A stretch of 64,000 nucleotides of DNA from an uncultured bacterium (GTDB lineage Bacteria > Patescibacteriota > Andersenbacteria > UBA10190 > CAIZMI01). The notes beneath the pieces were generated by a model. The model was not told the DNA's origin and made no database searches. It worked only from the letters and a program-made list of their open reading frames with translations. This document shows positions 1-64,000 of this stretch, piece after piece; within the stretch, counting starts at the first letter, position 1, and every line of letters begins with the position of its first letter. The translations under genes were made by a program, and so were the position numbers. The stretch lies in the NCBI GenBank assembly GCA_903934015.1, contig CAIZMI010000034.1:20378-84377 (forward strand). The letters are read 5' to 3'.

Positions 1-1830
1 ATCGGCCTCGCTCAGCGTATCGCCAGTGGCAAGGTTCCGGTTAATCTGATCGATAAACGTATTCTTTCATTAGATTTAGCAGCTGTATTGGCAGGCACAA
101 CTTTTCGCGGTGAATTTGAAGAACGTCTAAAAGAAATTCTGCGCGAAGTAAAAGAAACACCAAATATTCTTCTTTTTATCGATGAACTACATACTATTGT
201 TGGCGCAGGTTCCGCCGGTGGTTCTTTAGATGCCGCCAACATTCTCAAACCGGCCTTGTCGCAAGGAGATATTCAAGTAGTGGGTGCCACGACACTGGAC
301 GAATATCGAAAACATATTGAAAAAGACGCTGCCCTGGAAAGACGCTTTCAGCCGATTGTAGTACGCGAATCAACCGAAGAAGAATCAATCAGTATTTTAA
401 AAGGTGTTCGCGAAGCCTACGAAACGCATCACGGATTAGAAGTCACCGATGACGCCATTGAGGCCGCCGTTGCTTTATCCACTCGCTACATCACAGACCG
501 ATTCTTGCCGGATAAAGCTTTGGATTTACTTGACGAAGCCGCTTCCCTTGCCCGCCTAAAACTTGGAACTGAATCCAAAACCGATACCAGTGAATTACAG
601 GAAACCAAAGAAGAGCTAACGGAAACACAATCACAAAAGAATCGCGCGATTGAAGAAGAGCGCTATGAAGAAGCATTGGTTTTGAAAAAAGAAGAAAAAC
701 GGCTTGAAGAAAAAATCCATTCCCTACACACAATGCCCAAGGAAAAAAATCACGTTCACTCCATCACGCGCGATGATATCGCCTCCGTTATTGCCGAAAT
801 GACAGGCATTCCAACAACACGTCTTCTAAAAGCCGAAGAAAAAAAATTATTGCATCTCGAACGCACCATGGGCAGTCGCATCGTCGGTCAAAAAGACGCC
901 ATCAATACTGTCGCTCGTTTTATTCGTCGCTCTCGCTCCGGTATCGCCAATCCAAATCGCCCCGTCGGTTCTTTTATTTTCCTCGGTCCAACCGGTGTTG
1001 GAAAAACTGAACTGGCGAAAGTTTTAGCGCGCGAAATATATGAAGACGAAGACGCCTTGATTCGTGTTGATATGTCCGAATTTATGGAAGCACATGCTGT
1101 TTCTCGTTTGATTGGCGCCCCGGCCGGCTATGTTGGCTACGAAGAAGGTGGCAAACTCACAGAAAAGATTCGTCGTCGCCCCTACTCTATTGTCCTATTT
1201 GATGAAATTGAAAAAGCCCACCATGACGTTTTCAACATTCTTCTTCAAATTATGGAAGAAGGAGAGCTTACCGACACGCACGGGAAAAAAGCGAATTTCC
1301 GTAACACTATTGTTATACTAACCTCCAACATTGGTTCACAAGAACTGGCAAAAGAAGCAAAGATGGGCTTTGGCGTTACGGATGAAAAAGAAAAGAAAGA
1401 ATCGCAAGAACGTTACGATGAAGTAAAACAACGTGTTATGGGAAACTTGCGCGAAGAAATGGCCCCCGAACTTCTTTCCCGCATTGATCAAATAGTAGTT
1501 TTCCGCCCACTCGGTCTACCGGAATTACGTCGCATCACTGCTCTCAATTTGGAAGAACTCAAAGAACGTCTCCGCAAGCAACGTCTTGAGGCAACAATTT
1601 CCAATGACATCCGTGACCAAATTGCCGAACGTGCCTTTCAAAGCGGTGAAGGCGCTCGACCAATTCGTCAATTTGTCCAAGAATTTATCGAGGACCCGGT
1701 AGCCCAAAGCATTATTGAAGGGTCTATCCCCAGTGGCAATAAATTTAATATCATTTGGGAAGAAGGCAAAACCAAAATTGTCCCAATTGAATTAAAAAAA
1801 GAACAAAAGCAAAAAGTCGCCGCCTTGTAG
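1..1830 (+). CDS. clpC: ATP-dependent Clp protease ATP-binding subunit ClpC-like (AAA+ double ATPase), 5'-truncated by window edge
   Basis: The reading frame is open from nt 1 ([44 protein letters not shown]…). The D1 C-terminal region, a short middle linker, the D2 Walker A (GPTGVGKT) and sensor motifs are present. Stop at 1828-1830. Confidence 0.9.
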
Positions 1831-1945
1831 GGGCAATTCCAGCCGTCGCTAAAGCTATGGCCGGCAGGCATGAATTGCCCACATAGATAGCATAAAAATT
1901 TGTAAACATTTATTAAAAAAATCCACCAGTATCAACTGATGGCAT

Positions 1946-2437
1946 TTAGCGCCTCTGTCCGCAAAGCTGTTGCAGTTGCACTTCTTGGCGTGCGATATTT
2001 TCAACCCGCCTTAATTCCGGTTGCTTCAAATGTTCTGCTTCCTTCCAAATTTCAACAAGCTCCCTGAAACCATAGATACCGTCCCGCCACATGCGCACCA
2101 ACATCAGTATCGCGTTGTCGCTAGCTTTTTGAATACCCACAATTTCAGGATCACATTCAACAAAGCACTCTTGATCCATTCCCACCCCACTCAACCGGAA
2201 ATCGAAGGCGATATAATCCATTACCGCCGTCAGGTTGCGTCGCCTAATCATGCGACCGTCTTGCTCATAATAAGAAAGTTGCAGTATGGGCGATCCGACT
2301 CTTGGTAACCGCATCACGACATAAAGTTCACCGAGCGTCGGCTTAAAACTCTGCAAATCCGCTTGTAAGAAAATCTTGGTCACGTGAGAAACCCTTTTCA
2401 AAAAAAGAAAGAACCAGTACCAAAAACCCGCCACCAT
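1946..2437 (-). CDS. hypothetical protein
   Basis: 163-aa ORF on the opposite strand between clpC and comF; no recognisable motif. Confidence 0.3.
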   Translation of the reverse strand: MVAGFWYWFFLFLKRVSHVTKIFLQADLQSFKPTLGELYVVMRLPRVGSPILQLSYYEQDGRMIRRRNLTAVMDYIAFDFRLSGVGMDQECFVECDPEIVGIQKASDNAILMLVRMWRDGIYGFRELVEIWKEAEHLKQPELRRVENIARQEVQLQQLCGQRR

Positions 2438-2518
2438 TTATTAGCATATAATAATAAAAGACACAAGCCAAAAATACTGCTGATTCCCTTCTTTACCAAG
2501 GAAGGGTGTGGGTAGATT

Positions 2519-3286
2519 TTGTTGGTAATTTGTCATTATTGTGTTAAAAAATTAACAATGACCACACACGCCACCGTCAAAACAGTAAAAAAACTTCACA
2601 ATATTATTATCGACCTTCTTTTCCCGCCCGCTTGTGTGGGCTGTGATAATTTTGGCCCCTGGCTTTGTGACGATTGCCTTAAAAACATCGGCGCCCCGAT
2701 TGAAACCTGTATTTTTTGCAATGAAAAAACATTGCACGGACTTACCTGTGGTGATTGCCGGAAACACAACAGCTTAACAGGTATCATCAGCATTGGTGGC
2801 TACAAAAATCCGGTATTAAGAAACAGTATCCATGCCCTTAAATTTTCAGGCGTGCGCGATATCGCCGAACCATTAGGAGATTTGTTAGCTAAGAGCATCT
2901 TAAAAACTTTAGGGAGCGATTTAAACGGTTTTTCCATTATTCCCATGCCATTACATAAAAAACGGGAAAGAGAACGCGGTTTTAACCAATCGGCATTACT
3001 CGCCGACAGAATCTCTTCCTTGCTTTCCATTCCAGTCGCCAACCTTTTAATCCGCGAAAAAGCCACGACGCCTCAAGCGTCTCTCAATTCAAAAATGTTA
3101 GACTTGCGCCAAGAAAATATTGCTGATGCATTTATTATCAACCCGGAATATACGGCAATAATGCCTAAAAAAATAATTATCTTAGATGACGTAGCAACCA
3201 GTGGCTCAACCCTCAACGAAGCAACAAAATTATTAGGTGAAAAAGGAGTAAAAGAAATCTGGGGCGCGGTGGTTTGCCGAGGATAG
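2519..3286 (+). CDS. comFC: ComF-family competence protein (phosphoribosyltransferase domain, N-terminal Cys-rich zinc finger)
   Basis: N-terminal CxxC…CxxC pairs and a C-terminal PRTase motif (IIILDDVATSGSTLNEA). The alternative start at 2558 is equally possible. Confidence 0.8.
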   Translation: MLVICHYCVKKLTMTTHATVKTVKKLHNIIIDLLFPPACVGCDNFGPWLCDDCLKNIGAPIETCIFCNEKTLHGLTCGDCRKHNSLTGIISIGGYKNPVLRNSIHALKFSGVRDIAEPLGDLLAKSILKTLGSDLNGFSIIPMPLHKKRERERGFNQSALLADRISSLLSIPVANLLIREKATTPQASLNSKMLDLRQENIADAFIINPEYTAIMPKKIIILDDVATSGSTLNEATKLLGEKGVKEIWGAVVCRG

Positions 3287-3299
3287 ATTAGGAACGTTT

Positions 3300-3440
3300 C
3301 GCCCACTTCCGATGTGGTGCCGAGGCACTTCATCGGAAGTGGTGTAGGTTAGTAGCGTCGTAACGACGATACGCGAACCTAAACCACATCGAAGGAGATG
3401 CTTGACCCTGCGAGGGTTGCCGATAAAGCACCACCTTCGA
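3300..3440. other. three consecutive stem-loops (possible terminator or structured RNA) downstream of comF
   Basis: Three inverted repeats: cacttccgatg…catcggaagtg; ggtt…cgtcgtaacgacg…aacc; ccacatcgaagg…ccttcgatgtgg with inner accctgcgagggt. Confidence 0.4.
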
Positions 3441-3580
3441 TGTGGCTACTACGCCCAATATCCTCAACCGTTGAACGGATATAAAAACGCAAGTATTGTA
3501 TAACTAGCTTTAACATGGCAATCTTGAAAAGCGGTTCGTAGTTATCCGATTTCCAATCTCTGATATCCGAATTCCGCGCT

Positions 3581-3711
3581 GGAGAGGTGCCAGAGTGGCC
3601 GAATGGGCGTCCCTGGAAAGGACGTAAGTCCGAAAGGGCTTCGCGAGTTCGCCCACGCACCACGCAGGGTGCGGGGCGCCCAGAACCCAACGTGGTTCTG
3701 TGGCGAATCTC
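3581..3711 (+). pseudogene. tRNA-Ser(GGA) pseudo-copy with a 54-nt insertion in the T-loop and a divergent 3' end
   Basis: The first 70 nt are identical to the intact tRNA-Ser downstream (ggagaggtgccagagtggccgaatgggcgtccctggaaaggacgtaagtccgaaagggcttcgcgagttcg). A 54-nt hairpin-containing insert follows, then aatctc, then sequence that cannot pair with the acceptor 5' strand. Confidence 0.55.
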
Positions 3712-3751
3712 CTACCTATTCTTTAAAACTTTAGAAAAAATAATCAGCTTT

Positions 3752-3837
3752 GGAGAGGTGCCAGAGTGGCCGAATGGGCGTCCCTGGAAAGGACGTAAGT
3801 CCGAAAGGGCTTCGCGAGTTCGAATCTCGCCCTCTCC
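3752..3837 (+). tRNA. tRNA-Ser (anticodon GGA), type II with long variable arm
   Basis: Acceptor ggagagg/cctctcc; anticodon loop ctGGAaa; variable-arm hairpin gtaagtccgaaagggcttc; T-arm gcgag-ttcgaat-ctcgc. Confidence 0.85.
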
Positions 3838-3848
3838 GCAAAAATAAT

Positions 3849-3877
3849 GAAACGCCCTTGCGGCGTTTTGTTATTTT
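3849..3877 (+). terminator. rho-independent terminator after tRNA-Ser
   Basis: Hairpin aaacgcc-cttgc-ggcgttt followed by a T-rich tract tgttatttt. Confidence 0.6.
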
Positions 3878-3885
3878 GCCTGAGC

Positions 3886-3950
3886 AACCAACTGCTTGGC
3901 TCACGGCGAGATTTGAACGGCAAGCGATATCTCGCTCGACTGAATACGAA
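3886..3950 (+). repeat. tRNA-linked module 2, Ser copy: hairpin containing aactgcttg, then an antisense Ser T-arm (gcgagatttgaac), then a gaacggcaagcgat hairpin
   Basis: Same architecture as 6305-6365 downstream of tRNA-Lys (caactgcttg…gaatcgaacggcgagcgat). Confidence 0.5.
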
Positions 3951-4398
3951 GTATCGCAATCCCTAAAATTTGACTGAAATCGAGGGACTAGACACACTAA
4001 AACAAGTTGTTCTATTAGAAAATCCTTGAACAGGAGGCTGTTGATCATGTATAGAACACTCTTTTTGTGGTGGGTTGGGCAAAAACGCAAATTTCAAGCC
4101 TCGTTCGTCCACATTCGGCAACTTCTCTGGTTTCACGTGCGATTGCGCGGTAACGACTTTCATCCGTCACTACAACTTAACGCGAAGCGACGTTCTTCAA
4201 TGACACAGAGCGAACAAGATGGTTACGATTTGGAACTTACTCGGCGTCGCAGTTTGGCTCGCGAACTTGAACTGAAAAATGAAGACCTTGCCCGCACGCG
4301 CTTAGCAAACACTAAGACCTAATCTCTCAGTGTTTTTTTAACTTCCCTTTTTGCTTTATTTATCCTACGCTGGCCATATCAATCCTTAATCAAAATTA

Positions 4399-5157
4399 AT
4401 GTTTTACTACATTTTAATCGCCATCGTCGTCCTAATTTTCAGCTCTCTACGCATCATCAAAGAATACGAGCGTGCGGTAGTGTTCTTCCTTGGTAAATAT
4501 CAAGCCGTCCGTGGCCCCGGTCTCATCTTTCTTATTCCTGTTTTGGAGAAAATGAACAAGACCACCCTTCGCACAATCACGATGAATATTCCATCGCAAA
4601 AAATCATTACCCGTGACAACGTCTCTATCGATATCGCAGCGGTTGCCTACTATCACATTGTCGACCCGATGAAATCGGTAATTGCCATCGAAAACGTCTA
4701 CGATGCCGTGAATCAAATCAGTCAAACGACCGTTCGTAATGTTGTTGGTCAGTTTACACTCGACCAACTGCTCGCCCAAACCAGCGCCATCAATGTCCAA
4801 ATCAAGAACGTAATCGATGAACACACTGAACCATGGGGAGCGCAAGTAACAGCAGTGGAAATAAAAGACATCGTTCTGCCGGACAACATGCAACGCGCAA
4901 TGGCGAAGGAGGCCGAAGCCGAACGCGAACGTCGCGCCAAGGTTGTTGCTGCCGAAGGTGAATTCCAAGCTGCCCAAAAACTCGGCGAAGCGGCGGATTT
5001 AATCGCCGCCCATCCGGTGGCATTGCAATTAAGAACACTCCAAACAATGGCGGAAATCAGCGTGGAGAAAAATTCCACAATCATCTTCCCCGCCCAATTT
5101 ATGACAACAGTCCAAGAGGCAGTAAAAATGATATCCAATGACGGAATAATTAAATAA
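4399..5157 (+). CDS. SPFH/band-7 (stomatin/prohibitin-like) membrane protein
   Basis: N-terminal TM helix, SPFH core, and a C-terminal coiled coil (AEAERERRAKVVAAEGE). Confidence 0.85.
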   Translation: MFYYILIAIVVLIFSSLRIIKEYERAVVFFLGKYQAVRGPGLIFLIPVLEKMNKTTLRTITMNIPSQKIITRDNVSIDIAAVAYYHIVDPMKSVIAIENVYDAVNQISQTTVRNVVGQFTLDQLLAQTSAINVQIKNVIDEHTEPWGAQVTAVEIKDIVLPDNMQRAMAKEAEAERERRAKVVAAEGEFQAAQKLGEAADLIAAHPVALQLRTLQTMAEISVEKNSTIIFPAQFMTTVQEAVKMISNDGIIK

Positions 5158-5318
5158 CCGCGACAAACACATCAATACTAACCCACACCACTTCCAATAA
5201 AGGCCATCCGTGGTCACATTGGAAGTGGGTGCGACAATTCAAATTTGCCTTAATTTATAAGCACTTACATATTTTTTACCTGTTCAACTAATTAAAACAT
5301 CTGTGCTATTATTATGGC

Positions 5319-5888
5319 ATGGCAAAACCAACACTGGATTTGCGCCCAAACAGCACAAATGAAACAGAGATTGATGAAGAAATAGCACAATCACCCGCTC
5401 GTTCTGGTGGCAGCTTAAGCCATGGCCAAATTTATTTGGAATGGGAAGCGCCGGAATATGTTATTTATAAAAAAACTACTGTTTGGTATATCGGTTTCGG
5501 AGTTATGTTGGCGTTACTTCTTTCCATTGCGTTTATTATGCAAAGTTTCCTTACCGGAATTATTTTCCTGCTATCTGGTATACTAATCTTTTTTCACAGT
5601 GAACGACCGCCAAAAATCGTTTCATATGATCTGCGTACCACAGGAATAAGAATCGATTCCCGCATTTATCTTTATCGCGAATTATCAGCCTTCAATATTG
5701 TTGAACACGGTTCCAGTATTTACTTGCTATTAAAAAGCAAGCGCCTTTTAATGCCGTTAATCCACATTCCTCTCGCCGATAACCTTAACCATGAAGAAGT
5801 TTTGGACGCCATTTCTAATCACCTGCCCCAAGATCCGGATTTTGTTGAACCGTTAGCGGATGTGTTAGCGCACTGGCTGGGATTTTAA
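5319..5888 (+). CDS. hypothetical membrane protein
   Basis: 189-aa ORF with two predicted TM helices, co-oriented with the band-7 gene; no recognisable motif. Confidence 0.45.
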   Translation: MAKPTLDLRPNSTNETEIDEEIAQSPARSGGSLSHGQIYLEWEAPEYVIYKKTTVWYIGFGVMLALLLSIAFIMQSFLTGIIFLLSGILIFFHSERPPKIVSYDLRTTGIRIDSRIYLYRELSAFNIVEHGSSIYLLLKSKRLLMPLIHIPLADNLNHEEVLDAISNHLPQDPDFVEPLADVLAHWLGF

Positions 5889-6084
5889 AAAAACAAAACA
5901 TACAACTAACAACAAATGAAGGTTGTATTTTTTCATAAAATAAAGCAGAATAGGTTATCGTTTTACGCGCTCGTAGCTTCCCACTCCGCTCAATCTCTGG
6001 ATTGAGCTACGAGGGACAAGTATTGGAATAATAAACCATTGCCTGTCCACCGTAGCTCCGTTCCGCAGAATGGAGCGAAGGTGG

Positions 6085-6157
6085 GCGCTCGTAGCTCAAT
6101 TGGCAGAGCAGGGGCCTCTTAAGCCCAAGGTTGAAGGTTCGATTCCTTCCGAGCGCA
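6085..6157 (+). tRNA. tRNA-Lys (anticodon CTT)
   Basis: Acceptor gcgctcg/cgagcgc; D-arm gctc-aattggc-agagc; anticodon loop ctCTTaa; T-arm gaagg-ttcgatt-ccttc; discriminator A. Confidence 0.85.
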
Positions 6158-6426
6158 CTCTCGTTGATTAGTTTTGCGAAGCAAAACAATCCAAACGTAC
6201 ATAAAATAGCTCCACGTCCTGTGGAGCTATTTTACACAAGAATCAATGAACTCCGAAAGTTTGCGACAAGAGACGCAAAATTTCGGAGCTACCTTTGATT
6301 GCAACACAACTGCTTGTGTTGCGTGAAGGAATCGAACGGCGAGCGATGTTATGCAGAACCGCTCGCCGATGGCCAGATACTTGCGTATCAACGCGAGTTT
6401 CGAGGCCGATTCCTTCCGAGCGCACT
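6158..6426 (+). repeat. tRNA-Lys-linked miniature element ending in a 20-nt direct repeat of the tRNA 3' end
   Basis: cgattccttccgagcgcact occurs at 6140-6159 (inside the tRNA) and again at 6407-6426. In between are the conserved module 1 (two hairpins, acgtacataaaat, ttttacacaagaatca), a ctccgaaa…tttcggag hairpin, the aactgcttg hairpin, and an antisense T-arm gaaggaatcgaac. Confidence 0.6.
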
Positions 6427-6478
6427 AATATTAAACAAGCGCAGACCAAAGTCCGCGCTTATTTTTTATTTTAAATAA

Positions 6479-6691
6479 CTATTTTACGAGCTCAACAACA
6501 GATACTTTCAATACCGCGGCAATATTCTTAAGCGTCAAAATTGTCGGGTTTCCATTATCACCGGATTCAATCTTAGAAATTGTAATGTTTGATACATCCG
6601 CTTTTTTTGCCAATTCCGCCTGAGAAATCTTTCTTTCTTGTCGAAAGGCTCTGATACGCTTAGCGAATGGTTGTAGGGGCTTTTTTGCCAT
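6479..6691 (-). CDS. XRE-family helix-turn-helix transcriptional regulator (Cro/cI-like)
   Basis: 70-aa protein with a typical HTH_3 segment (ISQAELAKKADVSNITISKIESGD). Confidence 0.8.
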   Translation of the reverse strand: MAKKPLQPFAKRIRAFRQERKISQAELAKKADVSNITISKIESGDNGNPTILTLKNIAAVLKVSVVELVK

Positions 6692-6727
6692 ATGTTTTAT
6701 TTGATAAATTATAAAATGGTACTGCTT

Positions 6728-6761
6728 ATAGTATTAGAGTGTTCCAAGTGTGTCAACACTC
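6728..6761 (-). promoter_or_regulatory. sigma70-like promoter overlapped by a 7-bp-arm palindromic operator, upstream of the XRE gene
   Basis: Minus strand reads TTGACA, a 17-nt spacer, then TACTAT. The palindrome gagtgtt…aacactc overlaps the -35 box. Confidence 0.4.
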
Positions 6762-6799
6762 CTGTATGTAACCACCCACAGGTTAAAGCAAACAACGCA

Positions 6800-6833
6800 T
6801 TAAGGTCCGACCCTTGCAAAGGTCGGACCTTAA
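6800..6833. repeat. 34-bp near-perfect palindrome (copy 1 of 2)
   Basis: ttaaggtccgacccttgcaaaggtcggaccttaa. The second copy at 50788-50821 is perfect. Confidence 0.7.
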
Positions 6834-7022
6834 TCACGAAGAACACAACACGACGGCAATATTTGCTGATACAAACAAAATTCCTCCACCCGTGAACGGT
6901 TACTCCCGTATCTTCTGTTACAAACCGAAACCGACGGGGCGACAAAACAAACCCTCGCTATCCCTGTGACTAAGCGTCAAAAAACGATAAATTTTTTTAT
7001 TATGTCTGCCCCCCAACCTCTC

Positions 7023-7436
7023 CTATTTAATAATGTCTCTTTTTATTAAATCCGGTAATATTTTATTTCTGATAATCGGCGATACCCTATCTGTTACCAA
7101 ACCTTCCCTTCCCAACCAACTGAATTTCACTATCTCGTGCGAAGGAATTGGAACACCTACTATTTTACCAACATACAGCCGTATCGAAACGTCCTTGGTT
7201 GCATCTCCGGCGGCCACATCAACATATTCACCAACAAACTCCAAACTTTCTTTATCCAGCCGAACAGCAAGCTCTTCTCTGATCTCGCGAGCCAGACAAA
7301 CAATATCAGATTCACCATCTTCAATCCGCCCTCCAGGCAAAATATAGTCCGTGGTAAAATTATCCTTTTCACAAACCATGAACATTTTCTGATCTTCCGA
7401 CAATAGAAGTAACCCCACCTTGTTAAAATAAGCCAT
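7023..7436 (-). CDS. Nudix hydrolase
   Basis: Nudix box GGRIEDGESDIVCLAREIREELAV. Confidence 0.8.
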   Translation of the reverse strand: MAYFNKVGLLLLSEDQKMFMVCEKDNFTTDYILPGGRIEDGESDIVCLAREIREELAVRLDKESLEFVGEYVDVAAGDATKDVSIRLYVGKIVGVPIPSHEIVKFSWLGREGLVTDRVSPIIRNKILPDLIKRDIIK

Positions 7437-7466
7437 TTATTAAAGTATAATAGACAAATAATTTAA

Positions 7467-7748
7467 CTATTTTCCCTTATCCCCAATATTATTTTTTGGA
7501 ATAAACATGGAAACACCGCATCGCGCGCATATCCTACCGATTTTATCCTGCACCAACAAACGAATACCCAAAATTTCCAAACCTATAAATATCACCCATG
7601 ACCCTGGCACCAACGGTATTAGATGAATAATCAAACCAAAAACAACCAGTGAAAGACCAAGAACAACCCTTAGCTTGGACCTTTCCTTTATTTGGTCATA
7701 TATTTTACCCATGATTTTAAAGTAAGCAATCGTCCAATCGTTGCTCAA
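7467..7748 (-). CDS. small hypothetical membrane protein
   Basis: 93-aa ORF with a hydrophobic core (LVVFGLIIHLIPLVPGSWVIFIGL). Confidence 0.35.
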   Translation of the reverse strand: MSNDWTIAYFKIMGKIYDQIKERSKLRVVLGLSLVVFGLIIHLIPLVPGSWVIFIGLEILGIRLLVQDKIGRICARCGVSMFIPKNNIGDKGK

Positions 7749-8517
7749 TCCTCTTTTTTGCGTCCAAAACAGGCTTTAAGGAAACTTCTTCAACCAAGTG
7801 ATCCTCCACACTATACCCAAAAGGATTATCAAGATCCTTAATAAAATAGATCATATAAATCAAAATAAAACTAACGAAAGAAACAAAAAACACACTTTCG
7901 TAAAATGGATCCATTTTAATAAAAATCAAACCAATCACAAGTACTGCCGTAATTATCTCGGCGATAGCATAACCTGTCCCCAGAAACGATGTTTCCCTTA
8001 TTGTGTGGATACGAATAATCATTTTCCTTAACATATTCTGCTCCTGCTTCAAACGAACAATAAAATTGGCTTGCGTCAAACCTTCAAAAACTAAAAAATT
8101 ATCATTAAATGAAGACAATAACTTCATCACATTATCCGTACGTTCTTTTTTATAAAACCATTTTATCAATGTCTCATTAAACAGCGCCAATTTCCTTAAA
8201 TAATTCTTCGCCTCTTCGTTCTTTTTTCCGGCAAAAATAATCGACCCTTCATCCGCCATTGTTTCCAGACTCGCAGCCAAATCGCCCGGTAATTTTTCGC
8301 TTTCCTTATAATCAACCAGAGTTCCCGAAATCAAAAAACCGATTAAAAATATATTGGCGGAAATAATTGCCGTAAACAACGAGTTTAAGGTTAAAAACTC
8401 GAAAGCCGAATAATGCACGACAAATTTTACCAAAACAATTGCAACAACCATTGGAATTGTTTTCAATGCCAAACGCCAACGCGAATTTAAGGGGATTTTA
8501 TTGAGAAGTTTTTGCAT
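7717..8517 (-). CDS. hypothetical integral membrane protein
   Basis: 266 aa with multiple TM segments; no diagnostic motif. Confidence 0.5.
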   Translation of the reverse strand: MQKLLNKIPLNSRWRLALKTIPMVVAIVLVKFVVHYSAFEFLTLNSLFTAIISANIFLIGFLISGTLVDYKESEKLPGDLAASLETMADEGSIIFAGKKNEEAKNYLRKLALFNETLIKWFYKKERTDNVMKLLSSFNDNFLVFEGLTQANFIVRLKQEQNMLRKMIIRIHTIRETSFLGTGYAIAEIITAVLVIGLIFIKMDPFYESVFFVSFVSFILIYMIYFIKDLDNPFGYSVEDHLVEEVSLKPVLDAKKRIEQRLDDCLL

Positions 8518-8538
8518 TATTAATTCGAGAACAATTAA

Positions 8539-9192
8539 CTACTTGCCGACTTCCCGATTTTTACCTAACCTTGTTTTAACAAATTCATAAATAATCGGCA
8601 CCACCGAAAGACCAATAATCACCAAGATCACAAGTGAGAAATTTTCTTTAACTGCGGGAATGTTCCCAAAGAAATACCCGATTAGTGTAAAACTAAACAC
8701 CCACACAAAACCCCCCGTTGCATTATAATAAATAAATTTTCGATACTCCATCTGCCCAAGACCAGCCACAAATGGAGCAAATGTCCTGACAATCGGCACA
8801 AAGCGTGCCAAGAAGATTGTTTTCCCGCCGTGCTTTTGGTAGAAGGCATTAGTTTTATCGATATGCGCTTGATTAATCGGAATCCTCGGGCTATCAATCA
8901 ATTTCTGCCCAAAATAGTAGCCGATCCAATAATTAACCGTATCACCCAAAAATGCTGCCCCCCAAAGCAAAAACAAAAGACCAACGATATTAAACGACCC
9001 AATCGCCGCAAAAGCCCCGGCAGCAAAAAGCAACGAGTCACCAGGAAGCAACGGTAAGAAGACCAAACCCGTCTCCGCAAAAACAATTAAAAACAGAATC
9101 AAATATGCAAAAACACCATATTGAGTAATTATTTCTCCCAAATGAGTATCAATATGCAAAATAAAGTTAAATATCGCCGAAATTATACCCAT
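8539..9192 (-). CDS. DedA/TVP38 family membrane protein
   Basis: Conserved FAETGLVFLPLLPGDSLLFAAGAFAA and an FLARFVP motif. Confidence 0.85.
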   Translation of the reverse strand: MGIISAIFNFILHIDTHLGEIITQYGVFAYLILFLIVFAETGLVFLPLLPGDSLLFAAGAFAAIGSFNIVGLLFLLWGAAFLGDTVNYWIGYYFGQKLIDSPRIPINQAHIDKTNAFYQKHGGKTIFLARFVPIVRTFAPFVAGLGQMEYRKFIYYNATGGFVWVFSFTLIGYFFGNIPAVKENFSLVILVIIGLSVVPIIYEFVKTRLGKNREVGK

Positions 9193-9282
9193 GGAAATAT
9201 TGTTCGTGAGAGATAAAAACTATGCACACTTTTCAATTTTTTAAGGATATCATGACCACCCCATTTGGCCAACGCACCCCAA

Positions 9283-9849
9283 TTAACCACCAAACTTGAT
9301 TACCCACTGTTTAAACTTAATAACACCATCTTTATTGTGTTTTTTAATTCCCGCCAATATTTCTTCACTACTTTTTTCCACTGCCCCACCGTCACCTTTT
9401 TTAGAAAAAAATTTATCAGAAAAGCAAATAATCTCTTCCTCTATCGTGACCGGTTGCATATTACGTTTTGGCAATTTCAATTTCTGATTTTCAATATCTT
9501 CAACCGACAACCCCACACCAACATGTCGCTCACAAACAAGAGCGTGCTTTGCAAGACCTTCTTTTTCCAACAACTCTCTTCCTAAGTAGCCGTGACAAAT
9601 GTAGGGCATCGTTCCATGACAATCAATCTCAGGAGCACTGGTTAAAAATATCCCCACGTCATGCAACATCCCCGCTTCTTCAATAAACTGCATATCGGGA
9701 TTAAATTGTGGTACCTTCCTTGCAACCTCAAGCGCCTTGTTTGTCACCGCCAAACTGTGCGCCAATAAAATCGAATAAGCCCGCGAATCGGGCAAGTAGT
9801 ATTTTTGCAGTAATTTAATGGGTTCCATTTTTAAATTTTTCAGAACCAT
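9283..9849 (-). CDS. HD-domain phosphohydrolase
   Basis: H…HD motif (LLAHSLAV…MLHDVGI). The start is taken at the internal Met (MVLKNLKMEPIKLL) to avoid overlapping the upstream gene. Confidence 0.7.
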   Translation of the reverse strand: MVLKNLKMEPIKLLQKYYLPDSRAYSILLAHSLAVTNKALEVARKVPQFNPDMQFIEEAGMLHDVGIFLTSAPEIDCHGTMPYICHGYLGRELLEKEGLAKHALVCERHVGVGLSVEDIENQKLKLPKRNMQPVTIEEEIICFSDKFFSKKGDGGAVEKSSEEILAGIKKHNKDGVIKFKQWVIKFGG

Positions 9850-9883
9850 AAAATCGACTTCTTTTCGAATAACAAAAAATTTC

Positions 9884-11053
9884 CTATCGATTTCCTTTTG
9901 CCCGATTGTGCGTCTTACACAACATCTCACAATTTTTAGCTGTTGTTTTACCACCCTTGCTCCACGCCGATACGTGATCGGCTTCCATTTCACCAAAACT
10001 CCAAATTTTACACTTGTTAGCATCATGGCCAATTACACAATTTGAGCAATTTGATTGACCTTTTTTCTCTGCTTTAGCGGTCTGTGTTGAGTAAATACTT
10101 CTCTTTGTTGCTTCATCAAAGATTCGAACGTCAAGCAATTTTGTGTCAGTGGAGCCGCCGAGAATATACTCAAAAATGCCTTTGCGATTTTTGACGTACG
10201 GATCACCATAGAGCTTTCGTACCTCGCCTGTCACCTTAACGGGATCATAAGCTTTCTTATGGTATTGCTCATATAGTCGCCCCCACTCCAGTCCTCGCAT
10301 CTCACTTTCAACATCTATAAACACACTTGAAACCCAATCAACTACACTACCGAAATACCTTTTCAGCTCGGCAACATTTTTATCAAAACGATGTCGGCTC
10401 ATATAATCGCCAACGTTGCCTTTGCTTACCCAATCAAGCGCACGCTCCAAAAAATCCTGCCTGTTAACACTACCCGCTACATACGCGCCCCATTTTTGGA
10501 TGTTGGCATTTTGGCTATTGCTAAACTCTTCTTTACCAAGCGTCACAAATGGCCCAGAATACACGGCGTTAAGCAACTCCTGATTATTAAGTGGAACTCC
10601 GGCGATGTTGATTGTTTTAAACCATTCTTTTATCTCGCTTTCTTTCCCTTCGCATTCGTAAATAAGCAATGTTGTTATTAAAATTTTATCCTGCTTGTCT
10701 TTTGCCATACCACTAAAATTTTGTGGATTGCCGTTTTCATCTTTGATGGCAAATTTATCAGTCACAAAACGTCCAATACTTGTTATACGTTGTTGCCCAT
10801 CCAAAACTTCCAGCCCATCGTCATCGACTTTATTAAAATAAATTAGGCCAATCGGATAGCCCTTAAGGATTGACTCAATAACAGCTACTTCTTTTTTACC
10901 GCCGTCGGAAGAATATATGTAGTTGCGCTGATATTCTGGCTGAATCGTTAATTTGCCAGACAAGCCAAACAACCCCTTGCCCTCCAATTCGTTATAAACG
11001 AATCCTTCGCAAATAGCTTTGATGGTAATTTCGATTTTCAAAGTAGTTTTCAT
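9884..11053 (-). CDS. DUF262 (ParB-like, DGQQR motif) plus C-terminal HNH endonuclease; GmrSD-like nuclease
   Basis: The [11 protein letters not shown] motif is in the N-terminal half. The C-terminus has an HNH signature ([14 protein letters not shown]…[11 protein letters not shown]…[15 protein letters not shown]). The start codon at 11053-11051 lies 1 nt after the upstream methyltransferase stop. Confidence 0.7.
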
Positions 11054-11054
11054 A

Positions 11055-12230
11055 TTATTTTTTTTTATGTCTAATGAGTACTCTTTGATAAACTTTTTCA
11101 TGTAAACCAGCTCGAATAACTACTCCACTTGCATTCAAATCATAAACTCCCCTTTTTTTGAATTTATCTAAATATGCTTGCTTACATTCCGTTGATTTGT
11201 ACACTTTTGTTTTTAGTTTATATAAATCTTCGTTTTCACACATCCCAACAATACCAAACTGTTCTGGGGAGTGTTTATCAAGAAAACTAATCGGTACACC
11301 CATTAATCCGTTGTAATCACTTGGAATATTTTTTACTAAAGATACTTCTAAGGCATTATAATTATCGTATTTTTCAAATGGTTTTTTCGTTACAAACTTA
11401 ATAATCTCGGCTTCAGTCATGAGTGGCAACGGCTGATGACGACGTCCATGATCAAGATTGGTGAACCAACGAACACCTTGCACTCGGGTGATATAAACTT
11501 TCTTACCTCTCTCATTTGTTTTAATTTCACGAACTTGATCCAAATTAGCAATCTTTTCGGGTATCTCAAAAAACATCGCGCCAGCATTGACTTTGTAATT
11601 GTTGCCCAACCACACTTTATTCTCTTTAATTAGTGGAAATATTTCTTTGTAGGTAATTGCATTCAAGTTGCCAATGATCAAAAACTTTTTATCATAATCA
11701 ACAAGTTGTTTTATATACTCGCGAAACAGGCTAAACGGAGGATTTGTTACCACAATATCAGACTGCTTCAGAAATTCTATAGATTCATTGCTACGGAAAT
11801 CGCCGTTTCCTTTAAGCAGAGTTGTTACATTTTGATCCTGCCTCAACAAACACTCTATATCCTCAAGGTTTACTGCACCATCATTATTTAAATCTTTTAC
11901 CTCATTGATTTCAATTTTGAACGGCTGTTTTCTAGTGAACCTTCTTAATCCTTCTATCCCAGACAACGGAAATATAGTGCCGGTAATAGGTGATGGAACA
12001 TAACTTGTAGTAATAAGTTTTTTAAGTCCAATATTATTGAATTTTAATACAAAGTATTTGAAAAAATTACTTTCATACGGATCGTCACAGTTGCAATACA
12101 CTACTTTGCCTCGAAACACATCAGGATTGTATTCCAAATACGCTTCAATCTCTTTCTGGATATCTACGAATTGCGTATAGAACTCGTCGTTCTTTACTCT
12201 TTTTGCGTTAGTAAGATTTTTGTTTGCCAT
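11055..12230 (-). CDS. DNA methyltransferase, adenine-type (EcoRI-methylase-like N-terminus, NPPF catalytic motif)
   Basis: KNDEFYTQ near the N-terminus and the motif IV sequence [13 protein letters not shown]. Confidence 0.75.
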
Positions 12231-12245
12231 AATTTTATTCCTATT

Positions 12246-12452
12246 CTACGGATAAAATTCAAATTCGCTCATTATTTTTTTATTATCGACAATCTGCTCC
12301 TGTATCGCATCTCGAACAGAAGCAATCATCTCGATATCCCACTTTATTTTTTTGGACGAAGGAATAAAACTTTGCATCAATTCGAAAATTTGATTATCAA
12401 CAAAATCCTGCCTTTCTATTTGCTTATTAGTTAATTTGGACATTTTTATCAT
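12246..12452 (-). CDS. small hypothetical protein (69 aa)
   Basis: The ORF is trimmed to its internal Met because the longer version overlaps tRNA-Ser(GCT). Confidence 0.25.
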   Translation of the reverse strand: MIKMSKLTNKQIERQDFVDNQIFELMQSFIPSSKKIKWDIEMIASVRDAIQEQIVDNKKIMSEFEFYP

Positions 12453-12465
12453 TTTTCCGTTTATT

Positions 12466-12552
12466 ATTTCATTTGCGGAGAGGGTGGGATTCGAACCCAC
12501 GAAACCCTTGCGGGTTTAATGCATTAGCAAAGCATCCTCGTAGGCCTCTTGA
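12466..12552 (-). tRNA. tRNA-Ser (anticodon GCT), type II
   Basis: Minus-strand ggagagg acceptor; long variable-arm hairpin aaaccc-gcaa-gggttt; T-arm gtggg-ttcgaat-cccac. The anticodon loop ttGCTaa is closed by a weak T-T pair. Confidence 0.75.
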
Positions 12553-12580
12553 GTACCTCTCCTTGCGTAAAAACCATACC

Positions 12581-13633
12581 TTATTTGTTCATCTTTCTCA
12601 AGTGCTTTGGATTATGAGAACCAATAAGTTCTATGTATTGTTTTACAGCTGCCCTACTCTCGATAAAAATATCTCGATCCCGCATATTTGCCCAAACACC
12701 GATTTTGCGGAGAGATTCGTGAACTGAATTAAGCAAAGGCGGAGAAGCGGATGTAAAACTAATCTTTTTGTAGCGATAATCTTTGCCTCTTATACGATAT
12801 TGATGCCAATAAACCGAACCATCCGTATCAAAAAGACCTCGAATACAAGGAATTAAATAATTCCGCTTTCTCTTGATCCACATTGGAATATCTATTTTTT
12901 GTCTAATTTTGTTTCCCTTAACCAGACCCAAGTGTTCTATACAAAAGTGAACCATCTCCGTCCGGCTTACGCGATAATCGTTTGCTAAAGCATCTTTACT
13001 AATTATCACGCTCGGTCTAACTCCAAACAATTTCTGAATTAAACTGCATACAAAGATACCGTATTCATGATCATCATACCTGTGTAACGTAACAGTTAGT
13101 TGATAACGGGTTATTCCACCATCACCAAGCATCAATCCGACAAACTCGGCTAATTCCGGTGATTTCATAGGCTTTCTAAACGGCAAACTTTTCCAAAGTA
13201 TTTTGTGTTCTTGATATTTCCCTTTCTCATTCCACCATTTTGTCCACTGCACTCGGCGATAATCCTCATCCATACCAATCCGTCCATATTTTTTAAACAT
13301 TGCTTTACCACCCAAACTGCCAATTTTTTCAAGGCGTTTATTCCATTTTAATAAACTGGCAGAGGTAGGTATTTGTACTCCGCTTTTTTGAGCTAGCGTT
13401 TTAGCGTGGATAAATGACATGTGATACTTCTCTCTCTTCCAATCACAAAGCGTACGCCTATTAATGGCCAACAAACCGGCTAAGAATGGTGTTGATACAT
13501 TTAATTTTGAAGCAACGTTTTCAATAAATTTGCGTTGCTCTTCAGGTTCAAAAATGATCCTGTCTAACTTATCCACTTCATCTATCATGTGGTAATTATA
13601 CAACAAATACGAACATTTTACGAACGTCATTGT
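12581..13633 (-). CDS. double-motif LAGLIDADG homing endonuclease, free-standing
   Basis: Two LAGLIDADG motifs, FVGLMLGDGGI and IRGLFDTDGSV. The start is taken at the internal Met (MTFVKC…) because the 5' extension of the ORF covers a conserved structured non-coding element. Confidence 0.7.
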   Translation of the reverse strand, partial: TMTFVKCSYLLYNYHMIDEVDKLDRIIFEPEEQRKFIENVASKLNVSTPFLAGLLAINRRTLCDWKREKYHMSFIHAKTLAQKSGVQIPTSASLLKWNKRLEKIGSLGGKAMFKKYGRIGMDEDYRRVQWTKWWNEKGKYQEHKILWKSLPFRKPMKSPELAEFVGLMLGDGGITRYQLTVTLHRYDDHEYGIFVCSLIQKLFGVRPSVIISKDALANDYRVSRTEMVHFCIEHLGLVKGNKIRQKIDIPMWIKRKRNYLIPCIRGLFDTDGSVYWHQYRIRGKDYRYKKISFTSASPPLLNSVHESLRKIGVWANMRDRDIFIESRAAVKQYIELIGSHNPKHLRKMNK

Positions 13634-13639
13634 TTTTGC

Positions 13640-13737
13640 ACAATCCGATTCTTGTGCAAAACAGCATTCGCGTTTAGCGAATGCTGTTTTGTGTACATTT
13701 TTTTGTTTCACTAAGCGAAACAAATCTCGAGTGTCCC
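13640..13737 (-). repeat. conserved tRNA-linked module 1 (Arg-locus copy)
   Basis: The minus strand reads ctcgagatttgtttcgcttagtgaaac…aatgtacacaaaaca, a hairpin (cagcattcg…cgaatgctg), then ttttgcacaagaatcgga. The element at 63660-63760 after tRNA-Glu is near-identical, and the Lys copy at 6158-6245 is related. Confidence 0.6.
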
Positions 13738-13830
13738 CGGCAGGACTTGGCCTCGCCTCAAAAATACTGATGTATTTTTGGGCTGGCCACCGCCTCGTGT
13801 TATCTTCGAATAACACTCCGGCGTTCAAGT
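13712..13830 (-). repeat. palindromic element: inverted copies of the tRNA-Arg 3' end (15 bp, ccccggcaggacttg) flanking a two-hairpin core
   Basis: The core (cgccggagt…hairpin…acgaggcggtggccagccc…hairpin…gaggcgaggcc) also occurs inside the interrupted tRNA-Arg copy at 14035-14137. Both hairpins show compensatory base changes between the two copies. Confidence 0.55.
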
Positions 13831-13889
13831 CCTGCCGGGGGATTTAGAAAAAAGACAATCGCACCGCGATTGCCATTTTTCTAAATCTG

Positions 13890-13963
13890 TGTCCCCGGCA
13901 GGACTTGAACCTGCAACCTTCAGCTCCGCAAGCTGACGCTCTGTCCAGTTGAGCTACAGAGAC
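13890..13963 (-). tRNA. tRNA-Arg (anticodon GCG, inferred)
   Basis: Acceptor gtctctg pairs with cggggac through two G-U pairs. D-arm gctc-aactggac-agagc; anticodon stem tcagc/gctga with loop ttGCGga; T-arm gcagg-ttcaagt-cctgc; discriminator A. Confidence 0.7.
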
Positions 13964-14017
13964 ATAATTAGTCTCTTTTTTGTAATGATATCATTTTAAT
14001 TCTTTTTTGAAATCTAC

Positions 14018-14190
14018 CAAGCCGGCAGGACTTGGCCTCGCCTCTCGGAGTGTTGATACACTCCTCGGGCTGGCCACCGCCTCGTATTGCTTGCGAGCAA
14101 TACTCCGGCGCTGAAAAACCATTAAGGGTTTTTCAGCCTGCAACCTTCAGCTCCGCAAGCTGACGCTCTGTCCAGTTGAGCTACAGAGAC
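14018..14190 (-). pseudogene. interrupted tRNA-Arg copy: nucleotides 1-53 identical to the intact gene, a ~105-nt structured insert in the T-loop, then 12 nt of tRNA identity before diverging
   Basis: Plus strand cctgcaaccttcagctccgcaagctgacgctctgtccagttgagctacagagac matches the intact copy. The insert replaces ttc of the T-loop. The 3' acceptor strand is cggcttg, which cannot pair with the 5' strand. Confidence 0.55.
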
Positions 14191-14270
14191 ATAATTAGTC
14201 TCTTTTGACCTCTTCTTGATTACTTGCTAACAGATAATGACACAAATATCTCAAACCGGCAATATCAATA

Positions 14271-14828
14271 TCAAACTCTGGGATTAGCCTTATTTGGCAT
14301 CCGACTTCGTCCCTTATTTCCCGATGCCACTGCGCGAAGAACAATATCACGATCAGTTGCATAAGTAATTTTTCTTAATGCTTCCCTGACTGGCATCCAA
14401 CGCGCTTCAAGCAACCCTTCTTCCGCCTGCGCATGCAATTCACCATCTAGTGATTCCATTAAATAATAATGAACGGTCTTTGTAATTCGTCCGCGTTCAG
14501 TAAAAAAATGATAACGAGTAGAACCAAGTTGACGCTTAAGAACAAGATTGCTAAGACCCAACTCTTCCTGACTTTCGCGCACAGCGGCTTGATCCTGTGT
14601 TTCTCCTAACGCAATTTCTACGTGACCCTTAGGCAAAATCCACACTTCGCCACGTGCGTGCTCTGTTCTTAAGAGCGCAACATGCACCCTCCCATCAATC
14701 CTGCGCACAACAACACCACCGGCAGACTCTTCCGACACACCCGCCACTTTGCAATGTGGTTTTTTGAGTAGCCGTGAAGAACCAGTTTCATTTTCCGGCG
14801 GTTTTGTTGTCCCCAATAAATCATTCAT
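14271..14828 (-). CDS. Nudix hydrolase
   Basis: Nudix box GHVEIALGETQDQAAVRESQEELG. Confidence 0.8.
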   Translation of the reverse strand: MNDLLGTTKPPENETGSSRLLKKPHCKVAGVSEESAGGVVVRRIDGRVHVALLRTEHARGEVWILPKGHVEIALGETQDQAAVRESQEELGLSNLVLKRQLGSTRYHFFTERGRITKTVHYYLMESLDGELHAQAEEGLLEARWMPVREALRKITYATDRDIVLRAVASGNKGRSRMPNKANPRV

Positions 14829-14832
14829 ATAA

Positions 14833-16626
14833 TTAATTTGTTTTTATTATTACTGGTTTTACCGGAATAACGATCTTTGGTTTAGGCGTCGACAATGGAA
14901 GAGGTGTTGGTGTCGGCGCCACAACAACTTTTTCCGCGTTAGCCGCCACAACGTGAGGAAATAGCGCCGGTGATTTATATGAACTTAAAATTATATCTTC
15001 CCTAACCATCTGCCCCGCTTTATAAACTTGCTGCACTAAACGCGCTTTTACAGAACCACTCGCCGTTCGATCATAAGAAGTTGGTCCTACAATTTTAACT
15101 TCCCTGCCATCCGATGTACCCCAAAATTCAAAAAACAATTTCGTTCCCTCAACTCTTGTCTGAATAAGAATATTAGCCGGTGTGTCGTTAACAAATTTCA
15201 AATCGGTCCCGTCTTTCCAGGTGCGCTGATTAGGATAAATCGTTGCGTCAAAACCGGGCGCGCCATAATACGCTACAGGATAAGCGTGATTACTGCGTTC
15301 TACTATTTGCAAACCCGACAAAATGGCAGCACGAAAAGCCGTCGTTGATACCTGACAAAGACCGCCACCATATTCCGGCGTTGTCACATTTTCCTTAATT
15401 ACTAATTCCGGTTTGTATCCGGTGGCTTTACCAACCGGCCCCAAATTTTCATTAAAAGCGAAAGTTGTACCCGGTGGAATCAACACACCGTTAAAGCGTT
15501 CCGCTCCCACTTTGATATTATGAACGCGATTAACCGGGCTTCCGCGAAAATTAGTTTCCCCGGTGCTCAACAATGTCGTAATCCCAAGGCGATCTATATC
15601 CACCGTTGATGCCACCTTAGACTTACTGACACTAAGCGCCAAATTAGCCTCCGTTTGACCACTTTCCACTGCAGACCGAATAGTAACGATACTTCCTTCT
15701 ACGTTTAATTCTTGACCTTCCTGGGCTGGCACAAATACTGTTACCCGATTATTCTCCATCGCAAAACTAGCATCTCGTGTTTCTTTTTGAACCTGCGAAA
15801 CAATTGTGCTTTGTAAATAATCCCTTAATAAATTTTGGGAAAAAGTCACCACTGGCTTACCGTCAACACGTTCCAATAAAAGTAATTGCGCAAAATTCGC
15901 TTTCGGAACTTCAATTGTTTGAACACCCGCCTTTAAAACAAAAGTACTCGCAAGAATTTTCTCAACCTTAGGTTTTAACTCAAGCGCCTGTTGATCATCA
16001 ACCTCAGGTTGCGTAGGTAACAAAGTTAGCTCCACCGGCGCAATATCACCCGCGTTATAACGCGCCAGAACGTCAGACGCGAGTTTTCGCCGATCAATCA
16101 GTTCACCTGATTGTGAAGAAGTAAGTTGTAATTTTCCGGAATCATCCACCACCCAATTAGCTGATTGCGGAGTTTTAATCTGGCCATTTAAAACATCTTC
16201 TAGATATTTATCAAAAATCGGCTTATAAACCAACACCTGCAAAGGTACTTTTTTATTCACAAAACCACTAACTGATTCATTTAACCAAATCGCTCCAGCG
16301 CGTGGCTTTCCAAAATTAATTGCTGTTGTAACCGCCGTTTTTACCTGCGGACTGACACCAATTTCAGTAAATGTTGGTTCTGCCACCAACACACCGCCAA
16401 TATTTAACTTAATCCTTGCCGTATACCTCTCTCGCTCTTGCTCACGCACCTTTGCCTCAGAAAAAACGGCATCTAAATTGCCAACAAAAACGTCGTTTAT
16501 CCAAACATGAGGCAAAATACGTGTTTTATAATAAGAAGTTACAAAACCCAAAACTCCAAAACAGAGTACTAAAACCCCAATCACGCCAAATATTCCCCAA
16601 TAGATTATTGCTTTTTTTCGCTTCAT
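14833..16626 (-). CDS. VanW-like protein with N-terminal TM anchor
   Basis: VanW signature GGGLCQVSTTAFRAA, an N-terminal signal/TM segment, and a Pro/Thr-rich C-terminus. Confidence 0.75.
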   Translation of the reverse strand: MKRKKAIIYWGIFGVIGVLVLCFGVLGFVTSYYKTRILPHVWINDVFVGNLDAVFSEAKVREQERERYTARIKLNIGGVLVAEPTFTEIGVSPQVKTAVTTAINFGKPRAGAIWLNESVSGFVNKKVPLQVLVYKPIFDKYLEDVLNGQIKTPQSANWVVDDSGKLQLTSSQSGELIDRRKLASDVLARYNAGDIAPVELTLLPTQPEVDDQQALELKPKVEKILASTFVLKAGVQTIEVPKANFAQLLLLERVDGKPVVTFSQNLLRDYLQSTIVSQVQKETRDASFAMENNRVTVFVPAQEGQELNVEGSIVTIRSAVESGQTEANLALSVSKSKVASTVDIDRLGITTLLSTGETNFRGSPVNRVHNIKVGAERFNGVLIPPGTTFAFNENLGPVGKATGYKPELVIKENVTTPEYGGGLCQVSTTAFRAAILSGLQIVERSNHAYPVAYYGAPGFDATIYPNQRTWKDGTDLKFVNDTPANILIQTRVEGTKLFFEFWGTSDGREVKIVGPTSYDRTASGSVKARLVQQVYKAGQMVREDIILSSYKSPALFPHVVAANAEKVVVAPTPTPLPLSTPKPKIVIPVKPVIIKTN

Positions 16627-16736
16627 TGAGCGTAAACTTATAAGTCAGATCTAAATATAATTTACATAGAAACTACATAAGACGCAAGACAAGAGTCGCG
16701 AATAAAAATACCATCCGTGGTCTTGCCTAGTGTTTT

Positions 16737-16916
16737 AGGCAACTGACTTAAATAAATTGTCAATATTCTGTTCAATACGCTTTGAATACGAGTACTGCGA
16801 CCGAACGAAAGCTTGAAGCGTACTAGCAGTACGTTAAGAGATTTAGTGACCGAGCAGTGCTTGTAGTCAAAGATGTATAGAAAATAAGATGGATAGGTTA
16901 TTTACGTCAGTCGCCT
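16737..16916. repeat. MITE-like 180-bp element with ~19-bp terminal inverted repeats (copy 1)
   Basis: About 80% identical over its full length to 57719-57898. The ends are aggcaactgacttaaataa and ttatttacgtcagtcgcct. Confidence 0.65.
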
Positions 16917-16920
16917 TAGC

Positions 16921-17331
16921 CTAAAGATACTTTTCAATTAACATTTTTGTTGCGTCTGTAATAGCGATTCTAAATAGTTCATCTTTAGTAAAATAACCCG
17001 CACCGGCCCCTTCTTGCACGGTGATATCACTCCACTCAACCGGTTTATTGTAGTGCACAACATATACTGCTCTATCATCCTTTGGACGCAATTCTCCCAC
17101 TAAATTAAAATATTCTGATCCAGCATAAATATTCAACTCTTCTTTAGTTTCTCGAACCGCACCAACAATAGGATCCTCATCTTCTGTAAGACCACCACCA
17201 AAAAAATTCCACTTTAGAGGATTACAAATACCTTCCGAGCCATCTCGCATTTGAACAAGGTATTTTCCGCTTGAATTTTGCATAATCGTATTTACACTCT
17301 TCTTCATATCAATAACAATTGTAAACCCCAT
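16921..17331 (-). CDS. Nudix hydrolase
   Basis: Nudix box GGGLTEDEDPIVGAVRETKEELN. Confidence 0.75.
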   Translation of the reverse strand: MGFTIVIDMKKSVNTIMQNSSGKYLVQMRDGSEGICNPLKWNFFGGGLTEDEDPIVGAVRETKEELNIYAGSEYFNLVGELRPKDDRAVYVVHYNKPVEWSDITVQEGAGAGYFTKDELFRIAITDATKMLIEKYL

Positions 17332-17464
17332 TAAACATAAAAAAAAGAGAAAGCATTTGTTCCTTATCTAAGTATTCAGATGAAGATCGAAGCAAGATCG
17401 AATAAAAAAGCGCACTCGATGAATTGAGTACGCAAGAGGCGAAAGAACGGCCAGTCTCCATGTT

Positions 17465-18187
17465 TTACGATGTAGGTGAAGTTGGTGCTACCACACCAAA
17501 GCGAAAACATGGTTGGTAAAGCTGATCTGGATTTTCTGTCAAAAACAAACTTCGCCCCATGAATTCTCGCCTAGCAACCAGTTTAAGCACAATGTCTGTG
17601 TATATGGGGTTTTCTTCAAAAGGAACCATCTTCAGGACATTGACCAAACCTCGACTGCTCAAGTTTTCAATGAAGTGGGAAACTCCAGGCTCTTTGCGTG
17701 GAATCTCGTGTATTTCTGGTTTGAGCCGAGAAATATCAGATCTACTCGTAATAGCCCTCTCCAGGTTTTCCAGAAACGAACGCAGAAGACGTGATGAATG
17801 TTGTGAAAAAACCTCCTTCCATTGTTCAGGAATATTTTCAGGGTGTACTACCCCACTCCATGACTGAGACAGAGAATGACACCATACCATAGCATCATAC
17901 TTTTTTGCTTCGTTCACGGTTGCAGTGAGTTCCAATGTCGGCAGTCTTGCAACGGCTGCTTGGATATCTGCAAAAGCAACGATTTCAGATGGGTACTTGA
18001 AATCTGGAATCCGGCCGAACATTTCATGGATGCCGAAGAGCCACTCTAGGTACTGCCCGACGTGTTCGGTCTGTCTGTTATGAACACAAACTAGCGTATC
18101 AACGTCCGAGTACCTTTTGTCTTTTTCAACAGCGAAGCTGCCGAAGATGTAGGCAAAAACCAGTTGGTCTCCAAAAATGCGCTGCAC
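17465..18187 (-). CDS. nucleotidyltransferase-fold protein (polymerase-beta-like NTase)
   Basis: The GSFAVEKDKRYSDVDTLV segment has the G[SG]…D.D signature. Composition is GC-richer than neighbours, and the gene abuts the IS3 left end. Confidence 0.55.
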   Translation of the reverse strand: MQRIFGDQLVFAYIFGSFAVEKDKRYSDVDTLVCVHNRQTEHVGQYLEWLFGIHEMFGRIPDFKYPSEIVAFADIQAAVARLPTLELTATVNEAKKYDAMVWCHSLSQSWSGVVHPENIPEQWKEVFSQHSSRLLRSFLENLERAITSRSDISRLKPEIHEIPRKEPGVSHFIENLSSRGLVNVLKMVPFEENPIYTDIVLKLVARREFMGRSLFLTENPDQLYQPCFRFGVVAPTSPTS

Positions 18188-18269
18188 GGCTTCCTGAAAT
18201 TGAGCCGTTATGACTTCATGTTCTATAGTGGTACCCAGAAACTGGACAGCCAGCTAAGATACAAAAGTT

Positions 18270-18566
18270 ATGCAAAATACTATAAAAAGACAGCACTCAC
18301 CAGAGTTCAAATCGCAAGTAGCAATAGAGGCGATAAAAGAAGTTGAGACGATTGCACAGATCGCATCCAAGCATTCAATCCACCCGACCCAAATCAACAA
18401 GTGGAAAAAAATAGCACAGGATGGTTTGGCCATATTGTTCTCCGGCAAACAAGATGTCGAGCTGAAGAAAAAAGATGAGCTGATTGAACAGTTATACAAA
18501 AAAATCGGTAAACGTGAGGTCGAACTTGATTGGCTTAAAAAAAAGACTGGCCTTCTCGACAACTGA
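18270..18566 (+). CDS. IS3-family transposase OrfA (HTH plus leucine zipper)
   Basis: MQNTIKRQHSPEFKSQVAIEAIKE… matches the IS3 OrfA N-terminus. A slippery A6G run sits at 18539-18545. Confidence 0.8.
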   Translation: MQNTIKRQHSPEFKSQVAIEAIKEVETIAQIASKHSIHPTQINKWKKIAQDGLAILFSGKQDVELKKKDELIEQLYKKIGKREVELDWLKKKTGLLDN

Positions 18567-19386
18567 AAAACGCAGTTTGATCGAGCAAGAAAACCCCGCG
18601 CTTTCCATCGCTTCGCAATGTTCTTTATTAAAACTTCCGCGTTCCACATTCTACTTTCCGCCTAAGTTAATTCTGCCGGAAAAGTCCGTTACGCTGATGC
18701 ATAATATCGATGAGATCTATACTGATTTCCCGTACTATGGTGGCAGAAAGATTAAGGTGGAATTGGTAAAACGTTTCAAGAAGATTGTCGGTCGCAAAAC
18801 AATCCGCAAGCTGATGCGGATCATGGGTCTGGAAGCGATCTATCCGAAGCCAAACACGAGCAAACCAAATCAGCAACATGCTACTTACCCGTATCTCCTG
18901 AAGGGTATCATCGCCGCTTATTCCAATCATATTTGGGGCACTGATATCACATACATCCGGGCTGGCAAATACTGGTTTTATCTTTCGGCAATTCTTGACT
19001 GGCATTCCCGTTATGTTGTCAGCTGGACGCTGTCCGAAAATATCGATACCGCGCTTTGTTTGGAAACTCTGGAAAAAGGACTGGCAATTGCCAAACCCCT
19101 TATCCACAATTCCGATCAAGGCAGTACATATACGGCGGAGGAATATCTAAACCATCTCAAGCAAGCCGAGGTGCAAATCAGTATGGATGGTGTTGGCAGA
19201 TGCATGGACAACATCTTCACGGAACGATTATGGCGGACGGTGAAATACGAAGAAGTCTATCTGCACGCGTACGGCAGTTTCAAAGAAGCTATGCAATCGT
19301 TGAAATTATACTTTAATACATACAACGAAAAACGGGTGCATCAAGCACTCGAATACCGCACACCGGCAGAAGTGTACTTTAAATAA
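18484..19386 (+). CDS. IS3-family transposase OrfB (DDE integrase core, rve)
   Basis: DDE region …HNSDQGSTYTAEEY…ERLWRTVKYEEVY… OrfB is in the +1 frame relative to OrfA, not the expected -1. Confidence 0.75.
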   Translation: MNSYTKKSVNVRSNLIGLKKRLAFSTTEKRSLIEQENPALSIASQCSLLKLPRSTFYFPPKLILPEKSVTLMHNIDEIYTDFPYYGGRKIKVELVKRFKKIVGRKTIRKLMRIMGLEAIYPKPNTSKPNQQHATYPYLLKGIIAAYSNHIWGTDITYIRAGKYWFYLSAILDWHSRYVVSWTLSENIDTALCLETLEKGLAIAKPLIHNSDQGSTYTAEEYLNHLKQAEVQISMDGVGRCMDNIFTERLWRTVKYEEVYLHAYGSFKEAMQSLKLYFNTYNEKRVHQALEYRTPAEVYFK

Positions 19387-19470
19387 TAAGTTAAATTTTA
19401 CTCAAGAAAGGAGGTGGTGAAAATTCTATCTTAGATTTGCCCAAATACTGTCTTGACACTGGTTACCACT

Positions 19471-20721
19471 TTATTCCCAGCTTCCTTTTGTTCTAGAAAC
19501 ACCGGCAAACATTTGTTGTCCACGAGGAGATAAAAAGTTGTAAATCTCACGAGGAATTAACAGGGGTTTGGCAATCCGTAATCCTCGGTACGCAACTGAC
19601 GATGCTCCAGGACTGTAACCACCAAACTCTTCAGTACCTCGTTCAATGTCGTGGATAGTACGATCTTTTAGGATGATGCTTCCACATACTCCAGTGACGT
19701 AATCACTTTCGCCAAACAGGGAAACATACATCTCCTTTTCTTGATAGCGAGTATTAGGATCGCTGAAGTAGAGAGCCAGTTCACGATCATGTTCATACTC
19801 GGTTACCAGAAAGAGCGGGGCGTACAACTCCGTGAAGTTCTGCAGTTGACGGAGGGAGACTCTGACAACACATGGGCACATGACATTATGTTTCAGATCA
19901 ATCTGTCCACCGTATATAATCTCTCCTCCTTGTTGTCGCATTTCAGAGATCAGATTTGCGACATCAAGCAACGAGGAAGCTTCAAACAGTGGACCCACAA
20001 CGACATCATCTGCTGTGTAATCTTTATCGCAGCGTACCTGAGCGAGTTTTTTCAGCAAGCTCTTTACGTAGGCATCGACGATTGAACTGTGTACTAAGAT
20101 AATATCTGGACCAGCACAGTCTTGCCCGTTGTTGAACAACTTGACCTGCAGTGTTTTTTTGACAGCAAGGTCAAGATCTGCGCTAGGAGTTACCACCAGA
20201 GGGTTGTGACCCACACCGCTGAACAAAAGCAGTGTATCTTTGCTACAGGCTTTTCGGATACGCAGGAAGTTCTCGTACTTACCAGTAAAAAGAACAACAG
20301 AAGCATTTGCACAGTGTTCAATAAGAAAATCATCTCGTGAACCTTCAAAGGCTTGAATGTTTGAATAATACTCCCCGAGGGAGAGCCGTTCAAACAATTC
20401 AGCAAATAACTCTTTCATCCGCTGAGGAGGACGAACCATCAGCGACACAGATTGGTATGCAGGGAGGGCTGCAAATAGAACGAATGAATACAGAGGAAGG
20501 TTCAGAGGCAGGAAGGTTGCAGTTTTTTGGGCAAGAGGAGTGATTGGGAAGTACTGTTGGATTTCTCCGATACTTCTCAATGCTTCAATAGAACGCCTCA
20601 CTTCATCATCGACGACTTCTTTGCTTTGGTACTTGCGAAGAATTTCGTGAATTATAGCAACGTTCAATTCCAGGTGACCAGCAAAAGACTGAGCATGATC
20701 GACCACATTGGTGTACAGCAT
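19471..20721 (-). CDS. aldehyde dehydrogenase superfamily / acyl-CoA reductase-like protein
   Basis: Catalytic NNGQDCAGPD motif; 416 aa; GC-richer than the surrounding genome. Its stop codon abuts the IS3 right end. Confidence 0.65.
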   Translation of the reverse strand: MLYTNVVDHAQSFAGHLELNVAIIHEILRKYQSKEVVDDEVRRSIEALRSIGEIQQYFPITPLAQKTATFLPLNLPLYSFVLFAALPAYQSVSLMVRPPQRMKELFAELFERLSLGEYYSNIQAFEGSRDDFLIEHCANASVVLFTGKYENFLRIRKACSKDTLLLFSGVGHNPLVVTPSADLDLAVKKTLQVKLFNNGQDCAGPDIILVHSSIVDAYVKSLLKKLAQVRCDKDYTADDVVVGPLFEASSLLDVANLISEMRQQGGEIIYGGQIDLKHNVMCPCVVRVSLRQLQNFTELYAPLFLVTEYEHDRELALYFSDPNTRYQEKEMYVSLFGESDYVTGVCGSIILKDRTIHDIERGTEEFGGYSPGASSVAYRGLRIAKPLLIPREIYNFLSPRGQQMFAGVSRTKGSWE

Positions 20722-20855
20722 CGAATTTCTCCCTTGGTTGTGAATGAGCTTTCAGTAACTGAATACATAGAGACACCTAAAACCTATTTTCAAGTCATTT
20801 TGCTTGACTATTAATCATAATCATTTTATAAGTTAATGCAAATCAACCTATTCTT

Positions 20856-21626
20856 ATGATGAAGCTTACATTTATTGGCAGTGGTTGCTGGCAAGGAATT
20901 CCAGCGCCTTTTGGCGATGATGAAATTAGCAAAAAAGTAGAATGGGGTTCGAAGGATTTTCGTTTTAGAACATCGCTTCATGTCGAAACTGAAAATGCAA
21001 AAAGTATTATTCTAGAAGCAACACCAGATATTCGATTACAGTCTTGGAAATTCAAACTGAAGAAACCAGATGCTATCATTATCTCACATTGGCATTGGGA
21101 TCATTTGTTCGGCTTACTTGATTTAGACTGGTTTGTCTCAAAAAACCCACTTGTTGTATATGGAAATAGTGTAACAAAAGATTGGTATGACAAGAGAATG
21201 GGTCATATTAAGGTTGATTTTCAGGTATTCAAATCTTACAAATCATTCCAGATCGATAATATTAAAATTACTCCCCTAGAGGTGAATCACGTCGACAAAA
21301 CTGACGGCTTCTTGCTTGAAGACATGAATACGGGGAAGAAAATGGCATATCTTTCTGACCTTCATGGAATACCAGAAAGAACTAACCAGCTTATTAAAAA
21401 TAGTGATTTAGTCATCACCGATGCCACCTACTTAGCTTCGTATATTAATGATGATCCAACGCATTTACAGAAGGATCAGATTGTTCCCTTTCTGGAAAAG
21501 TTAAGTGCCAATGAGATTATTCTTACTAATATAGGTTCATATCAAGGCATGACACATGACGACTTTGAAAAAAAGTTTTCGCAATATACGATTGCATACG
21601 ATGGGATGGAACGACAATCCTCATAA
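20856..21626 (+). CDS. MBL-fold metallo-hydrolase
   Basis: HWHWDH metal-binding motif. Confidence 0.75.
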   Translation: MMKLTFIGSGCWQGIPAPFGDDEISKKVEWGSKDFRFRTSLHVETENAKSIILEATPDIRLQSWKFKLKKPDAIIISHWHWDHLFGLLDLDWFVSKNPLVVYGNSVTKDWYDKRMGHIKVDFQVFKSYKSFQIDNIKITPLEVNHVDKTDGFLLEDMNTGKKMAYLSDLHGIPERTNQLIKNSDLVITDATYLASYINDDPTHLQKDQIVPFLEKLSANEIILTNIGSYQGMTHDDFEKKFSQYTIAYDGMERQSS

Positions 21627-21734
21627 ACATTTCATATAAAACAATGAATCTCCCCCGAGCACCACACCCGGAGCATTAGAAAAAAATCAAACAAACAACT
21701 AATTTATTTTGTTATTTCGATTCCACGCTGAAAC

Positions 21735-23267
21735 CTAGTTTTCTCCCGGTTTATAACCGACAGTTACGTTCGTTCCTACCGGCAGAGCATCTTTTGAGCC
21801 CTCAATCGGTAAGCGCACAAAGAAAGTTGAACCACGACCAAGCCCCGGACTGTCTACCCAGATATCACCATGATGTTCACGACAAATTTTGCGCGCTACG
21901 TACAAACCCAACCCTGAACCATCAGTGTGGTACTTTTCCGCTCCACCCACACGGGTGAATTTCACGAACAAACGACCAATATCCTCTGCGGTCACCCCCT
22001 TGCCAGTGTCCTGAACTGAAAAAGTAAGAAAATCATCTTCTCGAATCACCCTAACATCGACTTGTCCTGAATTTGTGTACTTAATTGCGTTATCCACGAC
22101 ATTTAATACAACTTGTCGAATACGTTGAGAGTCAGCAACCACATGAGGCATACCAGCTTCGGATTGGTGAAAGTTCAAAACCAAATTCTTTTTCTTTGCG
22201 TTTGGCGAAAGTTCTGTGACAATTTCTTGTGCCATTTTTGCCAAATCCACCGACCGAAGCGACAGTTCCAACCTCCCACTTTCGATCCGCGACACATCCA
22301 AAAGATTTTTAATAAGCTCAATCAAACGTTCACTCGACTGGTATAGAATTTCCATAATCGGTTGTTGCTTAACACTCACTTTTCCATAATCCCCTTCTTG
22401 CACCATCGAAAGATAGCCTTTAATCGCCGTTAACGGTGTGTAAAGCTGATGCGAAGCAATGCTTAAAAACTCACTCTTGGCTTTATCCAATTGGGCCAAA
22501 CGATCATTTGCTTCACGTAAGTCTTCAGTGGTTTTTTGTAAATCCTCATAAATTTTGGATTTGTAAATTGCCAACGAAACAAGACCAATAATACCGGAAA
22601 TAGCTTCCCTCTCGTATTGTGAAAGATTATTTAGATCACGACTGGCTGTGAGAATTAAAACGCCTAATGCCTGTTTACTTTGCGAAAGAGGATAAATCAG
22701 CGAACTCTTAAGATTTTTCCCCACCGATGTTTTGGCCACCTGCTCAACAAAAGAAACAGGATAAACACTGGAATATCCATCGATAACATGGGCTTGATGT
22801 TCCCGCATTGCCTCCTTGGCGATATCCACATTCTGCAGTGACTCTTCAAAATTATCTAATGTTTTCTTCTTCAGAATCTTATTTATTTCCGACACGGGAG
22901 ATGTAACCGAAAGCCAACGCATCTTGTCATCATTATTATCATTTCTAAATACGGAAATAGCAGCCAATTCATAACCGAGCTCTTGCCCAATAGCGATTGT
23001 TACCCTTGATGACATATCTTCCATACCAATAGATGTCATAGAAACTTCATCCAATTTTCTAAGTAAAGCCAGTGTCTTGTTACGAATAGCTAATTCCGCG
23101 TTGCGCTTATACAACTCGCGATTTACCTGAGACAGCAAACCTCCCTCACCATCAATTTGCTCATCGTTATTTTCCTTCTTTTTACTTTTCGGATACTTAT
23201 CCACACGCATAAAAAGTAGCTCTTTTATTTTTCCAAGGAAACCGTTACTCATGTTTTTATTATACAT
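21735..23267 (-). CDS. sensor histidine kinase (GAF-like N-terminal region, HisKA, HATPase_c)
   Basis: H-box LSIASHQLYTPLTAIKGY; the N, G1 and G2 boxes are present (DTGKGV…GSGLGL). The start is uncertain; an alternative start lies at 23315. Confidence 0.8.
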   Translation of the reverse strand: MYNKNMSNGFLGKIKELLFMRVDKYPKSKKKENNDEQIDGEGGLLSQVNRELYKRNAELAIRNKTLALLRKLDEVSMTSIGMEDMSSRVTIAIGQELGYELAAISVFRNDNNDDKMRWLSVTSPVSEINKILKKKTLDNFEESLQNVDIAKEAMREHQAHVIDGYSSVYPVSFVEQVAKTSVGKNLKSSLIYPLSQSKQALGVLILTASRDLNNLSQYEREAISGIIGLVSLAIYKSKIYEDLQKTTEDLREANDRLAQLDKAKSEFLSIASHQLYTPLTAIKGYLSMVQEGDYGKVSVKQQPIMEILYQSSERLIELIKNLLDVSRIESGRLELSLRSVDLAKMAQEIVTELSPNAKKKNLVLNFHQSEAGMPHVVADSQRIRQVVLNVVDNAIKYTNSGQVDVRVIREDDFLTFSVQDTGKGVTAEDIGRLFVKFTRVGGAEKYHTDGSGLGLYVARKICREHHGDIWVDSPGLGRGSTFFVRLPIEGSKDALPVGTNVTVGYKPGEN

Positions 23268-23466
23268 GATTATTCTCCAGCAGTCTTCGTTTAAGAAAAA
23301 GAAAAAACCAGCCACAAACTGCCATGGCTGGTTGTTGTGTTGTGTTGTTGACTTTTAATATAAAGATACTATGATAACCTATCGCCTTTAAGTTTGACCT
23401 TTAACAATCACAAAATTTCCTTGATACAATACGCAGGTCAAGGACTTCCCAAATGGAGAATGTACA

Positions 23467-23943
23467 ATGACACGTTTTATTGAGATTCCTGGGCAGGTCG
23501 TTATAGGCACACAAGCCGCTTCCGGAACTAAATATTTTTCTGAACATGGAGGAACAATAGCGCTTCAAAGAACTCATTTCGAGCAAGCGGGAGTCGACTT
23601 GACTAGAATCCATAACGGAACTGTTAATGTTGATATAAAACCACTCTCGTTTTATATCAAAAAGCCAACAATCATTGTTCCAAATGTTTACTGGCATCCA
23701 ATTTACAGAGACAGGTCAGAAACATTCTGGTTCGTTGAATGCATACTTCATTTTCAAGATAATGAGTATGAAGGCTTCGTATATTATCCACATCCTAGCA
23801 CAAAGATAGGTATCTCTCCTGGAAAATCAGTAATCGAGACACTAATACCGTTCATTTCAAATTTGAATTATGGAAGTTTAGTTGCACTAAAACTTCCCGA
23901 CGATCGGATAGAGATAGAAAGACAAAACGAAAGTATCATATAG
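23467..23943 (+). CDS. hypothetical protein
   Basis: 158-aa ORF; no recognisable motif. Confidence 0.35.
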   Translation: MTRFIEIPGQVVIGTQAASGTKYFSEHGGTIALQRTHFEQAGVDLTRIHNGTVNVDIKPLSFYIKKPTIIVPNVYWHPIYRDRSETFWFVECILHFQDNEYEGFVYYPHPSTKIGISPGKSVIETLIPFISNLNYGSLVALKLPDDRIEIERQNESII

Positions 23944-24001
23944 TCTTTCGATTTGCTCTACCCCCTTGCGTATTTGAGGGGGATTTTTATTAACCATAAT
24001 C

Positions 24002-24889
24002 ATGAATATGAAATTAGACAAACAGGCCAATGTGGAAAAAGTAATAATTCTACCCTTCTATGGTGAATTTGGTTGGTTTTTAAATTCACATATTAGGCTT
24101 GCCCATTATTTTATTGCTTCAAACAAAATAGTATGCTGTCGAAAAGGCGAAGAGGTCTACTTCCCCTCTGCGAATAACTTTTTCTATGACTGGAAGGACA
24201 TATTTGAAGACTATGAAAAGTGTGGTTTTCGGAATACGTGGCCAATTAGCCCTTCATTCAAAGCAACTGCCGAAGAAGAAAGACTTAAAACAAAACTTAA
24301 AAGTTTATATCCAGAACACCGATTATTAGACTTCCAATATGCAATCCCCCCAGAATTAGTACAATATTTTCCCATACCGATACAATTCAAAAAGAAATAT
24401 GGTATTAAAGTTGATATCGTTATTTGCGCACGCAAAAGACACGCCACAGGCAATTTCGGTGACCATGGAATAAGAAATTTTGAAAAATGGCCACAAGTAA
24501 TTGTTCCCCTGCTACAAAAAGGATACAGAATTGGTATTGTTGGAAAAAAAGAGACATCTTATGACTATTCAGTTTTTGATACACGTAGCTGGGAATACAA
24601 AGACAACAACAGTGCAATTTTTGAAATGCTAAGCTCTGCCCGCATATATATCGGAACAGATACTGGGCCAACACACCTAGCAGCGCTATTAAAAACACCG
24701 ATGATTCTCTTCCGTAACGAGAATGAAACCTTGAGTCCTAATTTGCTTAATAATTGTATATTACCCATCGCACGCAACCAAAATTTTTACGCTGAAATAG
24801 TGTCAGATGGCTGGAACAATCCTACAAAAGTTGTAGAAACCACTTGCAGATATTTAAACAAAACTACTTCCTCTCAAGAATTTCTCTGA
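24002..24889 (+). CDS. glycosyltransferase family 9-like (heptosyltransferase-type) protein
   Basis: GTDTGPTHLAALLKTPMI resembles the GT9 motif G.DSGPMHLAAA. Tentative. Confidence 0.45.
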   Translation: MNMKLDKQANVEKVIILPFYGEFGWFLNSHIRLAHYFIASNKIVCCRKGEEVYFPSANNFFYDWKDIFEDYEKCGFRNTWPISPSFKATAEEERLKTKLKSLYPEHRLLDFQYAIPPELVQYFPIPIQFKKKYGIKVDIVICARKRHATGNFGDHGIRNFEKWPQVIVPLLQKGYRIGIVGKKETSYDYSVFDTRSWEYKDNNSAIFEMLSSARIYIGTDTGPTHLAALLKTPMILFRNENETLSPNLLNNCILPIARNQNFYAEIVSDGWNNPTKVVETTCRYLNKTTSSQEFL

Positions 24890-25622
24890 TCTGTAATAAT
24901 TTACTTTGCGGTATTGCAATTAATGTTTGTATGCCAGAGTCCCATTGGTAAGGTTTCTGCCCACTGCCCATTACACACAATCCATATTCTTCAAAACAAA
25001 GACTGATTGGCGATAAATCCCATATTTTCGCAGTTTTATTAAAGTAGGCATTATTTTCTTGCGACACGATAGATAACGCATTATCAACACAAGACCAACG
25101 ATCACTTACTATGAAGTCTTGTTTTTTTAGAATTGGGGCAAACCCATTATCGTCAGCAATAATACTCAAATCCTGCGTCTTGTCTAAATTAATATGCTTT
25201 CTTTGTCCATTAACAAAAACTCCTTTATTGCGTTGTGCGGTAACAAGCATATCTTTAAAGGGATTATAAAGAACAGATAACTGAACTTTATCTTCCGTGA
25301 TACGCGCGATCATAACCCCACAATCTTTTACACCATGCGTAAAATTATGCGTGCCATCAAGCGGATCAATAATCCAAATATTTTTTGCGTCAATCGTTTT
25401 TAACAATCCCTTTTCTTCCGCTATAATTCCATCTTCCGGGAAATTTATTTGAATTTGTTCAATAATATACGCTTCTGAACGTAAATCCGCGTCAGTAGCA
25501 AAATCGTTTGCTCCCGATCCTTTAATGTGTCGTTTAAGCTTTTGCCCAAAATAATTCTTGATTATTTCTCCAGCCTTACTCGCCATCTCAACGGCCAGTT
25601 CCAATGGTGTAATCATAATCAC
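24864..25622 (-). CDS. inositol monophosphatase family protein
   Basis: WIIDPLDGTHNF metal-binding motif. Confidence 0.8.
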   Translation of the reverse strand: MIMITPLELAVEMASKAGEIIKNYFGQKLKRHIKGSGANDFATDADLRSEAYIIEQIQINFPEDGIIAEEKGLLKTIDAKNIWIIDPLDGTHNFTHGVKDCGVMIARITEDKVQLSVLYNPFKDMLVTAQRNKGVFVNGQRKHINLDKTQDLSIIADDNGFAPILKKQDFIVSDRWSCVDNALSIVSQENNAYFNKTAKIWDLSPISLCFEEYGLCVMGSGQKPYQWDSGIQTLIAIPQSKLLQIREILERK

Positions 25623-25660
25623 GCAAGAAACTAAAGACGATTTTTTTACAAATTATCTAA

Positions 25661-25951
25661 CTACTTGAGAATCTGTGGAATTTCTTCCTGGGAAGCAAAT
25701 TGGAGCAAAGGACGCACAGCATCTCGACAAACCTCACGAGAAAGTTTTCCGAAAAGTTTTTCGTATTGACCGACCAGATTTTCCAAAACAACCTTAGCAT
25801 CGCCATCAATGTGCACTTCATGTGTTTGTGCATTCAAATTTAGACCCTTTACCTTCTTAGCCTCCGACCAAGCCACAGGACCAATGATAGCAGCTTGTTC
25901 TTCAATGATCTTATTAACGATTTTTTCTACAGCTTCAGTCATTTGAACCAT
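25661..25951 (-). CDS. hypothetical protein
   Basis: 96-aa ORF in an operon-like arrangement with the downstream membrane protein. Confidence 0.35.
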   Translation of the reverse strand: MVQMTEAVEKIVNKIIEEQAAIIGPVAWSEAKKVKGLNLNAQTHEVHIDGDAKVVLENLVGQYEKLFGKLSREVCRDAVRPLLQFASQEEIPQILK

Positions 25952-26777
25952 CCGTTAATTTCTTAAAGACAAAACCAAGATACATTAGAGCAATAGTCAT
26001 TAATGTATATGAAAGTAAATATATATAATCGCTAACTCCACCAGAGTACACCATTTCCCTGCTAGCCCTAAAAATAAAAACATAATCAGCAATTGCCTGT
26101 GAAAAAACCGCCACCATAAGAAATAAAACAGGAAACTTCATGATTCCACCCAGAAACTTCTTTGACAACAAGTAAACCAAAATAATCAAGGAAATGTACA
26201 CTCCATCGATAATTGGTGACGCTAAATCTAAAATTATAACAACGGGGCTTGACCAGTCAAAAACATACCCTCGCAAAAAGAAAAAATAAGACGAAAAAGC
26301 CCATAACAATGGAATCAAAATCGCACCAATTCGTCCTTGATACGTTTTAAGAGCAGGTCGAATACCAAGAGAGCGAATCAACTGGATAGAACCAAAAGCA
26401 TACAAAAAACCAGTACTAAAAAAAGCAAAATCACCAATAGACGGATATGGCACTTCCATACCCAACACAATAATATAGTAAGAGTAACAAATCTGACCAA
26501 CAAATTGAGCCAATAATCCAAGAGCAAATGATCCAAAAGCTTTTCCTAAAATACTTTTAAATCCACCCCATTTTTTCGCTATCACCAATCCTGCAATACC
26601 GCCCCAGAACGCTACTGCCCCATAAACAGACGTAAAAATATCATTCTCCGTTCCACTTTGCTGACCACGAACAAACAAACTAATCCACCAAATAGTAATA
26701 ACTACAAAAAACACTATCGTAAACAAAAACAATTTCTTATTTTTCATTTCTGTAAGTGAATAATTGACTGTGTACAT
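25935..26777 (-). CDS. hypothetical polytopic membrane protein
   Basis: At least seven hydrophobic segments. Confidence 0.5.
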   Translation of the reverse strand: MYTVNYSLTEMKNKKLFLFTIVFFVVITIWWISLFVRGQQSGTENDIFTSVYGAVAFWGGIAGLVIAKKWGGFKSILGKAFGSFALGLLAQFVGQICYSYYIIVLGMEVPYPSIGDFAFFSTGFLYAFGSIQLIRSLGIRPALKTYQGRIGAILIPLLWAFSSYFFFLRGYVFDWSSPVVIILDLASPIIDGVYISLIILVYLLSKKFLGGIMKFPVLFLMVAVFSQAIADYVFIFRASREMVYSGGVSDYIYLLSYTLMTIALMYLGFVFKKLTDGSND

Positions 26778-26790
26778 CTTTTTAATATCA

Positions 26791-27732
26791 TTAATATTGT
26801 ATCATACTCTTCAACCACTGCAATACACCAGTTTTTTGTTCCAACGAATACTTTCTCATAAAAGATATTGGACGATACTGCTCTTTCATGAGCCTTATCT
26901 GACCCAGGCCCAAATCTTCTTCAAGATTTAATAAATCACAATTTCTTTCTCTCAATTTTTTCGAAGCCTCCCTCATCAAAAATGAAAAAACTCCCGTAAA
27001 GTGATAATCTGCTTTTCCAAAATGACTTACAGCTGTAGATTCGTTGCAAATTTGCGCAATCATAAACGCAATTGGTTTTTCTTGAACAAAAACCACAATA
27101 CTAATTAAATTAAAATTATCCACATACTTAAGCAGTTTTAAAAGTGCTTTTTCTTCACGTTTCGAATATGACTCTCGCACAGAATTCCACTTTTCCCAAA
27201 CATTAGTAATTACACTAAGCTCAGCACTGTCATTGAGCTCAACGACCTTCACTTCACAAGAATCGCCATATTGAGACTCAAACCTTTTTGCCAAACGCCT
27301 TTGTCTAGAATATTTTCCTCCCTCCAAAGACGCAATTTCATTAACAGAATATACATAATCAAAATTATCTCGATCTTCCTTGATTTCGACCCTCAATTCT
27401 TCGGCAGAACAAAAATTGATTGTTTCTTGCGGAATCATCCTTAAAATCGGACGAATGTTTTGTTTCTTCGCATATTTAAAAATTGATCGAATTGTTTCAG
27501 GAACCTGATTGTTTCCCAAAAATGAAAAAAATTCTTTCCCTGAAATATCATCCGTTAAACGGACCACCAAATTGTTATTCAACATTGAAAATTGACGCCT
27601 GTCATCCGTATCCCAGCAGAATAGTGAGATGAAATTAAAATCCGAATAAACCGGATAATTTTTCGTAAAATTAGTCACTTCTTCCTGATCTGTAATTTCA
27701 ATTTTCTTAAACTCCGGGAATTGTGGGATCAT
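26791..27732 (-). CDS. DUF2156-like protein (MprF C-terminal-like, GNAT-fold aminoacyl transferase); tentative
   Basis: Overall resemblance only (…YSRQRRLAKRFES…HFGKADYHFTGVFSFL…); not verified. Confidence 0.3.
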   Translation of the reverse strand: MIPQFPEFKKIEITDQEEVTNFTKNYPVYSDFNFISLFCWDTDDRRQFSMLNNNLVVRLTDDISGKEFFSFLGNNQVPETIRSIFKYAKKQNIRPILRMIPQETINFCSAEELRVEIKEDRDNFDYVYSVNEIASLEGGKYSRQRRLAKRFESQYGDSCEVKVVELNDSAELSVITNVWEKWNSVRESYSKREEKALLKLLKYVDNFNLISIVVFVQEKPIAFMIAQICNESTAVSHFGKADYHFTGVFSFLMREASKKLRERNCDLLNLEEDLGLGQIRLMKEQYRPISFMRKYSLEQKTGVLQWLKSMIQY

Positions 27733-27791
27733 TGGTTATTATAGTATAGCGTATTAACAATTTAATAAAAAACCCGACACGTGCGCTTACG

Positions 27792-28160
27792 CTAACACGG
27801 ATCGGGAGGAACAGGGATCGGCACAGGCATATGCCATTGCATGTATACAACGCCCAGGATCGCTATTACCGCTCCAACGTATACCTGTCGAGGCAGAATC
27901 TCTGAAAAAATGAACCGGCTGGCAAGAATCAGCAATACGTTGGTGCCGACGTCATAGAGGATCGCCGCTTCGAGCAAGGTCCCCTTCTTTAGCGATGCCG
28001 TCCAAATCGACAGGGCGACGTTGCAGAGCAGAAAGCCGACAACAAGATGCCAAAGCCTGCCACTATTCTTTGCCCAGTGGTTCAGGACAACATCCCCAAC
28101 CACCGCGAAAATGATCAAGACCAGAGCAAGAAAATAAAAAGCAGTTCGGGTTCCAAACAC
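27792..28160 (-). CDS. small 4-TM DMT/SMR-like membrane protein (ArnE/ArnF-like)
   Basis: 122 aa with four hydrophobic helices. The gene is strongly GC-enriched compared with its flanks. Confidence 0.45.
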   Translation of the reverse strand: MFGTRTAFYFLALVLIIFAVVGDVVLNHWAKNSGRLWHLVVGFLLCNVALSIWTASLKKGTLLEAAILYDVGTNVLLILASRFIFSEILPRQVYVGAVIAILGVVYMQWHMPVPIPVPPDPC

Positions 28161-28450
28161 AGCAACCTCCTTTAGTGACTAGGTATTTCACTTGAAAAGA
28201 ACCAAGCATTATTACACCTATATCTTTTTTTGTCAACAGCCCGTTAGTGTAACTTGCTCAATAACCAAATGACACTTAGCCATAATAAGCCAAATTTTAT
28301 AACACAAATATGGTTTTTTCAGAATGTCGTTACCTAAAATTGGCTTAATAAAGCCAAATGTATCCATGACCAGTAAGCAGTTTCTTGATCGAAACAATAA
28401 TCAAAAGACACAGCAAATATGTTTCTGTGCTATATCCTATTTCCTAGATA

Positions 28451-28873
28451 TTAATATCGAAAATTCACCTTTACATCCGCGCTTTTGCCTTGAAAAAAGT
28501 CTTGGCAAAACTTCGCTGCCTTATACGGAGGATATGCTTTACAGCTGAAAATATCTAAATAGACCGCATTTGTTTGATTTGCAAAATGACCGGAGATTAG
28601 CGATGTTTCAATCAGTTGAGTCATCGAAAAACCGGACACGCGCGGGTCTTCACCAAAATCTACCACTGTGGTTTCACCAAAGGTTTTCATATCAATAAGC
28701 ACGCAAAGTTCGCGGACAAAATCTTTTATTTTTTGCGCATCTCTGATTATTTCCGGATTACACTCCTTTAAATCCACGCAAGTAGACATCCCCCACGGGT
28801 TCTCGTTACCATACTTTTCAACAATTTCTTGGTCTTTCGATACAAAATCACCACTCAATGAATTATCATTCAT
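28451..28873 (-). CDS. speH: S-adenosylmethionine decarboxylase proenzyme, SpeH/class 1 type
   Basis: Self-cleavage and pyruvoyl region GFSMTQLIETSLISGHF…YLDIFSCKAY. Confidence 0.75.
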   Translation of the reverse strand: MNDNSLSGDFVSKDQEIVEKYGNENPWGMSTCVDLKECNPEIIRDAQKIKDFVRELCVLIDMKTFGETTVVDFGEDPRVSGFSMTQLIETSLISGHFANQTNAVYLDIFSCKAYPPYKAAKFCQDFFQGKSADVKVNFRY

Positions 28874-29454
28874 AATACTAACAATAAATAATTAATAAAC
28901 TGCGCACAACGATTATAGCAACCAGCTCGATAATATTCAACCCAACTGTATAAAAAAACACTTCACTTTTTGGATTGTTTAGCCGGATTTTACATTAACA
29001 AAAAAGTCGGCCCCTTCTGTATCCTTAAACGATTTCGTATCTTTTTTATTGATCATAAAAATCCTGCCAGTAGTACCTCCGGCAGGTTAAATGAAAAACT
29101 ATGTTCCTGTGCGAGAACGGTGAATCAAAGAACATAGCATTGATTGCGAAATCATTACGTTCCCTTGTTGCGCAAGAATTGCTTCCTCGCAAAAATTAGG
29201 CGTCTCCAATACATTCCTTTGTTGAAAACGTGAAGCATCCCAAGACGCGACTATGTAACATGTATGTTGCACCGGATTTGTCCATCCCCCAAAATCAGCA
29301 GAATGATCGGCAATAACAACGATTGTGTCGTTTTTGGAAATGCAACCCTTCGATTTATGGTGATGTCTCCGTTTATTGCTTAATTATTTGTGAAAAGTTC
29401 CAACCCGCTTTACATTATTAATATCTATGAAAAAAATGGGAAGTTAGTCAGACG

Positions 29455-30234
29455 ATGAAATTTTTCCTTTCAACCGGAATATTTTCAAAAATCTGCTCCC
29501 CCGACATTGCCGAAAAGATTGCATTAGATGCCGGTTATGACGGAATCGAACTTATGCTACCACCTCGTTATGTTTACCATCAAGAAGATACCGGCGATCT
29601 CTCTGCACTGCGCGCAACGACAATCATTCACTCAGCAAACGATTACTATGACGAATCACGATTTCACGCGGCATTAAGCGATGCGGTGAAAACAGCGCAT
29701 ACCATTAATTCCAAGCTGATCATCATTCATCCACCTTCCGCATATTTTAGTGGCCGTGAAAATATCCGCAGAGGCATCGCGCTCATTCAAAAATTACAAC
29801 AAGATACGGAACTGATAATTGCCTATGAAGTGCTCGGCATTTCATCACCAAAGACGCCAGACTCCTACCTCCACGGTTTAAAACAGCAAGGATACAAAAC
29901 ACCGCAAAAATGGGTAGATGATGTAAAACACTATAATTTAGCCGCAGTGCTCGACACCTCCCATGTGGCAAGTTGGGGAATCAATCCAACAACATTCCTT
30001 TCTCTTCTCGGTTCAAATGTCCGCCATATCCACCTTAGCGACTTCGACCCGAATACCAAAACAACCCATCTCCTGCCCGGTACGGGAAACATCAACTTAC
30101 CTGATTTCTTCCATACACTGCAGAAAGATTACCAGGACATTACTGTGACAATCGAAGTCAATCCAGTGAAGACGATGGCTGAAGGAGTAGAAATTGCAGA
30201 TAAATGTTTTACCTTCCTAAAAAAATATCAATAA
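29455..30234 (+). CDS. sugar phosphate isomerase/epimerase (xylose-isomerase-like TIM barrel)
   Basis: AP-endonuclease-2/TIM-barrel pattern with conserved Glu/His/Asp positions (…IIHPP…AYEVLG…HLSDFD…IEVN). Confidence 0.65.
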   Translation: MKFFLSTGIFSKICSPDIAEKIALDAGYDGIELMLPPRYVYHQEDTGDLSALRATTIIHSANDYYDESRFHAALSDAVKTAHTINSKLIIIHPPSAYFSGRENIRRGIALIQKLQQDTELIIAYEVLGISSPKTPDSYLHGLKQQGYKTPQKWVDDVKHYNLAAVLDTSHVASWGINPTTFLSLLGSNVRHIHLSDFDPNTKTTHLLPGTGNINLPDFFHTLQKDYQDITVTIEVNPVKTMAEGVEIADKCFTFLKKYQ

Positions 30235-30244
30235 TTCCAATGTT

Positions 30245-30937
30245 GTGCTAGACCACCCCGTAACCATTGGTGTCATGCAAAGAACATATCCTTTACACGC
30301 AAAAACACTGGAGGCGCTTCATCAGATTCCGAGCAATACGATTATTGTTGATTCAACACCGGGAAGACCGATTGTCAAGAAGAACGAAAAAATAAAGGTT
30401 ATACACACGCCGGACAAAAATGGTTTTTTTGCGATAGCTCTCCTTGTCCCATTATTTACAGAATTTCTCAATACGAAAAGCGAAAAACTATTTCTGATCG
30501 AAGGCGATCTTGTTCTATCGATGGAAAATATGATCCGCGCCGAACAATGCACGGTAAACACAAAAGTATTTTACGCCGAATCCGATCCAAAAAGTCGGCA
30601 CGCATACATTCGGAGAGAAGGGTTGGCTGGTGTCTTATTGCGCAATGAGTGCGAAAAAATACTTCACTGGATGATCTCTAAACCACCTTCAATATTTAGA
30701 AAATACCAGGGATATTGCGACACTTTTCTTTGGTATGCTGTTTCCAGCGAAACGACAGGATATTCAGCATCAACAAGCGGTCCAGACTGGATACCTGTTG
30801 TACACATGACACATGACGACTACACGCGGGTTACGAAAGTTCAGCGAAGAGATATGAAAGTATACCGCGCACGCATGGCAGAGATAATTCGTTTAGCCAT
30901 AGAATGCAATCAATTTACCTATCCAAAAAGTAACTAA
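30245..30937 (+). CDS. hypothetical protein
   Basis: 230-aa ORF directly downstream of the isomerase gene. Confidence 0.4.
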   Translation: MLDHPVTIGVMQRTYPLHAKTLEALHQIPSNTIIVDSTPGRPIVKKNEKIKVIHTPDKNGFFAIALLVPLFTEFLNTKSEKLFLIEGDLVLSMENMIRAEQCTVNTKVFYAESDPKSRHAYIRREGLAGVLLRNECEKILHWMISKPPSIFRKYQGYCDTFLWYAVSSETTGYSASTSGPDWIPVVHMTHDDYTRVTKVQRRDMKVYRARMAEIIRLAIECNQFTYPKSN

Positions 30938-30949
30938 AAGTATTTCCTG

Positions 30950-31007
30950 CCACCCGCACGAAAAACCGTTTGCCTTTTTGGATCACTTGGCCGCTTCCGA
31001 CTTTTTT
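30950..31007 (+). repeat. degenerate duplicate of the tyrS 3' end (copy 1 of 4)
   Basis: In the tyrS reading frame the reverse complement encodes …VGSGQVIQKGKRFFVRV. The TyrS C-terminus is …VKTGNKIQKGKRFFVRVG. Confidence 0.65.
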
Positions 31008-31324
31008 GATTAATGAGTTTAACAACTTATACCACAACAATACTCACTGTTTCACCACTTCAATGAAATAATTAAAAAGCTCTATTACTCTCAGGAAAAG
31101 AGCTGTCGTTTCCCGCTTATTGCTTGCGTGATGAGGAAGCATAGTAAGAAAGTGACAACTCTCCAACAACAAGGAATTAATAAAGACACGATCAGTAACG
31201 CTAGTCGGAAACACTTCTAAGGGGTTTTCCCAAAAATTAAACTTCGTATCAATATTAAATATGAAATTTTTTTGAATATTTTCTCCAGACATATCAAATT
31301 TGTCCGCGTGAATCAAACACCCCG

Positions 31325-31870
31325 CGGCAAGCCGCGGGGTATGACAGGAGGCATGGCCGTCATGTGAGGAGACGTAACTGCGCTGGGTTACCGCTCGTCT
31401 TTCCCTGGTTTTGGACGTATTGCTCAACCACCTTCCAATTACCCCGCTCGCCCACTGTGGCGAGATAAAAACCGTCACTCCAAAACTCTCCACCCCACAG
31501 ATCCTTCTTGAGCGCGGGAAATCGACGGAACAACTGTATTGCCGTGACGCTTTTGAAAATTCGGACCGCTTGTGAACCACTCATCTTTGGTGGAAAAGAG
31601 CAGAGCAGATGGATGTGATCACCGTCTGTACCTATTTTTTCAAACGTAATTTCGAAGCGTTCCGTGATTTCCCGCGCGATCTGCACAATGGCGAGCGGGA
31701 TTTCGTCAGTCAGTAAAGCTTTTCTGTATTTAACAGGAAAGACGAGGTGATAGTGAGAGGTATAGACATGATGATAACCATGAAGGACGGCCATGCGTTA
31801 ATTCTATACTGGAAACCAATGGTTTCCAGACCTTCCTTTACAAGGACCCCGCGGCAAGCCGCGGGGTAAG
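31325..31870 (-). mobile_element. IS200/IS605-family element bounded by identical subterminal hairpins
   Basis: ccccgcggcaagccgcgggg occurs at 31330-31349 and 31847-31866, flanking tnpA. Confidence 0.8.
31360..31794 (-). CDS. tnpA: IS200/IS605 family transposase TnpA (Y1 HUH)
   Basis: HUH motif GDHIHLL plus YHLVFPVKYRKALL and WGGEFWSDGFYLATVG. Confidence 0.85.
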   Translation of the reverse strand: MAVLHGYHHVYTSHYHLVFPVKYRKALLTDEIPLAIVQIAREITERFEITFEKIGTDGDHIHLLCSFPPKMSGSQAVRIFKSVTAIQLFRRFPALKKDLWGGEFWSDGFYLATVGERGNWKVVEQYVQNQGKTSGNPAQLRLLT

Positions 31871-32685
31871 ATAAAAATATAATCATATAATCCGTGAAAC
31901 GAATGAAGTAGCTTCCCAAGATCGTATTCAATCGGCATCCTGGTTGCGCCATTTGGATCCACAAACTTCACGGAATCACCATTAATCAATATGTTTCCGA
32001 AATGTAAATCACCATGGATAAATCCGACACTTTGCGGTACAAATTTTTCTAAATATCTTTCTTGAGAAATTTTTTCCATTATCAGCGGTACGCCCAAATA
32101 TTCACAGCCATTAATAACAACATTCTTTAGGGCTAGTAATTCTCTTAACCATAAGATGCATTTTGCCTCATTCATTCTAAGACTTATCTTTCGCCAATAT
32201 AATCGTTCAATTTCGACTGCACCCAGAGTGAAAATATTTTTCGAATTATACAGTTCAAACAATATTTCCACGCTCTTTGCCACGTATTTTTTCAAATCAT
32301 CAAAACCAATATTATTATCACAAAAGACGCTTCCGAGAGAACGAAACTGTTCCAAAAATTCCAGCTCATAAATCGCCAAATACTGATCATAAAAGCCACC
32401 ATGAAAACATGGGGCAACATTATTATTAGCACCCAAAGACCGGTACCATTCGATTTCTTTAGAGGTTGTATCCGGCAGATATCCACTCTCCGCTTTCATA
32501 ACCCTCAACCCAAAGCGACTTTTGAAAACAACCAAAAGCGCCTTTGTATTATCTTCTTCGATAAATTTTACGACTCTTTCGCCAAGTATCCTATTAAAAC
32601 TCAGTTTAAGTTCGTCTTTGGTTAAGTGTGTTTTGGTTGATTTCAGCGATTCAATGGCCTCACAGTAAACATCAGACGTAGCCAT
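31804..32685 (-). CDS. aminoglycoside-phosphotransferase-like / choline-kinase-like protein kinase-fold enzyme; 3' end disrupted by the IS200 element
   Basis: Brenner motif HGDLHFGNIL and a downstream VDPNG. The last ~18 codons (…GLPRGPCKGRSGNHWFPV) are translated from the IS200 terminal hairpin. Confidence 0.65.
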   Translation of the reverse strand: MATSDVYCEAIESLKSTKTHLTKDELKLSFNRILGERVVKFIEEDNTKALLVVFKSRFGLRVMKAESGYLPDTTSKEIEWYRSLGANNNVAPCFHGGFYDQYLAIYELEFLEQFRSLGSVFCDNNIGFDDLKKYVAKSVEILFELYNSKNIFTLGAVEIERLYWRKISLRMNEAKCILWLRELLALKNVVINGCEYLGVPLIMEKISQERYLEKFVPQSVGFIHGDLHFGNILINGDSVKFVDPNGATRMPIEYDLGKLLHSFHGLYDYIFILPRGLPRGPCKGRSGNHWFPV

Positions 32686-33217
32686 AAAATTTGGCCGTAT
32701 GCCAAGCAATAAGCAGTGTCGGGTCCACAATGGCACCCCTCTTTAGTAAATCATCCAATTTTTCTTTTCTGACGATCCTTTCCTGTACCCTTTCCACGGA
32801 AGATGTTTGCCTCCCACTGACTTTTTCCATCTCATTCGAGAAAAAAATATGCAACATTCCATCAGATCTTCCCGGACGCATATAATAACTAACCAGTTTC
32901 TTAATTTTTTTGGGCTTATACCCCGTTTCTTCTATACATTCCCTGATTGCGGTTGCTTTGGGGCTTTCACCGGCATTTACCTTTCCTCCAGGAAGGTCAT
33001 AAATCCAAGAATCAATAGGAAATCTGTATTGATACGTCAAAAGCACGTCTCCCTCTTTCGGAACCAATAAAACCGCAGCTGCATCTTTTGAGCGATTTAC
33101 GGCATATTTTATTGTCTCCCCGTCGGGTAATTTCACAGTTTCCTCATAAAGGGGAAAGGGTTCGCCGTATATTGGCTGACTATGCACAATTTTCCATTTC
33201 TTGTTGATTGACTTCAT
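32672..33217 (-). CDS. Nudix hydrolase (ADP-ribose-pyrophosphatase-like)
   Basis: Nudix box GGKVNAGESPKATAIRECIEETG. Confidence 0.8.
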   Translation of the reverse strand: MKSINKKWKIVHSQPIYGEPFPLYEETVKLPDGETIKYAVNRSKDAAAVLLVPKEGDVLLTYQYRFPIDSWIYDLPGGKVNAGESPKATAIRECIEETGYKPKKIKKLVSYYMRPGRSDGMLHIFFSNEMEKVSGRQTSSVERVQERIVRKEKLDDLLKRGAIVDPTLLIAWHTAKFYGYV

Positions 33218-33311
33218 TTCAATGCTTGTTAATATACAATAATATTAAAGTTCGCTATCCGTAAACTATAGAACATTACACCAACTCCTTACAAGCATTA
33301 CTCAAAAGACC

Positions 33312-34421
33312 ATGCAAGAAAGTCTATCATTCAACTATAAGAAGAATTTCAATAAAGAGATTAAAATATACTTTTCGCAAGATAGTGCGAAAATTGTTGC
33401 TGACATATGTGGGTATTTAGGTACTGACCGAATTTTTATTGTTGCCGACAACGGCTTTAAAAACAACCACTCACACCGCCTTAAACAAAATCTATCAATT
33501 AAATTCCCCACTAAAGTACTAAATATAACCGCAAAAGAAATTAAGAAAAAATTATCCACCCTTCACAATTTGTCAGAAAAGATTATTGCCAATGGAGCGA
33601 CAAATAAATCAGTAATAATTTCGTTGGGCGGAGGACTGGTTGGAAATATCGCCGGCATGTTGGCGGGATTATTGTTTAGGGGCGTCCCGTTAATTCACAT
33701 ACCAACAACAGTTCTTTCGCAGGCGGATAGCGCAACGGACGTAAAACAGTCCGTCAATTGTGAAAACATAAAAAACGGGATGGGAATATATTATCCGCCT
33801 GTTGCCGTAATTATTGATGTGAATTTATTAAAAACACTCCCTGAACGCGAAGTCAGATCGGGTTTGGCGGAAATAATCAAGCATGCCCTGGCACAAGATG
33901 AAGATCTTCTTAGGTATTTATACAGAAAAGTCCCCACTCAAAAAATAAATGCGCCCACGCTTGAACGAATAATTGCCAGAACAATATCGCTCAAAATCGA
34001 ACACTGGAAAAACACGCCGGATATGTGGAGCGAGGAAGCAGTCAAAAAACCGGAAAGATTAACTCATCTTGGACACACGACGGGGAAAATTTTAGAGATT
34101 CTTCAACAAGATAAAATAACTCACGGCGAGGCAATCAGCCACGGAATGATAATCGAAGCCATCGCATCAAAAAAACTTGGAATTGGAAACGAGCAAATAA
34201 TTACCGAGATGAAAAAAGTATTTGGACGCTTTCAATTGCTTTATCCCCTCAAGAAAAACATTAATAGCTCTTCAGTTATTTATGGTCTTTATGGAAATAA
34301 AAACAAACAAAAAAATCCGATATTTGCTTTATTAAAAAATTTGGGTGTTCCAAAAACCGTTTCAACTTCAATAAATCCAGATATATTAAAAGAAGCACTG
34401 CTTGAATATGGAATCAAATAA
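33312..34421 (+). CDS. 3-dehydroquinate-synthase-like sugar phosphate cyclase (DHQS/DOIS/EEVS/DDGS superfamily)
   Basis: Glycine-rich NAD-binding motif SLGGGLVGNIAGMLAG; 369 aa; metal-binding His/Glu pattern in the C-terminal half. Confidence 0.7.
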   Translation: MQESLSFNYKKNFNKEIKIYFSQDSAKIVADICGYLGTDRIFIVADNGFKNNHSHRLKQNLSIKFPTKVLNITAKEIKKKLSTLHNLSEKIIANGATNKSVIISLGGGLVGNIAGMLAGLLFRGVPLIHIPTTVLSQADSATDVKQSVNCENIKNGMGIYYPPVAVIIDVNLLKTLPEREVRSGLAEIIKHALAQDEDLLRYLYRKVPTQKINAPTLERIIARTISLKIEHWKNTPDMWSEEAVKKPERLTHLGHTTGKILEILQQDKITHGEAISHGMIIEAIASKKLGIGNEQIITEMKKVFGRFQLLYPLKKNINSSSVIYGLYGNKNKQKNPIFALLKNLGVPKTVSTSINPDILKEALLEYGIK

Positions 34422-35190
34422 GAAAATAGTCATCTTATCAATACGCCGAAAACATTTTCCCAATACCACTCATATTGTTGAAAAACTGAAACGAGCAGGC
34501 GTGAATGTAATACACCCAAAAACGATAAGAGATTTTGAAAAAGCATGCAAAGTGATCAGTTCAAACGATATTATAATCACACTTTATTTTTCGAAAAATA
34601 ATAGCTTTAGAAAACAACTGGTAGCACTAGAAAAGAAGGGGTGCATGTTAATGGATCATCCCAACAAAATGCGGCTTACGGAAAACAGAAAGAAAACTAT
34701 GGAGTTATTGTCAAAGTCAAATATCAAGATTCCAAATTTCTATTTTGGACACCCTGACTGTATTCCAAATCATTTAGGAAATAAGCTGGTAATCAAACAT
34801 CCATTTGGACTTGCTATTGGTTTTATCGATACTAAGAGAGCTAGAGAAATTAACCAAAAGAACATTTACGTCGAAGAAATCCTTTTAAATCCCAAAAAAA
34901 CCGTCCGTTGTATCACTTACGTGTTTGGTATGGTGTTCACAAGAATCAAAAAGGACAAATTTGATATTGGTTTTGCCGATATACCGGGAACAGAGCCAAA
35001 AACGAGCACTTCGAAAAAAGATAGAATACTGGCGCAAAAGGTGCACAAACTTACCGGTATGGAATTATTCAACGTGGATTTAATCGACGAAGTTGTTATC
35101 GAGATAAATTGTTGTCCAAATTTTTTCTTGTACGACTCCATCGTCAAACATTTTGTTAAAAGAATTATAGAACTTTCGCAGAAACAATGA
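34402..35190 (+). CDS. ATP-grasp fold ligase
   Basis: LVIKHPFGLAIG, IYVEEIL, and LFNVDLIDEVVIEINCCPNF. The gene overlaps the cyclase stop codon. Confidence 0.6.
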   Translation: MNMESNKKIVILSIRRKHFPNTTHIVEKLKRAGVNVIHPKTIRDFEKACKVISSNDIIITLYFSKNNSFRKQLVALEKKGCMLMDHPNKMRLTENRKKTMELLSKSNIKIPNFYFGHPDCIPNHLGNKLVIKHPFGLAIGFIDTKRAREINQKNIYVEEILLNPKKTVRCITYVFGMVFTRIKKDKFDIGFADIPGTEPKTSTSKKDRILAQKVHKLTGMELFNVDLIDEVVIEINCCPNFFLYDSIVKHFVKRIIELSQKQ

Positions 35191-35993
35191 CGAACAATTA
35201 TGTAAATAACAAAAATGAAGTAAGGATGGTTTCAAAAGTAAGAAATAATTATTTCAGAAAATTTGTCGATTTTATTATCAAACAATCCTGCCTTAAAATG
35301 GATTCTGTCGTTGTTGACACCCCTTGTGGTACGGGAGAAATGACACAGTTATTGTTGAAAAAGGGGGTCGGAAAGAAATATTATCTTCTCGATATAAACC
35401 CATTTATGACAAAGGAGGCGCGAAATCGTTTACCGAAAAAATCAACCATTATTACCGGCGATGCCAACAATATTGCAAACTTTATTCCTGAAAGAGTCGA
35501 TACTATCTTTTGCTTAAACGGATTTCATATTTATCTATCCCGAAAGCGACAGTTTCTAAAGGGGTGTTACAAAATTCTAAGGCCCGGAGGAACTCTGATT
35601 TTTGACGTGTCAACAAAGGGATTAAACAATGAACAATCAAAAAGGTTTTTAGTGAAAGAAAACGCTGAAATGCGCATCCTATCCAGAAACAAATTTATTA
35701 AATATTGCGCGCTCAAATTGGCTAACCATAATACTTTGAAAAATTACCAAAACCTTCTCAGAGAAGCAGGCTTTTCAATTAAGACAGTAAAAATGTTTGA
35801 CACATGGAAAAGTGTCGATGAATTGGTGGATGAAACCACAAAAATACCTGGACGCCTACGCTCTCGACTATTGAACACCACAGATAAACAACGTGTGACA
35901 ATCTACAAGGAAGCCAACGAGGTTGCAAAGCAAGAAACCGGAATAAAACGCATCGAACACAACAGAATATTTTTTGTCGCAAAAAAACCATAG
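35187..35993 (+). CDS. class I SAM-dependent methyltransferase
   Basis: Motif I VVDTPCGTGEMTQLL. The start overlaps the ATP-grasp stop codon (ATGA). Confidence 0.8.
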   Translation: MTNNYVNNKNEVRMVSKVRNNYFRKFVDFIIKQSCLKMDSVVVDTPCGTGEMTQLLLKKGVGKKYYLLDINPFMTKEARNRLPKKSTIITGDANNIANFIPERVDTIFCLNGFHIYLSRKRQFLKGCYKILRPGGTLIFDVSTKGLNNEQSKRFLVKENAEMRILSRNKFIKYCALKLANHNTLKNYQNLLREAGFSIKTVKMFDTWKSVDELVDETTKIPGRLRSRLLNTTDKQRVTIYKEANEVAKQETGIKRIEHNRIFFVAKKP

Positions 35994-36032
35994 CACGGTG
36001 ATCAACACACTTTGTCTAAAAATTATGTCTTG

Positions 36033-36110
36033 CCCCGCCCGCGCGAAAACCTTTTACCTTTTTGGATCACTTGGTCACTTCCGACTTTTTGGTCGATTGT
36101 TTTCGCGACT
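36033..36110 (+). repeat. degenerate duplicate of the tyrS 3' end (copy 2 of 4; longest)
   Basis: The reverse complement translates to EVAKTIDQKVGSDQVIQKGKRFSRGRGKT. The TyrS C-terminus is VVKSIEQKVKTGNKIQKGKRFFVRVG. Confidence 0.65.
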
Positions 36111-36270
36111 TCCCCACTCATTTTTTATCCAATTTGCCGGCATAAAAAACCGGAATCAGGGACTCCGGCGAAACCATGCCACCATTCTCCGTGACGTTCC
36201 AGAAGATATCCACAAAGACTACAGTGACGCCCAGTAGCTTTTTCTAAATCAAAATGTTATAAATATAAAC

Positions 36271-36669
36271 ATGAATAAGAAATTAGTGATTTGTGCAAGT
36301 GCTTCATTTGAAAATGAAATTGTGGATTGGAAAAACAAGTTAGAAAACAATGGTTATGAGGTAATAAAATACCCCACGAAAATTAATGATGATCTCGTTA
36401 ATAAATACAAAAAGGAGTTTTCTGAACACTACGAAGCTATTACACGGACAGATGTTCTCCTTGCACTTAATTTAGATAAAAAAGGAATACCTGGTTATAT
36501 CGGAGCTGGTGTCTTTGCGGAAATTGCTTTTGGCATCGGTCTGAATCGAGCACTAAAAAAGAATATAGAGATCTATTATCTAAACTCATTCCCCAAAGAC
36601 GCCTTTCCCTATTCGGATGAATTAAAACTTTGGCAGGAGTTGGGCTGGATAAAACAGTTCCGCCCATAA
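36271..36669 (+). CDS. nucleoside 2-deoxyribosyltransferase-like protein; tentative
   Basis: GAGVFAEIAFGIGLNRAL resembles the NDT-family D.GT.FE.G.A motif. Confidence 0.4.
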   Translation: MNKKLVICASASFENEIVDWKNKLENNGYEVIKYPTKINDDLVNKYKKEFSEHYEAITRTDVLLALNLDKKGIPGYIGAGVFAEIAFGIGLNRALKKNIEIYYLNSFPKDAFPYSDELKLWQELGWIKQFRP

Positions 36670-36715
36670 ATAAAAACCGTACACGTTGTACGGCTGATAT
36701 TTTTTTGCGTCGATC

Positions 36716-38005
36716 TCACTGCCAATTTTCGACAAGGAATTGTTCTAGCACCCCGTAAGACCCTTCAAGTTGCGCAAAGTCTTCATCATCACCCCACCAG
36801 TGATAGTTGTTATGGTGGATATGGTATCTTTCCCAGCTAGACCCATTGTCGGGAATGTTGAGATTGAAAGCCTTCGCATTCCTGAAAACATACGAACCCG
36901 GTAATGGCACAAAGCGGAACAGGGATACCCTGTCAACCATCGGCGCAATATCTTTCAGGAGAGAAATTGTCTCATTTGTACTTTCCAGATTTTCACCGGG
37001 AAAGCCATGCACTAGAAAGATCTTGACCATCAAACCTACTGATATGGCAAGATTAACAGCTCTTCTGATTTGGTTAGTCGTCACATTCTTACCCATTGCC
37101 TGCAACATTCGTTCACTGCCGGATTCCACCCCAAATTTCAACTCAATACATCCCGCATCGTGCAAACACTCAAGCAGTTCATAATCAACCGTATCAACTC
37201 TGGAAAGCGCAGACCATTTCAGATTGAGACTTTCTACGGCTCTGCAGATTTCCCTCACCATCTTTTTGTTGATAATGAAGTTATCGTCAACTACCGCGAA
37301 GCCATCAATACCGTATCTGCGTTTGAGATGCTCGAGCTCCATTCTAACATTCTCGCCAGATCGACACTGAACCCTTTTTTGATAAACTGCGCAGAAATGA
37401 CAAGAAAATGGGCATCCTCGACTCATCATAATATGTGCCATTTTCATATCAGTATTTGCCAAACGATCATGCATAATTAAGTCCGACTCGTCGAGCAAAT
37501 GCCTCGCCGGAAAAGGAAGCCAATCTATCCCCTTTTCAAGAGAACGGCTTGCGGTCGTCTTTGGTGACTGATCGACCAAGTAGCCTACCCCTCTAATACT
37601 CGAAAAATCCCCAGTAGAATGTGCTCGTACGATTTCTACTAAGGTTTTTTCTCCGCTTCCTATCGCAACAACATCAGCCCGAAAATCCACAAGCGTTTCT
37701 TCTGGATAGAAACTGGCATGAACTCCACCAACCGCAATTGTAGTATTGGATGAATACATACCCCCAAACCTCGCCCTTTGGACAATCCCGTAAGTCGCCG
37801 AGGATGGGGTGCTAAACCCGACAACGTCATAACCCTGAAAATCACAACTATTTTCCCCCTCGTTAATCTTGAAGATTTTCACTTCAATATTATTTTCTTC
37901 AAGGAAAGCCGCGAGGTACAAAACACCAAACGGAGGAAATTCTTTTCTCTTTTCCTTAAAACGAGCAAGTTCGTAAACCTCTGGATAAACGAGAGCAACT
38001 CGCAT
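36716..38005 (-). CDS. B12-binding radical SAM enzyme (class B)
   Basis: N-terminal cobalamin-binding Rossmann-like domain. CxxxCxxC cluster motif SRGCPFSCHFCAV. Confidence 0.8.
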   Translation of the reverse strand: MRVALVYPEVYELARFKEKRKEFPPFGVLYLAAFLEENNIEVKIFKINEGENSCDFQGYDVVGFSTPSSATYGIVQRARFGGMYSSNTTIAVGGVHASFYPEETLVDFRADVVAIGSGEKTLVEIVRAHSTGDFSSIRGVGYLVDQSPKTTASRSLEKGIDWLPFPARHLLDESDLIMHDRLANTDMKMAHIMMSRGCPFSCHFCAVYQKRVQCRSGENVRMELEHLKRRYGIDGFAVVDDNFIINKKMVREICRAVESLNLKWSALSRVDTVDYELLECLHDAGCIELKFGVESGSERMLQAMGKNVTTNQIRRAVNLAISVGLMVKIFLVHGFPGENLESTNETISLLKDIAPMVDRVSLFRFVPLPGSYVFRNAKAFNLNIPDNGSSWERYHIHHNNYHWWGDDEDFAQLEGSYGVLEQFLVENWQ

Positions 38006-38174
38006 GTTAGACCCTTTCTACTTATTCAATTATTGAAAATGCAATCAGAGCCACAGAACTTGGCAACTTACAATATTATATGCGGATGATCAAGGCTTTC
38101 TACTTACAAGGTGTCAACGCTAAATGACAGAATATCAATCAGTTACCACCTCTCAGTTAATTGTTGGCACCTGA

Positions 38175-38591
38175 TCAGATTTTTTTCTTTTCGGAAAGCC
38201 ACCCAATCAACATCGTCTTTAAACTTTCCGGAAGTAATTTAACTTTATTCAACGACTTTATTTCAATAAACTCGAAACTTATGTGATTTTCCCTGCTCAC
38301 AATTTTTTCTGTACCAATTTCGACAACAAACACTAAATTTAATTCGTGATGTTTCGTTCCATTCTGTTTAAATATGTTTTCGACTACACCAACAGATTCT
38401 CCTAATTTCGCAACAGTTCCTAATTCTTCTCTAATTTCCCTTGCAAGCGCTTTTTGGGCCGACTCCCCAAATTCTATATGACCACCCGGTAAAAAACACC
38501 AGTCGGCCTCTTTGGCCTTGCACACTAACAATTTATCCCCCGAAACAATCACCGCGCGTACAATATTCTCGATAAAAAGATGGCTATCCAT
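38175..38591 (-). CDS. Nudix hydrolase
   Basis: Nudix box GGHIEFGESAQKALAREIREELG. Confidence 0.8.
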   Translation of the reverse strand: MDSHLFIENIVRAVIVSGDKLLVCKAKEADWCFLPGGHIEFGESAQKALAREIREELGTVAKLGESVGVVENIFKQNGTKHHELNLVFVVEIGTEKIVSRENHISFEFIEIKSLNKVKLLPESLKTMLIGWLSEKKKI

Positions 38592-38702
38592 ATTTTATAC
38601 CCTAGCAGATATTAACATTCTTTTCACTCGAGGATTTTTACAAACTTGAGATATCACCCTCAAACTTGTAATGTACTAATACAAGCATTTTCATTAGATT
38701 AA

Positions 38703-39263
38703 ATGGCCACGAAATATACAAAAGACGAAAATGAAATAATTGAAAAAGCAATTCTTTTTCTTGTTACCGAATATGAAAAAACTGGATCCAATGAAAAACC
38801 GGTAATATTTCATAGTCTGCGCGTCGCTTGCAAGCTTGTGGAAGTTGGCGCATCAGCCACTATTGTTACCGCCGCCATTCTGCATGATTTAATTGAAGAC
38901 ACCAATGTTGATTTTGAGCGAATAAAAAATATTTTTGGCAGTGATGTCGCAAAGCTCGTCGACGCCGTTTCTTTTAAACCAAATATCGTTGACAAAGAAG
39001 AACGATATAAAGAAATGTTCGAAAGAACAAAAAATGCCGGAACAGATGCACTTAAAATCAAATGTGCAGATATTTTAGATAACAGTAGCTATTACTCATT
39101 CGGCCTTGACCAAGAACACGAAAAACGCTTGATAAACAAGCTAAAATATTTTTTGTTTATTGCAGAACCACAATTAGACGATTTTCCCCTCTTTCAATTA
39201 CTGAATGAACGTTATCAAACATTACTCACCCAATTTAATAACGACAATAAAAAGCCAATATAA
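38703..39263 (+). CDS. HD-domain (p)ppGpp-hydrolase-like small alarmone hydrolase (RelA/SpoT HD domain only)
   Basis: FHSLRVACKLVE…AAILHDLIEDT matches the Rel/Spo hydrolase HD motif. Confidence 0.65.
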   Translation: MATKYTKDENEIIEKAILFLVTEYEKTGSNEKPVIFHSLRVACKLVEVGASATIVTAAILHDLIEDTNVDFERIKNIFGSDVAKLVDAVSFKPNIVDKEERYKEMFERTKNAGTDALKIKCADILDNSSYYSFGLDQEHEKRLINKLKYFLFIAEPQLDDFPLFQLLNERYQTLLTQFNNDNKKPI

Positions 39264-39299
39264 TGTTCACACGACTTATTTTTTTAACCACACATTAAT

Positions 39300-39622
39300 A
39301 TGAAATTTAAAGATTTAATCTCTAAAGCACTAGTGATCAGAGCTACGTATGGCGAGTATGAAGAAAAAACCTATGGCAAAAGGTGGACTAAAGAAAATAC
39401 CGCCGAGGACTTTGTTGGAGACGTGGGTGATTTAATGAATTTGGTGCTGGTCAAACAAGGAGTACGGCAAATAGAGGAGATTGATAAATAATCGCGCACG
39501 AATTATCTGATTGTTTATGGTCAATTATAGTTTTGGCTCAGTTCTATAATTTTGATTTGGAGTCCGCTTTTTTAACAAACATAGATGAATTAAAGTCTTT
39601 TATCGAAAATAAGATTAAATAA
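39300..39622 (+). pseudogene. MazG-like NTP pyrophosphohydrolase with a single-A frameshift
   Basis: N-terminal part ends …VGDLMNLVLVKQGVRQIEEIDK at the stop at 39489-39491. The C-terminal part continues in the -1 frame (IAHELSDCLWSIIVLAQFYNFDLESAF…). One extra A in the gataaataatc run would fuse the two parts. Confidence 0.55.
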
Positions 39623-39637
39623 AAATAATTTTGTCAG

Positions 39638-40027
39638 TCACACAGAATGAGATTTCCGTAGCCCAATTGCGAGACTGCTGATACAAAGCGCGTGATCAAA
39701 CTTTCCACTGACAATCATTTTCCACAACTTGTCCTCATCAATGAAACTGCAATTTATTACTTCCGCAGGATCTTCTTTTGGTTGAGAAATCTTAACCGGG
39801 TTTTTGACGAGAAAAACAAACATCTTATTGCTCTGTCTGGCTGGATTTGGTGACACCGTACCAACAAAAGAAAAATCTCCCGTATAACCAGTCTCCTCTA
39901 ATAATTCCCTTTTCGCGGCTTCAAGCGGATTTTTGTCTTTTTCATCCACGGCACCGCATGGCAATTCATAGCTCACTTTGCCAATTCCGTGACGATACAT
40001 AATAAGGAGAGACTTTTGTTCCGTCAC
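39638..40027 (-). CDS. Nudix hydrolase
   Basis: Nudix box GAVDEKDKNPLEAAKRELLEETG. Confidence 0.8.
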   Translation of the reverse strand: MTEQKSLLIMYRHGIGKVSYELPCGAVDEKDKNPLEAAKRELLEETGYTGDFSFVGTVSPNPARQSNKMFVFLVKNPVKISQPKEDPAEVINCSFIDEDKLWKMIVSGKFDHALCISSLAIGLRKSHSV

Positions 40028-40374
40028 TGGTCACACAATCATCCGCACGCACCTTAATCCATCGATCAGATAATACATAACGAGACCGCAGCACTTTCCA
40101 AGGCTTAATAATCTTTTTAAAATTTTTGACTAATTTCATGAACTTTCCAGGTTAGTTATTATCATTCCCTTTATGAATCATCCACTGATTTAACCCTAAC
40201 CACTTTCTTATTTTATTTCAATAACCTCGCCCTATCGGTGGTAGATACGAGCATACAGATTGAATATTTTCATTCGATGTTATCACAAAACTTAACTTAT
40301 TAAGTATAAAATTATTTGTGATACTTTTAAAAGTGACTATTTACCAAAAACGGTAATGAACCTAAAGTATCAAT

Positions 40375-40995
40375 ATGCAAAGTCATAACCCTAATCCCGA
40401 CGATAAATTAATTTGGACGGAAATATCAAGAAAACAATTATTCGAGAAATTTTCTCGTGGCATTGATGATGTTGTCTTCAAATTTCCTGATAATCAAATA
40501 CACCATTATTTTATTAAAAATGAGCCGGACACGGTCTGCACACTGGCTTTTGATCAAAATAATCAGGTTATTTTGGCACAACAATTTCGACCCGGTCCAC
40601 AAAAGGTTCTTCTCACGCTCCCTGGAGGAGGCCTAGAGCCTGGTCATGATCCCATTTCAAGTGCCACAAGAGAACTAATGGAAGAGGTTGGTTACGAAAG
40701 CCATCTCAATCTCACTGCAACCTTTTTTGATGACGGGTACTCTACAAGCAGACGCTATTGTTTTTTAGCTGTAAATTGTACGAAAACAAATATCCAAAAA
40801 CTAGATCCGACAGAATTTATCAACACTGTTCAACTGCCCATTGATATCTTTATGGATGAACTCCGAAACGGAAGTATTACTGATCCGGAAGCAGCCTATG
40901 CTGCAATAGATTTTATTAATAAAAATGCGGATTCTCGGAAAGAATACAGCGACTTAAGTGAGTTGTTCAAAAAAACAATATATACGGCTTATTAA
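40375..40995 (+). CDS. Nudix hydrolase
   Basis: Nudix box PGGGLEPGHDPISSATRELMEEVG. Confidence 0.8.
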   Translation: MQSHNPNPDDKLIWTEISRKQLFEKFSRGIDDVVFKFPDNQIHHYFIKNEPDTVCTLAFDQNNQVILAQQFRPGPQKVLLTLPGGGLEPGHDPISSATRELMEEVGYESHLNLTATFFDDGYSTSRRYCFLAVNCTKTNIQKLDPTEFINTVQLPIDIFMDELRNGSITDPEAAYAAIDFINKNADSRKEYSDLSELFKKTIYTAY

Positions 40996-41383
40996 AAAAC
41001 CCTCCATGTTGAGAGGGCTTGTAATAATACAATTATCAGTTTTGAATCAATGGGGTGACACAAAAAGAAAAACAAAAAAGCGTGGTAAGCCTCATCAAGG
41101 GGTTGATAATAGAAGAAATTTTCCTTAAACAAGAGTAGTTTGTCTACCGTTATATCTAGTCCAATTTCCTCTTTGACCTCGCGCTTTAAAGCGTCCTCCA
41201 TTTTTTCTCCGACTTCCATCCCGCCCCGGGAAACCAAAGTTTACCATTACTTTTGTTTCGCATCGTTACAACCTTACCTTGCTCCAAAATAATACCGTAA
41301 ACGCTGGGTCGGAAATAAAACTTCTCGAGAGGAACATCCACCATTTCGTCAAAATTATTTTTGCAAGAAATAAATTTGTCCAT
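40992..41383 (-). pseudogene. Nudix hydrolase split by a frameshift in a G-run inside the Nudix box
   Basis: N-terminal fragment ends …KLWFPGAGWKSEKKWRTL. The C-terminal fragment begins VSRGGMEVGEKMEDALKREVKEEIG. One extra G in ggggcggg restores PGGGMEVGEK…. Confidence 0.55.
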
Positions 41384-41436
41384 TAGTCAACTATTTACAG
41401 AATGGTACCAAACGTGCGTTATTGCAACTGACACCA

Positions 41437-41739
41437 TTAGTTTCCCAAATGTCTCTGCAATAAAAATTTTGTCGTTAACTTTAATTTTCTATCAATGCGT
41501 AAATCATCCACGATTACTGCCAAATTTTGCCAATCTTCTTCTGTGAAATAACGCCACAACAGACGGTTGATGAAACGACTGTAATATTGACGTTCTTCCG
41601 CCGTGTTCCGCCATGGCTGTTTGCACAACATTCCGTCTCAGTTGGTCAGTGCCTCAATATCCGAGGGCGAATAATTCATCATAAATATAGTTTATCATTA
41701 ACGCCCGTGATATTGTTAATCTTGGCTATGCACAATTAA
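41437..41739 (-). pseudogene. paralog of the 80-aa small protein at 43719-43961, with TGG to TGA nonsense change
   Basis: Reads MMNYSPSDIEALTN-stop-DGMLCKQPWRNTAEERQYYSRFINRLLWRY…, about 90% identical to the intact copy. The stop codon sits where the paralog has Trp. Confidence 0.5.
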
Positions 41740-41819
41740 TATTTGCATGAATTTGACAACATAGGTCTCGTCCGTAACAGCCAAATTCGCGTTAATTTTA
41801 CTGTTTTGAATTATGCTTT

Positions 41820-41853
41820 TACAAAAAACCGCTTGCCTTTTGGGATTATTTGG
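41820..41853 (+). repeat. degenerate duplicate of the tyrS 3' end (copy 3 of 4)
   Basis: The reverse complement encodes GQIIPKGKRFFVKA followed by a stop. Confidence 0.5.
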
Positions 41854-41886
41854 CCAAATTTTTACACAAAAAAAGATCGGCTATCA

Positions 41887-42444
41887 CTAACCGATCTCAC
41901 AACCTCTTGATCTAAGAAAACGCATTAACGCCTCACTCGCATGAAAAAAGGTCCCGTTATTGGCGATCTCGATGTCCGCCAGTGAAACAACTTCGGCCAT
42001 TCCCGCTTCCGTCTTAAATCGGTCAATGAGACGCATTTCTGCAATCGCCACATCCAATGAACAACTCAAGCGTCGTTGCATATTAGATTGCCGACGATCA
42101 ACTGAAGCATGAATCAAAACAGTTAGGCAATTTGCACCAGGAAATGCTTCCACTATCCCCTGTTTCAACCAGGGATCGTAGCAACCATCAATCACAACAC
42201 TTACGCCTTTCTCCAGCATTTGCTGAAGAATAACGAGTGTTTTTTTGCGTGCACATTGCACTAAATGATTAGTACCGGCTTTTTTCCACCAGTCTCTAAC
42301 ATGCTTTTCCCCAGCAAACACCGCCAGTTCGTGCAACAACGCTCGTTCCTTGATTATCTGCCAACGAGGATCGGCTTCAACCAGCGCCTTCGCGATAGTT
42401 GATTTTCCCGTCCCGCTCGGTCCAGTGAGCAAAAGAATGAACAT
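41887..42444 (-). CDS. P-loop NTPase / small-molecule kinase-like protein
   Basis: Walker A LLLTGPSGTGKSTIA at the N-terminus. GC-richer than neighbours. Confidence 0.55.
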   Translation of the reverse strand: MFILLLTGPSGTGKSTIAKALVEADPRWQIIKERALLHELAVFAGEKHVRDWWKKAGTNHLVQCARKKTLVILQQMLEKGVSVVIDGCYDPWLKQGIVEAFPGANCLTVLIHASVDRRQSNMQRRLSCSLDVAIAEMRLIDRFKTEAGMAEVVSLADIEIANNGTFFHASEALMRFLRSRGCEIG

Positions 42445-42889
42445 TTCTCTTTTCCCTCCAAAAATCCGCGACTATTTGTTTTGTGCCGACAATGGTTTTT
42501 AATTTTTTCAGCTCCTTATTACTTACCCACTTGTAGACTTTGTGTTCATCGCTAAGTTGCAAAATTCCATCGCAACCAACCAAAAAAACAATACGCACAA
42601 TCAAGTAGCTGATGCCGTTTGTTTTAGTCAAAATCTGCGTTACTGTCAATGGCTCACTTTTAACGACCACCAACCCCGTCTCCTCTTTGACCTCCCTCTC
42701 CATTGCCTCTCGCGCCACCTCCCGCACCTCCAATTTGCCTTCGGGAAGTTGCCACAAACCCCTGAAAGATTTGTGATTTATACTGCGTTTCAACATCAAA
42801 ATACGACTGTTTTTATCGACAATAATCGCTGAAGCAACTAATTTAATTTGCGTTAAATCAGGTATGTTCATTTTGTAATTTTTGCGCAT
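42377..42889 (-). CDS. Nudix hydrolase
   Basis: Nudix box EGKLEVREVAREAMEREVKEETG. The C-terminal 68 nt overlap the downstream kinase ORF, so the true 3' end is uncertain. Confidence 0.65.
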   Translation of the reverse strand: MRKNYKMNIPDLTQIKLVASAIIVDKNSRILMLKRSINHKSFRGLWQLPEGKLEVREVAREAMEREVKEETGLVVVKSEPLTVTQILTKTNGISYLIVRIVFLVGCDGILQLSDEHKVYKWVSNKELKKLKTIVGTKQIVADFWREKRNVHSFAHWTERDGKINYREGAG

Positions 42890-43697
42890 AAGTTCGCATA
42901 CGTGCGACAACCTCTCTCACCTTTAACCAATTTTCATCCAAGTTTTTTTCTGCCAAATCCAAATGCAAAAATAATTGGCGAAATGATTCTTTGTAAGGTG
43001 CCCCTTCTAACAAAGGAAATGAACTGTAACCAACCTCGCGGTCTTCTTCAACCTCGCGAATATCATCGATCAGTTGCATGGCAACGCCATACCCATTAGC
43101 AAAACCCAAGGCTTTTTCTCTGACATCTTCACGCTCGGCCAAAGCGCACCCAAATAAAGCACCAATGGAATTAAACACACAAATATGTTCTATCCCCGGG
43201 CGATAATCACTAAAGTTTGTCGCTTTGTTTTCCCAAAGCAATGAAATATTCTTCCGCTGATAATAATGGTTCAAATTAATCTGCTGTAACAATATATCCA
43301 ACGCCTTCTTCTTATCCATTTCAATCAACATCCTTGTGCCTTCAATCGCCATAATATTCCCCGCAAAAACCAGGCACGACACTAAATCCCTTTCTTTGGG
43401 CATTTCGTCAACAATGTCATCGTGTGTCGAAATCGGTAGCATTGTCATCCCCAGCGCGATCAATGCCTTATCATCAACAGATTTTCCGGTTAAATCAAAA
43501 TGAAAAGCTTCACAAATGACCATCGGCGCCAAAGCGATTACTTTTTTCGGAAGAACAATAAACAATTTTTCTAAACCGGCATCAGGATATGATTTTACAA
43601 CTTCCGCAACTACCGGAATTAGCAACTCACGATAGCGCGTAACGTCGCCGTACAAATCTCCAACCAAACTTGATGTACCACCAACTTTTGATGACAT
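42858..43697 (-). CDS. polyprenyl synthetase family protein (short-chain trans-isoprenyl diphosphate synthase-like)
   Basis: Two Asp-rich motifs, HDDIVDE and QLIDDIREVEED. Confidence 0.7.
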   Translation of the reverse strand: MSSKVGGTSSLVGDLYGDVTRYRELLIPVVAEVVKSYPDAGLEKLFIVLPKKVIALAPMVICEAFHFDLTGKSVDDKALIALGMTMLPISTHDDIVDEMPKERDLVSCLVFAGNIMAIEGTRMLIEMDKKKALDILLQQINLNHYYQRKNISLLWENKATNFSDYRPGIEHICVFNSIGALFGCALAEREDVREKALGFANGYGVAMQLIDDIREVEEDREVGYSSFPLLEGAPYKESFRQLFLHLDLAEKNLDENWLKVREVVARMRTYAQKLQNEHT

Positions 43698-43718
43698 ATA
43701 ATTCCTTAATTATAACCC

Positions 43719-43961
43719 TTATTTCAAATGTCTTCGCAATAAAAATTTTGTGGTGAGTTTTAGTTTTCTGTCTATGCGCAAATCATCAACGATTTTTGCC
43801 AAATTTTGCCAATCTTCTTCTGTCAAATAACGCCACAACAGACGGTTGATGAAGCGACTGTAATATTGACGTTCTTCCGCTGTATTCCGCCATGGCTGTT
43901 TGCACAACATTCCGTCCCAGTTGGTTAACGCCTCAAGATCCGAAGATGAATAGTTCATCAT
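43719..43961 (-). CDS. small conserved hypothetical protein (80 aa) translationally coupled to the upstream NTase gene
   Basis: ATGA overlap with the 43958-44629 gene. A pseudogenised paralog lies at 41437-41739. Confidence 0.5.
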   Translation of the reverse strand: MMNYSSSDLEALTNWDGMLCKQPWRNTAEERQYYSRFINRLLWRYLTEEDWQNLAKIVDDLRIDRKLKLTTKFLLRRHLK

Positions 43962-44629
43962 AAGGTCGTACTGTTAATTAATTTATCTATTTGTGCTGTA
44001 ACTAATTCAATATTTGTTATGCCGTCACGTAAAAACATCTCCGGCCTTAATTGAAACTGCTCCCTTTTCGCAACAAGCTCGCTTAATAATTTTTCTTCAC
44101 CAATCGTTCCCAAACGAAATTTCTTTTCTGCGATTTCAGCAAGATTACGAAGAGACCAATTTTGTTTTTTTGTAAGAAAGGCAATATCGATATAATCCTT
44201 AATTTCATCTCGCGAACAAAGCGCCGACGCTTTGCCGGCGGCCGCATCTTCCAAACTCGCCGTTGCCAATGTTCCAAACACTACAAAGCTCCCAATTTGG
44301 GAAATATTATCGTGTACCGCGTCAATCACCATTCCACTGGCCTTATCCATCCAACCGCGATCAGTATCGACAATTTGATCAACACCAAAAAGCTCTTGCG
44401 CCAAACGGTGCAACCGGATCATCCGTTGGTTAAATACAAGCGCATCAACTTCCGGATAAGTAAAAAAATCAAGATCATTTGATTGTCGCGGAACAATACC
44501 CAACGCTTTTAATAATGTGCCACCGGTCAAATAAAAAGTACGCGCCAGTTCAACATCGTCAGCCACGTTTTTAATCACCTCCAATTGCGGTTCAGTTAAA
44601 TCTTGCAACTCATCAATTGTTCTAATCAT
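43958..44629 (-). CDS. nucleotidyltransferase of the AbiEii/DUF1814-like toxin family
   Basis: YLTGGTLLKALGIVPRQSNDLDFF resembles the AbiEii GGTAL…R.S.D.DF motif. Confidence 0.55.
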   Translation of the reverse strand: MIRTIDELQDLTEPQLEVIKNVADDVELARTFYLTGGTLLKALGIVPRQSNDLDFFTYPEVDALVFNQRMIRLHRLAQELFGVDQIVDTDRGWMDKASGMVIDAVHDNISQIGSFVVFGTLATASLEDAAAGKASALCSRDEIKDYIDIAFLTKKQNWSLRNLAEIAEKKFRLGTIGEEKLLSELVAKREQFQLRPEMFLRDGITNIELVTAQIDKLINSTTL

Positions 44630-44692
44630 ATTTTAAGTTTAACCTATCGCCATACGTAAGTACAGAATAAACGCGCCTGCAAAAAAAGATAC

Positions 44693-45889
44693 TTATCCCA
44701 CCCGCACGAAAAATCGTTTGCCCTTTTGGATTTTATTACCTGTTTTAACTTTTTGTTCAATTGATTTTACAACTTCTTCGTCGATTTTAACCGCGCCCTG
44801 TTCAACCAATTGACGCGCTTTTGTTTTGCTCGTGGCGATTTTACTTTCTACTAACGCATCGACAATCGTCATGCCGGCAACTTTAGCTGTTGGCATTTCA
44901 TCTGGCGTTGTTTTCTTCTGAAAAACATTCACAAAGTAGTCTTGCGCTTCTTTAGCCGCCGCTTCCCCTGCATACATTTTTACCAACTCGGAAGCCAGGG
45001 CCATCTTGATATCGCGTGGATTCGTTTTACCGGCTTTTAATTCCTTGGCATATGTTTCCACCTGTTCCATCGGTAAACGTGTGCAATGCTCAAAATACGT
45101 GACAATTAGGCCATCTGGAACACTCATCACCTTCCCAAACATGTCGTTCGGCGCATCAGTGAGATTGATCGTGTTGCCCCAACTGGAGCTCATCTTGCGA
45201 CCGTCCGTACCCAATACCAAATTTGTCATCACGATGTCTTGCGATTCTTGTCCGTAGTGTTTTTGAATTTCTCTACCGGCCAACAAATTGAAACGTTGAT
45301 CCGTACCACCTAGTTCGACATCGGATTTCACCGCCACGCTGTCATAACCTTGCATCAAGGGATATAAAAGTTCGCGCAACGAAACACGACTTCCCTCTTT
45401 CAGGCGTTTGCTGATATTTTCACGCGCAATAAATTCGGCCAAGGAAAAATAATTAGCAAGCCGACCAATTTCCGCAAAACCCAATTTCTTAAGCCAAGAG
45501 GAATTATATTGCACTTCCGCTTTTTCAAGATCCAAAATTTTCCCGGCCTGTTCAACGTAGGTTTTCATGTTCTTGGCGATTTCTTGCTCCTCCAACATTT
45601 TCCGTTCGCTTTCCTTGTCGGAAGTATCACCAATTACGCCCGTAAAATCACCGACAATGAAAACTACTTGGTGTCCAAGCTTTTGGAAATCGCGCAATTT
45701 GAGCAGTGTTACTGAACGACCAATGTGAAGATTAGGGCTAGTCGGATCAATCCCCAATTTAACCCGCAGTTGTTTTCCCGATAACAACTGTTCTTCCAGA
45801 TGTTTTTTATCGATAACCTCATTAACACCGCGTGTTAACAATTCACTAATGGCTTCTTTGTCGGTACTTAATTCCATAACATTCAGCAT
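44693..45889 (-). CDS. tyrS: tyrosyl-tRNA synthetase
   Basis: HIGH motif (PTSPNLHIGRSV) and KMSKS motif (KMSSSWGN). C-terminal S4 domain ending KGKRFFVRVG. Confidence 0.9.
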   Translation of the reverse strand: MLNVMELSTDKEAISELLTRGVNEVIDKKHLEEQLLSGKQLRVKLGIDPTSPNLHIGRSVTLLKLRDFQKLGHQVVFIVGDFTGVIGDTSDKESERKMLEEQEIAKNMKTYVEQAGKILDLEKAEVQYNSSWLKKLGFAEIGRLANYFSLAEFIARENISKRLKEGSRVSLRELLYPLMQGYDSVAVKSDVELGGTDQRFNLLAGREIQKHYGQESQDIVMTNLVLGTDGRKMSSSWGNTINLTDAPNDMFGKVMSVPDGLIVTYFEHCTRLPMEQVETYAKELKAGKTNPRDIKMALASELVKMYAGEAAAKEAQDYFVNVFQKKTTPDEMPTAKVAGMTIVDALVESKIATSKTKARQLVEQGAVKIDEEVVKSIEQKVKTGNKIQKGKRFFVRVG

Positions 45890-45919
45890 AGCGGATTCCC
45901 GCTTAAGCAGGAATACCCG

Positions 45920-46249
45920 TTATAAAGGATTCCTTCCTGCTTGCAACAGAACCCTTTGTTCCTCAATTATTTTTCGGAAAGATTCATCAACTCGATTCAA
46001 ATCAACCAAATCGACTTTAATTGGTAAATTCGATTCGGAAAAAACATCTGCCATTAATCCCAATACTTTCGAATCAATCGGTTTCTCACAGTCAATAGCC
46101 AAATCAAGATCAGAAGCTGGTTTTGCCTTTCCACTTATTCGTGAACCAAAAACCCAAACAGCGCAACTTGAAACATGAGTGCGTAAAATGTTATTCACAA
46201 TCTCCAATTGTTCCGAACTTAAATCAATTTTTTTAGTTGCTTCGTTCAA
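45920..46249 (-). CDS. minimal nucleotidyltransferase (MNT/HI0073-like)
   Basis: NTase signature VFGSRISGKAKPASDLDLAID. Confidence 0.7.
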   Translation of the reverse strand: MNEATKKIDLSSEQLEIVNNILRTHVSSCAVWVFGSRISGKAKPASDLDLAIDCEKPIDSKVLGLMADVFSESNLPIKVDLVDLNRVDESFRKIIEEQRVLLQAGRNPL

Positions 46250-46628
46250 GGTTTTCCAGTAAATATTTCGCTTCCGTTAAAAATGGTTCCGCAAAAGAAT
46301 AAACGTGCGTCGCCACCTTCACATCATATGTATGTGATGTTTGATTTCGCGCTTTTCGATATTCAAACCATTGTTCGACATTTTTAACATATCCCCGTTC
46401 AAACGCAGTTCGTAAAATGTCGTTATATATCATTTGATCAACATTGTCGTTGTGCTTCATTTCCAAAACCCTTTTAATAAATTTTACCGCCAGTTCATGG
46501 GAATATTCAAAACGCTGAATCACGCCATCGCGGGATAATTCGTTTTCCGGTTCTTTTTTCGCGCGCAAAAGCCCTTCTTCAAGCTGTTTCAGAGCATTTT
46601 TAAGTGGAGTGAGATCCAGTACGTTCAT
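46233..46628 (-). CDS. HEPN-domain protein (HI0074-like NTase substrate-binding family)
   Basis: Rx4HxY HEPN motif RNQTSHTYD near the C-terminal third. Start taken at the internal Met. Confidence 0.6.
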   Translation of the reverse strand: MNVLDLTPLKNALKQLEEGLLRAKKEPENELSRDGVIQRFEYSHELAVKFIKRVLEMKHNDNVDQMIYNDILRTAFERGYVKNVEQWFEYRKARNQTSHTYDVKVATHVYSFAEPFLTEAKYLLENLERSN

Positions 46629-46686
46629 AAAGTCAGTGTACAACCAATTGCGCCAATGTTCCAAATTCCATATCCTGAAGAGTACT

Positions 46687-47724
46687 ATGACATTTGCCGA
46701 ATATTGCCAACAAAATAACGACGCTATACTCAAAACAATCGTGAATTATCTTCCTGAACGCGAACCGCTTGGCCATTACCAAGTTGCGCGGGAATACACG
46801 TTGCGCAAAGGGAAATATGCGCGACCAAATCTGGCACTGCTTTGGACGGAACTTTTTGGCGAATCAAAAGAAATTGTATTCCCCTTTGCTTGTGGTATCC
46901 AAATGGCAGAAGACTGGTTTTTGATGCAAGACGATTGGATGGATCAAAACGAAATGCGACGCGGAAAACCAACCGCCCATTTACTTTATGGCGCGTCCGC
47001 CACGATCAATGCCAGCAATTCGGTTCAAGCGTCGATGTGGAAGATGGTGCATGAGGGGACGTTACAAACCCACCCCCGCCCTCCCTTATCCGGGAGGGAA
47101 ACGACGACGCGACTTTTTGATAAATTCTACGACATTATTAACGTGACTATTGAGGGACAGTATCTAGATTTGAAATTAACTGAACGAAAAATTACCGATT
47201 TTACCCTCGAAGATTACTGGCAATCAATCCACGCCAAGGCGGCCTACTATTCCGTTTATGGGCCAATGCAACTCGGCGCAATCTCGGCGGGACAACCGGA
47301 AAATGTGGTAGAAAAAATCGCGGACTACGGAGAAAAAATCGGTCGTGCTTTTCAACTAAAGGATGATATTCTCGATTGTACTTCAAACGAAGAAACGCTT
47401 GGAAAAACAATTGGAAATGATGTTTTAGAAGGCACAAAGACGGCCATTCTTTGGCATTGTATTCAAAAAGCTAGCTCACAGGATTTAGAAAAACTACAAG
47501 CAATCTATGCGAAAAAACGAACAGAGAAAACTGCTGATGAAATTGGTTATGTCTTGGATTTGTTTAATACCACTGGCAGTATCACTTATGCCGAGCACTT
47601 AACCGATTCCCTGGCAAAAGAAGCGATGTTGGAATTTGAAAAACAAACGACAAGCCTCCCCGAAACGGAGTTAAAAGACACTGCTCGCGATGCGATACTT
47701 AAAATGACTCAACGAGAAAAATAA
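46687..47724 (+). CDS. polyprenyl (geranylgeranyl/farnesyl) diphosphate synthase
   Basis: First Asp-rich motif LMQDDWMDQNEMRRGKP and second FQLKDDILD. Start taken at the internal Met. Confidence 0.8.
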   Translation: MTFAEYCQQNNDAILKTIVNYLPEREPLGHYQVAREYTLRKGKYARPNLALLWTELFGESKEIVFPFACGIQMAEDWFLMQDDWMDQNEMRRGKPTAHLLYGASATINASNSVQASMWKMVHEGTLQTHPRPPLSGRETTTRLFDKFYDIINVTIEGQYLDLKLTERKITDFTLEDYWQSIHAKAAYYSVYGPMQLGAISAGQPENVVEKIADYGEKIGRAFQLKDDILDCTSNEETLGKTIGNDVLEGTKTAILWHCIQKASSQDLEKLQAIYAKKRTEKTADEIGYVLDLFNTTGSITYAEHLTDSLAKEAMLEFEKQTTSLPETELKDTARDAILKMTQREK

Positions 47725-47727
47725 AAA

Positions 47728-48519
47728 CTACAAACTATCCGCGATTTTGCGAATAATGTCTTTGTTTTGATCTAAGAGGATACTGGTCTGCAAACTTGAC
47801 GCCTGACTCTGTTTTTTCTTGGCGATAAAAATATTCGCTTCCAAAAGTGAATCAAAAGTACCCGCATCGATCCAACGACCCTTAATGATGCCGGCCTTCA
47901 ATTTACCTTCTTTGAGATAAATGTTATTCAAATCTGTAATTTCCAATTCGCCCCGCGGAGAAGGTTTTATAGTTCTTATTTTATCGTAGACAGTCGTGTC
48001 ATAGATATAAAAACCGGGTTGTCCATAGTTACTTTTTGGGTTTTGTGGCTTTTCTTCAATCGAAATCACATTCATATCTTGATCAAATTCCACCACCCCG
48101 AAACGATGCGGATCCGGCACTTCCTTGGCAAAAATTTTCGCACCCGTTCCGCTAAAATTACGAATTTCTTCCGACAGATCATCCTCAAAAATATTATCCC
48201 CAAGAATAAAAGCAATCGGCTCATTGTCGGCAAAAGTTTCCGTTAATGAAAGCCCCTGTGCCAACCCCGCCGGTTCATCCTGAATTTCATATGTAAAGCG
48301 CGCGCCAAATTCCTTACCGGAACCAAGGTAGGCCAAAAAGTCACCGGCATGATCGGGTGCCACAACAAAACAAACTTCTTTAATCCCGGCTTTCAAGAGG
48401 ATTTCCAAAGGATAGAAAATCAACGGCCTGTCATAGACATGCAAAAGCTGTTTGCTTGTTACTTTTGTGAGGGGTGCGAGACGCGTTCCCTTTCCTCCGG
48501 CTAAAATTACACCTTTCAT
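47728..48519 (-). CDS. sugar-1-phosphate nucleotidyltransferase (RmlA/GlmU-type)
   Basis: N-terminal GxGxRLxPLT motif MKGVILAGGKGTRLAPLT. Confidence 0.8.
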   Translation of the reverse strand: MKGVILAGGKGTRLAPLTKVTSKQLLHVYDRPLIFYPLEILLKAGIKEVCFVVAPDHAGDFLAYLGSGKEFGARFTYEIQDEPAGLAQGLSLTETFADNEPIAFILGDNIFEDDLSEEIRNFSGTGAKIFAKEVPDPHRFGVVEFDQDMNVISIEEKPQNPKSNYGQPGFYIYDTTVYDKIRTIKPSPRGELEITDLNNIYLKEGKLKAGIIKGRWIDAGTFDSLLEANIFIAKKKQSQASSLQTSILLDQNKDIIRKIADSL

Positions 48520-48532
48520 AGAAATAGATTAA

Positions 48533-49615
48533 TTAAACAGTCTCTGTTTGAGAAACATACTGCAAACTCTCTTGACGCACCAGTTCCTCGGTAAATTTGG
48601 CAATTAAATGGCGATTTTCCGGATCAGCAATTTGCGCCAACAATTCTTCATAGGTGGCAACACACGTACCCGCTTTGCGCACCCCAATACCACCGACAAT
48701 ATTGGCGATAAACGCGGCTTCAACCAACGACGCACCGGAAGTTAGGGCCAAAACACTTGCCGCGAGAATCGTATCACCGGCACCAGTCAAATCGAACGCC
48801 TCTGCCTTTTGAGTAGGAATAACTGCCGTCACATTGGTTGCTCTTTCGTGGATCACCGAGCCATCCGGACCAAGAGTAACAATCACATCACATTGATATT
48901 TATCACTCAAGATTTGAGCGACTTCTTCAGGTTTTGTTTTCACAGCATCAACTTTTGCCAGCGCACAAGCTTCCCACCAATTTGGTTTAAGAAGCGAAAA
49001 CATACCCGGACGATAATTTTTTTCATTACTCGGTTTTGGATCTAAAGCAATAATCATTTGCGGAAATTGCGCACGGATTTCCAAGAGAAAATTCATCAAT
49101 TCTCCACGAACAACACCCTTGTCATAATCCTGGATAAAAATGGCATTGGTTTTTGGCAAAAGGCTGTGAATATGATTTTTACACTCTTCAAAAATTCCGG
49201 TACCAATCGAATCCTTTGATTCGTTGCTGATCCGTAACAAGTGAAATTGATTATTACAATAACGCAATTTTGTCGTGGTGGGACGAGAAGAATCTTCAAT
49301 GCCAATCAAGTTGACGTTTTGTTTTACCGCCATCAATTTTCTTAATGAGTCAGCTTCCGGATCACGCCCGACAACACCGATAAGATGCACAAAACCACCC
49401 AGTAATCCGACATTCCAAGCCGCGTTTGCCGCACCACCGGGAACCTCTGTAAGACTGGGATTATGGAGATCAATCACCGGCGCTTCGGGAGAAAGCACAA
49501 CCGCTTTGCCTCGACGATATTGATCCAACATTAAATCACCTACTCCTACAATGGTTTTTTGCGGAAAGGAATTAACAATGCCCTCCAGGCGTTGTATTAC
49601 ACGTTCTACGAACAT
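48533..49615 (-). CDS. PfkB-family carbohydrate kinase (HldE/RfaE kinase-domain-like)
   Basis: PfkB signature GAGDTILAASVLALTSG and an N-terminal GG dipeptide. Confidence 0.75.
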   Translation of the reverse strand: MFVERVIQRLEGIVNSFPQKTIVGVGDLMLDQYRRGKAVVLSPEAPVIDLHNPSLTEVPGGAANAAWNVGLLGGFVHLIGVVGRDPEADSLRKLMAVKQNVNLIGIEDSSRPTTTKLRYCNNQFHLLRISNESKDSIGTGIFEECKNHIHSLLPKTNAIFIQDYDKGVVRGELMNFLLEIRAQFPQMIIALDPKPSNEKNYRPGMFSLLKPNWWEACALAKVDAVKTKPEEVAQILSDKYQCDVIVTLGPDGSVIHERATNVTAVIPTQKAEAFDLTGAGDTILAASVLALTSGASLVEAAFIANIVGGIGVRKAGTCVATYEELLAQIADPENRHLIAKFTEELVRQESLQYVSQTETV

Positions 49616-49877
49616 AAATATTGTGTTTGGAGAGTAAACTAGTGCGACTATAATGTCAATAGCAAATCACTTGACAGTGTCACAACGAGGTGGTACTTTG
49701 CGCGGTTGGCTTTGGACCCCAACGAGACCAGCGTTTTAGCCACTTTTTGTGCTTAAAACGGTGCTCTTTCACCCCGGCGACGACCCGAAAACTCGTCGCC
49801 CATTTTTTCCAGGCATCTGACCGACGTGGTCGGATGGGCTGGACGAAAATGCACTTTTGCAAGGAGAAGAAAAAGCG

Positions 49878-50723
49878 ATGATTACCGAAGTTGCCAAAAA
49901 CTGGGACGAGCTCACCAAACCCCAAAATCTCCCGCGCCTCCGGGCTATTCTGAAGCCGTCGGTACTCGAGGCAATGAACAAAGCCGACATGGAAATCCTC
50001 CTCTCACTGTTACCCAAGTACGGGCCATTGCGAGGACGAACTCCCGGCGCCTTGCGTGTTATGAGCATCGGCTACCACGCGCACATCGTCGGAACGGCGA
50101 TCGGATCGCCGTACGAAGTGGACTACGTCACCAGATTGCACAGTTGCTCGGCAACGAGCAGCATCATCCTGCGCATTCCGGAGAAATGTGGTTTTCGTGG
50201 TTTCGGTGACGTCCCCATGGGCAAAAACCTCCATTTTTTGAAAGCATTATCACTGGCGGAAGAAAAGAAACTGTTCTCCGTTGGCGAACTGGAGCTCCTC
50301 TTGCAGAAAATTTTCCGCCCGGGAACGCCCAACTCCTGGCAATGGGGTACCCCAGGTGGAGTCCACGAACCGAAGGGACCCGACGCGGTCGAGCAAGGAG
50401 TGGTCGAACTAACGGAAGAGGCAGAGGGCTTGACACTGATTGCCTCTGACGTCCTCCTCCATAACCAAATTTTCCAGTCCGGCAACATCCCGGAGTGGCA
50501 CACCATCGTGGTGATGTTGTGCAGCGGTTCCCCTGTTGTAACCGACGGCGCCCGTTCCGAGGGTATTGTGGAATACAAATCAGTACGCCTTGCACAAGCC
50601 ATCTCGGAAATCACAAACTTCGAAAGAGAAGGCGACATCAACAGCCCCAACTACATTCCGTTTGACGGGAAAATCCTCCAAGGTCTGATGATGATTGATC
50701 GCTGGACTCGGGTCATGATCTAG
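49878..50723 (+). CDS. hypothetical protein on a markedly GC-rich segment
   Basis: Roughly 280 aa with an Ala/Gly/Pro-rich composition. A structured ~190-nt leader lies upstream. Confidence 0.45.
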   Translation: MITEVAKNWDELTKPQNLPRLRAILKPSVLEAMNKADMEILLSLLPKYGPLRGRTPGALRVMSIGYHAHIVGTAIGSPYEVDYVTRLHSCSATSSIILRIPEKCGFRGFGDVPMGKNLHFLKALSLAEEKKLFSVGELELLLQKIFRPGTPNSWQWGTPGGVHEPKGPDAVEQGVVELTEEAEGLTLIASDVLLHNQIFQSGNIPEWHTIVVMLCSGSPVVTDGARSEGIVEYKSVRLAQAISEITNFEREGDINSPNYIPFDGKILQGLMMIDRWTRVMI

Positions 50724-50737
50724 TGATGAAGGGAAAA

Positions 50738-50780
50738 CCGAAAACCCGAAGCCGGACACAAACTCGTGTCCGGTATTTTT
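50738..50780 (+). terminator. rho-independent terminator
   Basis: Hairpin ccggacacaaactcgtgtccgg followed by tatttttttaa. Confidence 0.6.
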
Positions 50781-50787
50781 TTAATAT

Positions 50788-50821
50788 ATTACGTATCTTA
50801 AGGTCCGACCTTTGCAAAGGT
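50788..50821. repeat. 34-bp perfect palindrome (copy 2 of 2)
   Basis: ttaaggtccgacctttgcaaaggtcggaccttaa. Confidence 0.7.
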
Positions 50822-50844
50822 CGGACCTTAATGCGATTGTTTTT

Positions 50845-51852
50845 CTATTTTCTCAGCCTCTCCAGATCCGCGTCTACCATCAACTTTGCCAATTCTTCAA
50901 AACTGACTTTTGGTTCCCAACCTAATTCCCTTTTGGCTTTACCAAAGTCACCGCGAGAAGCGGTTATTTCCGTCGGACGCTTAAAGGCATCATCCGAAAA
51001 AACGTGTTCTTCCCAATTCAAACCAACGTGTGCGAATGCAATCTGACAAAATTCTTTAATCGAATGCAAAGTGTTCGTCGCGATAATGTAATCGTCCGGC
51101 TTTTCTTGTTGCATAATTCTCCACATCGCATCAACATATTCTTTGGCATAGCCCCAATCACGCATGGCGTCCAAATTGCCCATGTGTACTTTACCATCGC
51201 GCACGAGCGATTGACCGGATTCGTCCAATGGCGGATCCGTGATCCCTAATTTTATACAAGCAACCGCGGTGGTAATTTTTCGACTGACAAAATGCAAACC
51301 ACGACGCGGACTCTCGTGATTAAATAAAATACCGGCACAAGTGAACATCCCAAAAGACTCGCGATAATTGCGCATCATTAAATGCGCGTAAAGCTTGGCA
51401 ATACCGTATGGATTATTTGCCAAGAATGGTGTTTGTTCATCCATTACCTCCTGATGCACGCCACCAAAAATCTCACGACTGGAACCCTGATAAAATTTAC
51501 ACGCCGGCACGAAACGACGGATTGATTCTAACAAACGTACAACTCCCAAAGCTGTCACTTCTCCGGTATAAATTGGATGGGTCCAACTATCGGCCGGAAC
51601 GGATTGAGCGGCTAAATTATAAACTTCATCCGGCTGATGTTTTTGAATGACGTTATCAAGAGAACTACTATCGATTAAATCCGCATACTCGATAACAATT
51701 TTTCCCTTTAAATGCTTAATATTCGCACGTTCACTTTCTGAAGTACGTCTCAATGTGCCCACAACCTTATAGCCTTTTTCAACCAACAGATCCGCCAAAT
51801 ACGATGCGTCTTGCCCGCTCACCCCTGTAATAATCGCTGTTTTTGTGCTCAT
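50845..51852 (-). CDS. gmd: GDP-mannose 4,6-dehydratase
   Basis: N-terminal ITGVSGQDASYLADLL motif; SDR catalytic YGIAK; characteristic GMD segments. Confidence 0.9.
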   Translation of the reverse strand: MSTKTAIITGVSGQDASYLADLLVEKGYKVVGTLRRTSESERANIKHLKGKIVIEYADLIDSSSLDNVIQKHQPDEVYNLAAQSVPADSWTHPIYTGEVTALGVVRLLESIRRFVPACKFYQGSSREIFGGVHQEVMDEQTPFLANNPYGIAKLYAHLMMRNYRESFGMFTCAGILFNHESPRRGLHFVSRKITTAVACIKLGITDPPLDESGQSLVRDGKVHMGNLDAMRDWGYAKEYVDAMWRIMQQEKPDDYIIATNTLHSIKEFCQIAFAHVGLNWEEHVFSDDAFKRPTEITASRGDFGKAKRELGWEPKVSFEELAKLMVDADLERLRK

Positions 51853-52145
51853 GAGAAATTTTTCACTTAAAATTAATGTTCGAATCGCCTTGGCAAATAG
51901 TCCGTTGACGCATTCGAATTCCTACCCCTAGTTTACGAAAAATGTATTAATGACGCAATTATCCAATATTACGTAAAACTATAAAAACATGACCATTATA
52001 ATACGTATTTGTCAATCACTATTGACACTAATTTTTTAAGGGGGGATAATAAAAACTCCCAACAACGTATTAGATTAACCAATTAACATAATATTTTTTA
52101 ATAATACGGCTGATAATAGTAATTAATGTTAATATTAACTGACAA

Positions 52146-52421
52146 ATGTATAACACCAATCTCCCAACTAACAACTTAAGCACCGAATACATGGCGCGTT
52201 TATTTCGCACACCCGTTAACACAATAATTGGCACCCTCGACCTTCTTCGTGAAGGTGCTTTCGATAAGCTAGATGAGGAAAAAAAGACAGAATTACTTAA
52301 TAACGCTTATGCCAAAGCAAAAAAACTGAATGAATACATCAACTACAGCATTTGCGACGATCGACACTGCATGGATAATACGTGTAAGATACACTTTCCT
52401 GACACTGCTAATAATGAATAA
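52146..52421 (+). CDS. small hypothetical protein with a degenerate HisKA-like segment
   Basis: ARLFRTPVNTIIGTLDLL resembles an H-box with the His replaced by another residue. Weak. Confidence 0.25.
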   Translation: MYNTNLPTNNLSTEYMARLFRTPVNTIIGTLDLLREGAFDKLDEEKKTELLNNAYAKAKKLNEYINYSICDDRHCMDNTCKIHFPDTANNE

Positions 52422-52612
52422 GTTTAGAGGCTAATTACAACTTACAAAGCCCTAATCTCATCAAATTTTCAATTATCAATTCCCAATTTTCAATTACGAC
52501 GTCGCACTTTGATAATTTAAGAATTGATAATTATTTGAAAATTGGTAATTGAACATTGAAAATTTTGAGTGCAAATCATTTTTTTGCTTCAAAATTTATC
52601 GACTTCCTAATT

Positions 52613-53923
52613 TCAATCTTCTTCCACTGATATATCCGCTCCCAGATCGGCGAGTTTTTCAACTAAGTGGTCAAATCCCCTTTCCAGTTTTTCCACACCC
52701 TTAATTCGTGTTGTGCCATCAGCAATCAATGCCGCGAGTATGTAGGCAAAAGCCGAATGAATATCTGAAATATTCAGATTACCCCCTTTAAGGGCTACTG
52801 GCCCTTTTATTATCGCGCTGTGTTTTTCGCCGGTATTTTTAAAACGACACTCACTGCTTCCCAAACATTCAGCAAAAATCTGAATATCCGCCCCCATTTT
52901 TACCAAATCATCCGTGTAACTAAAATGCTGTTCATGCACCGTTTCGTGTAAAACTGATGCGCCATTGCATTGCGTTAATACAACCGAAAAAGGCGGTTGC
53001 CAATCAGTCATAAAACCGGGATGTACGCCGGTTTCCAAGTTAATGGCTTTTAGTTCACCTTCATGCGAAAAAGCAATACCCTCATCAATGACGCTAAAGT
53101 TTCCACCGATTTTTCTAATCACATTCATTAATGTTTGATTTTCATCTTGTACTGCACCTTTAATAAAAATACTTCCCTGTGTTGCGATAGCCACGCACGC
53201 AAATGAAGCCACCTCAATACGATCCGGAATAATGCTGTGTTCTGCCCCATTAAGAAAACCAACACCTTCAATCACAAACACCCTTCCGGGTTCGTGAAAA
53301 ATTACCGCGCCCATCTTCTGCAATAAATTCGTCAAATCAATAATTTCCGGTTCCACGGCCACGTTTTTTATGACCGTCTTCCCTTCCGCTAAAACAGCTG
53401 CCAGTAATAAATTCTCAGTTGCAGATACACTCGGATATGGAAGTACGATTGAAGCACCTTTCAATTTTTCGGAACGAAAAAAAAGCGTATTATCTTTTTC
53501 CTCCACTTTCGCTCCCATCGCTTTGTAACCTTCAATGTGATAATCCACCGGTTTCTCCGCGCCTTTTAACGAACCATCCAACGGAATTTCTGCGTGACCA
53601 AAACGATGTAAAAGTGGCGCCGCCAAAAGCATTGGCAAACGATTTCTGCCGTGCCACTCCACCGATGCTCTACTATCCCGTACCTCCGGCGTCGTTAAGT
53701 GCATAAACTTATTTTCCTTATCCCAAGTAATTTGGGTACCGATTTTTTCCAGCATTTCCATCGTACTCTGCACTTCTCCAATATCAGGAACATTCTTTAG
53801 ACGAATCGGATCAAACGAAAGCAGTGACGCAATCATCATTTTTGTGACTGCGTTTCTGGAACCACTGACATTTACTTGACCGTGTAATTGGTTTCCTCCT
53901 TTTATGATGTATGTTTTTGGCAC
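52613..53923 (-). CDS. murA: UDP-N-acetylglucosamine 1-carboxyvinyltransferase (paralog 1)
   Basis: MPKTYIIKGGNQLHGQVNVSGSRNAVTKMMIASLL… and a conserved catalytic-loop region. Confidence 0.9.
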   Translation of the reverse strand: MPKTYIIKGGNQLHGQVNVSGSRNAVTKMMIASLLSFDPIRLKNVPDIGEVQSTMEMLEKIGTQITWDKENKFMHLTTPEVRDSRASVEWHGRNRLPMLLAAPLLHRFGHAEIPLDGSLKGAEKPVDYHIEGYKAMGAKVEEKDNTLFFRSEKLKGASIVLPYPSVSATENLLLAAVLAEGKTVIKNVAVEPEIIDLTNLLQKMGAVIFHEPGRVFVIEGVGFLNGAEHSIIPDRIEVASFACVAIATQGSIFIKGAVQDENQTLMNVIRKIGGNFSVIDEGIAFSHEGELKAINLETGVHPGFMTDWQPPFSVVLTQCNGASVLHETVHEQHFSYTDDLVKMGADIQIFAECLGSSECRFKNTGEKHSAIIKGPVALKGGNLNISDIHSAFAYILAALIADGTTRIKGVEKLERGFDHLVEKLADLGADISVEED

Positions 53924-53959
53924 ACGTTAATATTATCACATGTGCCGATTAACCGTAGA

Positions 53960-54001
53960 CCACTCCAGGAGCGGAGCAACCTTGCTCCGCTCCTGGAGTG
54001 G
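53960..54001. terminator. long palindromic hairpin (ccactccaggagcggagcaa…ttgctccgctcctggagtgg); probable terminator of the 54129-54944 gene
   Basis: 20-bp stem. A related hairpin lies at 55138-55179. Confidence 0.45.
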
Positions 54002-54128
54002 TGCAAAGGTTCGTTTAGAATCAATCAAACATCCCCCGTCGCCAAGGCTATGGGGGATTATCTTCTTTGAAAAGAAAAAAATCTCCCGTTCGAAGAACGG
54101 GAGAGAAAGAACACTCTGAATGAGCAAA

Positions 54129-54944
54129 CTACGCGGCCAATGAGCAGACATACTGTGCCAATGTCGTTGCGTAACGAATCGCAACTGTCGCAAGCAACAC
54201 GACTGCGGTCAGCAACTTCTTAAGCCATTGCGCAGCGCCGGTTTGTTTCTCAACATGAGCCGGATTTTTCGGATCGAGCTCGCGTTGGCGACTCCACAAG
54301 CGTTCCGATTCCCTTGCGGCCTCAATTGCGTCTCCATGACGGCCGATTTTTTCGAGAATTTTGCTTTTCCAGTGGTTCGCAGCTGCGCGATGATGAACGT
54401 TCATGTCACCGTCACCGTAACGTGCAAGGGCTCCCCCAATGAGAATTTTTGCGTGATGAAAGTGTTGTTCGGAATCAGAACCTCCTTTTTCACCAAGTGC
54501 TAAGAAAAACCGAGCGCCATTGTGCCACAAGTTGGCGGTGGAAACATCTGTTCCCTGATGACGGATAACACGCGCAAGGACATCAGACGATGCAATTGTG
54601 CTATCGGCGTCCCGCGCCCTGATTATGATCGCGTTACAAGAATTTACCGTGTCACCAAGCTCTGCGCACAGCGCAATCAGTGTTTCGTCATTTTTGTACC
54701 CTGGCGCGTATGCCGCCAGATACATCAAACACTCACGTGCCCACACAAAACTCCCAGCCTGGTTGGCAAAATCGAAAGCCTCCGCGTACTTTTTGAGTCG
54801 GTAGAAACACCACGCACCTAAGGCAAACAACTCACTCCGCTCTTGACCTTCGACCCCCCCCCGAAGCTCTTTTTCGACCGCTTCAAGGGCTTCCAAAAAT
54901 TTACTGCCGTCGTAAAGACTTGACCGAATCTCTGTCGCTTTCAT
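54129..54944 (-). CDS. hypothetical protein with C-terminal TM helix; GC-rich
   Basis: Ala/Arg-rich sequence with a C-terminal LLTAVVLLATVAI segment. Start taken at the internal Met. Confidence 0.45.
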   Translation of the reverse strand: MKATEIRSSLYDGSKFLEALEAVEKELRGGVEGQERSELFALGAWCFYRLKKYAEAFDFANQAGSFVWARECLMYLAAYAPGYKNDETLIALCAELGDTVNSCNAIIIRARDADSTIASSDVLARVIRHQGTDVSTANLWHNGARFFLALGEKGGSDSEQHFHHAKILIGGALARYGDGDMNVHHRAAANHWKSKILEKIGRHGDAIEAARESERLWSRQRELDPKNPAHVEKQTGAAQWLKKLLTAVVLLATVAIRYATTLAQYVCSLAA

Positions 54945-55055
54945 GTGCGACCTCCTTTTTGTTAACGAACAACTCGCCACCTTTCTAACATTAATCTGCA
55001 CCATAGTAAGGTGTCAGGTACTTTTTCCCTTAAGAAAAAGTACCTGACACCCTTC

Positions 55056-56504
55056 TTATATTACAAACTCAATCGGTTCCGGGGGTAATGGAATTTGTTC
55101 TTTTTCAGAATACTCTATCGACACTTGCGAACCAGCACCACCTACGAGGTGGAGCAAGTTTGCTCCACCTCGTAGGTGGTCGGAGGCTTCATCCACCACT
55201 TGAATATCCGCGCCTAAACCGCGCAGTTTTTCGACCAATGATTCGTAACCACGTTCAAGTTGATCCACACCACTGATGACCGATGTCCCCTGCGCCATCA
55301 AGGCAGCAATGACATAAACAAATCCTGCCCTCAAATCCGGCACAACCAAATCCACGGCTTTCAAATTAACTGGACCGCGCACTGCTACGCTGTGCTGGTA
55401 ATTCATTCCTTGAAAACGACAGTTATGACCGCCTAAACAATCGGTAAATAAATTTACGTCCGCGCCCATTTTCTTCAAGCCATCAAAATATCCAAAACGT
55501 TTTTCGTGCACCGTTTCATGCACGACCGACATGCCTTCCGCCTGCATCAAAAGCAACGAAAATGGCGGTTGCCAGTCGGTCATAAACCCCGGATGTGTTC
55601 CGGTTTCCATCGTTACGCCTTTCATCTGACCGGTCGAATAAAACCAAATACCGTCATTACTAATTTCAAAAGCCCCGCCGATTTTTCGCAACATATTCAA
55701 GAACGTACGCATACCATGTTGACTTACACCCTTAACAAGAACACTTCCCTTCGTGGCAATTGCCGCGCAAGCAAAAGAAGCTGCCTCAATTCGGTCTGGA
55801 GCAACGCGATGCTCTGCTCCATTGAGTTTAGCCACTCCTTCAACAACAAATGTCCGTTCCGGTTCCAAGAAAATAATCGCGCCCATCTTCTGAAGCAAAT
55901 CAACAAGCTCAATAATTTCCGGCTCGATAGCGGCATTTTTAATAACCGTTTTTCCTTCCGCCAAAACAGCACCAAGCAATAAACTCTCTGTCGTCATGAC
56001 GCTTGGGTATGGCAATTCAATCACCGCGCCATGTAGTTTGTTTGCCTTAAACACTATCGTGTTGCCATTCTCAACTATTTCCGCGCCCATTGCCCGGTAA
56101 CCAGTGATGTGGAAATCAACCGGTCGCGGACCAATCTTGTCGCCACCTTCTATGGGAATTTCGGCATGACCAAAACGATGCAAAAGAGGACCGGCCAATA
56201 AAATTGGAATTCTGTGTTTGCCGGAAAAAACAGCTGGAACTGTACTGGTTTGCAATGTCGGAGAAACAAGATGCACAGATGATTCCTTTGTGCCGTCCCA
56301 CATTGCCTGCGCGCCAAGGGAATTGAGCAAACTCATTGTTAACTCAACTTCCCCGATATGAGGGATATTAGAAAGTTTCACCGGTTCTTTTGTTAGAAGC
56401 GAAGCCACCATCATTTTTGTAACGGTATTTTTAGAGCCACCAACGGTAACAGACCCCTTTAAAGGGTTTCCACCAGTTACGATATATTGATTTGACATAG
56501 ACAA
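55056..56504 (-). CDS. murA: UDP-N-acetylglucosamine 1-carboxyvinyltransferase (paralog 2) with ~45-aa C-terminal extension
   Basis: MSMSNQYIVTGGNPLKGSVTVGGSKNTVTKMMVASLL… The extension (…HLRGGANLLHLVGG…) is translated through the palindromic hairpin at 55138-55179. Confidence 0.85.
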   Translation of the reverse strand: MSMSNQYIVTGGNPLKGSVTVGGSKNTVTKMMVASLLTKEPVKLSNIPHIGEVELTMSLLNSLGAQAMWDGTKESSVHLVSPTLQTSTVPAVFSGKHRIPILLAGPLLHRFGHAEIPIEGGDKIGPRPVDFHITGYRAMGAEIVENGNTIVFKANKLHGAVIELPYPSVMTTESLLLGAVLAEGKTVIKNAAIEPEIIELVDLLQKMGAIIFLEPERTFVVEGVAKLNGAEHRVAPDRIEAASFACAAIATKGSVLVKGVSQHGMRTFLNMLRKIGGAFEISNDGIWFYSTGQMKGVTMETGTHPGFMTDWQPPFSLLLMQAEGMSVVHETVHEKRFGYFDGLKKMGADVNLFTDCLGGHNCRFQGMNYQHSVAVRGPVNLKAVDLVVPDLRAGFVYVIAALMAQGTSVISGVDQLERGYESLVEKLRGLGADIQVVDEASDHLRGGANLLHLVGGAGSQVSIEYSEKEQIPLPPEPIEFVI

Positions 56505-56561
56505 AGTATTATGTTCCCAAAATGATTTTTTGTCAACCCCTCAAAATTACCCTTTTTGTGC

Positions 56562-57074
56562 CTATTTTACGCGATAAAGATAGACTTTCCCCACGCCATC
56601 AATACTCTTCTCTGCTTCAACCTGCCAATCTTTTATGGGAAAAGTATACGTAACAATTCGTGTGCCAGGCTTTAATTTTTTCTGCAATTCCCGCATCAAA
56701 TTTGGAAGTGTTTGAGGCATCAGAAATAAAAACAATACATTTACATTCGACATGTTGGCAGCAAAACCATCCCGCAACTTAACAGAACCTTTTACGCTAT
56801 TTCGCAACAGCGTAATTTTTGCCAACAACCAAAGGAATGGCGATAGCTCATAACCGATTACTTTTGCCCCTCGTTTGGCCGCCATCACCAAAACACGACC
56901 ATCTCCCGCACCAATATCAACTAAAGTATCCCCTGCTTTTACCTGCGCCAAATCCAATGCGACTTCCACTGCTTTTTTTGGGGTTGGAACATAAGGTGCG
57001 CCCTTCCATGCCGCCAAGGCTGTCATTGCGCCCGCTAGAAGCAAGATAAAATAAATAAACCAACCGATGGTCAT
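56562..57074 (-). CDS. small class I SAM-dependent methyltransferase with N-terminal TM helix
   Basis: Motif I LVDIGAGDGRVLVMAAKRGAKVIGYELSP. Confidence 0.65.
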   Translation of the reverse strand: MTIGWFIYFILLLAGAMTALAAWKGAPYVPTPKKAVEVALDLAQVKAGDTLVDIGAGDGRVLVMAAKRGAKVIGYELSPFLWLLAKITLLRNSVKGSVKLRDGFAANMSNVNVLFLFLMPQTLPNLMRELQKKLKPGTRIVTYTFPIKDWQVEAEKSIDGVGKVYLYRVK

Positions 57075-57167
57075 ATGATTTTAAATAAAATTGTCTCACG
57101 CCCGATACTAACGGGCAATTCATGAATTGCCCCTACAATAGACCCCGTTTCAATAAAAATAATTCTC

Positions 57168-57674
57168 CTAAAATCCACGAACCTTTACCTTCTTTGTGAG
57201 AAGCGCGTCGGCCTTAGGAATCCGAATTGTAAGAATTCCGTCCTTTAAAGATGCGTCAGCTTTTTCCGAAACAATATCAACAGGCAAAATAATCGAACGG
57301 GAAAAAGATCCCCAATAGCATTCGCGATAAAAATAGTCTTCTTCCGTTACTTCTTCATCGTGACGCCTGGTACCACGAATTGTCACCATGTCATTAGTAA
57401 TCGAAACGTCCAAATCATCAGGTTTTACCCCGGCAATGGTTGACTTAACAACAATGAATTCGGGTGTTTGATAAACATCAACAGTTAACTGCCCTTCTTG
57501 TTCATCCATCGCGCCATTTTTTTCTGCACGGGTTATCGGTAAGCTTTTCGATGGTTCAATTTTTTCATCGTCGGAACGCATTTCCACAACTTGCTCGTCA
57601 TCATCACCCTCGATGTCAACATCGTGGCCGGCCGAACCTGTTAGGCGTTGAAATAGTGATCTTCGTTCTCCCAT
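57168..57674 (-). CDS. Hsp20/alpha-crystallin family small heat-shock protein
   Basis: ACD core (…VDVYQTPEFIVVKSTIAGVKPDDLDVSITNDMVTIRG…LKDGILTIRIPK). Confidence 0.85.
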   Translation of the reverse strand: MGERRSLFQRLTGSAGHDVDIEGDDDEQVVEMRSDDEKIEPSKSLPITRAEKNGAMDEQEGQLTVDVYQTPEFIVVKSTIAGVKPDDLDVSITNDMVTIRGTRRHDEEVTEEDYFYRECYWGSFSRSIILPVDIVSEKADASLKDGILTIRIPKADALLTKKVKVRGF

Positions 57675-57718
57675 ATAGAAACATTATAACAAAAACCCTA
57701 CAAAAATACCAACTACTT

Positions 57719-57898
57719 AGGCGACAGACATAAATAACATTTCCATATTCTGTTCAATACGCTCTGAATACGGTTACTGCGATTGAACAAAATCTTGAGG
57801 CGTACTGTAAGTACGATGAGAGATTTTGTGATTGAGTAGTAATTGTAGTCAGAGATGTAGTGGACATAAGATGGATAGGTTATTTACGTCCGTCGCCT
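57719..57898. repeat. MITE-like 180-bp element with terminal inverted repeats (copy 2)
   Basis: Ends are aggcgacagacataaataac and gttatttacgtccgtcgcct. The element abuts the valS stop codon. Confidence 0.65.
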
Positions 57899-60635
57899 AA
57901 ATCCTCTTTATCAAAGTATCCAAAGCAGTAATCCCATTCTGTTGTTTTTCTAGATCAAGTTTTTTTGCAACAAGTAGTTCCCGCTGTTGCTGAACCACAT
58001 TAACCGGCGCCTTGTCACCCATCTGTATCAAGCGTTGCTCCAATTTAATAATTTCTTCCTGCGCTTTTTTAGTATCTGACTCCATAGTAATCAGCCTTTC
58101 CTTAAGAGGCAAAGTTGAAAGTGTCTCAGTGGTCAAAGCAATCTTTGAACAATATGTTGCCGGCAATGACACCCATTTTGCGCCATTTTCTTTTTCAACA
58201 ACTTCTGAAAAATTACTTAATTGCGCAATCGCAGGCCATAACGGTTTTAGATTCCTTTCTGTTTGTAGAAGAATCACTGGCTTTGTACCATTTGGGATTC
58301 CCAATAAATTCCTTATGCTGCGTAGCTCGCCAACAATTGCTTGGAAATATTTAATCTCCTTAATTTCTTTTTTCCTAGACTTAGCAAATTTCGGCCATGC
58401 CGTATTGATCAACATTCCTTTTTTGTCTCCAAAATCCTTCCAAAGCTCTTCAGTGACAAACGGCATAAAAGGATGCAAAAGCACCAGGCATTTTTTAAAC
58501 ACGTCTTTAGCAACATTTGCACTCGTAAGTCCCGGCACCTTACTCACTTCAATGTACCAATCGGCAAATTCATCCCAAATGAAGGCGTGCAGCATTCTTG
58601 TTGCATCACCAAAACGAAACTCATCCAGAGCCACAGTTACTTCTTCAGACACTGTTTCAAGCCGCTGCAAAATCCAATTATCAAATAAGGTCGGGGCTGT
58701 TTTGGCCTTCTTTGCCGAACCAATATACTTTCCAATATTCCATAATTTGTTAGCAAAATTTCGTCCAACCCGCACAGCATTTTCATCAAAACGCAAAGCC
58801 TGCTGATCTTGCTGTGTTTGGATCAACAGACCAAAACGCACCGCGTCTGCGCCATACTGATTAATTAAATCTATTGGATCAATCCCAGTACCCAAAGATT
58901 TACTCATCCTCTGCCCTTTCAGATTCAATACTGTTGGGTGAATAATGACATTCTTAAATGGAATTTGTTGGCTCAAATTTTTCTTGCCGTATTGTTTAGC
59001 GGGTAAATATTTATTCTTATCGGTAAATTCAAGCCCTGAAAAAACCATTCGAGTAACCCAGAGCGCCATAATATCACGCGCCGTCGCCAAAACTGATGTC
59101 GGGTAAAAACGTGCCAAATCATCCGTCATTTCCGGCCATCCAAAAACAGCAAAAGGCCAAAGAGCGGAAGAAAACCAAGTATCTAAAACATCAGGATCTT
59201 GAATAAAATCCGTACCACCACAATCCAGACACTTCTTTGGTTTTACTGAAGAAAACACAACGTGTCCGTTCGTCTTAATCATTCGTTTATCATCATTCGT
59301 CATTCTTCCAGTCTGGCAATACCAAACTGGCAACTGGTGCCCCCACCATAGCTGTCGCGAGACACACCAATCTTTCACTCCGGTTAACCAATCCAAATAC
59401 ACTTTTTTCCAACGCTGAGGTTCAAAATTAATCAAATCTTTTTCCGCAACGATTATAGCCGGTTTTGCCAACGGTCCCATTTTCACAAACCATTGCTTGG
59501 AAACAAGTGGTTGAATAACGGTACTGCAACGATCACACAACGACACATTGTGACGAATTTTTTCCGGCTCACCTTTCAATAATTGTAGTTCCTGTAATTT
59601 TTGCAAAACTTTCTCACGGGCTTCAGATGTAGGTAACCCAACATATTCCAACCCAACAGCTTGGGTCATTTTTCCATCTTCACCAATCACATTAATCACC
59701 TGCAATTTTTGACGTTCACCGATTTCCCAATCAGTCTGGTCGTGTGCCGGAGTAACTTTTACTGCGCCCGTACCAAAAGTTTTGTCGACCGCATGGTCAG
59801 CAACAATTGGAATTTCGCGGTTCGTTAACGGCAGTTTGATTTTCTTTCCAACCAATTCTTGATAACGCCCATCACTCGGATAAACTGCCACCGCCGTATC
59901 TCCCAACATCGTTTCCGGGCGCGTAGTCGCAACAACCACCGAACCGGAACCATCGACCAATGGATAAATAAGATTATAGATTAAGCCGTCACGCTCTTCA
60001 TGTTTTACTTCCAAGTCAGAAATGGATGATGCGCAACGTGGGCACCAATTTACAATGCGATCACCACGGTAAATTAATCCTTTTTTTGCGTAATGAATAA
60101 AGGCCTCTTGCACGGCGCGCACATATTCTTTGTCCATAGTGAATCGCTCGCGCGACCAATCACAAGAAGAACCAACACGACGCAACTGTTTACTAATTGT
60201 GGTTCCCGACTGCCCTTTCCACTGCCACACCCGTTCGATAAATTTTTCGCGACCCAAATCATGGCGCGTCAAACCTTCCTTTTTTAATTGTTTTTCAACA
60301 ACATTCTGCGTAGCAATACCGGCATGATCCATTCCTGGAATCCAGACCGTATCGTCCCCCTTCATGCGGTGATAGCGAATCAAGGCATCCTGCATTGAAG
60401 CATTCAAAGCATGCCCCATATGCAATGAACCGGTAACATTTGGTGGCGGAATTACAATCGAAAAAGACTTTTTTCCACGTGGTTTTTTCACGGCCGGCTG
60501 AAAAGCCTTAGCACGCTCCCAAGCTTTATAAATCTTCTCCTCGGTTAAAGAAGGATCATAAGGCCGTGCGCTTCCCCTCTTTATTAAAGAGGGGCTAGGG
60601 GAGATTTTCTCCGTGTTTTTAGTAGCCATTGACAT
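57897..60635 (-). CDS. valS: valyl-tRNA synthetase
   Basis: HIGH-class motif PPPNVTGSLHMGHAL; KMSKS motif; C-terminal coiled coil. Confidence 0.95.
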   Translation of the reverse strand: MSMATKNTEKISPSPSLIKRGSARPYDPSLTEEKIYKAWERAKAFQPAVKKPRGKKSFSIVIPPPNVTGSLHMGHALNASMQDALIRYHRMKGDDTVWIPGMDHAGIATQNVVEKQLKKEGLTRHDLGREKFIERVWQWKGQSGTTISKQLRRVGSSCDWSRERFTMDKEYVRAVQEAFIHYAKKGLIYRGDRIVNWCPRCASSISDLEVKHEERDGLIYNLIYPLVDGSGSVVVATTRPETMLGDTAVAVYPSDGRYQELVGKKIKLPLTNREIPIVADHAVDKTFGTGAVKVTPAHDQTDWEIGERQKLQVINVIGEDGKMTQAVGLEYVGLPTSEAREKVLQKLQELQLLKGEPEKIRHNVSLCDRCSTVIQPLVSKQWFVKMGPLAKPAIIVAEKDLINFEPQRWKKVYLDWLTGVKDWCVSRQLWWGHQLPVWYCQTGRMTNDDKRMIKTNGHVVFSSVKPKKCLDCGGTDFIQDPDVLDTWFSSALWPFAVFGWPEMTDDLARFYPTSVLATARDIMALWVTRMVFSGLEFTDKNKYLPAKQYGKKNLSQQIPFKNVIIHPTVLNLKGQRMSKSLGTGIDPIDLINQYGADAVRFGLLIQTQQDQQALRFDENAVRVGRNFANKLWNIGKYIGSAKKAKTAPTLFDNWILQRLETVSEEVTVALDEFRFGDATRMLHAFIWDEFADWYIEVSKVPGLTSANVAKDVFKKCLVLLHPFMPFVTEELWKDFGDKKGMLINTAWPKFAKSRKKEIKEIKYFQAIVGELRSIRNLLGIPNGTKPVILLQTERNLKPLWPAIAQLSNFSEVVEKENGAKWVSLPATYCSKIALTTETLSTLPLKERLITMESDTKKAQEEIIKLEQRLIQMGDKAPVNVVQQQRELLVAKKLDLEKQQNGITALDTLIKRI

Positions 60636-60704
60636 AAAGTAAGTACCTGAGTAAGATACCTTGTTCCGCGTGTTCTTTCAATTTTTTCTGTACGGAGAAC
60701 GACA

Positions 60705-60995
60705 ATGCCTGCTCATGCAGTCGCAATCACCTGCGAGTCGAATAGCGAAGCCCTGAAAGTCGCCACAGATACGGTCAATCACCTGCGAAACGGCACTGAG
60801 GCGGTACAAATATTGTACCGAAACGCAGATGATATCAATCGGGTGAAGGTCTACATTCCGGGGATAGCCCTCGAAGATGAAGAATTCACCATTTCCGAAA
60901 CAAAAATTGGGGACCCAAATTCTTCGGAACATATTATGTGTCATGTCCTCACAATCACCCGCAAGCCCCCGAAGGACATACCACAACCCTATTGA
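60705..60995 (+). CDS. hypothetical protein
   Basis: 96-aa ORF followed by a plus-strand terminator (gccgc-taaccac-gcggc plus a T-run) at ~61017-61050. It is preferred over the overlapping minus-strand ORF. Confidence 0.35.
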   Translation: MPAHAVAITCESNSEALKVATDTVNHLRNGTEAVQILYRNADDINRVKVYIPGIALEDEEFTISETKIGDPNSSEHIMCHVLTITRKPPKDIPQPY

Positions 60996-61196
60996 TCCGA
61001 TGGTACTGATAAACCCCGCCGCTAACCACGCGGCTTTTTTTATTTTATTTTGCATCTGCAAAATAAAATAACCCTGCGCTTTTACCCTGAGCCGAGTCGA
61101 AGGGTGTCGAAGGGTATTACGTATGCGGTATGTTGTATTTAGTATGCTGTATAAACGCGACGCCGATACCACATACAGCATACCGAATACCGCATC

Positions 61197-62186
61197 CTAC
61201 GCCGGCATCTCAATGCCGAGTAAAGCTGCCGCGCCTATCATTGCCGCATTATCCGTACAATATTTTATCGGTGGGACAATGAATTGTGTATCACCCAAAG
61301 CCGTTTTCATTGTTTCACGCAGTTTTGTATTGGCAGCCACACCACCGGCAATGATTACTTCTTGCGCACCTTCTTGTTGTACAGCTTTTAATGTTTTTTG
61401 TATCAGAATATCGACAATCGCATTTTGTGCGCTGGCGGCCACATCTGCTTTTTCTTGCAATGATAATTTTTTATCACGAATTGCGTAATAAACGGATGTT
61501 TTCAATCCCGAAAAACTAAAATCTAAATCTTCCGAATTAAACATCGGTCGCGGAAAATCAAATGCTTTTCCATAACCTTGCAATGCTAATTTTGCCAATT
61601 CCGGACCACCAGGATATGGAAGTTCCAATAATCGTGCAATTTTATCAAACGCTTCACCGGCCGCGTCGTCTCTTGTCTGACCAAGTAATTTCATTTCCAG
61701 TTTTTCATTCAACTGAAAAAGTTGCGTGTGACCACCAGAAACAACAAGTACAGTCGCGGGAAACTTGTGAATAATTGTTTCTTTCTCTGAGGACAACCAC
61801 GCAGCAGCAATATGCCCAGCAATATGATGTACCGGCACAAACGGCTTATTCCAGGCAGCCGCCAACGCCCACCCAGCCGTTTCTCCCACCACCAACGCTG
61901 GTCTCAGCCCCGGTTGCGTAGTTGTTACAATGGCATCAATTTCTTCTTTCGTAATTCCTGCCCGTTTCACTGCTTCCGCAATTACAGGAATAATCGCCTC
62001 AACATGCGCCCGTGCCGCCACCTCTGGCACTACCCCGCCCGTAATCTTATGAATATCAATCTGCGAAGAAACAATGGACGACAAAACGACGATTGATTGA
62101 TGATTAATGATTAATGATTGATGAAGTTCAACGACCGCTACGGCGGTTTCATCACAAGATGTTTCAATTGCTAAAACGCGTTTCAT
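61197..62186 (-). CDS. tsaD: tRNA N6-adenosine threonylcarbamoyltransferase
   Basis: MKRVLAIETSCDETAVAVVE… and conserved His/Asp metal-binding positions. Confidence 0.9.
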   Translation of the reverse strand: MKRVLAIETSCDETAVAVVELHQSLIINHQSIVVLSSIVSSQIDIHKITGGVVPEVAARAHVEAIIPVIAEAVKRAGITKEEIDAIVTTTQPGLRPALVVGETAGWALAAAWNKPFVPVHHIAGHIAAAWLSSEKETIIHKFPATVLVVSGGHTQLFQLNEKLEMKLLGQTRDDAAGEAFDKIARLLELPYPGGPELAKLALQGYGKAFDFPRPMFNSEDLDFSFSGLKTSVYYAIRDKKLSLQEKADVAASAQNAIVDILIQKTLKAVQQEGAQEVIIAGGVAANTKLRETMKTALGDTQFIVPPIKYCTDNAAMIGAAALLGIEMPA

Positions 62187-62272
62187 AGCTGAAAATGTAG
62201 CACTAGAAACCAAAAACGAGAAATTAAAAATATAAAACTGACTTAATTTTTCTAATTTCCAACAACTCCTAC

Positions 62273-62662
62273 TTACACACCGACGCGCTCACCCACAAAT
62301 TTCTGAACGACTTTTACAAGATCAATTGGCAAAAGATCTGCTTTTAGCAAAACATTTTTTGCACCCAAAGCCAACGCTTCTTTTTCCATTCCATCAAACT
62401 GTGCGTTTGAAAGTAAAATTACCGGTCCGTTTGGAATTTTTGACGATTCGACATTTAACCGACGAAGCACGCCCATACCATCCAATTTAGGCATCAATAA
62501 ATCAAGAAGAATCACCGCGTACCCCCCACTACTTGCTTTCACCAGCGCTTCTTCTCCGTCCTGCGCCACATCAACCTCAAAACCGTTGCGTGTAAGAACG
62601 ATATTGTACATATTGCGTAATGCTTCATCGTCTTCTACTAAAAGAACTTTACTTTGAGACAT
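62273..62662 (-). CDS. single-domain response regulator (receiver domain only)
   Basis: REC motifs VLLVEDDEAL, phospho-Asp context ILLDLLMP, and a K-box. Confidence 0.85.
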   Translation of the reverse strand: MSQSKVLLVEDDEALRNMYNIVLTRNGFEVDVAQDGEEALVKASSGGYAVILLDLLMPKLDGMGVLRRLNVESSKIPNGPVILLSNAQFDGMEKEALALGAKNVLLKADLLPIDLVKVVQKFVGERVGV

Positions 62663-62771
62663 AAATTATTAGAAAAAGATTAATATTTAGCCAAAAACCC
62701 GACTATCAATTTATTATAGCTTATCACAAATCGAAGCAGTAGATACCCCGAACATAAACAAATAAATTATT

Positions 62772-63462
62772 TCAGCCTGTAGATATTCCAAAAATATACC
62801 CACGAATCATGCAAAACAATTTTCTATCGTTAACCCTAATATGAATTGTGCCAAACGGAAGCGCGTACGTCGGTCTTTTATGCTTACTTGCACGACTTAC
62901 CGCAACAGAAACCCAAAACATCTCTACCGGCAATCCGATAACGTTAGCCCAATAAACCTTTGCTTTTCCTGCGTCAACGTTTGGGTGGATAATTATGCCT
63001 GGCTTTATGTTTTCATCTTTTACACATAAAATTTCTCGCAAATATCTCATAAACACCTTCACCATACAAAGATCGGAATTTACGAATGTTACTAATTGAT
63101 ACCCCTTTGAAAGTTGTTTATTTACACCCTCCCCCCCAATACAACGACGTTCCGATCATTAATAAGTCTCTTTTTGAAAGCCTTCCGATTTCCTGTTCCG
63201 CATCCTTATAAATAATATTATTCTCACGAATAATTGCTGCGGTTCGTCTTTTATTAAATTCCGTTAAATTTTTCTCTTTTGACTGACTCGTAAGACGCCT
63301 CAACCTATTCCTTGCTTTAATCCCCAACTCAATATCACGAAACCAAAAACTTAATGTCCCTTTTGATAAAATGTCTAATTGGTTCATTATTTCGCCATAA
63401 CTCTTGCCCTGCTTTCTTAAATCAATTGCCATTTTCTTTTTGACGTTAAGTACCTTTGTCAT
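62772..63462 (-). pseudogene. HTH-containing protein split by a frameshift in a G7 run
   Basis: The 114-aa N-terminal ORF (HTH AIDLRKQGKSYGEIMNQLDILSKGT) ends …LYWGGGCK. Deleting one G in gggggggag reads …LYWGEGVNKQLSKGYQLVTFVNSDLCMVKVFMRYL… straight into the 62772-63065 ORF. Confidence 0.5.
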
Positions 63463-63587
63463 AACCTAATAATACCATATTCTGGAGTACTATTTTATCT
63501 TATTCAGACTATAGAATAATCATCTACGTAAAATATAACCCTTCTTGCCATAATAGTTATAATTCATTATTCTATAGTCACGATTTT

Positions 63588-63659
63588 GGCCCTATCGTCT
63601 AACGGCTAGGACACGAGACTTTCATTCTCGTAATCGGGGTTCGATTCCCCGTGGGGCTA
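63588..63659 (+). tRNA. tRNA-Glu (anticodon TTC)
   Basis: Anticodon stem cgaga/tctcg with loop ctTTCat; T-arm cgggg-ttcgatt-ccccg; acceptor 3' strand tggggct; 4-nt variable loop. Confidence 0.8.
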
Positions 63660-63964
63660 CTCGAGATTTGTTTCGCTTAGCGAAACTATATAATGTACAC
63701 AAAACAACCAAACATCCCGTTTGGTTGTTTTGCACAAGAATCGAAGAACTCCGAGACTCTAGGCGCTCGATAGCGCCGAGTCTCGGAGCAGCATTGATTA
63801 ATGCCCTTTACGGGTGTTTTTAAATATCTTCTGTCGAATATGGGGAATCGAACGGTATTTTGAAAACATGAACTGCTTCATGTTTTCAAAAACCGAGGCT
63901 TCGCAGGAGGAGTTGCGCATCGAGCCGAAGCGAGGCGCAGCGACGGAAGCGAAGGATTCCCCGT
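63660..63964 (+). repeat. tRNA-Glu-linked miniature element: conserved module 1 plus hairpins, an antisense T-arm, and a 19-nt direct repeat of the tRNA 3' end
   Basis: Contains ctcgagatttgtttcgcttagcgaaac…aatgtacacaaaaca, a hairpin, then ttttgcacaagaatcgaa. A hairpin ctccgagactc…gagtctcggag follows, then the antisense T-arm ggggaatcgaac. cgattccccgtggggctac occurs at 63641-63659 and again at 63946-63964. Confidence 0.6.
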
Positions 63965-64000
63965 GGGGCTACCAAGTAATAAAAACACCGTGCCAAAAGC

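Follow-up and report, generated by a model that had tools for sequence, protein, structure and literature searches.

We propose that the tRNA-Ser(GGA) locus of the window, that is, of the whole 64,000-nt stretch of DNA that was analysed, is a double fossil, in which two kinds of selfish cassette that dock in tRNA genes inserted at the same gene and have since decayed, a reading to which we assign a probability of about 0.55. An upstream "5'-docking" cassette would sit in the T-loop of the native gene, and a downstream "3'-docking" cassette would account for the remnant in the trailer of the gene that is now intact.

The intact tRNA-Ser(GGA) gene was called by ARAGORN at 3752..3839 on the + strand and has no encoded CCA. 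Upstream of it the 5' part of the gene is repeated, as a preliminary description of this DNA had stated: a direct repeat of 79 nt (3573-3651 vs 3744-3822) matches at 76/79 positions, and its tRNA portion (3581-3651) matches at 71/71. The displaced copy (3573..3651, + strand) consists of an 8-nt leader and nt 1-71 of the tRNA (canonical 1-57), and it ends after GAGTTCG, at canonical G57, with the final TTCG inside the T-loop. It had been expected that ARAGORN would report one intact gene and one pseudo-copy; the intact gene was the only one of the two to be called. The view that the upstream copy is non-functional and holds no intron was borne out, as the 3' acceptor strand is absent and the sequence diverges past AATCTC. 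A tRNA intron was accordingly rejected as an explanation of the insert, which is 54 nt long, has no 3' exon (only AATCTC matches), received no ARAGORN call and matched no intron family in Rfam at E-values up to 5.

The interruption of the T-loop is exactly the 54 nt that had been quoted, and these follow GAGTTCG at 3652..3705 (+ strand). They are GC-rich (72% G+C, vs 41% for the window) and form two hairpins, hairpin 1 at 3651-3677 and hairpin 2 at 3678-3704, and we refer to them as the plug. Together with its flanks the plug is predicted to fold as a three-way junction that includes the cagaacc/ggttctg hairpin described previously, with an energy of -38.7 kcal/mol and z = -4.06; 0/200 shuffles were as stable. 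The predicted build is a closing helix made of the two T-loop halves and two GC hairpins joined by CGCC. The 3' half of the T-loop and T-stem, AATCTC (3706..3711, + strand), pairs with 3645-3650 as this closing helix in the fold. The insertion point is thus between G57 and A58 (GTTCG-54 nt-AATCTC), and the plugs of three other loci (L088, L116, and L117) are found at the same point. Two of these were also predicted as three-way junctions (L116, z = -5.10; L117, z = -4.64), and the closing helix was missing from the minimum free energy structure of the third (L088, z = -2.59). In sequence the window plug shares with the conserved plugs just the anchor strings GTTCGCCC, GGGCGCC and GGCGAAT. A covariance model, R2, built without the window plug and from 2.6 effective sequences, matched 3643-3711 over its full length with 11.5 bits and E ~1.1, and this match ranked third in the window.

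The preliminary description had the tRNA copy resume with aatctc and then diverge. The hexamer and the divergence are there; that AATCTC is a resumption of the interrupted tRNA is probably not so, judging from the corresponding sequences in other genomes, and it was probably borne by the cassette. The string CGAWTCC follows the plug in L088, L116, L117, and L118, and it appears to travel with the cassette because it is present even where the local tRNA does not match it (L116) or where the tRNA copy was cut at the anticodon loop (L118).

Between AATCTC and the intact tRNA lies an A+T-rich spacer of 40 nt (3712..3751, + strand). No nuclease gene is found in this spacer, which has no room for one, and the open reading frames listed for the locus (3587-3847 and 3750-3977) traverse the tRNA copies. 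A tblastn search of the 64-kb window also found no GIY-YIG gene. In other Patescibacteria the same layout recurs: the 5' part of a tRNA as far as G57, then a GC-rich plug of two hairpins, CGAATCYC, a spacer and an intact tRNA. The spacer position in L088, L116, L117, and L118 is taken up by a stand-alone GIY-YIG gene of 82-104 aa. At tRNA-Lys in L088 and tRNA-Ser(GCT) in L116 and L117 the order is GGTTCG, plug, CGAWTCC, ~10 nt, ATG and the GIY-YIG frame, and intact tRNA. The nuclease gene lies within the inserted segment in these four loci and in L115, L033, and L063; the plug sits in D-loops in the latter three, and in L118 it follows a tRNA copy cut at the anticodon loop. In eight of ten loci with a GIY-YIG homologue the gene directly adjoins an intact tRNA on the same strand, and a plugged or partial tRNA copy was close by in all of these tRNA-linked cases (8/8). 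A second nuclease family, HTH-LAGLIDADG, adjoins tRNA-Ser(GCT) in 5/5 contexts. The small GIY-YIG family has >1000 homologues, many of them on very short contigs, as repeats would give. Its 82-104-aa members consist of a bare catalytic domain, of the UPF0213/Slx1-like type (PMC1564403), without the DNA-binding domain found in classical GIY-YIG homing enzymes. Because the window holds no such gene now, its earlier presence at this locus is inferred from relatives, and the window copy either lost a GIY-YIG gene or never had one.

These relatives also bear on an alternative, a plain tandem duplication of the tRNA-Ser 5' region (e.g., by replication slippage), one copy of which was hit by an independent, miniature MITE- or REP-like GC-rich palindrome and truncated, with no cassette involved. 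The 71/71 identity of the two copies may point to a recent local event and, in this, speaks against the cassette reading. The plug has inverted ends (CCCAC...GTGG) and a possible 2-bp CG target duplication, which is indistinguishable from the stem of hairpin 2. Other hairpin-rich insertions occur in the genome, e.g., at 3295-3460 (z = -7.8), and there are gene-less interrupted 5' copies of tRNA-Arg(TCT) in L094 and L113 as well as one of tRNA-Arg(GCG) in the window. However, the 54-nt insert has a single occurrence in the 64-kb window. In addition, in four independent nuclease-bearing T-loop cassettes, in different tRNAs and genomes, the tRNA homology stops at position 62-64 and the G57/A58 point recurs, and CGAWTCC follows the plug where the local tRNA cannot be its source (L116, L118). 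In L117 the upstream fragment differs from the intact tRNA by ~25% and the acceptor halves do not match, so that the two are of different origin. We consider the tandem duplication unlikely, without regarding it as far-fetched.

The decayed cassettes that we favor are further suggested by the orthologous site in relatives, which follows directly after a ComF-like gene in the window, L088, and L089. Comparison with relatives, to which the preliminary description had pointed, yielded an empty site, a full-length element and, elsewhere, versions with a nuclease gene. The empty site is that of L089 (a 77% relative), where the tRNA-Ser(GGA) gene is identical to that of the window at 88/88 aligned positions and there is neither an upstream copy nor a trailer. 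L088 (an 87% relative) has a complete element of ~280 nt 3' of tRNA-Ser, which ends GAGGCC followed by GAATCTCGCCCTCTCCGC. Occupancy of the orthologous target is therefore polymorphic, with L089 empty and L088 and the window differently occupied. The tRNA-Lys is inverted between the window and L088. Reading by eye identified a motif, TTGTAT-17 nt-CAATCT, in the upstream flank of the window locus (3496..3524, + strand), and TTGTCC or TTGTCT-17 nt-CAATCT lies 12-20 nt 5' of tRNA-Ser in L088 and L089. On this sequence likeness the motif is the native tRNA-Ser upstream region, preceding the pseudo-copy rather than the intact gene. The consensus promoter scan made no call at the motif, and the only usable call of the promoter and terminator scan of the locus was a terminator-like hairpin with a T-run 3' of the intact tRNA (3850..3877).

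Duplicated tRNA parts could also come from a metagenome-assembled genome in which a repeat was collapsed or mis-joined. There are N-gaps within one or other repeat copy in L001 and L002, and L005 and L006 are chimeric elsewhere. Such an artefact is hardly credible, as three independent metagenome assemblies (the window, L003, and L005) have the same sequence without gaps over the whole locus, and unrelated genomes from NCBI, ENA, and JGI show this architecture too. All seven contigs with the same Band7 protein (7/7) showed no difference at the tRNA-Ser locus. Strain-level presence or absence was rejected, since an apparent length difference of 100 bp consisted of scaffold Ns, and the divergence of L005 and L006 was likewise rejected as strain variation, both contigs being chimeric away from the locus. 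The Band7 protein is ~80% identical even to proteobacterial copies; as it is too conserved, the contig search with it lost synteny and served for background loci only.

Downstream of the terminator-like hairpin, the trailer of the intact gene begins with hairpin A (3881..3903, + strand), which has the conserved loop AACTGCTT. Next is an antisense arm (3905..3918, + strand) that ends GAAC and matches tRNA-Ser G53-C66 in reverse complement at all but one position (13/14, as an inverted repeat). Alignment to the L088 element showed the rest (3919..3960, + strand) to be a decayed remainder, GGCAAGCGAT and a stub of hairpin B, followed by unrelated sequence. Hairpin A, a cognate antisense T-arm ending GAAC and the GGCRAGCGAT hairpin B are all present at 3881-3936, and 3886-3935 matches the full L088 element at 47/49 positions and diverges beyond. 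The parallel with the tRNA-Lys locus that had been noticed was confirmed: CAACTGCTTG and GAACGGCRAGCGAT each occur twice in the window, in the Ser and the Lys trailers, and <1 chance match to GAACGGCRAGCGAT is expected in the window with two mismatches allowed. The further claim, that the Lys locus has the same architecture as the interrupted tRNA-Ser copy, did not stand. The Lys locus belongs to a mirror class, with a downstream repeat of the 3' end that joins in the T-loop and an upstream D-arm fragment; the second interrupted 5' copy of the window belongs to tRNA-Arg(GCG), on the minus strand at 14192-14020.

The Ser trailer of the window lacks the 5' module (CTCGAGATTTG...CACAAGAATCGAAGAACTCCGA) and the direct repeat of the 3' end after ...GAGGCC, both of which are present at the Lys and Glu loci of the window and at the Ser locus of L088, and it is therefore a truncated remnant. 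In the window, such 3'-end direct repeats of 18-20 nt were found in the downstream class at the Lys, Glu, and Arg loci. Across this class the antisense arm is 12-18 nt long, and 13 of the 15 arms match the T-arm of their cognate tRNA, with ten tRNA species represented; about half of the instances with a cognate arm have no nearby direct repeat to pair with, and in one case (L094) the arm agrees with the intact tRNA and not with the differing repeat. Hairpin B keeps its 14-nt loop and has compensatory pairs in its stem (GGCGAGCG/CGCTCGCC, GGCAAGCG/CGCTTGCC, and GGTTCGCG/CGCGAACC).

These features could be taken to mean that the units are functional RNA genes or signals, the arms being guides to the cognate tRNA or its gene, or RNAs of arm, module and repeat being mimics of the acceptor/T minihelix that are processed in the manner of tRNAs, and the plugged copy a leader that controls the expression of the tRNA or the nuclease. 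The cognate arms, the frequent lack of a repeat, the L094 arm and the constant loop and compensated stem of hairpin B would all fit, as would the very stable folds predicted for other downstream units (z = -7.3 and -11). We nevertheless regard this as quite improbable. The window Ser unit is truncated and its fold (z = -1.1) is no better than those of shuffles, a terminator-like hairpin stands between the tRNA and the unit, and L089, with an identical tRNA, lacks the unit altogether, so that it is dispensable here. No Rfam family matched; at permissive E-values the window locus and the full L088 element gave sub-threshold chance matches only.

As to the origin of the arm, fold-back or P-nucleotide-type repair was rejected, because a module of ~70 nt lies between arm and repeat, and the arm runs on for 3-4 nt beyond the junction. 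These 3-4 extra nt are universal T-loop bases and carry little weight in either direction. TIGR arrays, homing spacers of CRISPR-associated transposons, retroviral-type primer-binding sites and bridge RNAs were considered and dropped, because the genes that go with them are absent and the arm mostly falls short of the tRNA 3' end. A doubtful possibility, to which we give little credence, is that the arm is a programmable guide to a trans-acting nuclease, or that RNAs made of arm, module and repeat mimic tRNA top halves and have a cellular role. As a guide, the arm would let gene-less elements of 150-300 nt, or their RNA or ssDNA, pair with the T-arm of one tRNA gene, and this pairing between conserved hairpins would direct a structure-specific nuclease, e.g., a Slx1-like mini GIY-YIG protein, giving a mobile system that targets tRNA genes and has neither a transposase nor an integrase.

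Integrase-type att scars of a phage, an ICE or a deleted derivative were weighed as well. The repeats would then be attL and attR, and the hairpins and arm would be recombinase-binding or ssDNA-folded sites. Recombination sites that fold from ssDNA are known in CTX-phage attP and integron attC, and an integrated CTX prophage leaves its folded attP at one end, which the arm, ~70-nt loop and direct repeat at one end of the downstream class resemble. The T-loop of tRNA genes is a classic sublocation of integration, which leaves partial tRNA copies, and a direct repeat of a tRNA segment (79 nt) does flank inserted DNA here. In L115 a serine recombinase overlaps tRNA-Glu. The tRNA fragments that derive from integrated elements have been reviewed (PMC9897764). 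Against att scars, genes for an integrase, a transposase or an Xer-like protein are absent both from the ~10 kb on either side of the locus (L001 Pfam list, ~18 kb annotated) and from the ~20 elements examined, which are just 100-300 bp long. In addition, it is the 5' part that is duplicated in the upstream class, which is rare for integrases, and the genes associated with the elements are nucleases, GIY-YIG and LAGLIDADG. We judge att scars to be very unlikely. As to carriage by viruses, viral contigs queried with the strings of the 5' module, hairpin 2 and hairpin A gave no match, or only coding matches and terminator hairpins of no relation to the elements.

Returning to the cassettes, we infer from the layouts a nuclease-driven mode of docking. 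In a tRNA gene without a cassette, the nuclease would break the stretch that is most conserved, and the break would be repaired by copying a cassette-bearing allele, with the tRNA halves as homology arms; since the small proteins have no DNA-binding domain, sequence-specific cleavage of tRNA genes is only putative. A 5'-docking cassette would bring CGAATCYC, a small GIY-YIG gene (absent here, where 40 nt are left) and a fresh 5' part that completes the tRNA. The native part 1-57 would remain beside the native upstream flank, capped by the GC-rich two-hairpin plug that the two T-loop halves close, and the plug may ensure that this leftover neither works as a tRNA nor is targeted by the nuclease. 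The full form of a 3'-docking cassette would comprise a replacement 3' part from the T-loop on, a ~250-nt non-coding body, the antisense cognate T-arm and, after two further hairpins, the native 3' end in its displaced position, and ~50 nt of its core would be left in the window. In each case the missing tRNA segment would come with the cassette, so that the essential tRNA gene stays whole. The structure in the window would be inert because its upstream element has no nuclease gene. Two more points speak against the cassette reading: the intact tRNA retains a full T-arm, which would pose a self-cleavage problem for a cassette-bearing genome, and the reading gives no account of how a new tRNA species gains a matching duplicated part and antisense arm.

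If this reading is correct, very small selfish cassettes routinely colonise the tRNA genes of Patescibacteria, which is unexpected because the genomes of these bacteria are tiny and streamlined, and they preserve the host gene with a tRNA piece of their own and cap the leftover with a hairpin plug. It would also account for fragments of tRNAs, for contigs that break at tRNA genes and for local inversions such as that of tRNA-Lys between the window and L088, and it would give a role to >1000 uncharacterised mini GIY-YIG proteins (UPF0213). It would further pose a testable question, whether the antisense copy of the target, 12-18 nt long, serves as a guide or is the footprint of a repair. In annotation, such loci yield pseudo-tRNAs and spurious ORFs, here 3587-3847 and 3750-3977. 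Our literature search returned no description of cassettes of tRNA fragment, hairpins and GIY-YIG gene, or of cognate antisense arms.

Among known systems, phage T4 SegB is a free-standing GIY-YIG homing endonuclease whose gene lies among tRNA genes, and its spread is thought to proceed by a double-strand break in a tRNA region lacking the gene, followed by copying from a gene-bearing genome (PMC2330249). The relatives of the window locus likewise have a GIY-YIG nuclease gene among tRNA genes, and the 2-nt 3' overhangs left by GIY-YIG enzymes would fit the possible CG duplication at the plug. SegB differs in being a two-domain protein with a DNA-binding part, whereas the proteins of the relatives are bare catalytic domains of 82-104 aa; SegB loci lack a partial tRNA duplication, a hairpin plug and an antisense arm, and the window copy, unlike SegB, has no gene.

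Integrative elements (phages, ICEs, and their deleted derivatives of the CIME type) also insert in the T-loop, a sublocation of tRNA integration reportedly described by Williams in 2002. They target tRNA genes, which they restore from a copy borne in attP; they too supply the missing tRNA segment so that the gene stays whole, leave the displaced segment as a direct repeat and persist as decayed derivatives. By contrast, the present elements have no integrase and span 100-300 bp, in their upstream class it is the 5' part, not the 3' part, that is regenerated, and they have conserved hairpin modules and a cognate antisense arm.

Fungal mitochondria offer a further parallel. PstI palindromes flank tRNA genes in Neurospora mitochondria, and double-hairpin elements of Allomyces mitochondria adjoin an ORF for a mobile endonuclease, by which the end of atp6 was duplicated. 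Short GC-rich double hairpins at tRNA genes of an A+T-rich genome, endonuclease ORFs and a duplicated gene end that preserves the host gene are thus common to both. The fungal elements are organellar and are not known to keep a fixed tRNA loop position, and we know of no report of an antisense arm in them. Within the same phylum, group I introns likewise show that tRNA genes host selfish or structured insertions; those introns are >200 nt, interrupt the anticodon loop (35/36), are self-splicing and come with both exons, in contrast to the 54-nt T-loop insert with no 3' exon and no Rfam intron match. Lastly, IS200/IS605 ends carry DNA guides beside hairpins and IS110/IS1111 elements use bridge or seek RNAs. 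The present elements differ from these in having no HUH or DEDD transposase, a contiguous arm of 12-18 nt and the target copy in cis; the resemblance, in manner of working only, is that both place a variable target-complementary segment between conserved hairpins near one end.

Within the window, ARAGORN called five tRNA genes, among them an intact tRNA-Ser(GGA) at 3752-3839, and both a repeat finder and BLAST of this tRNA against the window identified an exact repeat of its nucleotides 1-71 (canonical positions 1-57, ending in the TTCG of the T-loop) at 3581-3651. Together with an 8-nt leader the repeat covers 79 nt at 76/79 identity. Directly 3' of this pseudo-copy is a 54-nt insert (3652-3705), which occurs once in the 64-kb window and has a G+C content of 72%, compared to 41% for the window. 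The insert is followed by AATCTC and then by unrelated A+T-rich sequence, so the pseudo-copy lacks the 3' T-stem and acceptor strand. The preliminary description of the locus had recognized the duplicated 5' part, its T-loop insert and the missing acceptor strand, all of which were borne out; its expectation that ARAGORN would call one intact gene and one pseudo-copy held for the intact gene only, as no tRNA was called upstream of it. The intact tRNA-Ser was missing from the Rfam results at the gathering threshold despite the ARAGORN call, and in a permissive search a sub-threshold tmRNA match replaced it within the clan. As the tRNA sequence is identical in a relative (L089), this probably reflects the way in which matches are reported and not a defect of the gene.

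The insert and its flanks were predicted to form a tight three-way junction (-38.7 kcal/mol, z = -4.06, none of 200 shuffles as good), in which GAGTTC (3645-3650) would pair with GAA-CTC (3705-3711) as the closing helix and the GC-rich insert, or plug, would fold into two hairpins (3651-3677 and 3678-3704). A group I intron was rejected as an interpretation of the insert, since those recently described in Patescibacteria tRNA genes interrupt the anticodon loop and are spliced out (PMC13011429).

A terminator-like hairpin (3850-3877) lies between the intact tRNA-Ser and a trailer consisting of a hairpin with the loop AACTGCTT (3881-3903), a 14-nt antisense arm (3905-3918) complementary to the Ser T-arm at all but one position and, downstream of the arm, GGCAAGCGAT. 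The likeness to the Lys locus that had been noted earlier was confirmed, with the same three features after tRNA-Lys(CTT) at 6300-6347 and an arm complementary to the Lys T-arm at 13/13 positions. The Ser locus is not an artefact of assembly, a reading to which we assign almost no probability: its sequence is identical and gap-free in three assemblies, those of the window, L003 and L005, and the N-gaps of two scaffolds fall within one or other repeat copy, as expected of short-read assemblers faced with a real repeat of 171-bp period. Elsewhere, L005 (2910-3667) and L006 (1-17) change abruptly to unrelated high-G+C sequence; these are chimeric assemblies, one with its joint inside a tRNA.

Contigs with the genes that flank the Ser locus (ClpB, ComF-like phosphoribosyltransferase, Band7 and others) place the window in a freshwater-lake Patescibacteria (CPR) population, and a graded series of relatives was obtained for comparison through homologues of a lineage-specific 189-aa protein (window 5319-5888). 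In all relatives compared tRNA-Ser(GGA) is directly 3' of the ComF-like gene, and the occupancy of this orthologous site is variable. L089, the more distant relative (77% protein identity), has a tRNA-Ser(GGA) matching that of the window at 88/88 positions with neither upstream copy nor trailer, and thus represents an empty site. The closer relative, L088 (87%), has no upstream copy and carries, directly downstream of tRNA-Ser, a complete element of ~280 nt that starts with TCGAGATTTGTTTCGCTTTGCGAAAC, contains CAACTGCTTGGCTCAC-GGCGAGATTCGAAC-GGCAAGCGAT and ends in ...GAGGCC, after which the tRNA 3' end, starting at the T-loop, occurs a second time (GAATCTCGCCCTCTCCGC). Window positions 3886-3935 are identical to the core of this element at 47/49 positions, both element ends are missing and the fold of the trailer is not better than shuffles (z = -1.1), indicating that the trailer is a truncated remnant. 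A flank motif common to the window, L088 and L089 (TTGTNN-17 nt-CAATCT) is found in the window 5' of the pseudo-copy and not 5' of the intact tRNA-Ser; therefore, the native site is that of the pseudo-copy, and inserted material separates it from the intact gene.

Two further features were seen in this region. The end of the plug with AATCTC (GTGGCGAATCTC, 3700-3712) resembles the tRNA-Ser upstream flank GTGGCAATCTC of L088 and L089 at 11/12 positions with one indel, which we read as coincidence with the T-loop half; alternatively, the cassette end could mimic or reuse that flank. Three long hairpins form a 166-nt block (3295-3460, z = -7.8) that separates the ComF-like stop codon from the tRNA-Ser flank, is absent from L088 and L089 (corresponding spacer ~45 nt) and has a partial inverted copy after the Band7 gene (5176-5244). 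It is probably another miniature repeat family.

Both architectures of the Ser locus recur across tRNA species and genomes. The upstream one is exemplified by tRNA-Lys of L088 where, in tRNA strand order, nt 1-57 are followed by the plug CCCGCCAGCACGGCGGGCGCCCGCTGAGATAGCGGGCG, ATTCC, ~20 nt, an 85-aa GIY-YIG ORF and the intact tRNA. A tblastn search of the collected loci with this protein, plus the contexts of five homologues, revealed further cassettes at tRNA-Gln (L033), tRNA-Pro (L063), tRNA-Glu (L115), tRNA-Ser(GCT) (L116, and two in a row in L117) and tRNA-Trp (L118), and a GIY-YIG gene at tRNA-Gly (L123). The small gene directly adjoins an intact tRNA on the same strand at 8 of 10 loci with a homologue, and at seven of these eight a partial tRNA 5' fragment, interrupted or capped by a GC-rich hairpin module, is just 5' of the gene; the exception, L123, has a short unplugged 5' fragment between gene and tRNA. 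Gene-less interrupted 5' copies were found for tRNA-Arg(TCT) in L094 and L113 and for tRNA-Arg(GCG) in the window. The arrangement at the Ser locus of the window is consistent with this class and has 40 nt in place of the gene.

The junctions of the cassettes are fixed. The plug of L116 and L117 (GGGTTCG-plug-CGAATCC) has the same position as that of the window, and tRNA homology ends at position 62-64 in 4/4 T-loop cases; the D-loop holds the plug in L033, L063 and L115, and in L118 it comes after a fragment cut at the anticodon loop. The L116 and L117 plugs are nearly identical to that of L088, with a compensatory change in hairpin 1 (CCCGCC/GGCGGG versus CTCGCC/GGCGAG). CGAWTCC directly follows the plug in L118, and also in L116 despite the different T-loop (TTTGAAC) and T-stem of its intact tRNA, and hence belongs to the cassette and not to the local tRNA. 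In L117 the upstream fragment and the intact tRNA differ by ~25%, and the acceptor half of the fragment misfits the intact 3' end, so the two have separate origins. A covariance model built on the other plugs aligned the 54-nt window plug over its full length, with GTTCGCCC, GGGCGCC and GGCGAAT as anchors, but scored it at only 11.5 bits (E about 1, third-best hit in the window), the model being based on very few, very similar sequences. That the Ser locus arose by plain duplication, with an unrelated miniature element added, would sit less easily with the single occurrence of the plug in the window and with this recurrence of plugged fragments, and we consider it unlikely.

Other observations concern individual cassettes. 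The intact tRNA-Ser(GCT) beside the L116 cassette (1754-1847) has a U in place of the near-universal C56, which coincides with the plug position in the neighbouring fragment and could mark a nuclease-resistant allele. In L098 (minus strand), the module interrupting the 5' fragment upstream of tRNA-Gly(CCC) holds CTGATGAG, a hammerhead core string.

Metagenomes were also scanned for the downstream class, using 22 nt of its 5' module. Of the 22 loci obtained, at least 12 have this string ~72 nt 3' of a tRNA (Gly, Arg, Thr, Glu, Lys, Val or Ser). The complete element comprises, after the intact tRNA, the 5' module, hairpin A, an arm ending in GAAC, hairpin B, hairpin C ending in ...GAGGCC and, lastly, the tRNA 3' end once more, repeated from C56 or G57. 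This complete form is found at L088 Ser, L094 Arg and L099 Gly, and in the window at Lys (6159-6426), Glu (63661-63972) and Arg (13888-13731). As the arm pairs with the repeat, a long stem capped by two hairpins results. The folds are stable and conserved, with predicted z values of -7.3 and -11 for the downstream unit and a hairpin B whose 14-nt loop is kept while its stem varies through compensatory pairs. Such folds might be expected of a functional RNA, which we regard as quite improbable for the Ser locus, where the trailer folds no better than shuffles and the site is empty in L089.

The hairpin A loop motif occurs at 15 places within 450 nt after a tRNA, and at 13 of these, representing ten tRNA species, it is beside a stretch of 9-14 nt that is perfectly antisense to the T-arm of the tRNA concerned; no other tRNA, among ~90, matches equally well at 9 of the 15. 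About half of the arms have no tRNA 3'-end repeat nearby, and in L094, the single informative case, the arm matches the intact tRNA and not the differing repeat. The arm may be a guide, or a by-product of repair. In the L094 and L099 arms GA replaces TC opposite G57-A58, so that pairing with tRNA or repeat would leave two adjacent G-A mismatches at the junction. Some tRNAs in L093, L109, L112 and L114 are followed by 2-3 tandem copies of a unit made up of TTTGCACAAGAATCGAAGAACTCCGA, a variable long hairpin and TCGGAGC...CCCAACTGAGCT.

Two nuclease families are tightly linked to tRNA genes. The GIY-YIG proteins of the cassettes, which have >1000 homologues, many from contigs <1 kb, are bare catalytic domains that match Pfam GIY-YIG and have no recognisable DNA-binding domain; structures have been solved for two relatives only, both of them UPF0213 entries from structural genomics. 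A phylogenomic study grouped stand-alone prokaryotic GIY-YIG domains with Slx1, a structure-specific nuclease (PMC1564403). The second family is represented by a 335-aa HTH-LAGLIDADG protein (window 13588-12581, minus strand; >700 homologues), whose gene adjoins tRNA-Ser(GCT) on the same strand in 5/5 contexts (window, L106, L124, L128 and L132), ending <20 nt from the tRNA or overlapping its start. A degraded, frameshifted relative at 62772-63462 is divergent from tRNA-Glu. Scars of a recombinase could also include partial tRNA copies; next to this linkage to nucleases we think them very unlikely.

The window tRNA-Arg(GCG) locus (13727-14192, minus strand) surpasses the Ser locus in complexity. 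Its interrupted 5' copy (14192-14020) consists of nt 1-54, a 117-nt insert and AAGTCCTGCCGG, and the intact gene is at 13963-13889. Next comes a minimal downstream element, whose antisense arm matches over 18 nt without mismatch and whose repeat of the tRNA 3' end is 19 nt long; beyond it, the 5' module of a further element runs into the LAGLIDADG gene. Upstream of tRNA-Lys (5967-6084), 12 nt of the tRNA 5' end are repeated and, after another 22 nt, there are 13 nt antisense to the D-arm (nt 4-16), which mirrors the downstream arrangement of arm and repeat. With the flanking genes as reference, tRNA-Lys and the elements associated with it have opposite orientations in the window (5889-6478) and in L088 (10571-11330), suggesting that inverted tRNA fragments may mediate rearrangements.

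The Ser locus is most likely a decayed member of the cassette class. We propose that the cassettes are selfish, and that their nuclease would cleave cassette-free tRNA genes in the conserved loop region, after which repair would copy the cassette from the bearing allele with the tRNA halves as homology. The segment carried by the cassette would keep the tRNA gene functional, by analogy with the attP-borne tRNA ends of integrative elements, and the plug would disable the leftover fragment. At the window Ser locus the nuclease gene may have been lost or may never have arrived, such that the structure would be a fossil. We place the probability of this nuclease-driven, tRNA-docking account of the Ser locus at roughly 55%.

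Rfam has no family for any module of either cassette class, and we found no description of these tRNA-docking cassettes in the literature. In anatomy, the closest parallel is in fungal mitochondria, with their GC-rich double hairpins and their endonuclease ORFs accompanied by duplicated gene ends. In their workings, the closest systems are the free-standing GIY-YIG homing genes among tRNA genes, as for T4 SegB (PMC2330249), and also the tRNA-targeting integrative elements, which regenerate their target.

Follow-up and report, generated by a model that had tools for sequence, protein, structure and literature searches.

In 2002, Williams reportedly distinguished a T-loop sublocation class among the integrative elements that target tRNA genes, and CTX is known to form tandem arrays. 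Mycobacteriophage Ms6 has its crossover in the T-loop of tRNA-Ala (PMC1762012), CTXphi-type integrative elements (IMEX) rely on a folded single-stranded attP that is used by the host XerCD (PMC3089051, PMC3442271), and the attC of integrons is likewise a folded single-stranded site (PMC4792948; the integron attC work of Bouvier et al. 2005 is given here as listed in PMC3089051). Remnants that retain flanking att sites without an integrase, the CIMEs, undergo accretion at tRNA genes (PMC5704250), and in Patescibacteria the anticodon loop of tRNA genes (e.g. 35/36) is interrupted by group I ribozymes that are spliced out (PMC13011429). In the 64-kb stretch of DNA analysed here (the window), which comes from an uncultured bacterium with a small genome, as well as in related metagenome contigs (designated by L-numbers), tRNA genes carry gene-less inserts of 160-300 bp. 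By their appearance, these form a family of miniature mobile elements aimed at tRNA genes that has not been described before.

The tRNA-Lys insert and its counterparts in the window

The intact tRNA-Lys(CTT) gene (6085-6158, on the plus strand like all the features of this locus for which a strand is given; ARAGORN, Rfam tRNA score of 70.9 bits) ends at C74 without an encoded CCA and is directly followed by module 1. The window contains exactly two copies of the sequence CGATTCCTTCCGAGCGCACT, one at 6140-6159, corresponding to tRNA-Lys positions 56-74 and one further base, the other at 6407-6426 (the sense repeat S2), with 0 occurrences expected from 100 shuffles; the 20-nt repeat of the tRNA 3' end pointed out in the sequence-only reading is thus exact and not expected by chance. 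The whole region is 100% identical in three independent assemblies obtained from different samples (L001-L003) and, therefore, the repeat arrangement is not an assembly artefact. L001-L005 represent the same strain at 100% identity, the evidence for polymorphism coming from other contigs.

Module 1 (6159-6295) is the trailer of tRNA-Lys and is common to the Lys and Glu loci. It comprises hairpin A (6171-6187), the A/T-flanked hairpin B (6203-6233), flagged as terminator-like by prediction, the motif CACAAGAATCAATG (6235-6248) and hairpin C (6251-6288). This motif differs by one mismatch from the antisense of the T-arm CCAAG-TTCGATT-CTTGG of the tRNA-Lys in L277/L280, and is read as the decayed antisense T-arm of a tRNA-Lys variant. 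Further downstream, hairpin D (6301-6322; 9-bp stem, conserved CTGC tetraloop, ..AACTGCTT..), whose loop recurs elsewhere, precedes the antisense of tRNA-Lys positions 53-65, i.e. the T-loop and the 3' strand of the T-stem (gaaggaatcgaac, 6325-6337), which lies within 1 nt of where the earlier reading had placed it. This segment pairs with 6407-6417, closing the unit (MFE fold; helix 1 of the alignment) around a type-A core (6338-6406) recognised by homologous cores, RNAalifold and a covariance-model match. The core contains P1 (6338-6367, 8-bp stem), the invariant GATGGCCAG (6368-6376), P2 with its ATCA tetraloop (6379-6398) and the invariant CGAGGC (6401-6406), the GGCC at 6371-6374 being paired with the GGCC at 6404-6407; the covariance model matches 6321-6426 with 91.8 bits. 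The 267-bp segment is composite: its module 1 combines a terminator with an older antisense/hairpin unit that has decayed, and the part that looks functional is the conserved three-way junction at 6301-6426. S2, an exact copy of tRNA-Lys 56-74 plus one base, is interpreted as the original 3' end of the gene, displaced downstream, since its equivalents at tRNA-Glu in the window and at tRNA-Ser(GGA) in L275 run into an encoded CCA as bare genes do.

No long ORF was found between the Lys repeats; two minus-strand TTG ORFs (60 and 68 aa) overlap the segment and lay outside the domain scan. Between S2 and the convergent XRE gene there is a GC-rich hairpin followed by a T-run (6439-6467, no strand assigned), conserved beside XRE in L275, which is the terminator of the XRE gene and lies outside the element. 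The XRE regulator itself, described in the earlier reading with its own promoter and operator, was considered as a part of the element and rejected, as relatives keep this chromosomal gene beside tRNA-Lys whether or not the insert is present. Upstream of the gene, fragments of the tRNA-Lys 5' end (sense 1-12 at 5967-5978, sense 10-16 at 5988-5995 and antisense 4-16 at 6001-6013, by reading of the sequence) jointly make up a hairpin at 5967-6013, ~70 nt before the gene, that is kept in L279 and partly in L275.

The same architecture recurs in the window in complete form at tRNA-Arg and tRNA-Glu and as a degenerate copy at tRNA-Ser(GGA). The Arg unit is a third complete one, which the sequence-only reading had missed. 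It is of type A, follows tRNA-Arg(GCG) on the minus strand (13730-13842; covariance-model match of 103.7 bits) and consists of an antisense of tRNA ~53-70 (13823-13840), the core box GGTGGCCAG (13783-13791) and the sense repeat (13731-13749), all on the minus strand, as are the predicted intrinsic terminator that separates it from the tRNA (13854-13874) and the module-1 head that comes after it (13705-13730). At tRNA-Glu, on the plus strand, the earlier claim of the same arrangement stands, with corrected coordinates: the insert (63661-63972; repeat search) comprises module 1 (63661 to ~63790), the antisense ggggaatcgaac (63842-63853) and an 18-nt sense repeat at 63955-63972, instead of 63946-63964, followed by CA, which completes an encoded CCA. 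Its core is of type B, with a long P1 bearing the CTGC loop plus a second domain, and has a homologue at tRNA-Ser(GCT) in L127. The degenerate unit after tRNA-Ser(GGA) (3881-3935, plus strand) keeps a CTGC-loop hairpin (~3881-3903), the antisense and a truncated P1, with no sense repeat left; the antisense reported earlier for this trailer, gcgagatttgaac at 3906-3918, was recovered with 1 mismatch to the T-arm and forms part of ggcgagatttgaac (3905-3918, 1 mismatch). A complete orthologue of this unit is found in L275 (4650-4822).

Interrupted pseudo-copies of tRNA genes were also identified upstream of tRNA-Arg (~14021-14190) and tRNA-Ser(GGA) (3581-3711); like the Lys 5'-end fragments, they had escaped the earlier reading. 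The pseudo-copy of tRNA-Arg (14015-14207, minus strand; covariance-model match of 93.8 bits) is interrupted in the T-loop and runs from 17 nt of upstream sequence through tRNA 1-53, a hairpin, a type-A core that replaces T54-T55, and tRNA 56-68 to a decayed acceptor end, an arrangement also present at tRNA-Arg(CCG) in L263. That of tRNA-Ser(GGA) (plus strand) shows 100% identity through G57, a 54-nt two-hairpin insert (3652-3705) and then A58 onward ('aatctc'); the same 57|58 insert type occurs in tRNA-Lys of L275, beside a GIY-YIG ORF.

Fold, distribution and polymorphism of the unit

The conserved unit of ~110 nt has the order tRNA, trailer/terminator, CTGC-loop hairpin, antisense of tRNA ~53-65/70, P1, GGCC helix plus P2 with the ATCA loop, and sense copy of tRNA 56-74. 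Antisense and sense segments, the former extending at times into the acceptor stem, are 70-100 nt apart and paired as a 10-15 bp helix that is confined to positions 56-60 of the T-loop and to the 3' half of the T-arm, and the junctions map to tRNA positions 53-57. Folding of the region from the antisense T-arm to the downstream repeat, a check put forward earlier, predicts a three-way junction (DNA fold, z = -8.3), and every unit folded alone yields the closing helix, P1 and GGCC/P2. In a small alignment of seven homologous type-A cores from five contigs, 95% of the cells are paired and 11 of 20 pairs show double, compensatory changes (RNAalifold, pair counts), the covariation of the closing helix being partly automatic, as both arms derive from the cognate tRNA; 0 of 500 shuffles match this signal and slid controls reach at most 46% paired. 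The stems of P1, P2 and hairpin D vary by compensatory changes, with invariant tetraloops and GGCC boxes, so that the ATCA and CTGC loops are conserved though the stems are unrelated; the CTGC loop sits on differing stems at the window tRNA-Ser(GGA) and in L247, L275, L277 and L278, and inside P1 of the type-B units. When run over 248 kb, the covariance model returned ten significant matches, all ten adjoining tRNA genes, and the same core is used at no fewer than six different tRNAs.

Units of this architecture are present at Ser, Val, Arg and Lys tRNAs of related metagenome contigs, complete ones being found in L127, L247, L275 and L277 at Ser-GCT (two units), Val, Ser-GGA, Ser-GCT and Arg. 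The empty sites that the sequence-only reading had suggested looking for, and whose lack would have spoken against it, exist: tRNA-Lys is bare in L275 and L279, tRNA-Ser-GGA in L276 and L278, and tRNA-Glu and tRNA-Arg in L132. Occupied and empty relatives differ in their flanks, with no clean allele pair identical on both sides, and neither excised nor circular forms were seen; the gap from the orthologous tRNA-Lys to the convergent gene ranges from 21 to ~810 nt, and the tRNA-Lys block is inverted between relatives. Two tandem units lie at Ser-GCT of L127, the outer one with mismatches in its antisense and sense parts and more decayed; both parts have also drifted in L247, an old copy, and decayed or truncated units are seen at the window Ser-GGA, L127 Arg and L278 Lys. 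Every occupied tRNA ends at C74, fused to element sequence, and the distal S2 of Glu in the window and Ser-GGA in L275 continue into CCA, like the bare genes of L276 and L279. The module-1 trailers, eleven copies of which are known, all begin within 1 nt after tRNA position 74. The trailer of the window tRNA-Lys is 87% identical to that of L247 Val and only 74% to that of L127 Lys, which in turn shares 87% with the window Glu trailer; these subfamilies cut across tRNA identity and genome, thus supporting mobility.

Similarity outside this group was sought in several ways. The Lys insert had no BLAST match among phage and plasmid records, the module-1 motif CACAAGAATCNNNGAACTCCGA returned nothing in viral contigs and one match, probably by chance, in an Alphaproteobacteria MAG of the genome contig collection, and three type-A core patterns hit only GC-rich chance matches in viral contigs. 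A metagenome pattern scan yielded at least two true members (L247 and L263) among the matches listed, the rest being GC-rich chance matches. Nothing matching the units was found in Rfam, phages, plasmids or the literature searched.

Origin of the inserts

We lean, with some caution, towards reading 6159-6426 of the window as a non-coding insertion in the 3' part of tRNA-Lys, belonging to a family of miniature (~160-300 bp) tRNA-targeting elements that have a folded att site and depend on an enzyme acting in trans. Serial site-specific insertion of such non-coding mini-elements at the T-loop is supported by the empty sites, the tandem arrays with a decayed outer copy, the distal CCA and the trailer subfamilies shared between tRNAs. 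An incoming element would import a copy of tRNA 56-74 of its own, fused to a trailer/terminator at C74, by which the gene would stay intact, and the original 3' end would be pushed downstream to become the direct repeat S2. The antisense segment pairs with the sense copy and closes the unit as a three-way junction; helix and core together are probably a folded attachment site, most likely in single-stranded DNA, that may recombine with the tRNA gene around its T-loop, the enzyme being provided in trans. The data show the architecture, its confinement to tRNAs, the covariation of its structure, the presence/absence polymorphism, the serial arrays and the modules common to different tRNAs, whereas the chemistry of recombination, a single-stranded intermediate and the enzyme are what we infer. 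Since the sense copy must rebuild the tRNA and the antisense must pair with the sense copy, each element would be matched to its own tRNA, the former being fixed by the need for a working tRNA and the latter by this pairing. After insertion, units would decay neutrally and newer ones would accumulate at the same tRNA, module 1 being the putative remnant of an older unit.

The central idea of the sequence-only reading, that small insertions target tRNAs, correspond individually to the tRNA they occupy and lie between the intact tRNA and a repeat of its 3' end, agrees with the empty sites, decayed outer copies, distal CCA and shared trailers, whereas the plain 3'-end att model that accompanied it is incomplete because the upstream interrupted tRNA copies carry the same core. 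Simple 3'-end insertion does not predict such copies (Arg, Ser-GGA, L263, L275), which need either a second element class carrying the 5' part or secondary deletions. Integration of the 'classic' attL/attR type stays unproven, with no tyrosine or serine recombinase in or near the units or in the 64-kb window. It also counts against the favoured explanation that the units contain no recombinase, nuclease or replication gene, with one IS3 transposase as the only such gene found in the window, and that the helix falls short of the full core site with two recombinase arms known from CTXphi. It is tempting to go one step further and to speculate, with less confidence than we place in the insertion reading itself, that gene-less, autonomous-looking 'hairpin-att' elements, equipped with a replacement 3' end as well as its antisense, constitute a new class of non-coding mobile DNA in CPR/Patescibacteria, able to use any tRNA gene as target and inserted at the T-loop, as a tRNA-minihelix-like fold of single-stranded DNA, by one structure-specific host or helper enzyme. 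Such an enzyme could be an Xer-like recombinase or a small GIY-YIG or other nuclease, and the target would be set by nucleic-acid complementarity in place of a dedicated integrase, in a tRNA-gene analogue of the CTXphi attP and integron attC.

Candidate enzymes were looked for in the surrounding genes. A scan for recombinase domains (Phage_integrase/resolvase) over ~50 ORFs of the window was negative, the sole match being the IS3 rve transposase, and no small GIY-YIG gene was found in the window. In L275 a GIY-YIG ORF lies between the interrupted and the intact tRNA-Lys, L279 has two identical GIY-YIG cassettes after tRNA-Ser(GGA), and LAGLIDADG ORFs abut tRNA genes at several loci. An HTH-LAGLIDADG protein was considered as the enzyme of the element and rejected; its gene precedes tRNA-Ser(GCT) by ~18 nt in all the relatives examined, whether they have units or not. 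The window also encodes an AbiEii/MenT-type nucleotidyltransferase toxin.

Scars of other events provide an unlikely, yet serious, alternative. Larger integrative elements or homing-endonuclease cassettes (GIY-YIG, LAGLIDADG) would repeatedly invade tRNA genes of this lineage, and internal deletions, gene conversion and template switching in double-strand break repair would leave only arms and partial tRNA copies of either orientation behind; the conserved core would then derive from one att arm of some larger element, and the mini-units would never have been self-mobile. ORF-bearing cassettes do occupy the same sites, GIY-YIG in L275 and L279 and LAGLIDADG ORFs abutting tRNAs; many units are visibly decayed or truncated, the inverted tRNA-Lys block reveals that rearrangement is active here, and decay to att-flanked CIMEs with subsequent accretion is documented (PMC5704250). 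However, the ~12 units seen are all of 160-300 bp and none is tied to a recombinase or to an ORF recurring with the core, the HTH-LAGLIDADG gene is syntenic with tRNA-Ser(GCT) regardless of units, the compensatory stem changes with invariant loops and GGCC boxes suggest selection on the small unit itself, and fusion of the same trailer subfamily exactly at position 74 of different tRNAs is hard to obtain via random deletions. A duplication of the target site by 19-nt staggered cuts is a less parsimonious explanation than recombination combined with selection to keep the tRNA intact, and the repeats end exactly at the functional ends of the gene, on the 5' as well as on the 3' side. As to a chimera, in which reads would have been mis-joined at repeated tRNA sequences, the contigs of relatives do break in module 1 (L127 and L128 end inside it) and scaffold gaps occur at the tRNA-Ser duplicate, but the identity of the Lys region in three assemblies and the diverged homologous units with compensatory changes in independent projects (JGI, ENA, NCBI) leave this explanation hardly credible.

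Functional tRNA trailers and tRNA-like Y RNAs exist, and the unit could be transcribed with or after the tRNA as a mimic of a minihelix, its 3' strand being identical to the T-stem and acceptor 3' strand of the tRNA, acting as a processing or regulatory element or as decoy or substrate of proteins that recognise tRNA ends (e.g. RNase P, RNase Z, the CCA-adding enzyme and toxins that target tRNA); the antisense could pair with the tRNA or with the sense copy. Support for the structure is strong, and unit and tRNA share a strand; folding of this strand is slightly favoured over that of its complement (summed fold energies of -724 vs -689 kcal/mol), the sense copy stops exactly at position 74 as tRNA genes do, and the window contains the toxin gene mentioned above. 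Moreover, no strong terminator was detected between tRNA and unit at Lys, where the terminator comes after S2, or at Glu, and the interrupted upstream copy of L263 keeps a compensated anticodon stem, a feature equally explained if a functional tRNA of a donor is the source of one copy. Nonetheless, the base pairs of the units are 499 Watson-Crick and 18 G.U, a G.U share of only 3.5% that, with near-equal folding of both strands, is unusual for a selected RNA; a predicted intrinsic terminator separates tRNA-Arg from its unit and, by reading, terminator-like hairpins with T-runs follow the tRNA at L127 Ser, L127 Arg, L277 Ser and the window Ser-GGA. Antisense and sense drift apart after insertion (L247, unit 2 of L127, window Ser-GGA), which indicates that pairing is not maintained, the units are dispensable as judged from their lack at the same tRNAs in close relatives, and there is no Rfam match. 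We thus regard an RNA device as improbable, more so than scars; the few G.U pairs, the near-equal folding of both strands and the terminators before units argue for units that would act as DNA rather than RNA.

If the units move, as the insertion reading implies, no site-specific integrative element described for tRNA genes would be smaller, and their target would be chosen via a short antisense and a conserved fold instead of a dedicated integrase; they would bear on the persistence of mobile DNA in the very small, gene-poor CPR genomes, and could point to a compact, reprogrammable insertion module. The tRNA genes of this lineage would then have been repeatedly rebuilt from imported pieces, a rebuilding that affects annotation (pseudo-copies, lost encoded CCA), metagenome assembly (contig breaks) and the inference of horizontal transfer. 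Should they be mere scars, they would still represent an unusually active graveyard of insertions at tRNA genes.

Comparison with described systems

Several known types of sequence were weighed as an identity for the inserts. A MITE was rejected, as the left end (TCGAGA../terminator) and the right end (..CGAGGC) do not form inverted repeats and the 18-20 nt repeat coincides with tRNA positions 56/57-74 instead of being a target-site duplication of fixed length. Among Rfam families (ribozyme, intron, Y RNA, sRNA), only tRNA passes the gathering threshold, the next best being far below. The primer-binding site of a retroelement was discarded on account of an antisense that misses the tRNA 3' terminus/CCA, no reverse transcriptase being found, and so was an IS110 bridge RNA or TnpB/IscB guide RNA, with no such gene nearby and sense and antisense segments that overlap instead of flanking a core. 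Ends of IS200/IS605 or IS91 were set aside, no HUH gene having been found; a resemblance to the GTTC target was noted.

The group I introns of Patescibacteria share with the inserts the phylum-level setting and the interruption of tRNA genes by structured non-coding sequence, which here concerns some upstream copies, in the T-loop. They differ in that the inserts described here measure 40-110 nt, lie in the T-loop (53-57) and leave interrupted copies with broken acceptor ends beside an intact gene; a group I tRNA intron was rejected on this position, the broken acceptor stems and the lack of any match to the intron model. Like CIMEs, the units have flanking attL/attR-like repeats of the target end, no integration genes and a tandem arrangement with later arrivals. 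In contrast, CIMEs are decayed ICEs/IMEs of kilobase scale with gene remnants, whereas the units are uniformly tiny and structured, with stems conserved by compensation, and hold between the repeats hairpins only, no gene remnant and no phage or plasmid similarity being found there.

With the attC sites and cassettes of integrons, the units have in common a site defined by structure, with imperfect inverted repeats around a variable branched tip, and a short, possibly ORF-less format of which one copy after another is inserted at a single locus; the end of the antisense arm, ..GAAC, resembles the R'' RYYYAAC. The attC signature RYYYAAC...GTTRRRY is nevertheless lacking, the antisense ending in ..ATCGAAC and the sense arm having no GTTRRRY (it reads GGC|C56, in CGAGGC|CGATT). 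There is no IntI, attI or Pc, no integrase was found, the arrays lie at tRNA genes, and none of the conserved boxes (GRTGGCCAG, CGAGGCC, ATCA and CTGC loops) is related to attC.

Closer parallels come from the tRNA elements of tyrosine integrases, in which an imported tRNA 3' part also rebuilds the gene, the original end becomes the distal direct repeat, junctions fall in the T-loop and arrays build up at one tRNA. The 3'-end repeat bounding an insert next to an intact tRNA, by which such islands are recognised, is found at Lys, Arg, Glu and in the relatives, and no integrase was found inside the element. Unlike these elements, the units measure 160-300 bp instead of kilobases, carry neither integrase nor any other gene, and present an antisense of the target 70-100 nt from the junction, with the three-way-junction fold in between and one core for at least six tRNAs. 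The CTXphi-type IMEX differ in their dif target, which is replaced here by the T-loop to 3' end of tRNA genes, in their phage genes, which the units lack, and in a two-armed site of which the helix of the units would represent one half. They resemble the units in having two target-like segments in opposite orientation, ~70-100 nt apart, that pair as a forked hairpin, here a 10-15 bp helix (z = -8.3) predicted to fold in single-stranded DNA, and in doing without an element-encoded recombinase; as in these elements, integration of the units would leave the inverted pair at one end, beside a hybrid site, and lead to tandem arrays.

Folded units beside the tRNA genes

The tRNA-Lys(CTT) gene (6085-6158, forward strand) is followed by a displaced copy of its own 3' end: the 20-mer CGATTCCTTCCGAGCGCACT has two exact copies in the window, where none is expected by chance, at 6140-6159 (tRNA positions 56-74 plus one base) and at 6407-6426. 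As read from the sequence, these enclose on the same strand the module 1 trailer with its three hairpins (6159-6295), a 9-bp hairpin with a CTGC tetraloop (6301-6322), the exact antisense of tRNA-Lys positions 53-65, gaaggaatcgaac (6325-6337), the 8-bp hairpin P1 (6338-6367), the GATGGCCAG box of the core (6368-6376), the hairpin P2 with its ATCA loop (6379-6398) and CGAGGC (6401-6406), which adjoins the second copy. Both the 3'-end repeat and the antisense T-arm claimed at this locus by the sequence-only reading are present. About 70 nt upstream of the gene, a hairpin at 5967-6013 is built from tRNA-Lys 5'-end fragments (sense 1-12, sense 10-16 and antisense 4-16), a 5'-side mirror of the 3'-side arrangement that is conserved in the related contig L279 and partly in L275. 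Compared with six related contigs, the window has the entire tRNA-Lys block, promoter and displaced 3' end included, in the opposite orientation (window 5900-6470 versus L275 10540-11400, L278 10540-10980 and L279 9860-10200), with the flanking genes (the 189-aa gene and XRE) unchanged in position.

The same arrangement that had been described at tRNA-Glu is real but was mislocated, its repeat lying at 63955-63972 and its antisense segment at 63842-63853; the antisense T-arm noticed after tRNA-Ser(GGA) stands, with 1 mismatch, at 3906-3918. A further unit belongs to tRNA-Arg(GCG) (13889-13963, reverse strand, as are all parts of its unit). A predicted intrinsic terminator (13854-13874) lies between this gene and the unit, which comprises an 18-nt stretch (13823-13840) perfectly antisense to the T-loop, T-stem and acceptor 3' strand, a core that shares the boxes of the Lys one (GGTGGCCAG at 13783-13791, P2 with its ATCA loop, CGAGGCC) and, at 13731-13749, a 19-nt copy of the tRNA end in sense orientation. 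Next come the initial 26 nt of module 1 (13705-13730), differing at one position from the start of the Glu trailer. Upstream of the gene, a pseudo-copy at about 14015-14207 (reverse strand) shows 17 nt of upstream sequence with tRNA positions 1-53, a hairpin, a type-A core (the Lys and Arg kind), positions 56-68 and a broken acceptor end. The upstream copy of tRNA-Ser(GGA) (3581-3711) is identical through G57 and then carries a 54-nt two-hairpin insert. This second insert type, 38-54 nt long and made of two GC-rich hairpins, splits a tRNA 5' copy that is otherwise perfect exactly at the G57/A58 boundary and was seen at two different tRNAs in two genomes (window 3581-3711; L275 10936-11030, reverse strand).

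A conserved fold and the level at which it acts

Seven type-A units from five contigs, located at Lys, Arg-GCG, Arg-CCG, Ser-GCT and Val tRNAs, were aligned, and the TGGCCAG and CGAGGCC boxes are invariant among them. RNAalifold predicted independently the closing helix (antisense with sense; the T-stem in upstream interrupted forms), P1 and the GGCC:GGCC helix, with double compensatory changes in 11 of 20 pairs, although covariation in the closing helix is partly automatic because both arms copy the cognate tRNA, a caveat that does not apply to P1 and P2. Paired cells amount to 95% in this alignment and to at most 46% in slid registers, and none of 500 shuffles reached any of five measures. 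P2, misaligned by MAFFT and assessed unit by unit instead, forms in every unit folded singly, with an ATCA loop in 7 of 8 and unrelated stems. The 131-nt Lys unit, which takes in the region between antisense and repeat whose folding had been proposed as a check, gives z = -8.3 when folded as DNA. Run on 248 kb of related sequence, a covariance model built from the alignment gave ten significant matches, three of them from outside the training set, and all ten adjoin tRNA genes.

An RNA-level function of the units is possible, with a lower probability than insertion. Their stems are nearly all Watson-Crick (499 pairs versus 18 G.U), and the summed fold energies of the two strands are about equal (-724 versus -689 kcal/mol). 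Besides the terminator preceding the Arg unit, terminator-like hairpins with T-runs were read after the tRNA at L127 Ser, L127 Arg, L277 Ser and window Ser-GGA. In older copies (L247 and the outer unit of L127) antisense and sense segments have drifted from the tRNA and from each other, and the units are dispensable in close relatives. Together, these features speak more for a role at the DNA level, at the moment of insertion, than for an RNA function that is maintained. The window also encodes an AbiEii-family nucleotidyltransferase toxin of a type IV toxin-antitoxin system (43958-44629, reverse strand; Pfam PF08843, E = 2e-12). Relatives of this family modify tRNA acceptor ends, and the gene could be relevant to a reading of the units as RNA decoys.

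Occupied sites, empty sites and the direction of insertion

Five contigs with an identical neighbour protein belong to the same strain as the window and therefore exclude only an assembly artefact; more distant relatives were found via two window proteins and a metagenome scan. Among these related contigs, L127 carries two tandem units at tRNA-Ser(GCT), the inner of type B (Glu-like) and the outer of type A, with mismatches in both antisense and sense parts; L247 has a tRNA-Val followed by a type-A unit and two trailers; L275 shows the complete Lys-like layout at tRNA-Ser(GGA); L277 has units at tRNA-Ser(GCT) and tRNA-Arg; and L263 bears an interrupted copy upstream of tRNA-Arg(CCG) whose hairpin and core match those of the Arg copy in the window. 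The empty sites sought in relatives were found at tRNA-Lys (L275, L279), tRNA-Ser(GGA) (L276, L278) and both tRNA-Glu and tRNA-Arg (L132). The orthologous spacer from tRNA-Lys to the convergent 189-aa gene is 21 nt long in L275, ~40 in L279, ~230 in L278, ~510 in L277 and ~810 in L280. In the more distant L129 (5138-5222), a diverged copy of the T-arm and acceptor 3' end, preceded by a hairpin, lies ~60 nt after tRNA-Ser(TGA); displaced tRNA 3' ends may be common well beyond close relatives. Assembly breaks or 100-nt scaffold gaps fall at the 71-nt tRNA-Ser(GGA) duplicate and inside module 1 (L001 7141-7242; L002 8082-8183; ends of L127 and L128), indicating that such repeats fragment the metagenome assemblies of this lineage.

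In every occupied tRNA gene, C74 is the last base before element sequence, which is either module 1 (starting TCGAGA or TCTC) or a terminator. At Glu (window) and Ser-GGA (L275), the distal sense copy runs on into CCA, as the bare Ser-GGA (L276) and Lys (L279) genes do; it follows that the distal copy represents the native end of the gene and that the proximal one was imported. The sense copy matches the tRNA from position 56 onward in type A and from 57 in type B, the antisense segment stops at the complement of 53 or 54, and the breaks in the upstream interrupted copies come after G53 (type A) or after G57 (two-hairpin type). Every junction thus falls inside T-loop positions 53-57, where T-loop-class integrases such as that of Ms6 also act (PMC1762012). 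Module 1 follows the sense copy instead of the tRNA at window Arg, L127 Ser unit 1, L247 and L277 Ser, evidently a second unit inserted into an already occupied gene, matching the accretion scheme for att-flanked elements (PMC5704250). Eleven module 1 copies were compared, all starting directly after position 74 (two extracted windows were offset by one base). That of window Lys is 87% identical to L247 Val versus 74% to the orthologous L127 Lys, and that of window Glu is 87% identical to L127 Lys, identities that we take as sequence evidence suggestive of movement between tRNAs. The conserved motif of module 1, CACAAGAATCGAAG, is antisense, with one mismatch, to the T-arm of a tRNA-Lys variant in L277 and L280, and the best reading of module 1 is thus a terminator joined to what is left of an older unit.

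Candidate enzymes and competing explanations

The window is an ordinary chromosome segment (ClpB, aminoacyl-tRNA synthetases, TsaD, EPSP synthases, cell-wall genes and one IS3 transposase). Scanning ~50 of its ORFs identified no tyrosine or serine recombinase; the Rfam scan gave no matches beyond tRNAs, and the Lys insert showed no similarity to phage and plasmid records. An HTH-LAGLIDADG gene (window 12581-13588, reverse strand; L127 9311-10318; L129 3862-4860; L130 and L132 10001-11002) ends about 18-23 nt upstream of tRNA-Ser(GCT) at every locus examined, a conserved linkage. Its 335-aa product, which gene callers over-extend to 411-415 aa across the Arg unit, has >700 homologs, one of them (46% identical) labelled Candidatus Paceibacterota, and might act as a maturase, as a homing endonuclease that has been domesticated, or as a regulator whose gene is transcribed together with the tRNA. 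Beyond it (9884-12434, reverse strand) tRNA-Ser(GCT) is directly followed by three genes that may form a defence islet, namely a small ORF, one for an EcoRI-type adenine methylase and one for a GmrSD/HNH endonuclease; in their place L127 has its two tandem units and a DHQ synthase. Small GIY-YIG-only ORFs (77-85 aa), none of which was found in the window, adjoin tRNA genes in L275 (10656-10913, reverse strand), between a T-loop-interrupted and an intact tRNA-Lys, and in L279 (4764-4997 and 6188-6421), as two identical cassettes after tRNA-Ser(GGA). They may be mobile cassettes in their own right, or candidates for a nuclease that acts on the units in trans.

The best-supported explanation is that the units form a family of miniature insertion elements that carry no genes and are specific to tRNAs. 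Each would rebuild the tRNA gene with an imported 3' end, leaving the native end as the repeat; the conserved part would be the folded unit, its antisense target copy paired with the sense copy, and in our proposal the fold serves as attachment site for an enzyme supplied in trans. The main rival regards the units as deletion scars of larger elements or homing-endonuclease cassettes, and such cassettes demonstrably use the same sites, as the GIY-YIG ORFs of L275 and L279 attest; but the uniformly small size of the units, the compensatory changes by which the small unit itself is conserved and the joints falling exactly at position 74 of different tRNAs speak against it. No model fully accounts for the upstream interrupted copies. 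They may constitute a second element class carrying the tRNA 5' part, which, if one copy came from a donor, would also account for the compensated anticodon-stem differences in L263; alternatively, they may have arisen by secondary deletion within the long inverted repeat that the tRNA and the antisense segment form.

Descriptions of such units were found neither in Rfam nor in the phage and plasmid collections or literature searched, the tRNA inserts reported from Patescibacteria being anticodon-loop group I introns (PMC13011429). On this small sample we would rate the units as integrative DNA that targets tRNA genes and is non-autonomous, structured and self-complementary. Mechanistically, they come closest to the forked-hairpin attP of CTXphi, recombined by the host XerCD (PMC3089051, PMC3442271), and to the integron attC (PMC4792948), by analogy and not by membership: unlike CTXphi, the units do not target dif and their helix is only half of a two-armed site, and unlike integron attC sites they lack the attC boxes.

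Follow-up and report, generated by a model that had tools for sequence, protein, structure and literature searches.

A DNA methyltransferase gene that ends a single nucleotide before the start of a nuclease gene raises a simple question: does each protein find its own target, or does one find it for both? We address this question for a gene pair in the window, a 64,000-nucleotide stretch of DNA from an uncultured bacterium. The first gene encodes an EcoRI-family N6-adenine DNA methyltransferase (M), and the second encodes a nuclease (R) that joins a DUF262 domain to an HNH finger. The original prediction offered two logics for the pair: either the nuclease is controlled by the methyltransferase in the classical restriction-modification manner, or the methyltransferase marks self DNA against a nuclease that senses something else. 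On the basis of comparative data, we favor a third reading, where the methyltransferase provides the specificity of the nuclease. As a whole, the explanation that the pair is a BanLI-type two-gene restriction-modification module with an M-guided nuclease has, in our estimate, a probability of about 0.6. Its parts carry their own weights. Membership in a BanLI-type family of restriction-modification or defense modules is highly probable; that specificity may reside in M, with R guided by M, is an evenly balanced proposition.

Organization of the locus

All features of the locus lie on the minus strand. A tRNA-Ser(GCT) gene (12475-12562, called by ARAGORN) is the upstream neighbor of the pair and a possible insertion landmark. 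It is followed by an open reading frame (ORF) of 68 aa, counted from its first ATG (12246-12452), then by the genes for M (391 aa, 11055-12230) and R (389 aa, 9884-11053). At the M/R junction (11051-11057), the TAA stop of M (11057-11055) is separated by a single A (11054) from the ATG of R (11053-11051), exactly the 1-nt gap that had been described. The translational coupling proposed for this junction is borne out by relatives: the stop-1 nt-ATG arrangement recurs in 28 of 80 related loci, and an ATGA overlap is present in 15. The ORF listing also allows a 405-aa reading of R from an upstream ATG at 11101. We favor the 389-aa start because the closest homologs align from ATG 11053; among the best 120 listed, nearly all are 389 aa long, with alignments beginning at that codon. 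Promoter and terminator scans gave signals no higher than the shuffled expectation.

The proposal that this setting is island-like stands in part. The neighbors of the module vary from genome to genome, with none alike, and 10 of the 80 related loci (about 12%) have a tRNA gene, of differing kinds, within 1 kb of it. Against it, the window holds no integrase or transposase, and no att-like duplicate of the tRNA-Ser 3' end occurs in positions 9000-13000. The 68-aa ORF probably stands outside the system: searches of Pfam, NCBIfam, and PADLOC gave no match to it, and tblastn found no counterpart in the 80 related loci. Its candidacy as a controller protein was rejected, as it lacks an HTH match and is not conserved. 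It is also unlike the XRE-type HTH ORFs that lie upstream of the methyltransferase in 5 genome loci (L012, L022, L036, L045, and L073) and in L084.

The methyltransferase and its variable modules

M matches the EcoRI_methylase family over the full length of the profile (Pfam PF13651, 1.3e-124, positions 1-345 of 345), as well as the PADLOC profile MTase_II (4.8e-105). In the translated sequence, DEFYTQ occupies residues 15-20, and the catalytic motif IV, NPPF, occupies residues 163-166 (11733-11744). The 10-residue block that bears NPPF has a conservation of 0.94 across 66 loci, and T162, N163, P164, and P165 are invariant in the methyltransferase alignment (A2).

Across these 66 loci, the conservation of M is bimodal: two hypervariable segments are set into a conserved core. 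In the segment V1 (residues ~211-250, 11481-11600), column conservation is 0.12-0.30, versus 0.6-0.9 in the flanks; in V2 (residues ~331-380, 11091-11240), it is 0.03-0.11. V1 sequences fall into 9 discrete classes, with an identity of 0.81 within a class and 0.20 between classes. V2 sequences fall into 20 discrete and mutually unrelated classes that reassort freely with V1; the 66 loci hold 43 combinations of V1 and V2 classes. From this evolutionary pattern, we infer that V1 and V2 are putative target-recognition elements. The target of M is probably a short, asymmetric site where adenine is methylated, marking self DNA.

The structural model of M is of moderate quality (pLDDT 72.5). Foldseek searches against the PDB returned generic Rossmann methyltransferases, with no solved relative that maps V1 or V2; the modules are delimited by column conservation, not placed on a DNA-bound structure. 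A match of M to a dockerin loop in a PDB sequence search was set aside as chance.

The nuclease

R matches GmrSD_N/DUF262 (PF03235) at residues 36-165 (6.9e-21) and HNH (PF01844) at residues 354-389 (1.9e-6). Together with PF13651 for M, the Pfam check agrees with the domains originally called, an EcoRI-type adenine methyltransferase and a DUF262-HNH protein. The only HNH families found in R by this search are PF01844 and PF14279; DUF1524 (PF07510) is absent. In PADLOC, R matches REase_II PDLC03418, a REBASE-derived Type II profile (6e-81, residues 20-388, profile positions 17-371 of 372), which along with the MTase_II match of M supports the claimed defense or restriction-modification role. 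R also matches the PADLOC profiles NsnA (1.5e-25) and PD-T4-2_A (1.3e-13). NCBIfam has no model for either protein.

The HNH finger (9905-10048) reads C336-x2-C339 ... D359-H360 ... N374 ... C379-x2-H382-N383. In 54 full-length relatives with 33-62% identity, C336 and H360 are invariant, and conservation is 90% or more at C339, D359, N374, and C379; the His and Asn whose loss was at issue in the original prediction are thus retained. In the DUF262 domain, the nucleotide-binding signature DGQQR spans residues 85-89 (10787-10801). Here, D85, G86, and R89, as well as Q42 and R43, are invariant in 54 diverse relatives, with conservation of 90% or more at Q87 and Q88. The AF2 model of R is confident (pLDDT 92.9). 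When it was compared with the PDB by Foldseek, all matches were weak and at the level of domains: BrxU was the top match (E = 1e-2), SspE was at E = 4.6, and further weak matches were to ParB-CTP N-domains, Gme HNH, and McrA. A PDB sequence-search match to triosephosphate isomerase is attributable to chance. R consists of a ParB/Srx-like DUF262 nucleotide-binding domain with DGQQR, a conserved helical middle, and an intact zinc-finger HNH.

Distribution of the pair

The order M-then-R on the same strand is found in 73 of the 80 related genome loci, which come from many phyla. On plasmids with a full-length nuclease, an EcoRI-family methyltransferase is paired with it in all 44 cases, down to 37% nuclease identity. 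Chance juxtaposition is excluded by this co-localization, which the original prediction had named as a check to run; its companion statement, that such nucleases are not normally operonic with a cognate methyltransferase, does not hold for this family. In the family, M proteins span 350-413 aa and R proteins 386-394 aa. Members are numerous, with at least 8000 clusters at 90% identity among close relatives. Carriers include a Flavobacterium phage, at least 587 species-representative genomes, and plasmids from Enterococcus, lactic acid bacteria, and Actinobacteria; the pair is also present on a plasmid of Bifidobacterium choerinum. An orphan nuclease without a methyltransferase occurs at one locus (L013).

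The loci are also informative about what accompanies the pair. Genes of the RhuM, Fic, DUF2130, Bro-N, OLD-like, and Abi kinds are inserted between M and R; as these insertions reach 3.1 kb, tight coupling is dispensable. Defense-island neighbors flank the pair in related loci. No second EcoRI-family methyltransferase is present in the 80 loci, and the strand-complementing second enzyme needed by a Type IIS reading was rejected on this ground. A Dam-type cargo gene at one locus (L021) is the sole extra methyltransferase noticed. In addition, there is a natural fusion, found on two independent contigs, of a catalytically degenerate EcoRI-like methyltransferase domain to DUF262-HNH. We take this dead-methyltransferase fusion as an argument that the nuclease uses the methyltransferase fold to recognize DNA.

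BanLI, a described counterpart

BanLI of Bifidobacterium animalis subsp. lactis consists of an EcoRI-like M and a DUF262 R and is listed by REBASE as Type II (PMC3990576, PMC13091528). M.BanLI (41.7 kDa), which was aligned to M.EcoRI by its authors, methylates one strand, as RTC(m6A)GG; R.BanLI, the product of a gene with a DUF262 domain-containing annotation, is 43.5 kDa (PMC3990576, PMC13091528). The cloned system lowers plating of P1vir approximately 10-fold, a weak effect (PMC3990576, PMC13091528). Phage from a non-methylating E. coli are weakly restricted, and pre-methylation by M.BanLI improves transformation 1.8-fold (PMC3990576). The authors place the system in Type II/IIS and take its single methyltransferase as the mark of an "incomplete Type IIS" (PMC3990576, PMC13091528).

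BanLI shares with our pair the M-then-R order, the single methyltransferase, and similar protein sizes; the likeness is drawn from the published description, not from sequence. B. animalis is not among the 120 matches listed in our search, which was seeded with a Rhodococcus plasmid homolog. On the literature description, we take BanLI to be the prototype of the family. The distribution described above shows that the two-gene M plus R unit is the conserved, complete form, contrary to the "incomplete Type IIS" reading. The recognition site of the window's methyltransferase is likely not RTCAGG, because V1 and V2 are so diverse. In the literature, we found no mechanistic description of the family that combines an EcoRI-family methyltransferase with DUF262-HNH, and the BanLI reports are the only relevant finds.

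Where the variation sits

Across the family, the specificity-like variation lies in M. Because nuclease similarity was the criterion for choosing the 80 loci, nuclease identity to the query is inflated; 3 comparisons lessen this bias without removing it. R is more conserved than M in 98.6% of locus pairs; the nuclease has a dN of 0.12 and the methyltransferase one of 0.29; and in independent rankings, the 120th-best homolog is 83% identical for the nuclease versus 66% for the methyltransferase. No segment of R is variable, and even its lowest 10-aa window is at 0.55. Nuclease identity is 0.825 where the V classes match versus 0.813 where both differ, and nucleases that are 90-93% identical accompany wholly different V1 plus V2. 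Co-variation of R with the specificity elements of M, which serves as a comparative proxy for classical Type II behavior, was not seen. Since specificity-like variation is confined to the methyltransferase and the nuclease is near-invariant and indifferent to the V1/V2 class, the nuclease itself most likely lacks sequence specificity.

Recent horizontal spread was considered as the source of the high nuclease identity and rejected. About 73% of pairs have a saturated dS, and GC3, which ranges from 0.21 to 0.74, follows host GC (r = 0.74); these features argue for long residence, not rapid spread. By these measures of divergence, R is under strong purifying selection.

How the pair may work

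We propose that M would methylate adenine in its short, probably asymmetric site, so that self DNA is marked, and that R would be the restriction effector against DNA without the mark. R would be recruited or licensed by M bound at unmethylated sites, following a subunit logic like that of Type III or Type I systems. The DUF262 domain may act as an NTP-dependent switch, by dimerization or as a clamp, that gates HNH cleavage. Counting against this proposal are the long cargo insertions between M and R, the weakness of restriction by BanLI, the independence of M.EcoRI from its partner, and the Type II label that REBASE and PADLOC give to the family. More tentatively, and with the odds somewhat against us, the family may be a distinct class of restriction-modification system, not Type II. 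In such a class, an EcoRI-family methyltransferase with two reassortable modules would be the sole specificity subunit. The near-invariant ParB-like NTPase-HNH protein would be an effector blind to sequence. Unmethylated sites would be where it is loaded or licensed, and it would clamp or slide in an NTP-dependent way, as ParB does with CTP, so that sites communicate ahead of cleavage. Such an effector would be a functional analog of the Type III Res subunit made from unrelated parts, and one-strand methylation by a single methyltransferase would therefore be accounted for.

A classical Type II system (IIS- or IIP-like) would work differently: the nuclease would independently read the methyltransferase site and cut it when unmethylated, and V1 and V2 would be surface loops unrelated to specificity. 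Existing labels agree with this view, as PADLOC files the proteins under REase_II and MTase_II, and both REBASE and the BanLI authors use Type II/IIS for BanLI (PMC3990576, PMC13091528). The two genes of the pair are separate, M.EcoRI from the same Pfam family is truly independent, and the XRE-type HTH genes upstream in a few loci resemble Type II C-proteins. Set against these labels is a nuclease without a variable region that does not co-vary with the methyltransferase modules, although Type II nucleases usually outpace their methyltransferases in divergence; moreover, discrete classes in a combinatorial pattern, as in V1 and V2, are a hallmark of specificity domains, and a nuclease exists without any methyltransferase. 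BanLI methylates one strand only (PMC3990576), and no second EcoRI-family methyltransferase accompanies the pair in the 80 loci, a combination that would be suicidal for a simple Type IIS system after replication. We consider the Type II explanation unlikely. Marginally less probable again is a modification-sensing nuclease of the GmrSD, BrxU, or SspE kind: a Type IV enzyme, or an SspE-like one activated or positioned by host m6A in any context, where the methyltransferase gives the mark or has an independent function but does not choose the target. DUF262 is common to GmrSD, BrxU, SspE, Menshen NsnA, and PD-T4-2, to the last two of which R has its PADLOC matches, and BrxU heads the fold matches. 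A reader of m6A in any context would likewise be expected to appear as an invariant nuclease beside many methyltransferase specificities. The dead-methyltransferase fusion even fits a modification-dependent enzyme better, because self protection is impossible for it. Yet the HNH is of the PF01844 and not the DUF1524 type, R has 389 rather than about 570 aa, and the fold matches are weak even for BrxU at the top of the list. Type IV enzymes usually stand alone, whereas the methyltransferase link is near-obligate here, and the weak restriction of unmethylated phage by BanLI, with the benefit of pre-methylation, points to restriction-modification (PMC3990576).

A further rival is a selfish role, where the pair, as a mobile or addiction cassette, would mainly secure its own maintenance and spread and not defense; a homing-type HNH nuclease shielded by a methyltransferase would be one example. 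The occurrence of the pair across many phyla plus plasmids and a phage, the tRNA genes beside about 12% of loci, and a coupled M-before-R order suited to post-segregational killing are all in keeping with this idea. The saturated synonymous sites and host-adapted GC3 speak for long residence instead, the window is devoid of integrase, transposase, and att repeats, and the defense-type cargo and defense-island neighbors favor defense, though addiction and defense can coexist. We regard a primarily selfish role as very improbable.

Significance

Taken alone, the window's pair is ordinary: it is another copy of a known cassette, as standard defense-finding tools already label it Type II restriction-modification. 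What is new lies at the level of the family, which is very large and apparently never mechanistically studied: specificity-like variation sits entirely in the methyltransferase, and the nuclease is near-invariant. If the nuclease takes its specificity from a module-shuffling methyltransferase, the two proteins would make up a compact, programmable system of restriction in which a nucleotide switch of the ParB type is built in, and they would offer a new answer to a problem solved by Type III enzymes. Such knowledge would help to predict restriction barriers from the methylomes of bifidobacteria, enterococci, and uncultured CPR bacteria.

Comparison with known systems

Like R, the nucleases GmrSD, BrxU, and SspE have an N-terminal ParB/Srx-like DUF262 domain with DGQQR, a helical region, and, at the C-terminus, a nuclease of the His-Me finger type. 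They differ in carrying DUF1524, in their length of about 550-600 aa, in standing alone or being linked to PT modification genes, and in acting on, or being stimulated by, modified DNA. The window's nuclease instead has a PF01844 HNH of the form CxxC...CxxH, 389 aa, and a near-obligate link to an m6A methyltransferase.

With EcoRI, the pair shares a PF13651 methyltransferase with the NPPF motif. M.EcoRI is an independent Type II methyltransferase; its partner is a PD-(D/E)XK homodimeric nuclease with its own specificity. Related methyltransferases on small plasmids of E. coli and Klebsiella have no DUF262-HNH partner.

The resemblance to Type I systems is in the modules: two specificity-like elements, in discrete classes, are combined as in the shuffling of HsdS target-recognition domains, and genes of the same kinds hitch-hike inside the operon. 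The pair differs in having no separate S subunit, the modules being inside the methyltransferase, and no HsdR-type motor.

In its proposed logic, the pair is most readily set beside Type III systems of the EcoP15I kind. The parts are unlike: Type III Res joins an SF2 helicase-type ATPase to a PD-(D/E)XK nuclease, and Mod is a beta-class methyltransferase, whereas the window's pair joins an HNH nuclease to a ParB-type nucleotide-binding domain and uses an EcoRI-family methyltransferase. The proposed arrangement would be alike: specificity-like variation is confined to the methyltransferase, where V1 and V2 may serve as target-recognition elements, and the conserved nuclease subunit carries a putative NTPase. 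In BanLI, as in Type III, a single methyltransferase methylates one strand of an asymmetric site, a situation that Type III enzymes handle through communication between two sites.

Organization of the locus

The methyltransferase (391 aa, positions 11055-12230) and the nuclease (389 aa, 9884-11053) are encoded on the minus strand. The methyltransferase gene ends in CAT AAA AAA AAA TAA, followed by a single base and then the nuclease ATG at 11053, exactly the 1-nt spacing of the original prediction. A 405-aa reading of the nuclease is unsupported, since its close homologues almost all have a length of 389 aa. The pair is flanked on the same strand by an HD-domain gene (9283-9852) on one side and, on the other, by a 68-aa open reading frame (ORF; 12246-12452), tRNA-Ser(GCT) (12475-12562), a free-standing LAGLIDADG_3-domain ORF of about 411-415 aa (12581-13828), and tRNA-Arg(GCG) (13889-13963). 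The LAGLIDADG_3 ORF is found in every retrieved contig of the window organism. The JGI name of the methyltransferase (P0271, 11055-12230), [quoted passage not shown] is an evident misannotation. The 68-aa ORF shows no conservation in the other related loci (80 compared) and was rejected as a controller protein. At a minority of related loci (L012, L022, L036, L045, L073, and L084), an XRE-type helix-turn-helix ORF of about 70 aa, reminiscent of Type II controller (C) proteins, ends 3-5 nt ahead of the methyltransferase start (4653-4862 in L084); the window has no such ORF.

Domains and conserved residues

Both proteins have the predicted Pfam domains: the methyltransferase covers the whole of PF13651 EcoRI_methylase (1.3e-124), and the nuclease combines PF03235 (GmrSD_N/DUF262, 6.9e-21) with PF01844 HNH (1.9e-6). 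PADLOC assigns the methyltransferase to MTase_II (4.8e-105). The nuclease is a full-length match to the PADLOC Type II restriction-enzyme profile PDLC03418 (6e-81, profile positions 17-371 of 372); its PADLOC matches to the DUF262 defence proteins Menshen NsnA, PD-T4-2_A, and HEC-05/06 involve the N-terminal domain only. Neither protein has a close match in NCBIfam or PDB. The AlphaFold model of the nuclease is confident (pLDDT 92.9), and its structural relatives are weak and domain-level: BrxU, ParB CTP-binding N-domains, the Gme HNH nickase, and McrA.

Across 54 full-length nuclease relatives (33-62% identity), Q42, R43, D85, G86, and R89 (the DGQQR motif), Q158, E159, N162, C336, and H360 are invariant, and C339, D359, N374, and C379 are conserved in at least 90%. 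The HNH histidine and asparagine, whose loss would have undermined the prediction, are thus retained, and this conservation shows the HNH finger (CxxC...DH...N...CxxHN) to be intact, along with the ParB-like nucleotide site. The methyltransferase carries a conserved DxDxDG, EF-hand-like (dockerin-like) loop at residues 113-124 (11859-11894, minus strand; family consensus DIDGDGEFNLKD), and at least 60 of 66 homologues share its D113, D117, G118, and D124; the loop is a possible metal-binding site.

A large family with linked genes

The nuclease belongs to a very large family. At least 8000 matches came from a word-indexed search, the best 120 of which are full length, 81-100% identical, and spread over many candidate-phyla-radiation lineages; among 50%-identity representatives, searched exhaustively, 5007 matched at E <= 1e-3, with 430 reaching E <= 1e-30. 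When one genome per species was scanned, at least 587 species had a relative, and the best 80 (77-84% identical) belong to Patescibacteria, Omnitrophota, Chloroflexota, Bacteroidota, Proteobacteria, Elusimicrobiota, Verrucomicrobia, Planctomycetes, a Cohnella, and one archaeal MAG.

The observation of a gene pair was sound, and its order is conserved: 73 of these 80 loci have an EcoRI-family methyltransferase upstream on the same strand, joined by a stop, 1 nt, and ATG in 28 and by an ATGA overlap in 15. The companion statement, that DUF262-HNH nucleases do not normally share an operon with a cognate methyltransferase, is wrong for this family; among complete plasmids, a full-length nuclease occurs in 44 records, every one of which has an adjoining methyltransferase, down to 37% nuclease identity. 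Plasmid hosts include Enterococcus faecium, Leuconostoc, Pediococcus, Apilactobacillus, Rhodococcus, Arthrobacter, Moraxella, and Bifidobacterium choerinum, and in a Flavobacterium phage the pair forms a moron adjoining the tape-measure gene. In the B. choerinum plasmid pBC (L093, 9422-10588 and 2380-3198), the methyltransferase is intact and a cmx chloramphenicol-resistance insertion breaks the nuclease frame; the annotated nuclease is the C-terminal 272 aa only.

In most of the remaining 7 loci, upstream DNA is missing or holds cargo genes alone as far as the contig end; one, L013, has 4.4 kb of upstream DNA without a methyltransferase. Its nuclease (4454-5620, 82% identical to that of the window) has RhuM upstream, and the whole 9.3-kb contig contains no EcoRI-family methyltransferase. 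This apparent orphan would be tolerable only if the nuclease were harmless without its partner, or if the methyltransferase resided elsewhere.

Contrasting divergence of the two genes

Where both genes are present (66 loci), pairwise identity averages 0.81 for the nuclease versus 0.625 for the methyltransferase, and in 98.6% of locus pairs the nuclease is the better conserved of the two; separate homologue rankings agree (83% versus 66% identity at rank 120). The corresponding dN values are 0.12 and 0.29, and dN/dS is about 0.05 and 0.12, with dS saturated in about 73% of pairs. Nuclease GC3 ranges from 0.21 to 0.74 and follows host GC (r = 0.74). The nuclease pattern is one of ancient divergence under strong constraint, not of recent transfer.

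Methyltransferase divergence is centered on two segments, V1 (residues ~211-250) and V2 (~331-380), where column conservation falls to 0.03-0.30 against 0.6-0.94 in the surrounding core. V1 forms 9 and V2 20 discrete classes (identity 0.73-0.81 within a class, 0.18-0.20 between classes), which reassort freely into 43 combinations in the 66 loci. Such a pattern, which resembles that of Type I HsdS, carries the evolutionary signature of target-recognition domains, and V1 and V2 are putatively assigned this role. No segment of the nuclease is variable: even the lowest-scoring 10-residue window stands at 0.55. Nuclease identity is 0.825 where both V classes match and 0.813 where both differ; nucleases 90-93% identical occur with wholly different V1 and V2.

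Genomic context and cargo

Neighbors of the module differ in every genome, and 10 of the 80 loci have a tRNA gene, of one kind or another, within 1 kb of it. The predicted island-like context is therefore reasonable for the family; at this locus it is no more than putative, and the window shows no integrase and, in 9000-13000, no att-like repeat of the tRNA-Ser 3' end. At the locus of the closest nuclease relative (L085, 7237-8731; 87% identical), the pair directly adjoins a CD-NTase and Cap15 (CBASS) pair and a tyrosine recombinase, a defence-island context.

About 25 of the 80 loci hold 0.4-3.1 kb of same-strand genes exactly between methyltransferase and nuclease. The slot is filled in L002, L009, L010, L015, L019, L021, L026, L033, L041, L049-L051, L053, L056-L059, L061, L066, L068, L070, L073, L076, L077, and L092. 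This cargo comprises Bro-N, RhuM, Fic, DUF2130, an OLD-like ATPase (AAA+TOPRIM), HEPN AbiU2, AntA, T5orf172, Schlafen/AlbA_2, a SMODS-like nucleotidyltransferase, and ParB-like plus Dam; RhuM occupies the slot beside the closest methyltransferase relative (89% identical). The A-rich sequence AAATAATATGAAA ahead of the nuclease start is retained even with a cargo gene upstream. The same cargo genes ride inside Type I operons, and in this respect the cassette behaves as a defence locus.

Proposed mechanism and relation to known systems

The presumed prototype BanLI, from Bifidobacterium animalis subsp. lactis, comprises a 41.7-kDa methyltransferase, aligned to M.EcoRI by its authors, and, downstream of it, a 43.5-kDa restriction gene (PMC3990576). 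In SMRT sequencing the methylation proved to be RTC(m6A)GG, described as "novel single stranded asymmetric"; P1vir plating dropped about 10-fold with the cloned system, and pre-methylation raised transformation 1.8-fold (PMC3990576). The authors proposed an "incomplete Type IIS" system that had lost a second methyltransferase. Architecture, gene order, and sizes agree with the published description, which suggests that the window pair is akin to BanLI. No second EcoRI-family methyltransferase occurs in any of the 80 surveyed loci, so the two-gene unit is the complete, conserved form.

The following proposal builds on what was directly observed: the domains with their catalytic residues, the linkage, the pattern of selection, and the shuffling of modules. 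In the simplest reading, the methyltransferase alone would carry specificity and the nuclease would be a sequence-blind effector that it recruits or licenses, because a target-reading nuclease would have to change along with the target. The two proteins would form a complex, the ParB-like DUF262 domain would act as a nucleotide-dependent switch gating the nuclease, and unmethylated DNA would be cleaved. A natural 688-aa fusion of an EcoRI-like methyltransferase domain to DUF262-HNH fits a nuclease guided in this way. It occurs on two independent contigs (P0191, L087 4001-6067; also P0392), in an organism where UGA encodes Trp. The catalytic motifs of the fusion are degenerate (NPPF is FPSF, and DEFYT is lost), and no separate methyltransferase is visible within 7 kb at L087; the methyltransferase fold seems to be kept only as a recognition module.

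Classical Type II logic is what the databases say of the pair, and we disfavor it: it sits poorly with two reassorting, discrete-class methyltransferase segments, with a nuclease that lacks a variable segment and is indifferent to V classes, and with the single-strand methylation of BanLI. A modification-sensing nuclease, whether Type IV or an SspE-like reader of m6A in any context, would also explain the invariant nuclease and suits the fusion with its dead methyltransferase, but leaves near-obligate linkage to one methyltransferase family unaccounted for, and the BanLI phenotypes, although weak, point toward restriction-modification. That the module is a purely selfish cassette is unlikely given its long residence times and defence-type context.

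The pair in the window is an ordinary representative of a restriction-modification family that is known and annotated in databases but mechanistically unexplored, and its interest rests on a directly testable family-level inference about how labor is divided. The nuclease differs from GmrSD, BrxU, and SspE, which are stand-alone DUF1524 proteins of about 570 aa, in its 389-aa length, PF01844 HNH, and methyltransferase linkage. Type III enzymes face the same situation as BanLI, one methyltransferase methylating one strand of an asymmetric site, and survive it through NTP-dependent two-site communication; in this, one-strand methylation by a single methyltransferase is consistent with a guided nuclease. 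The "Type II" label probably hides a Type III-like division of labor that has a ParB-type NTPase and an HNH nuclease as its parts.
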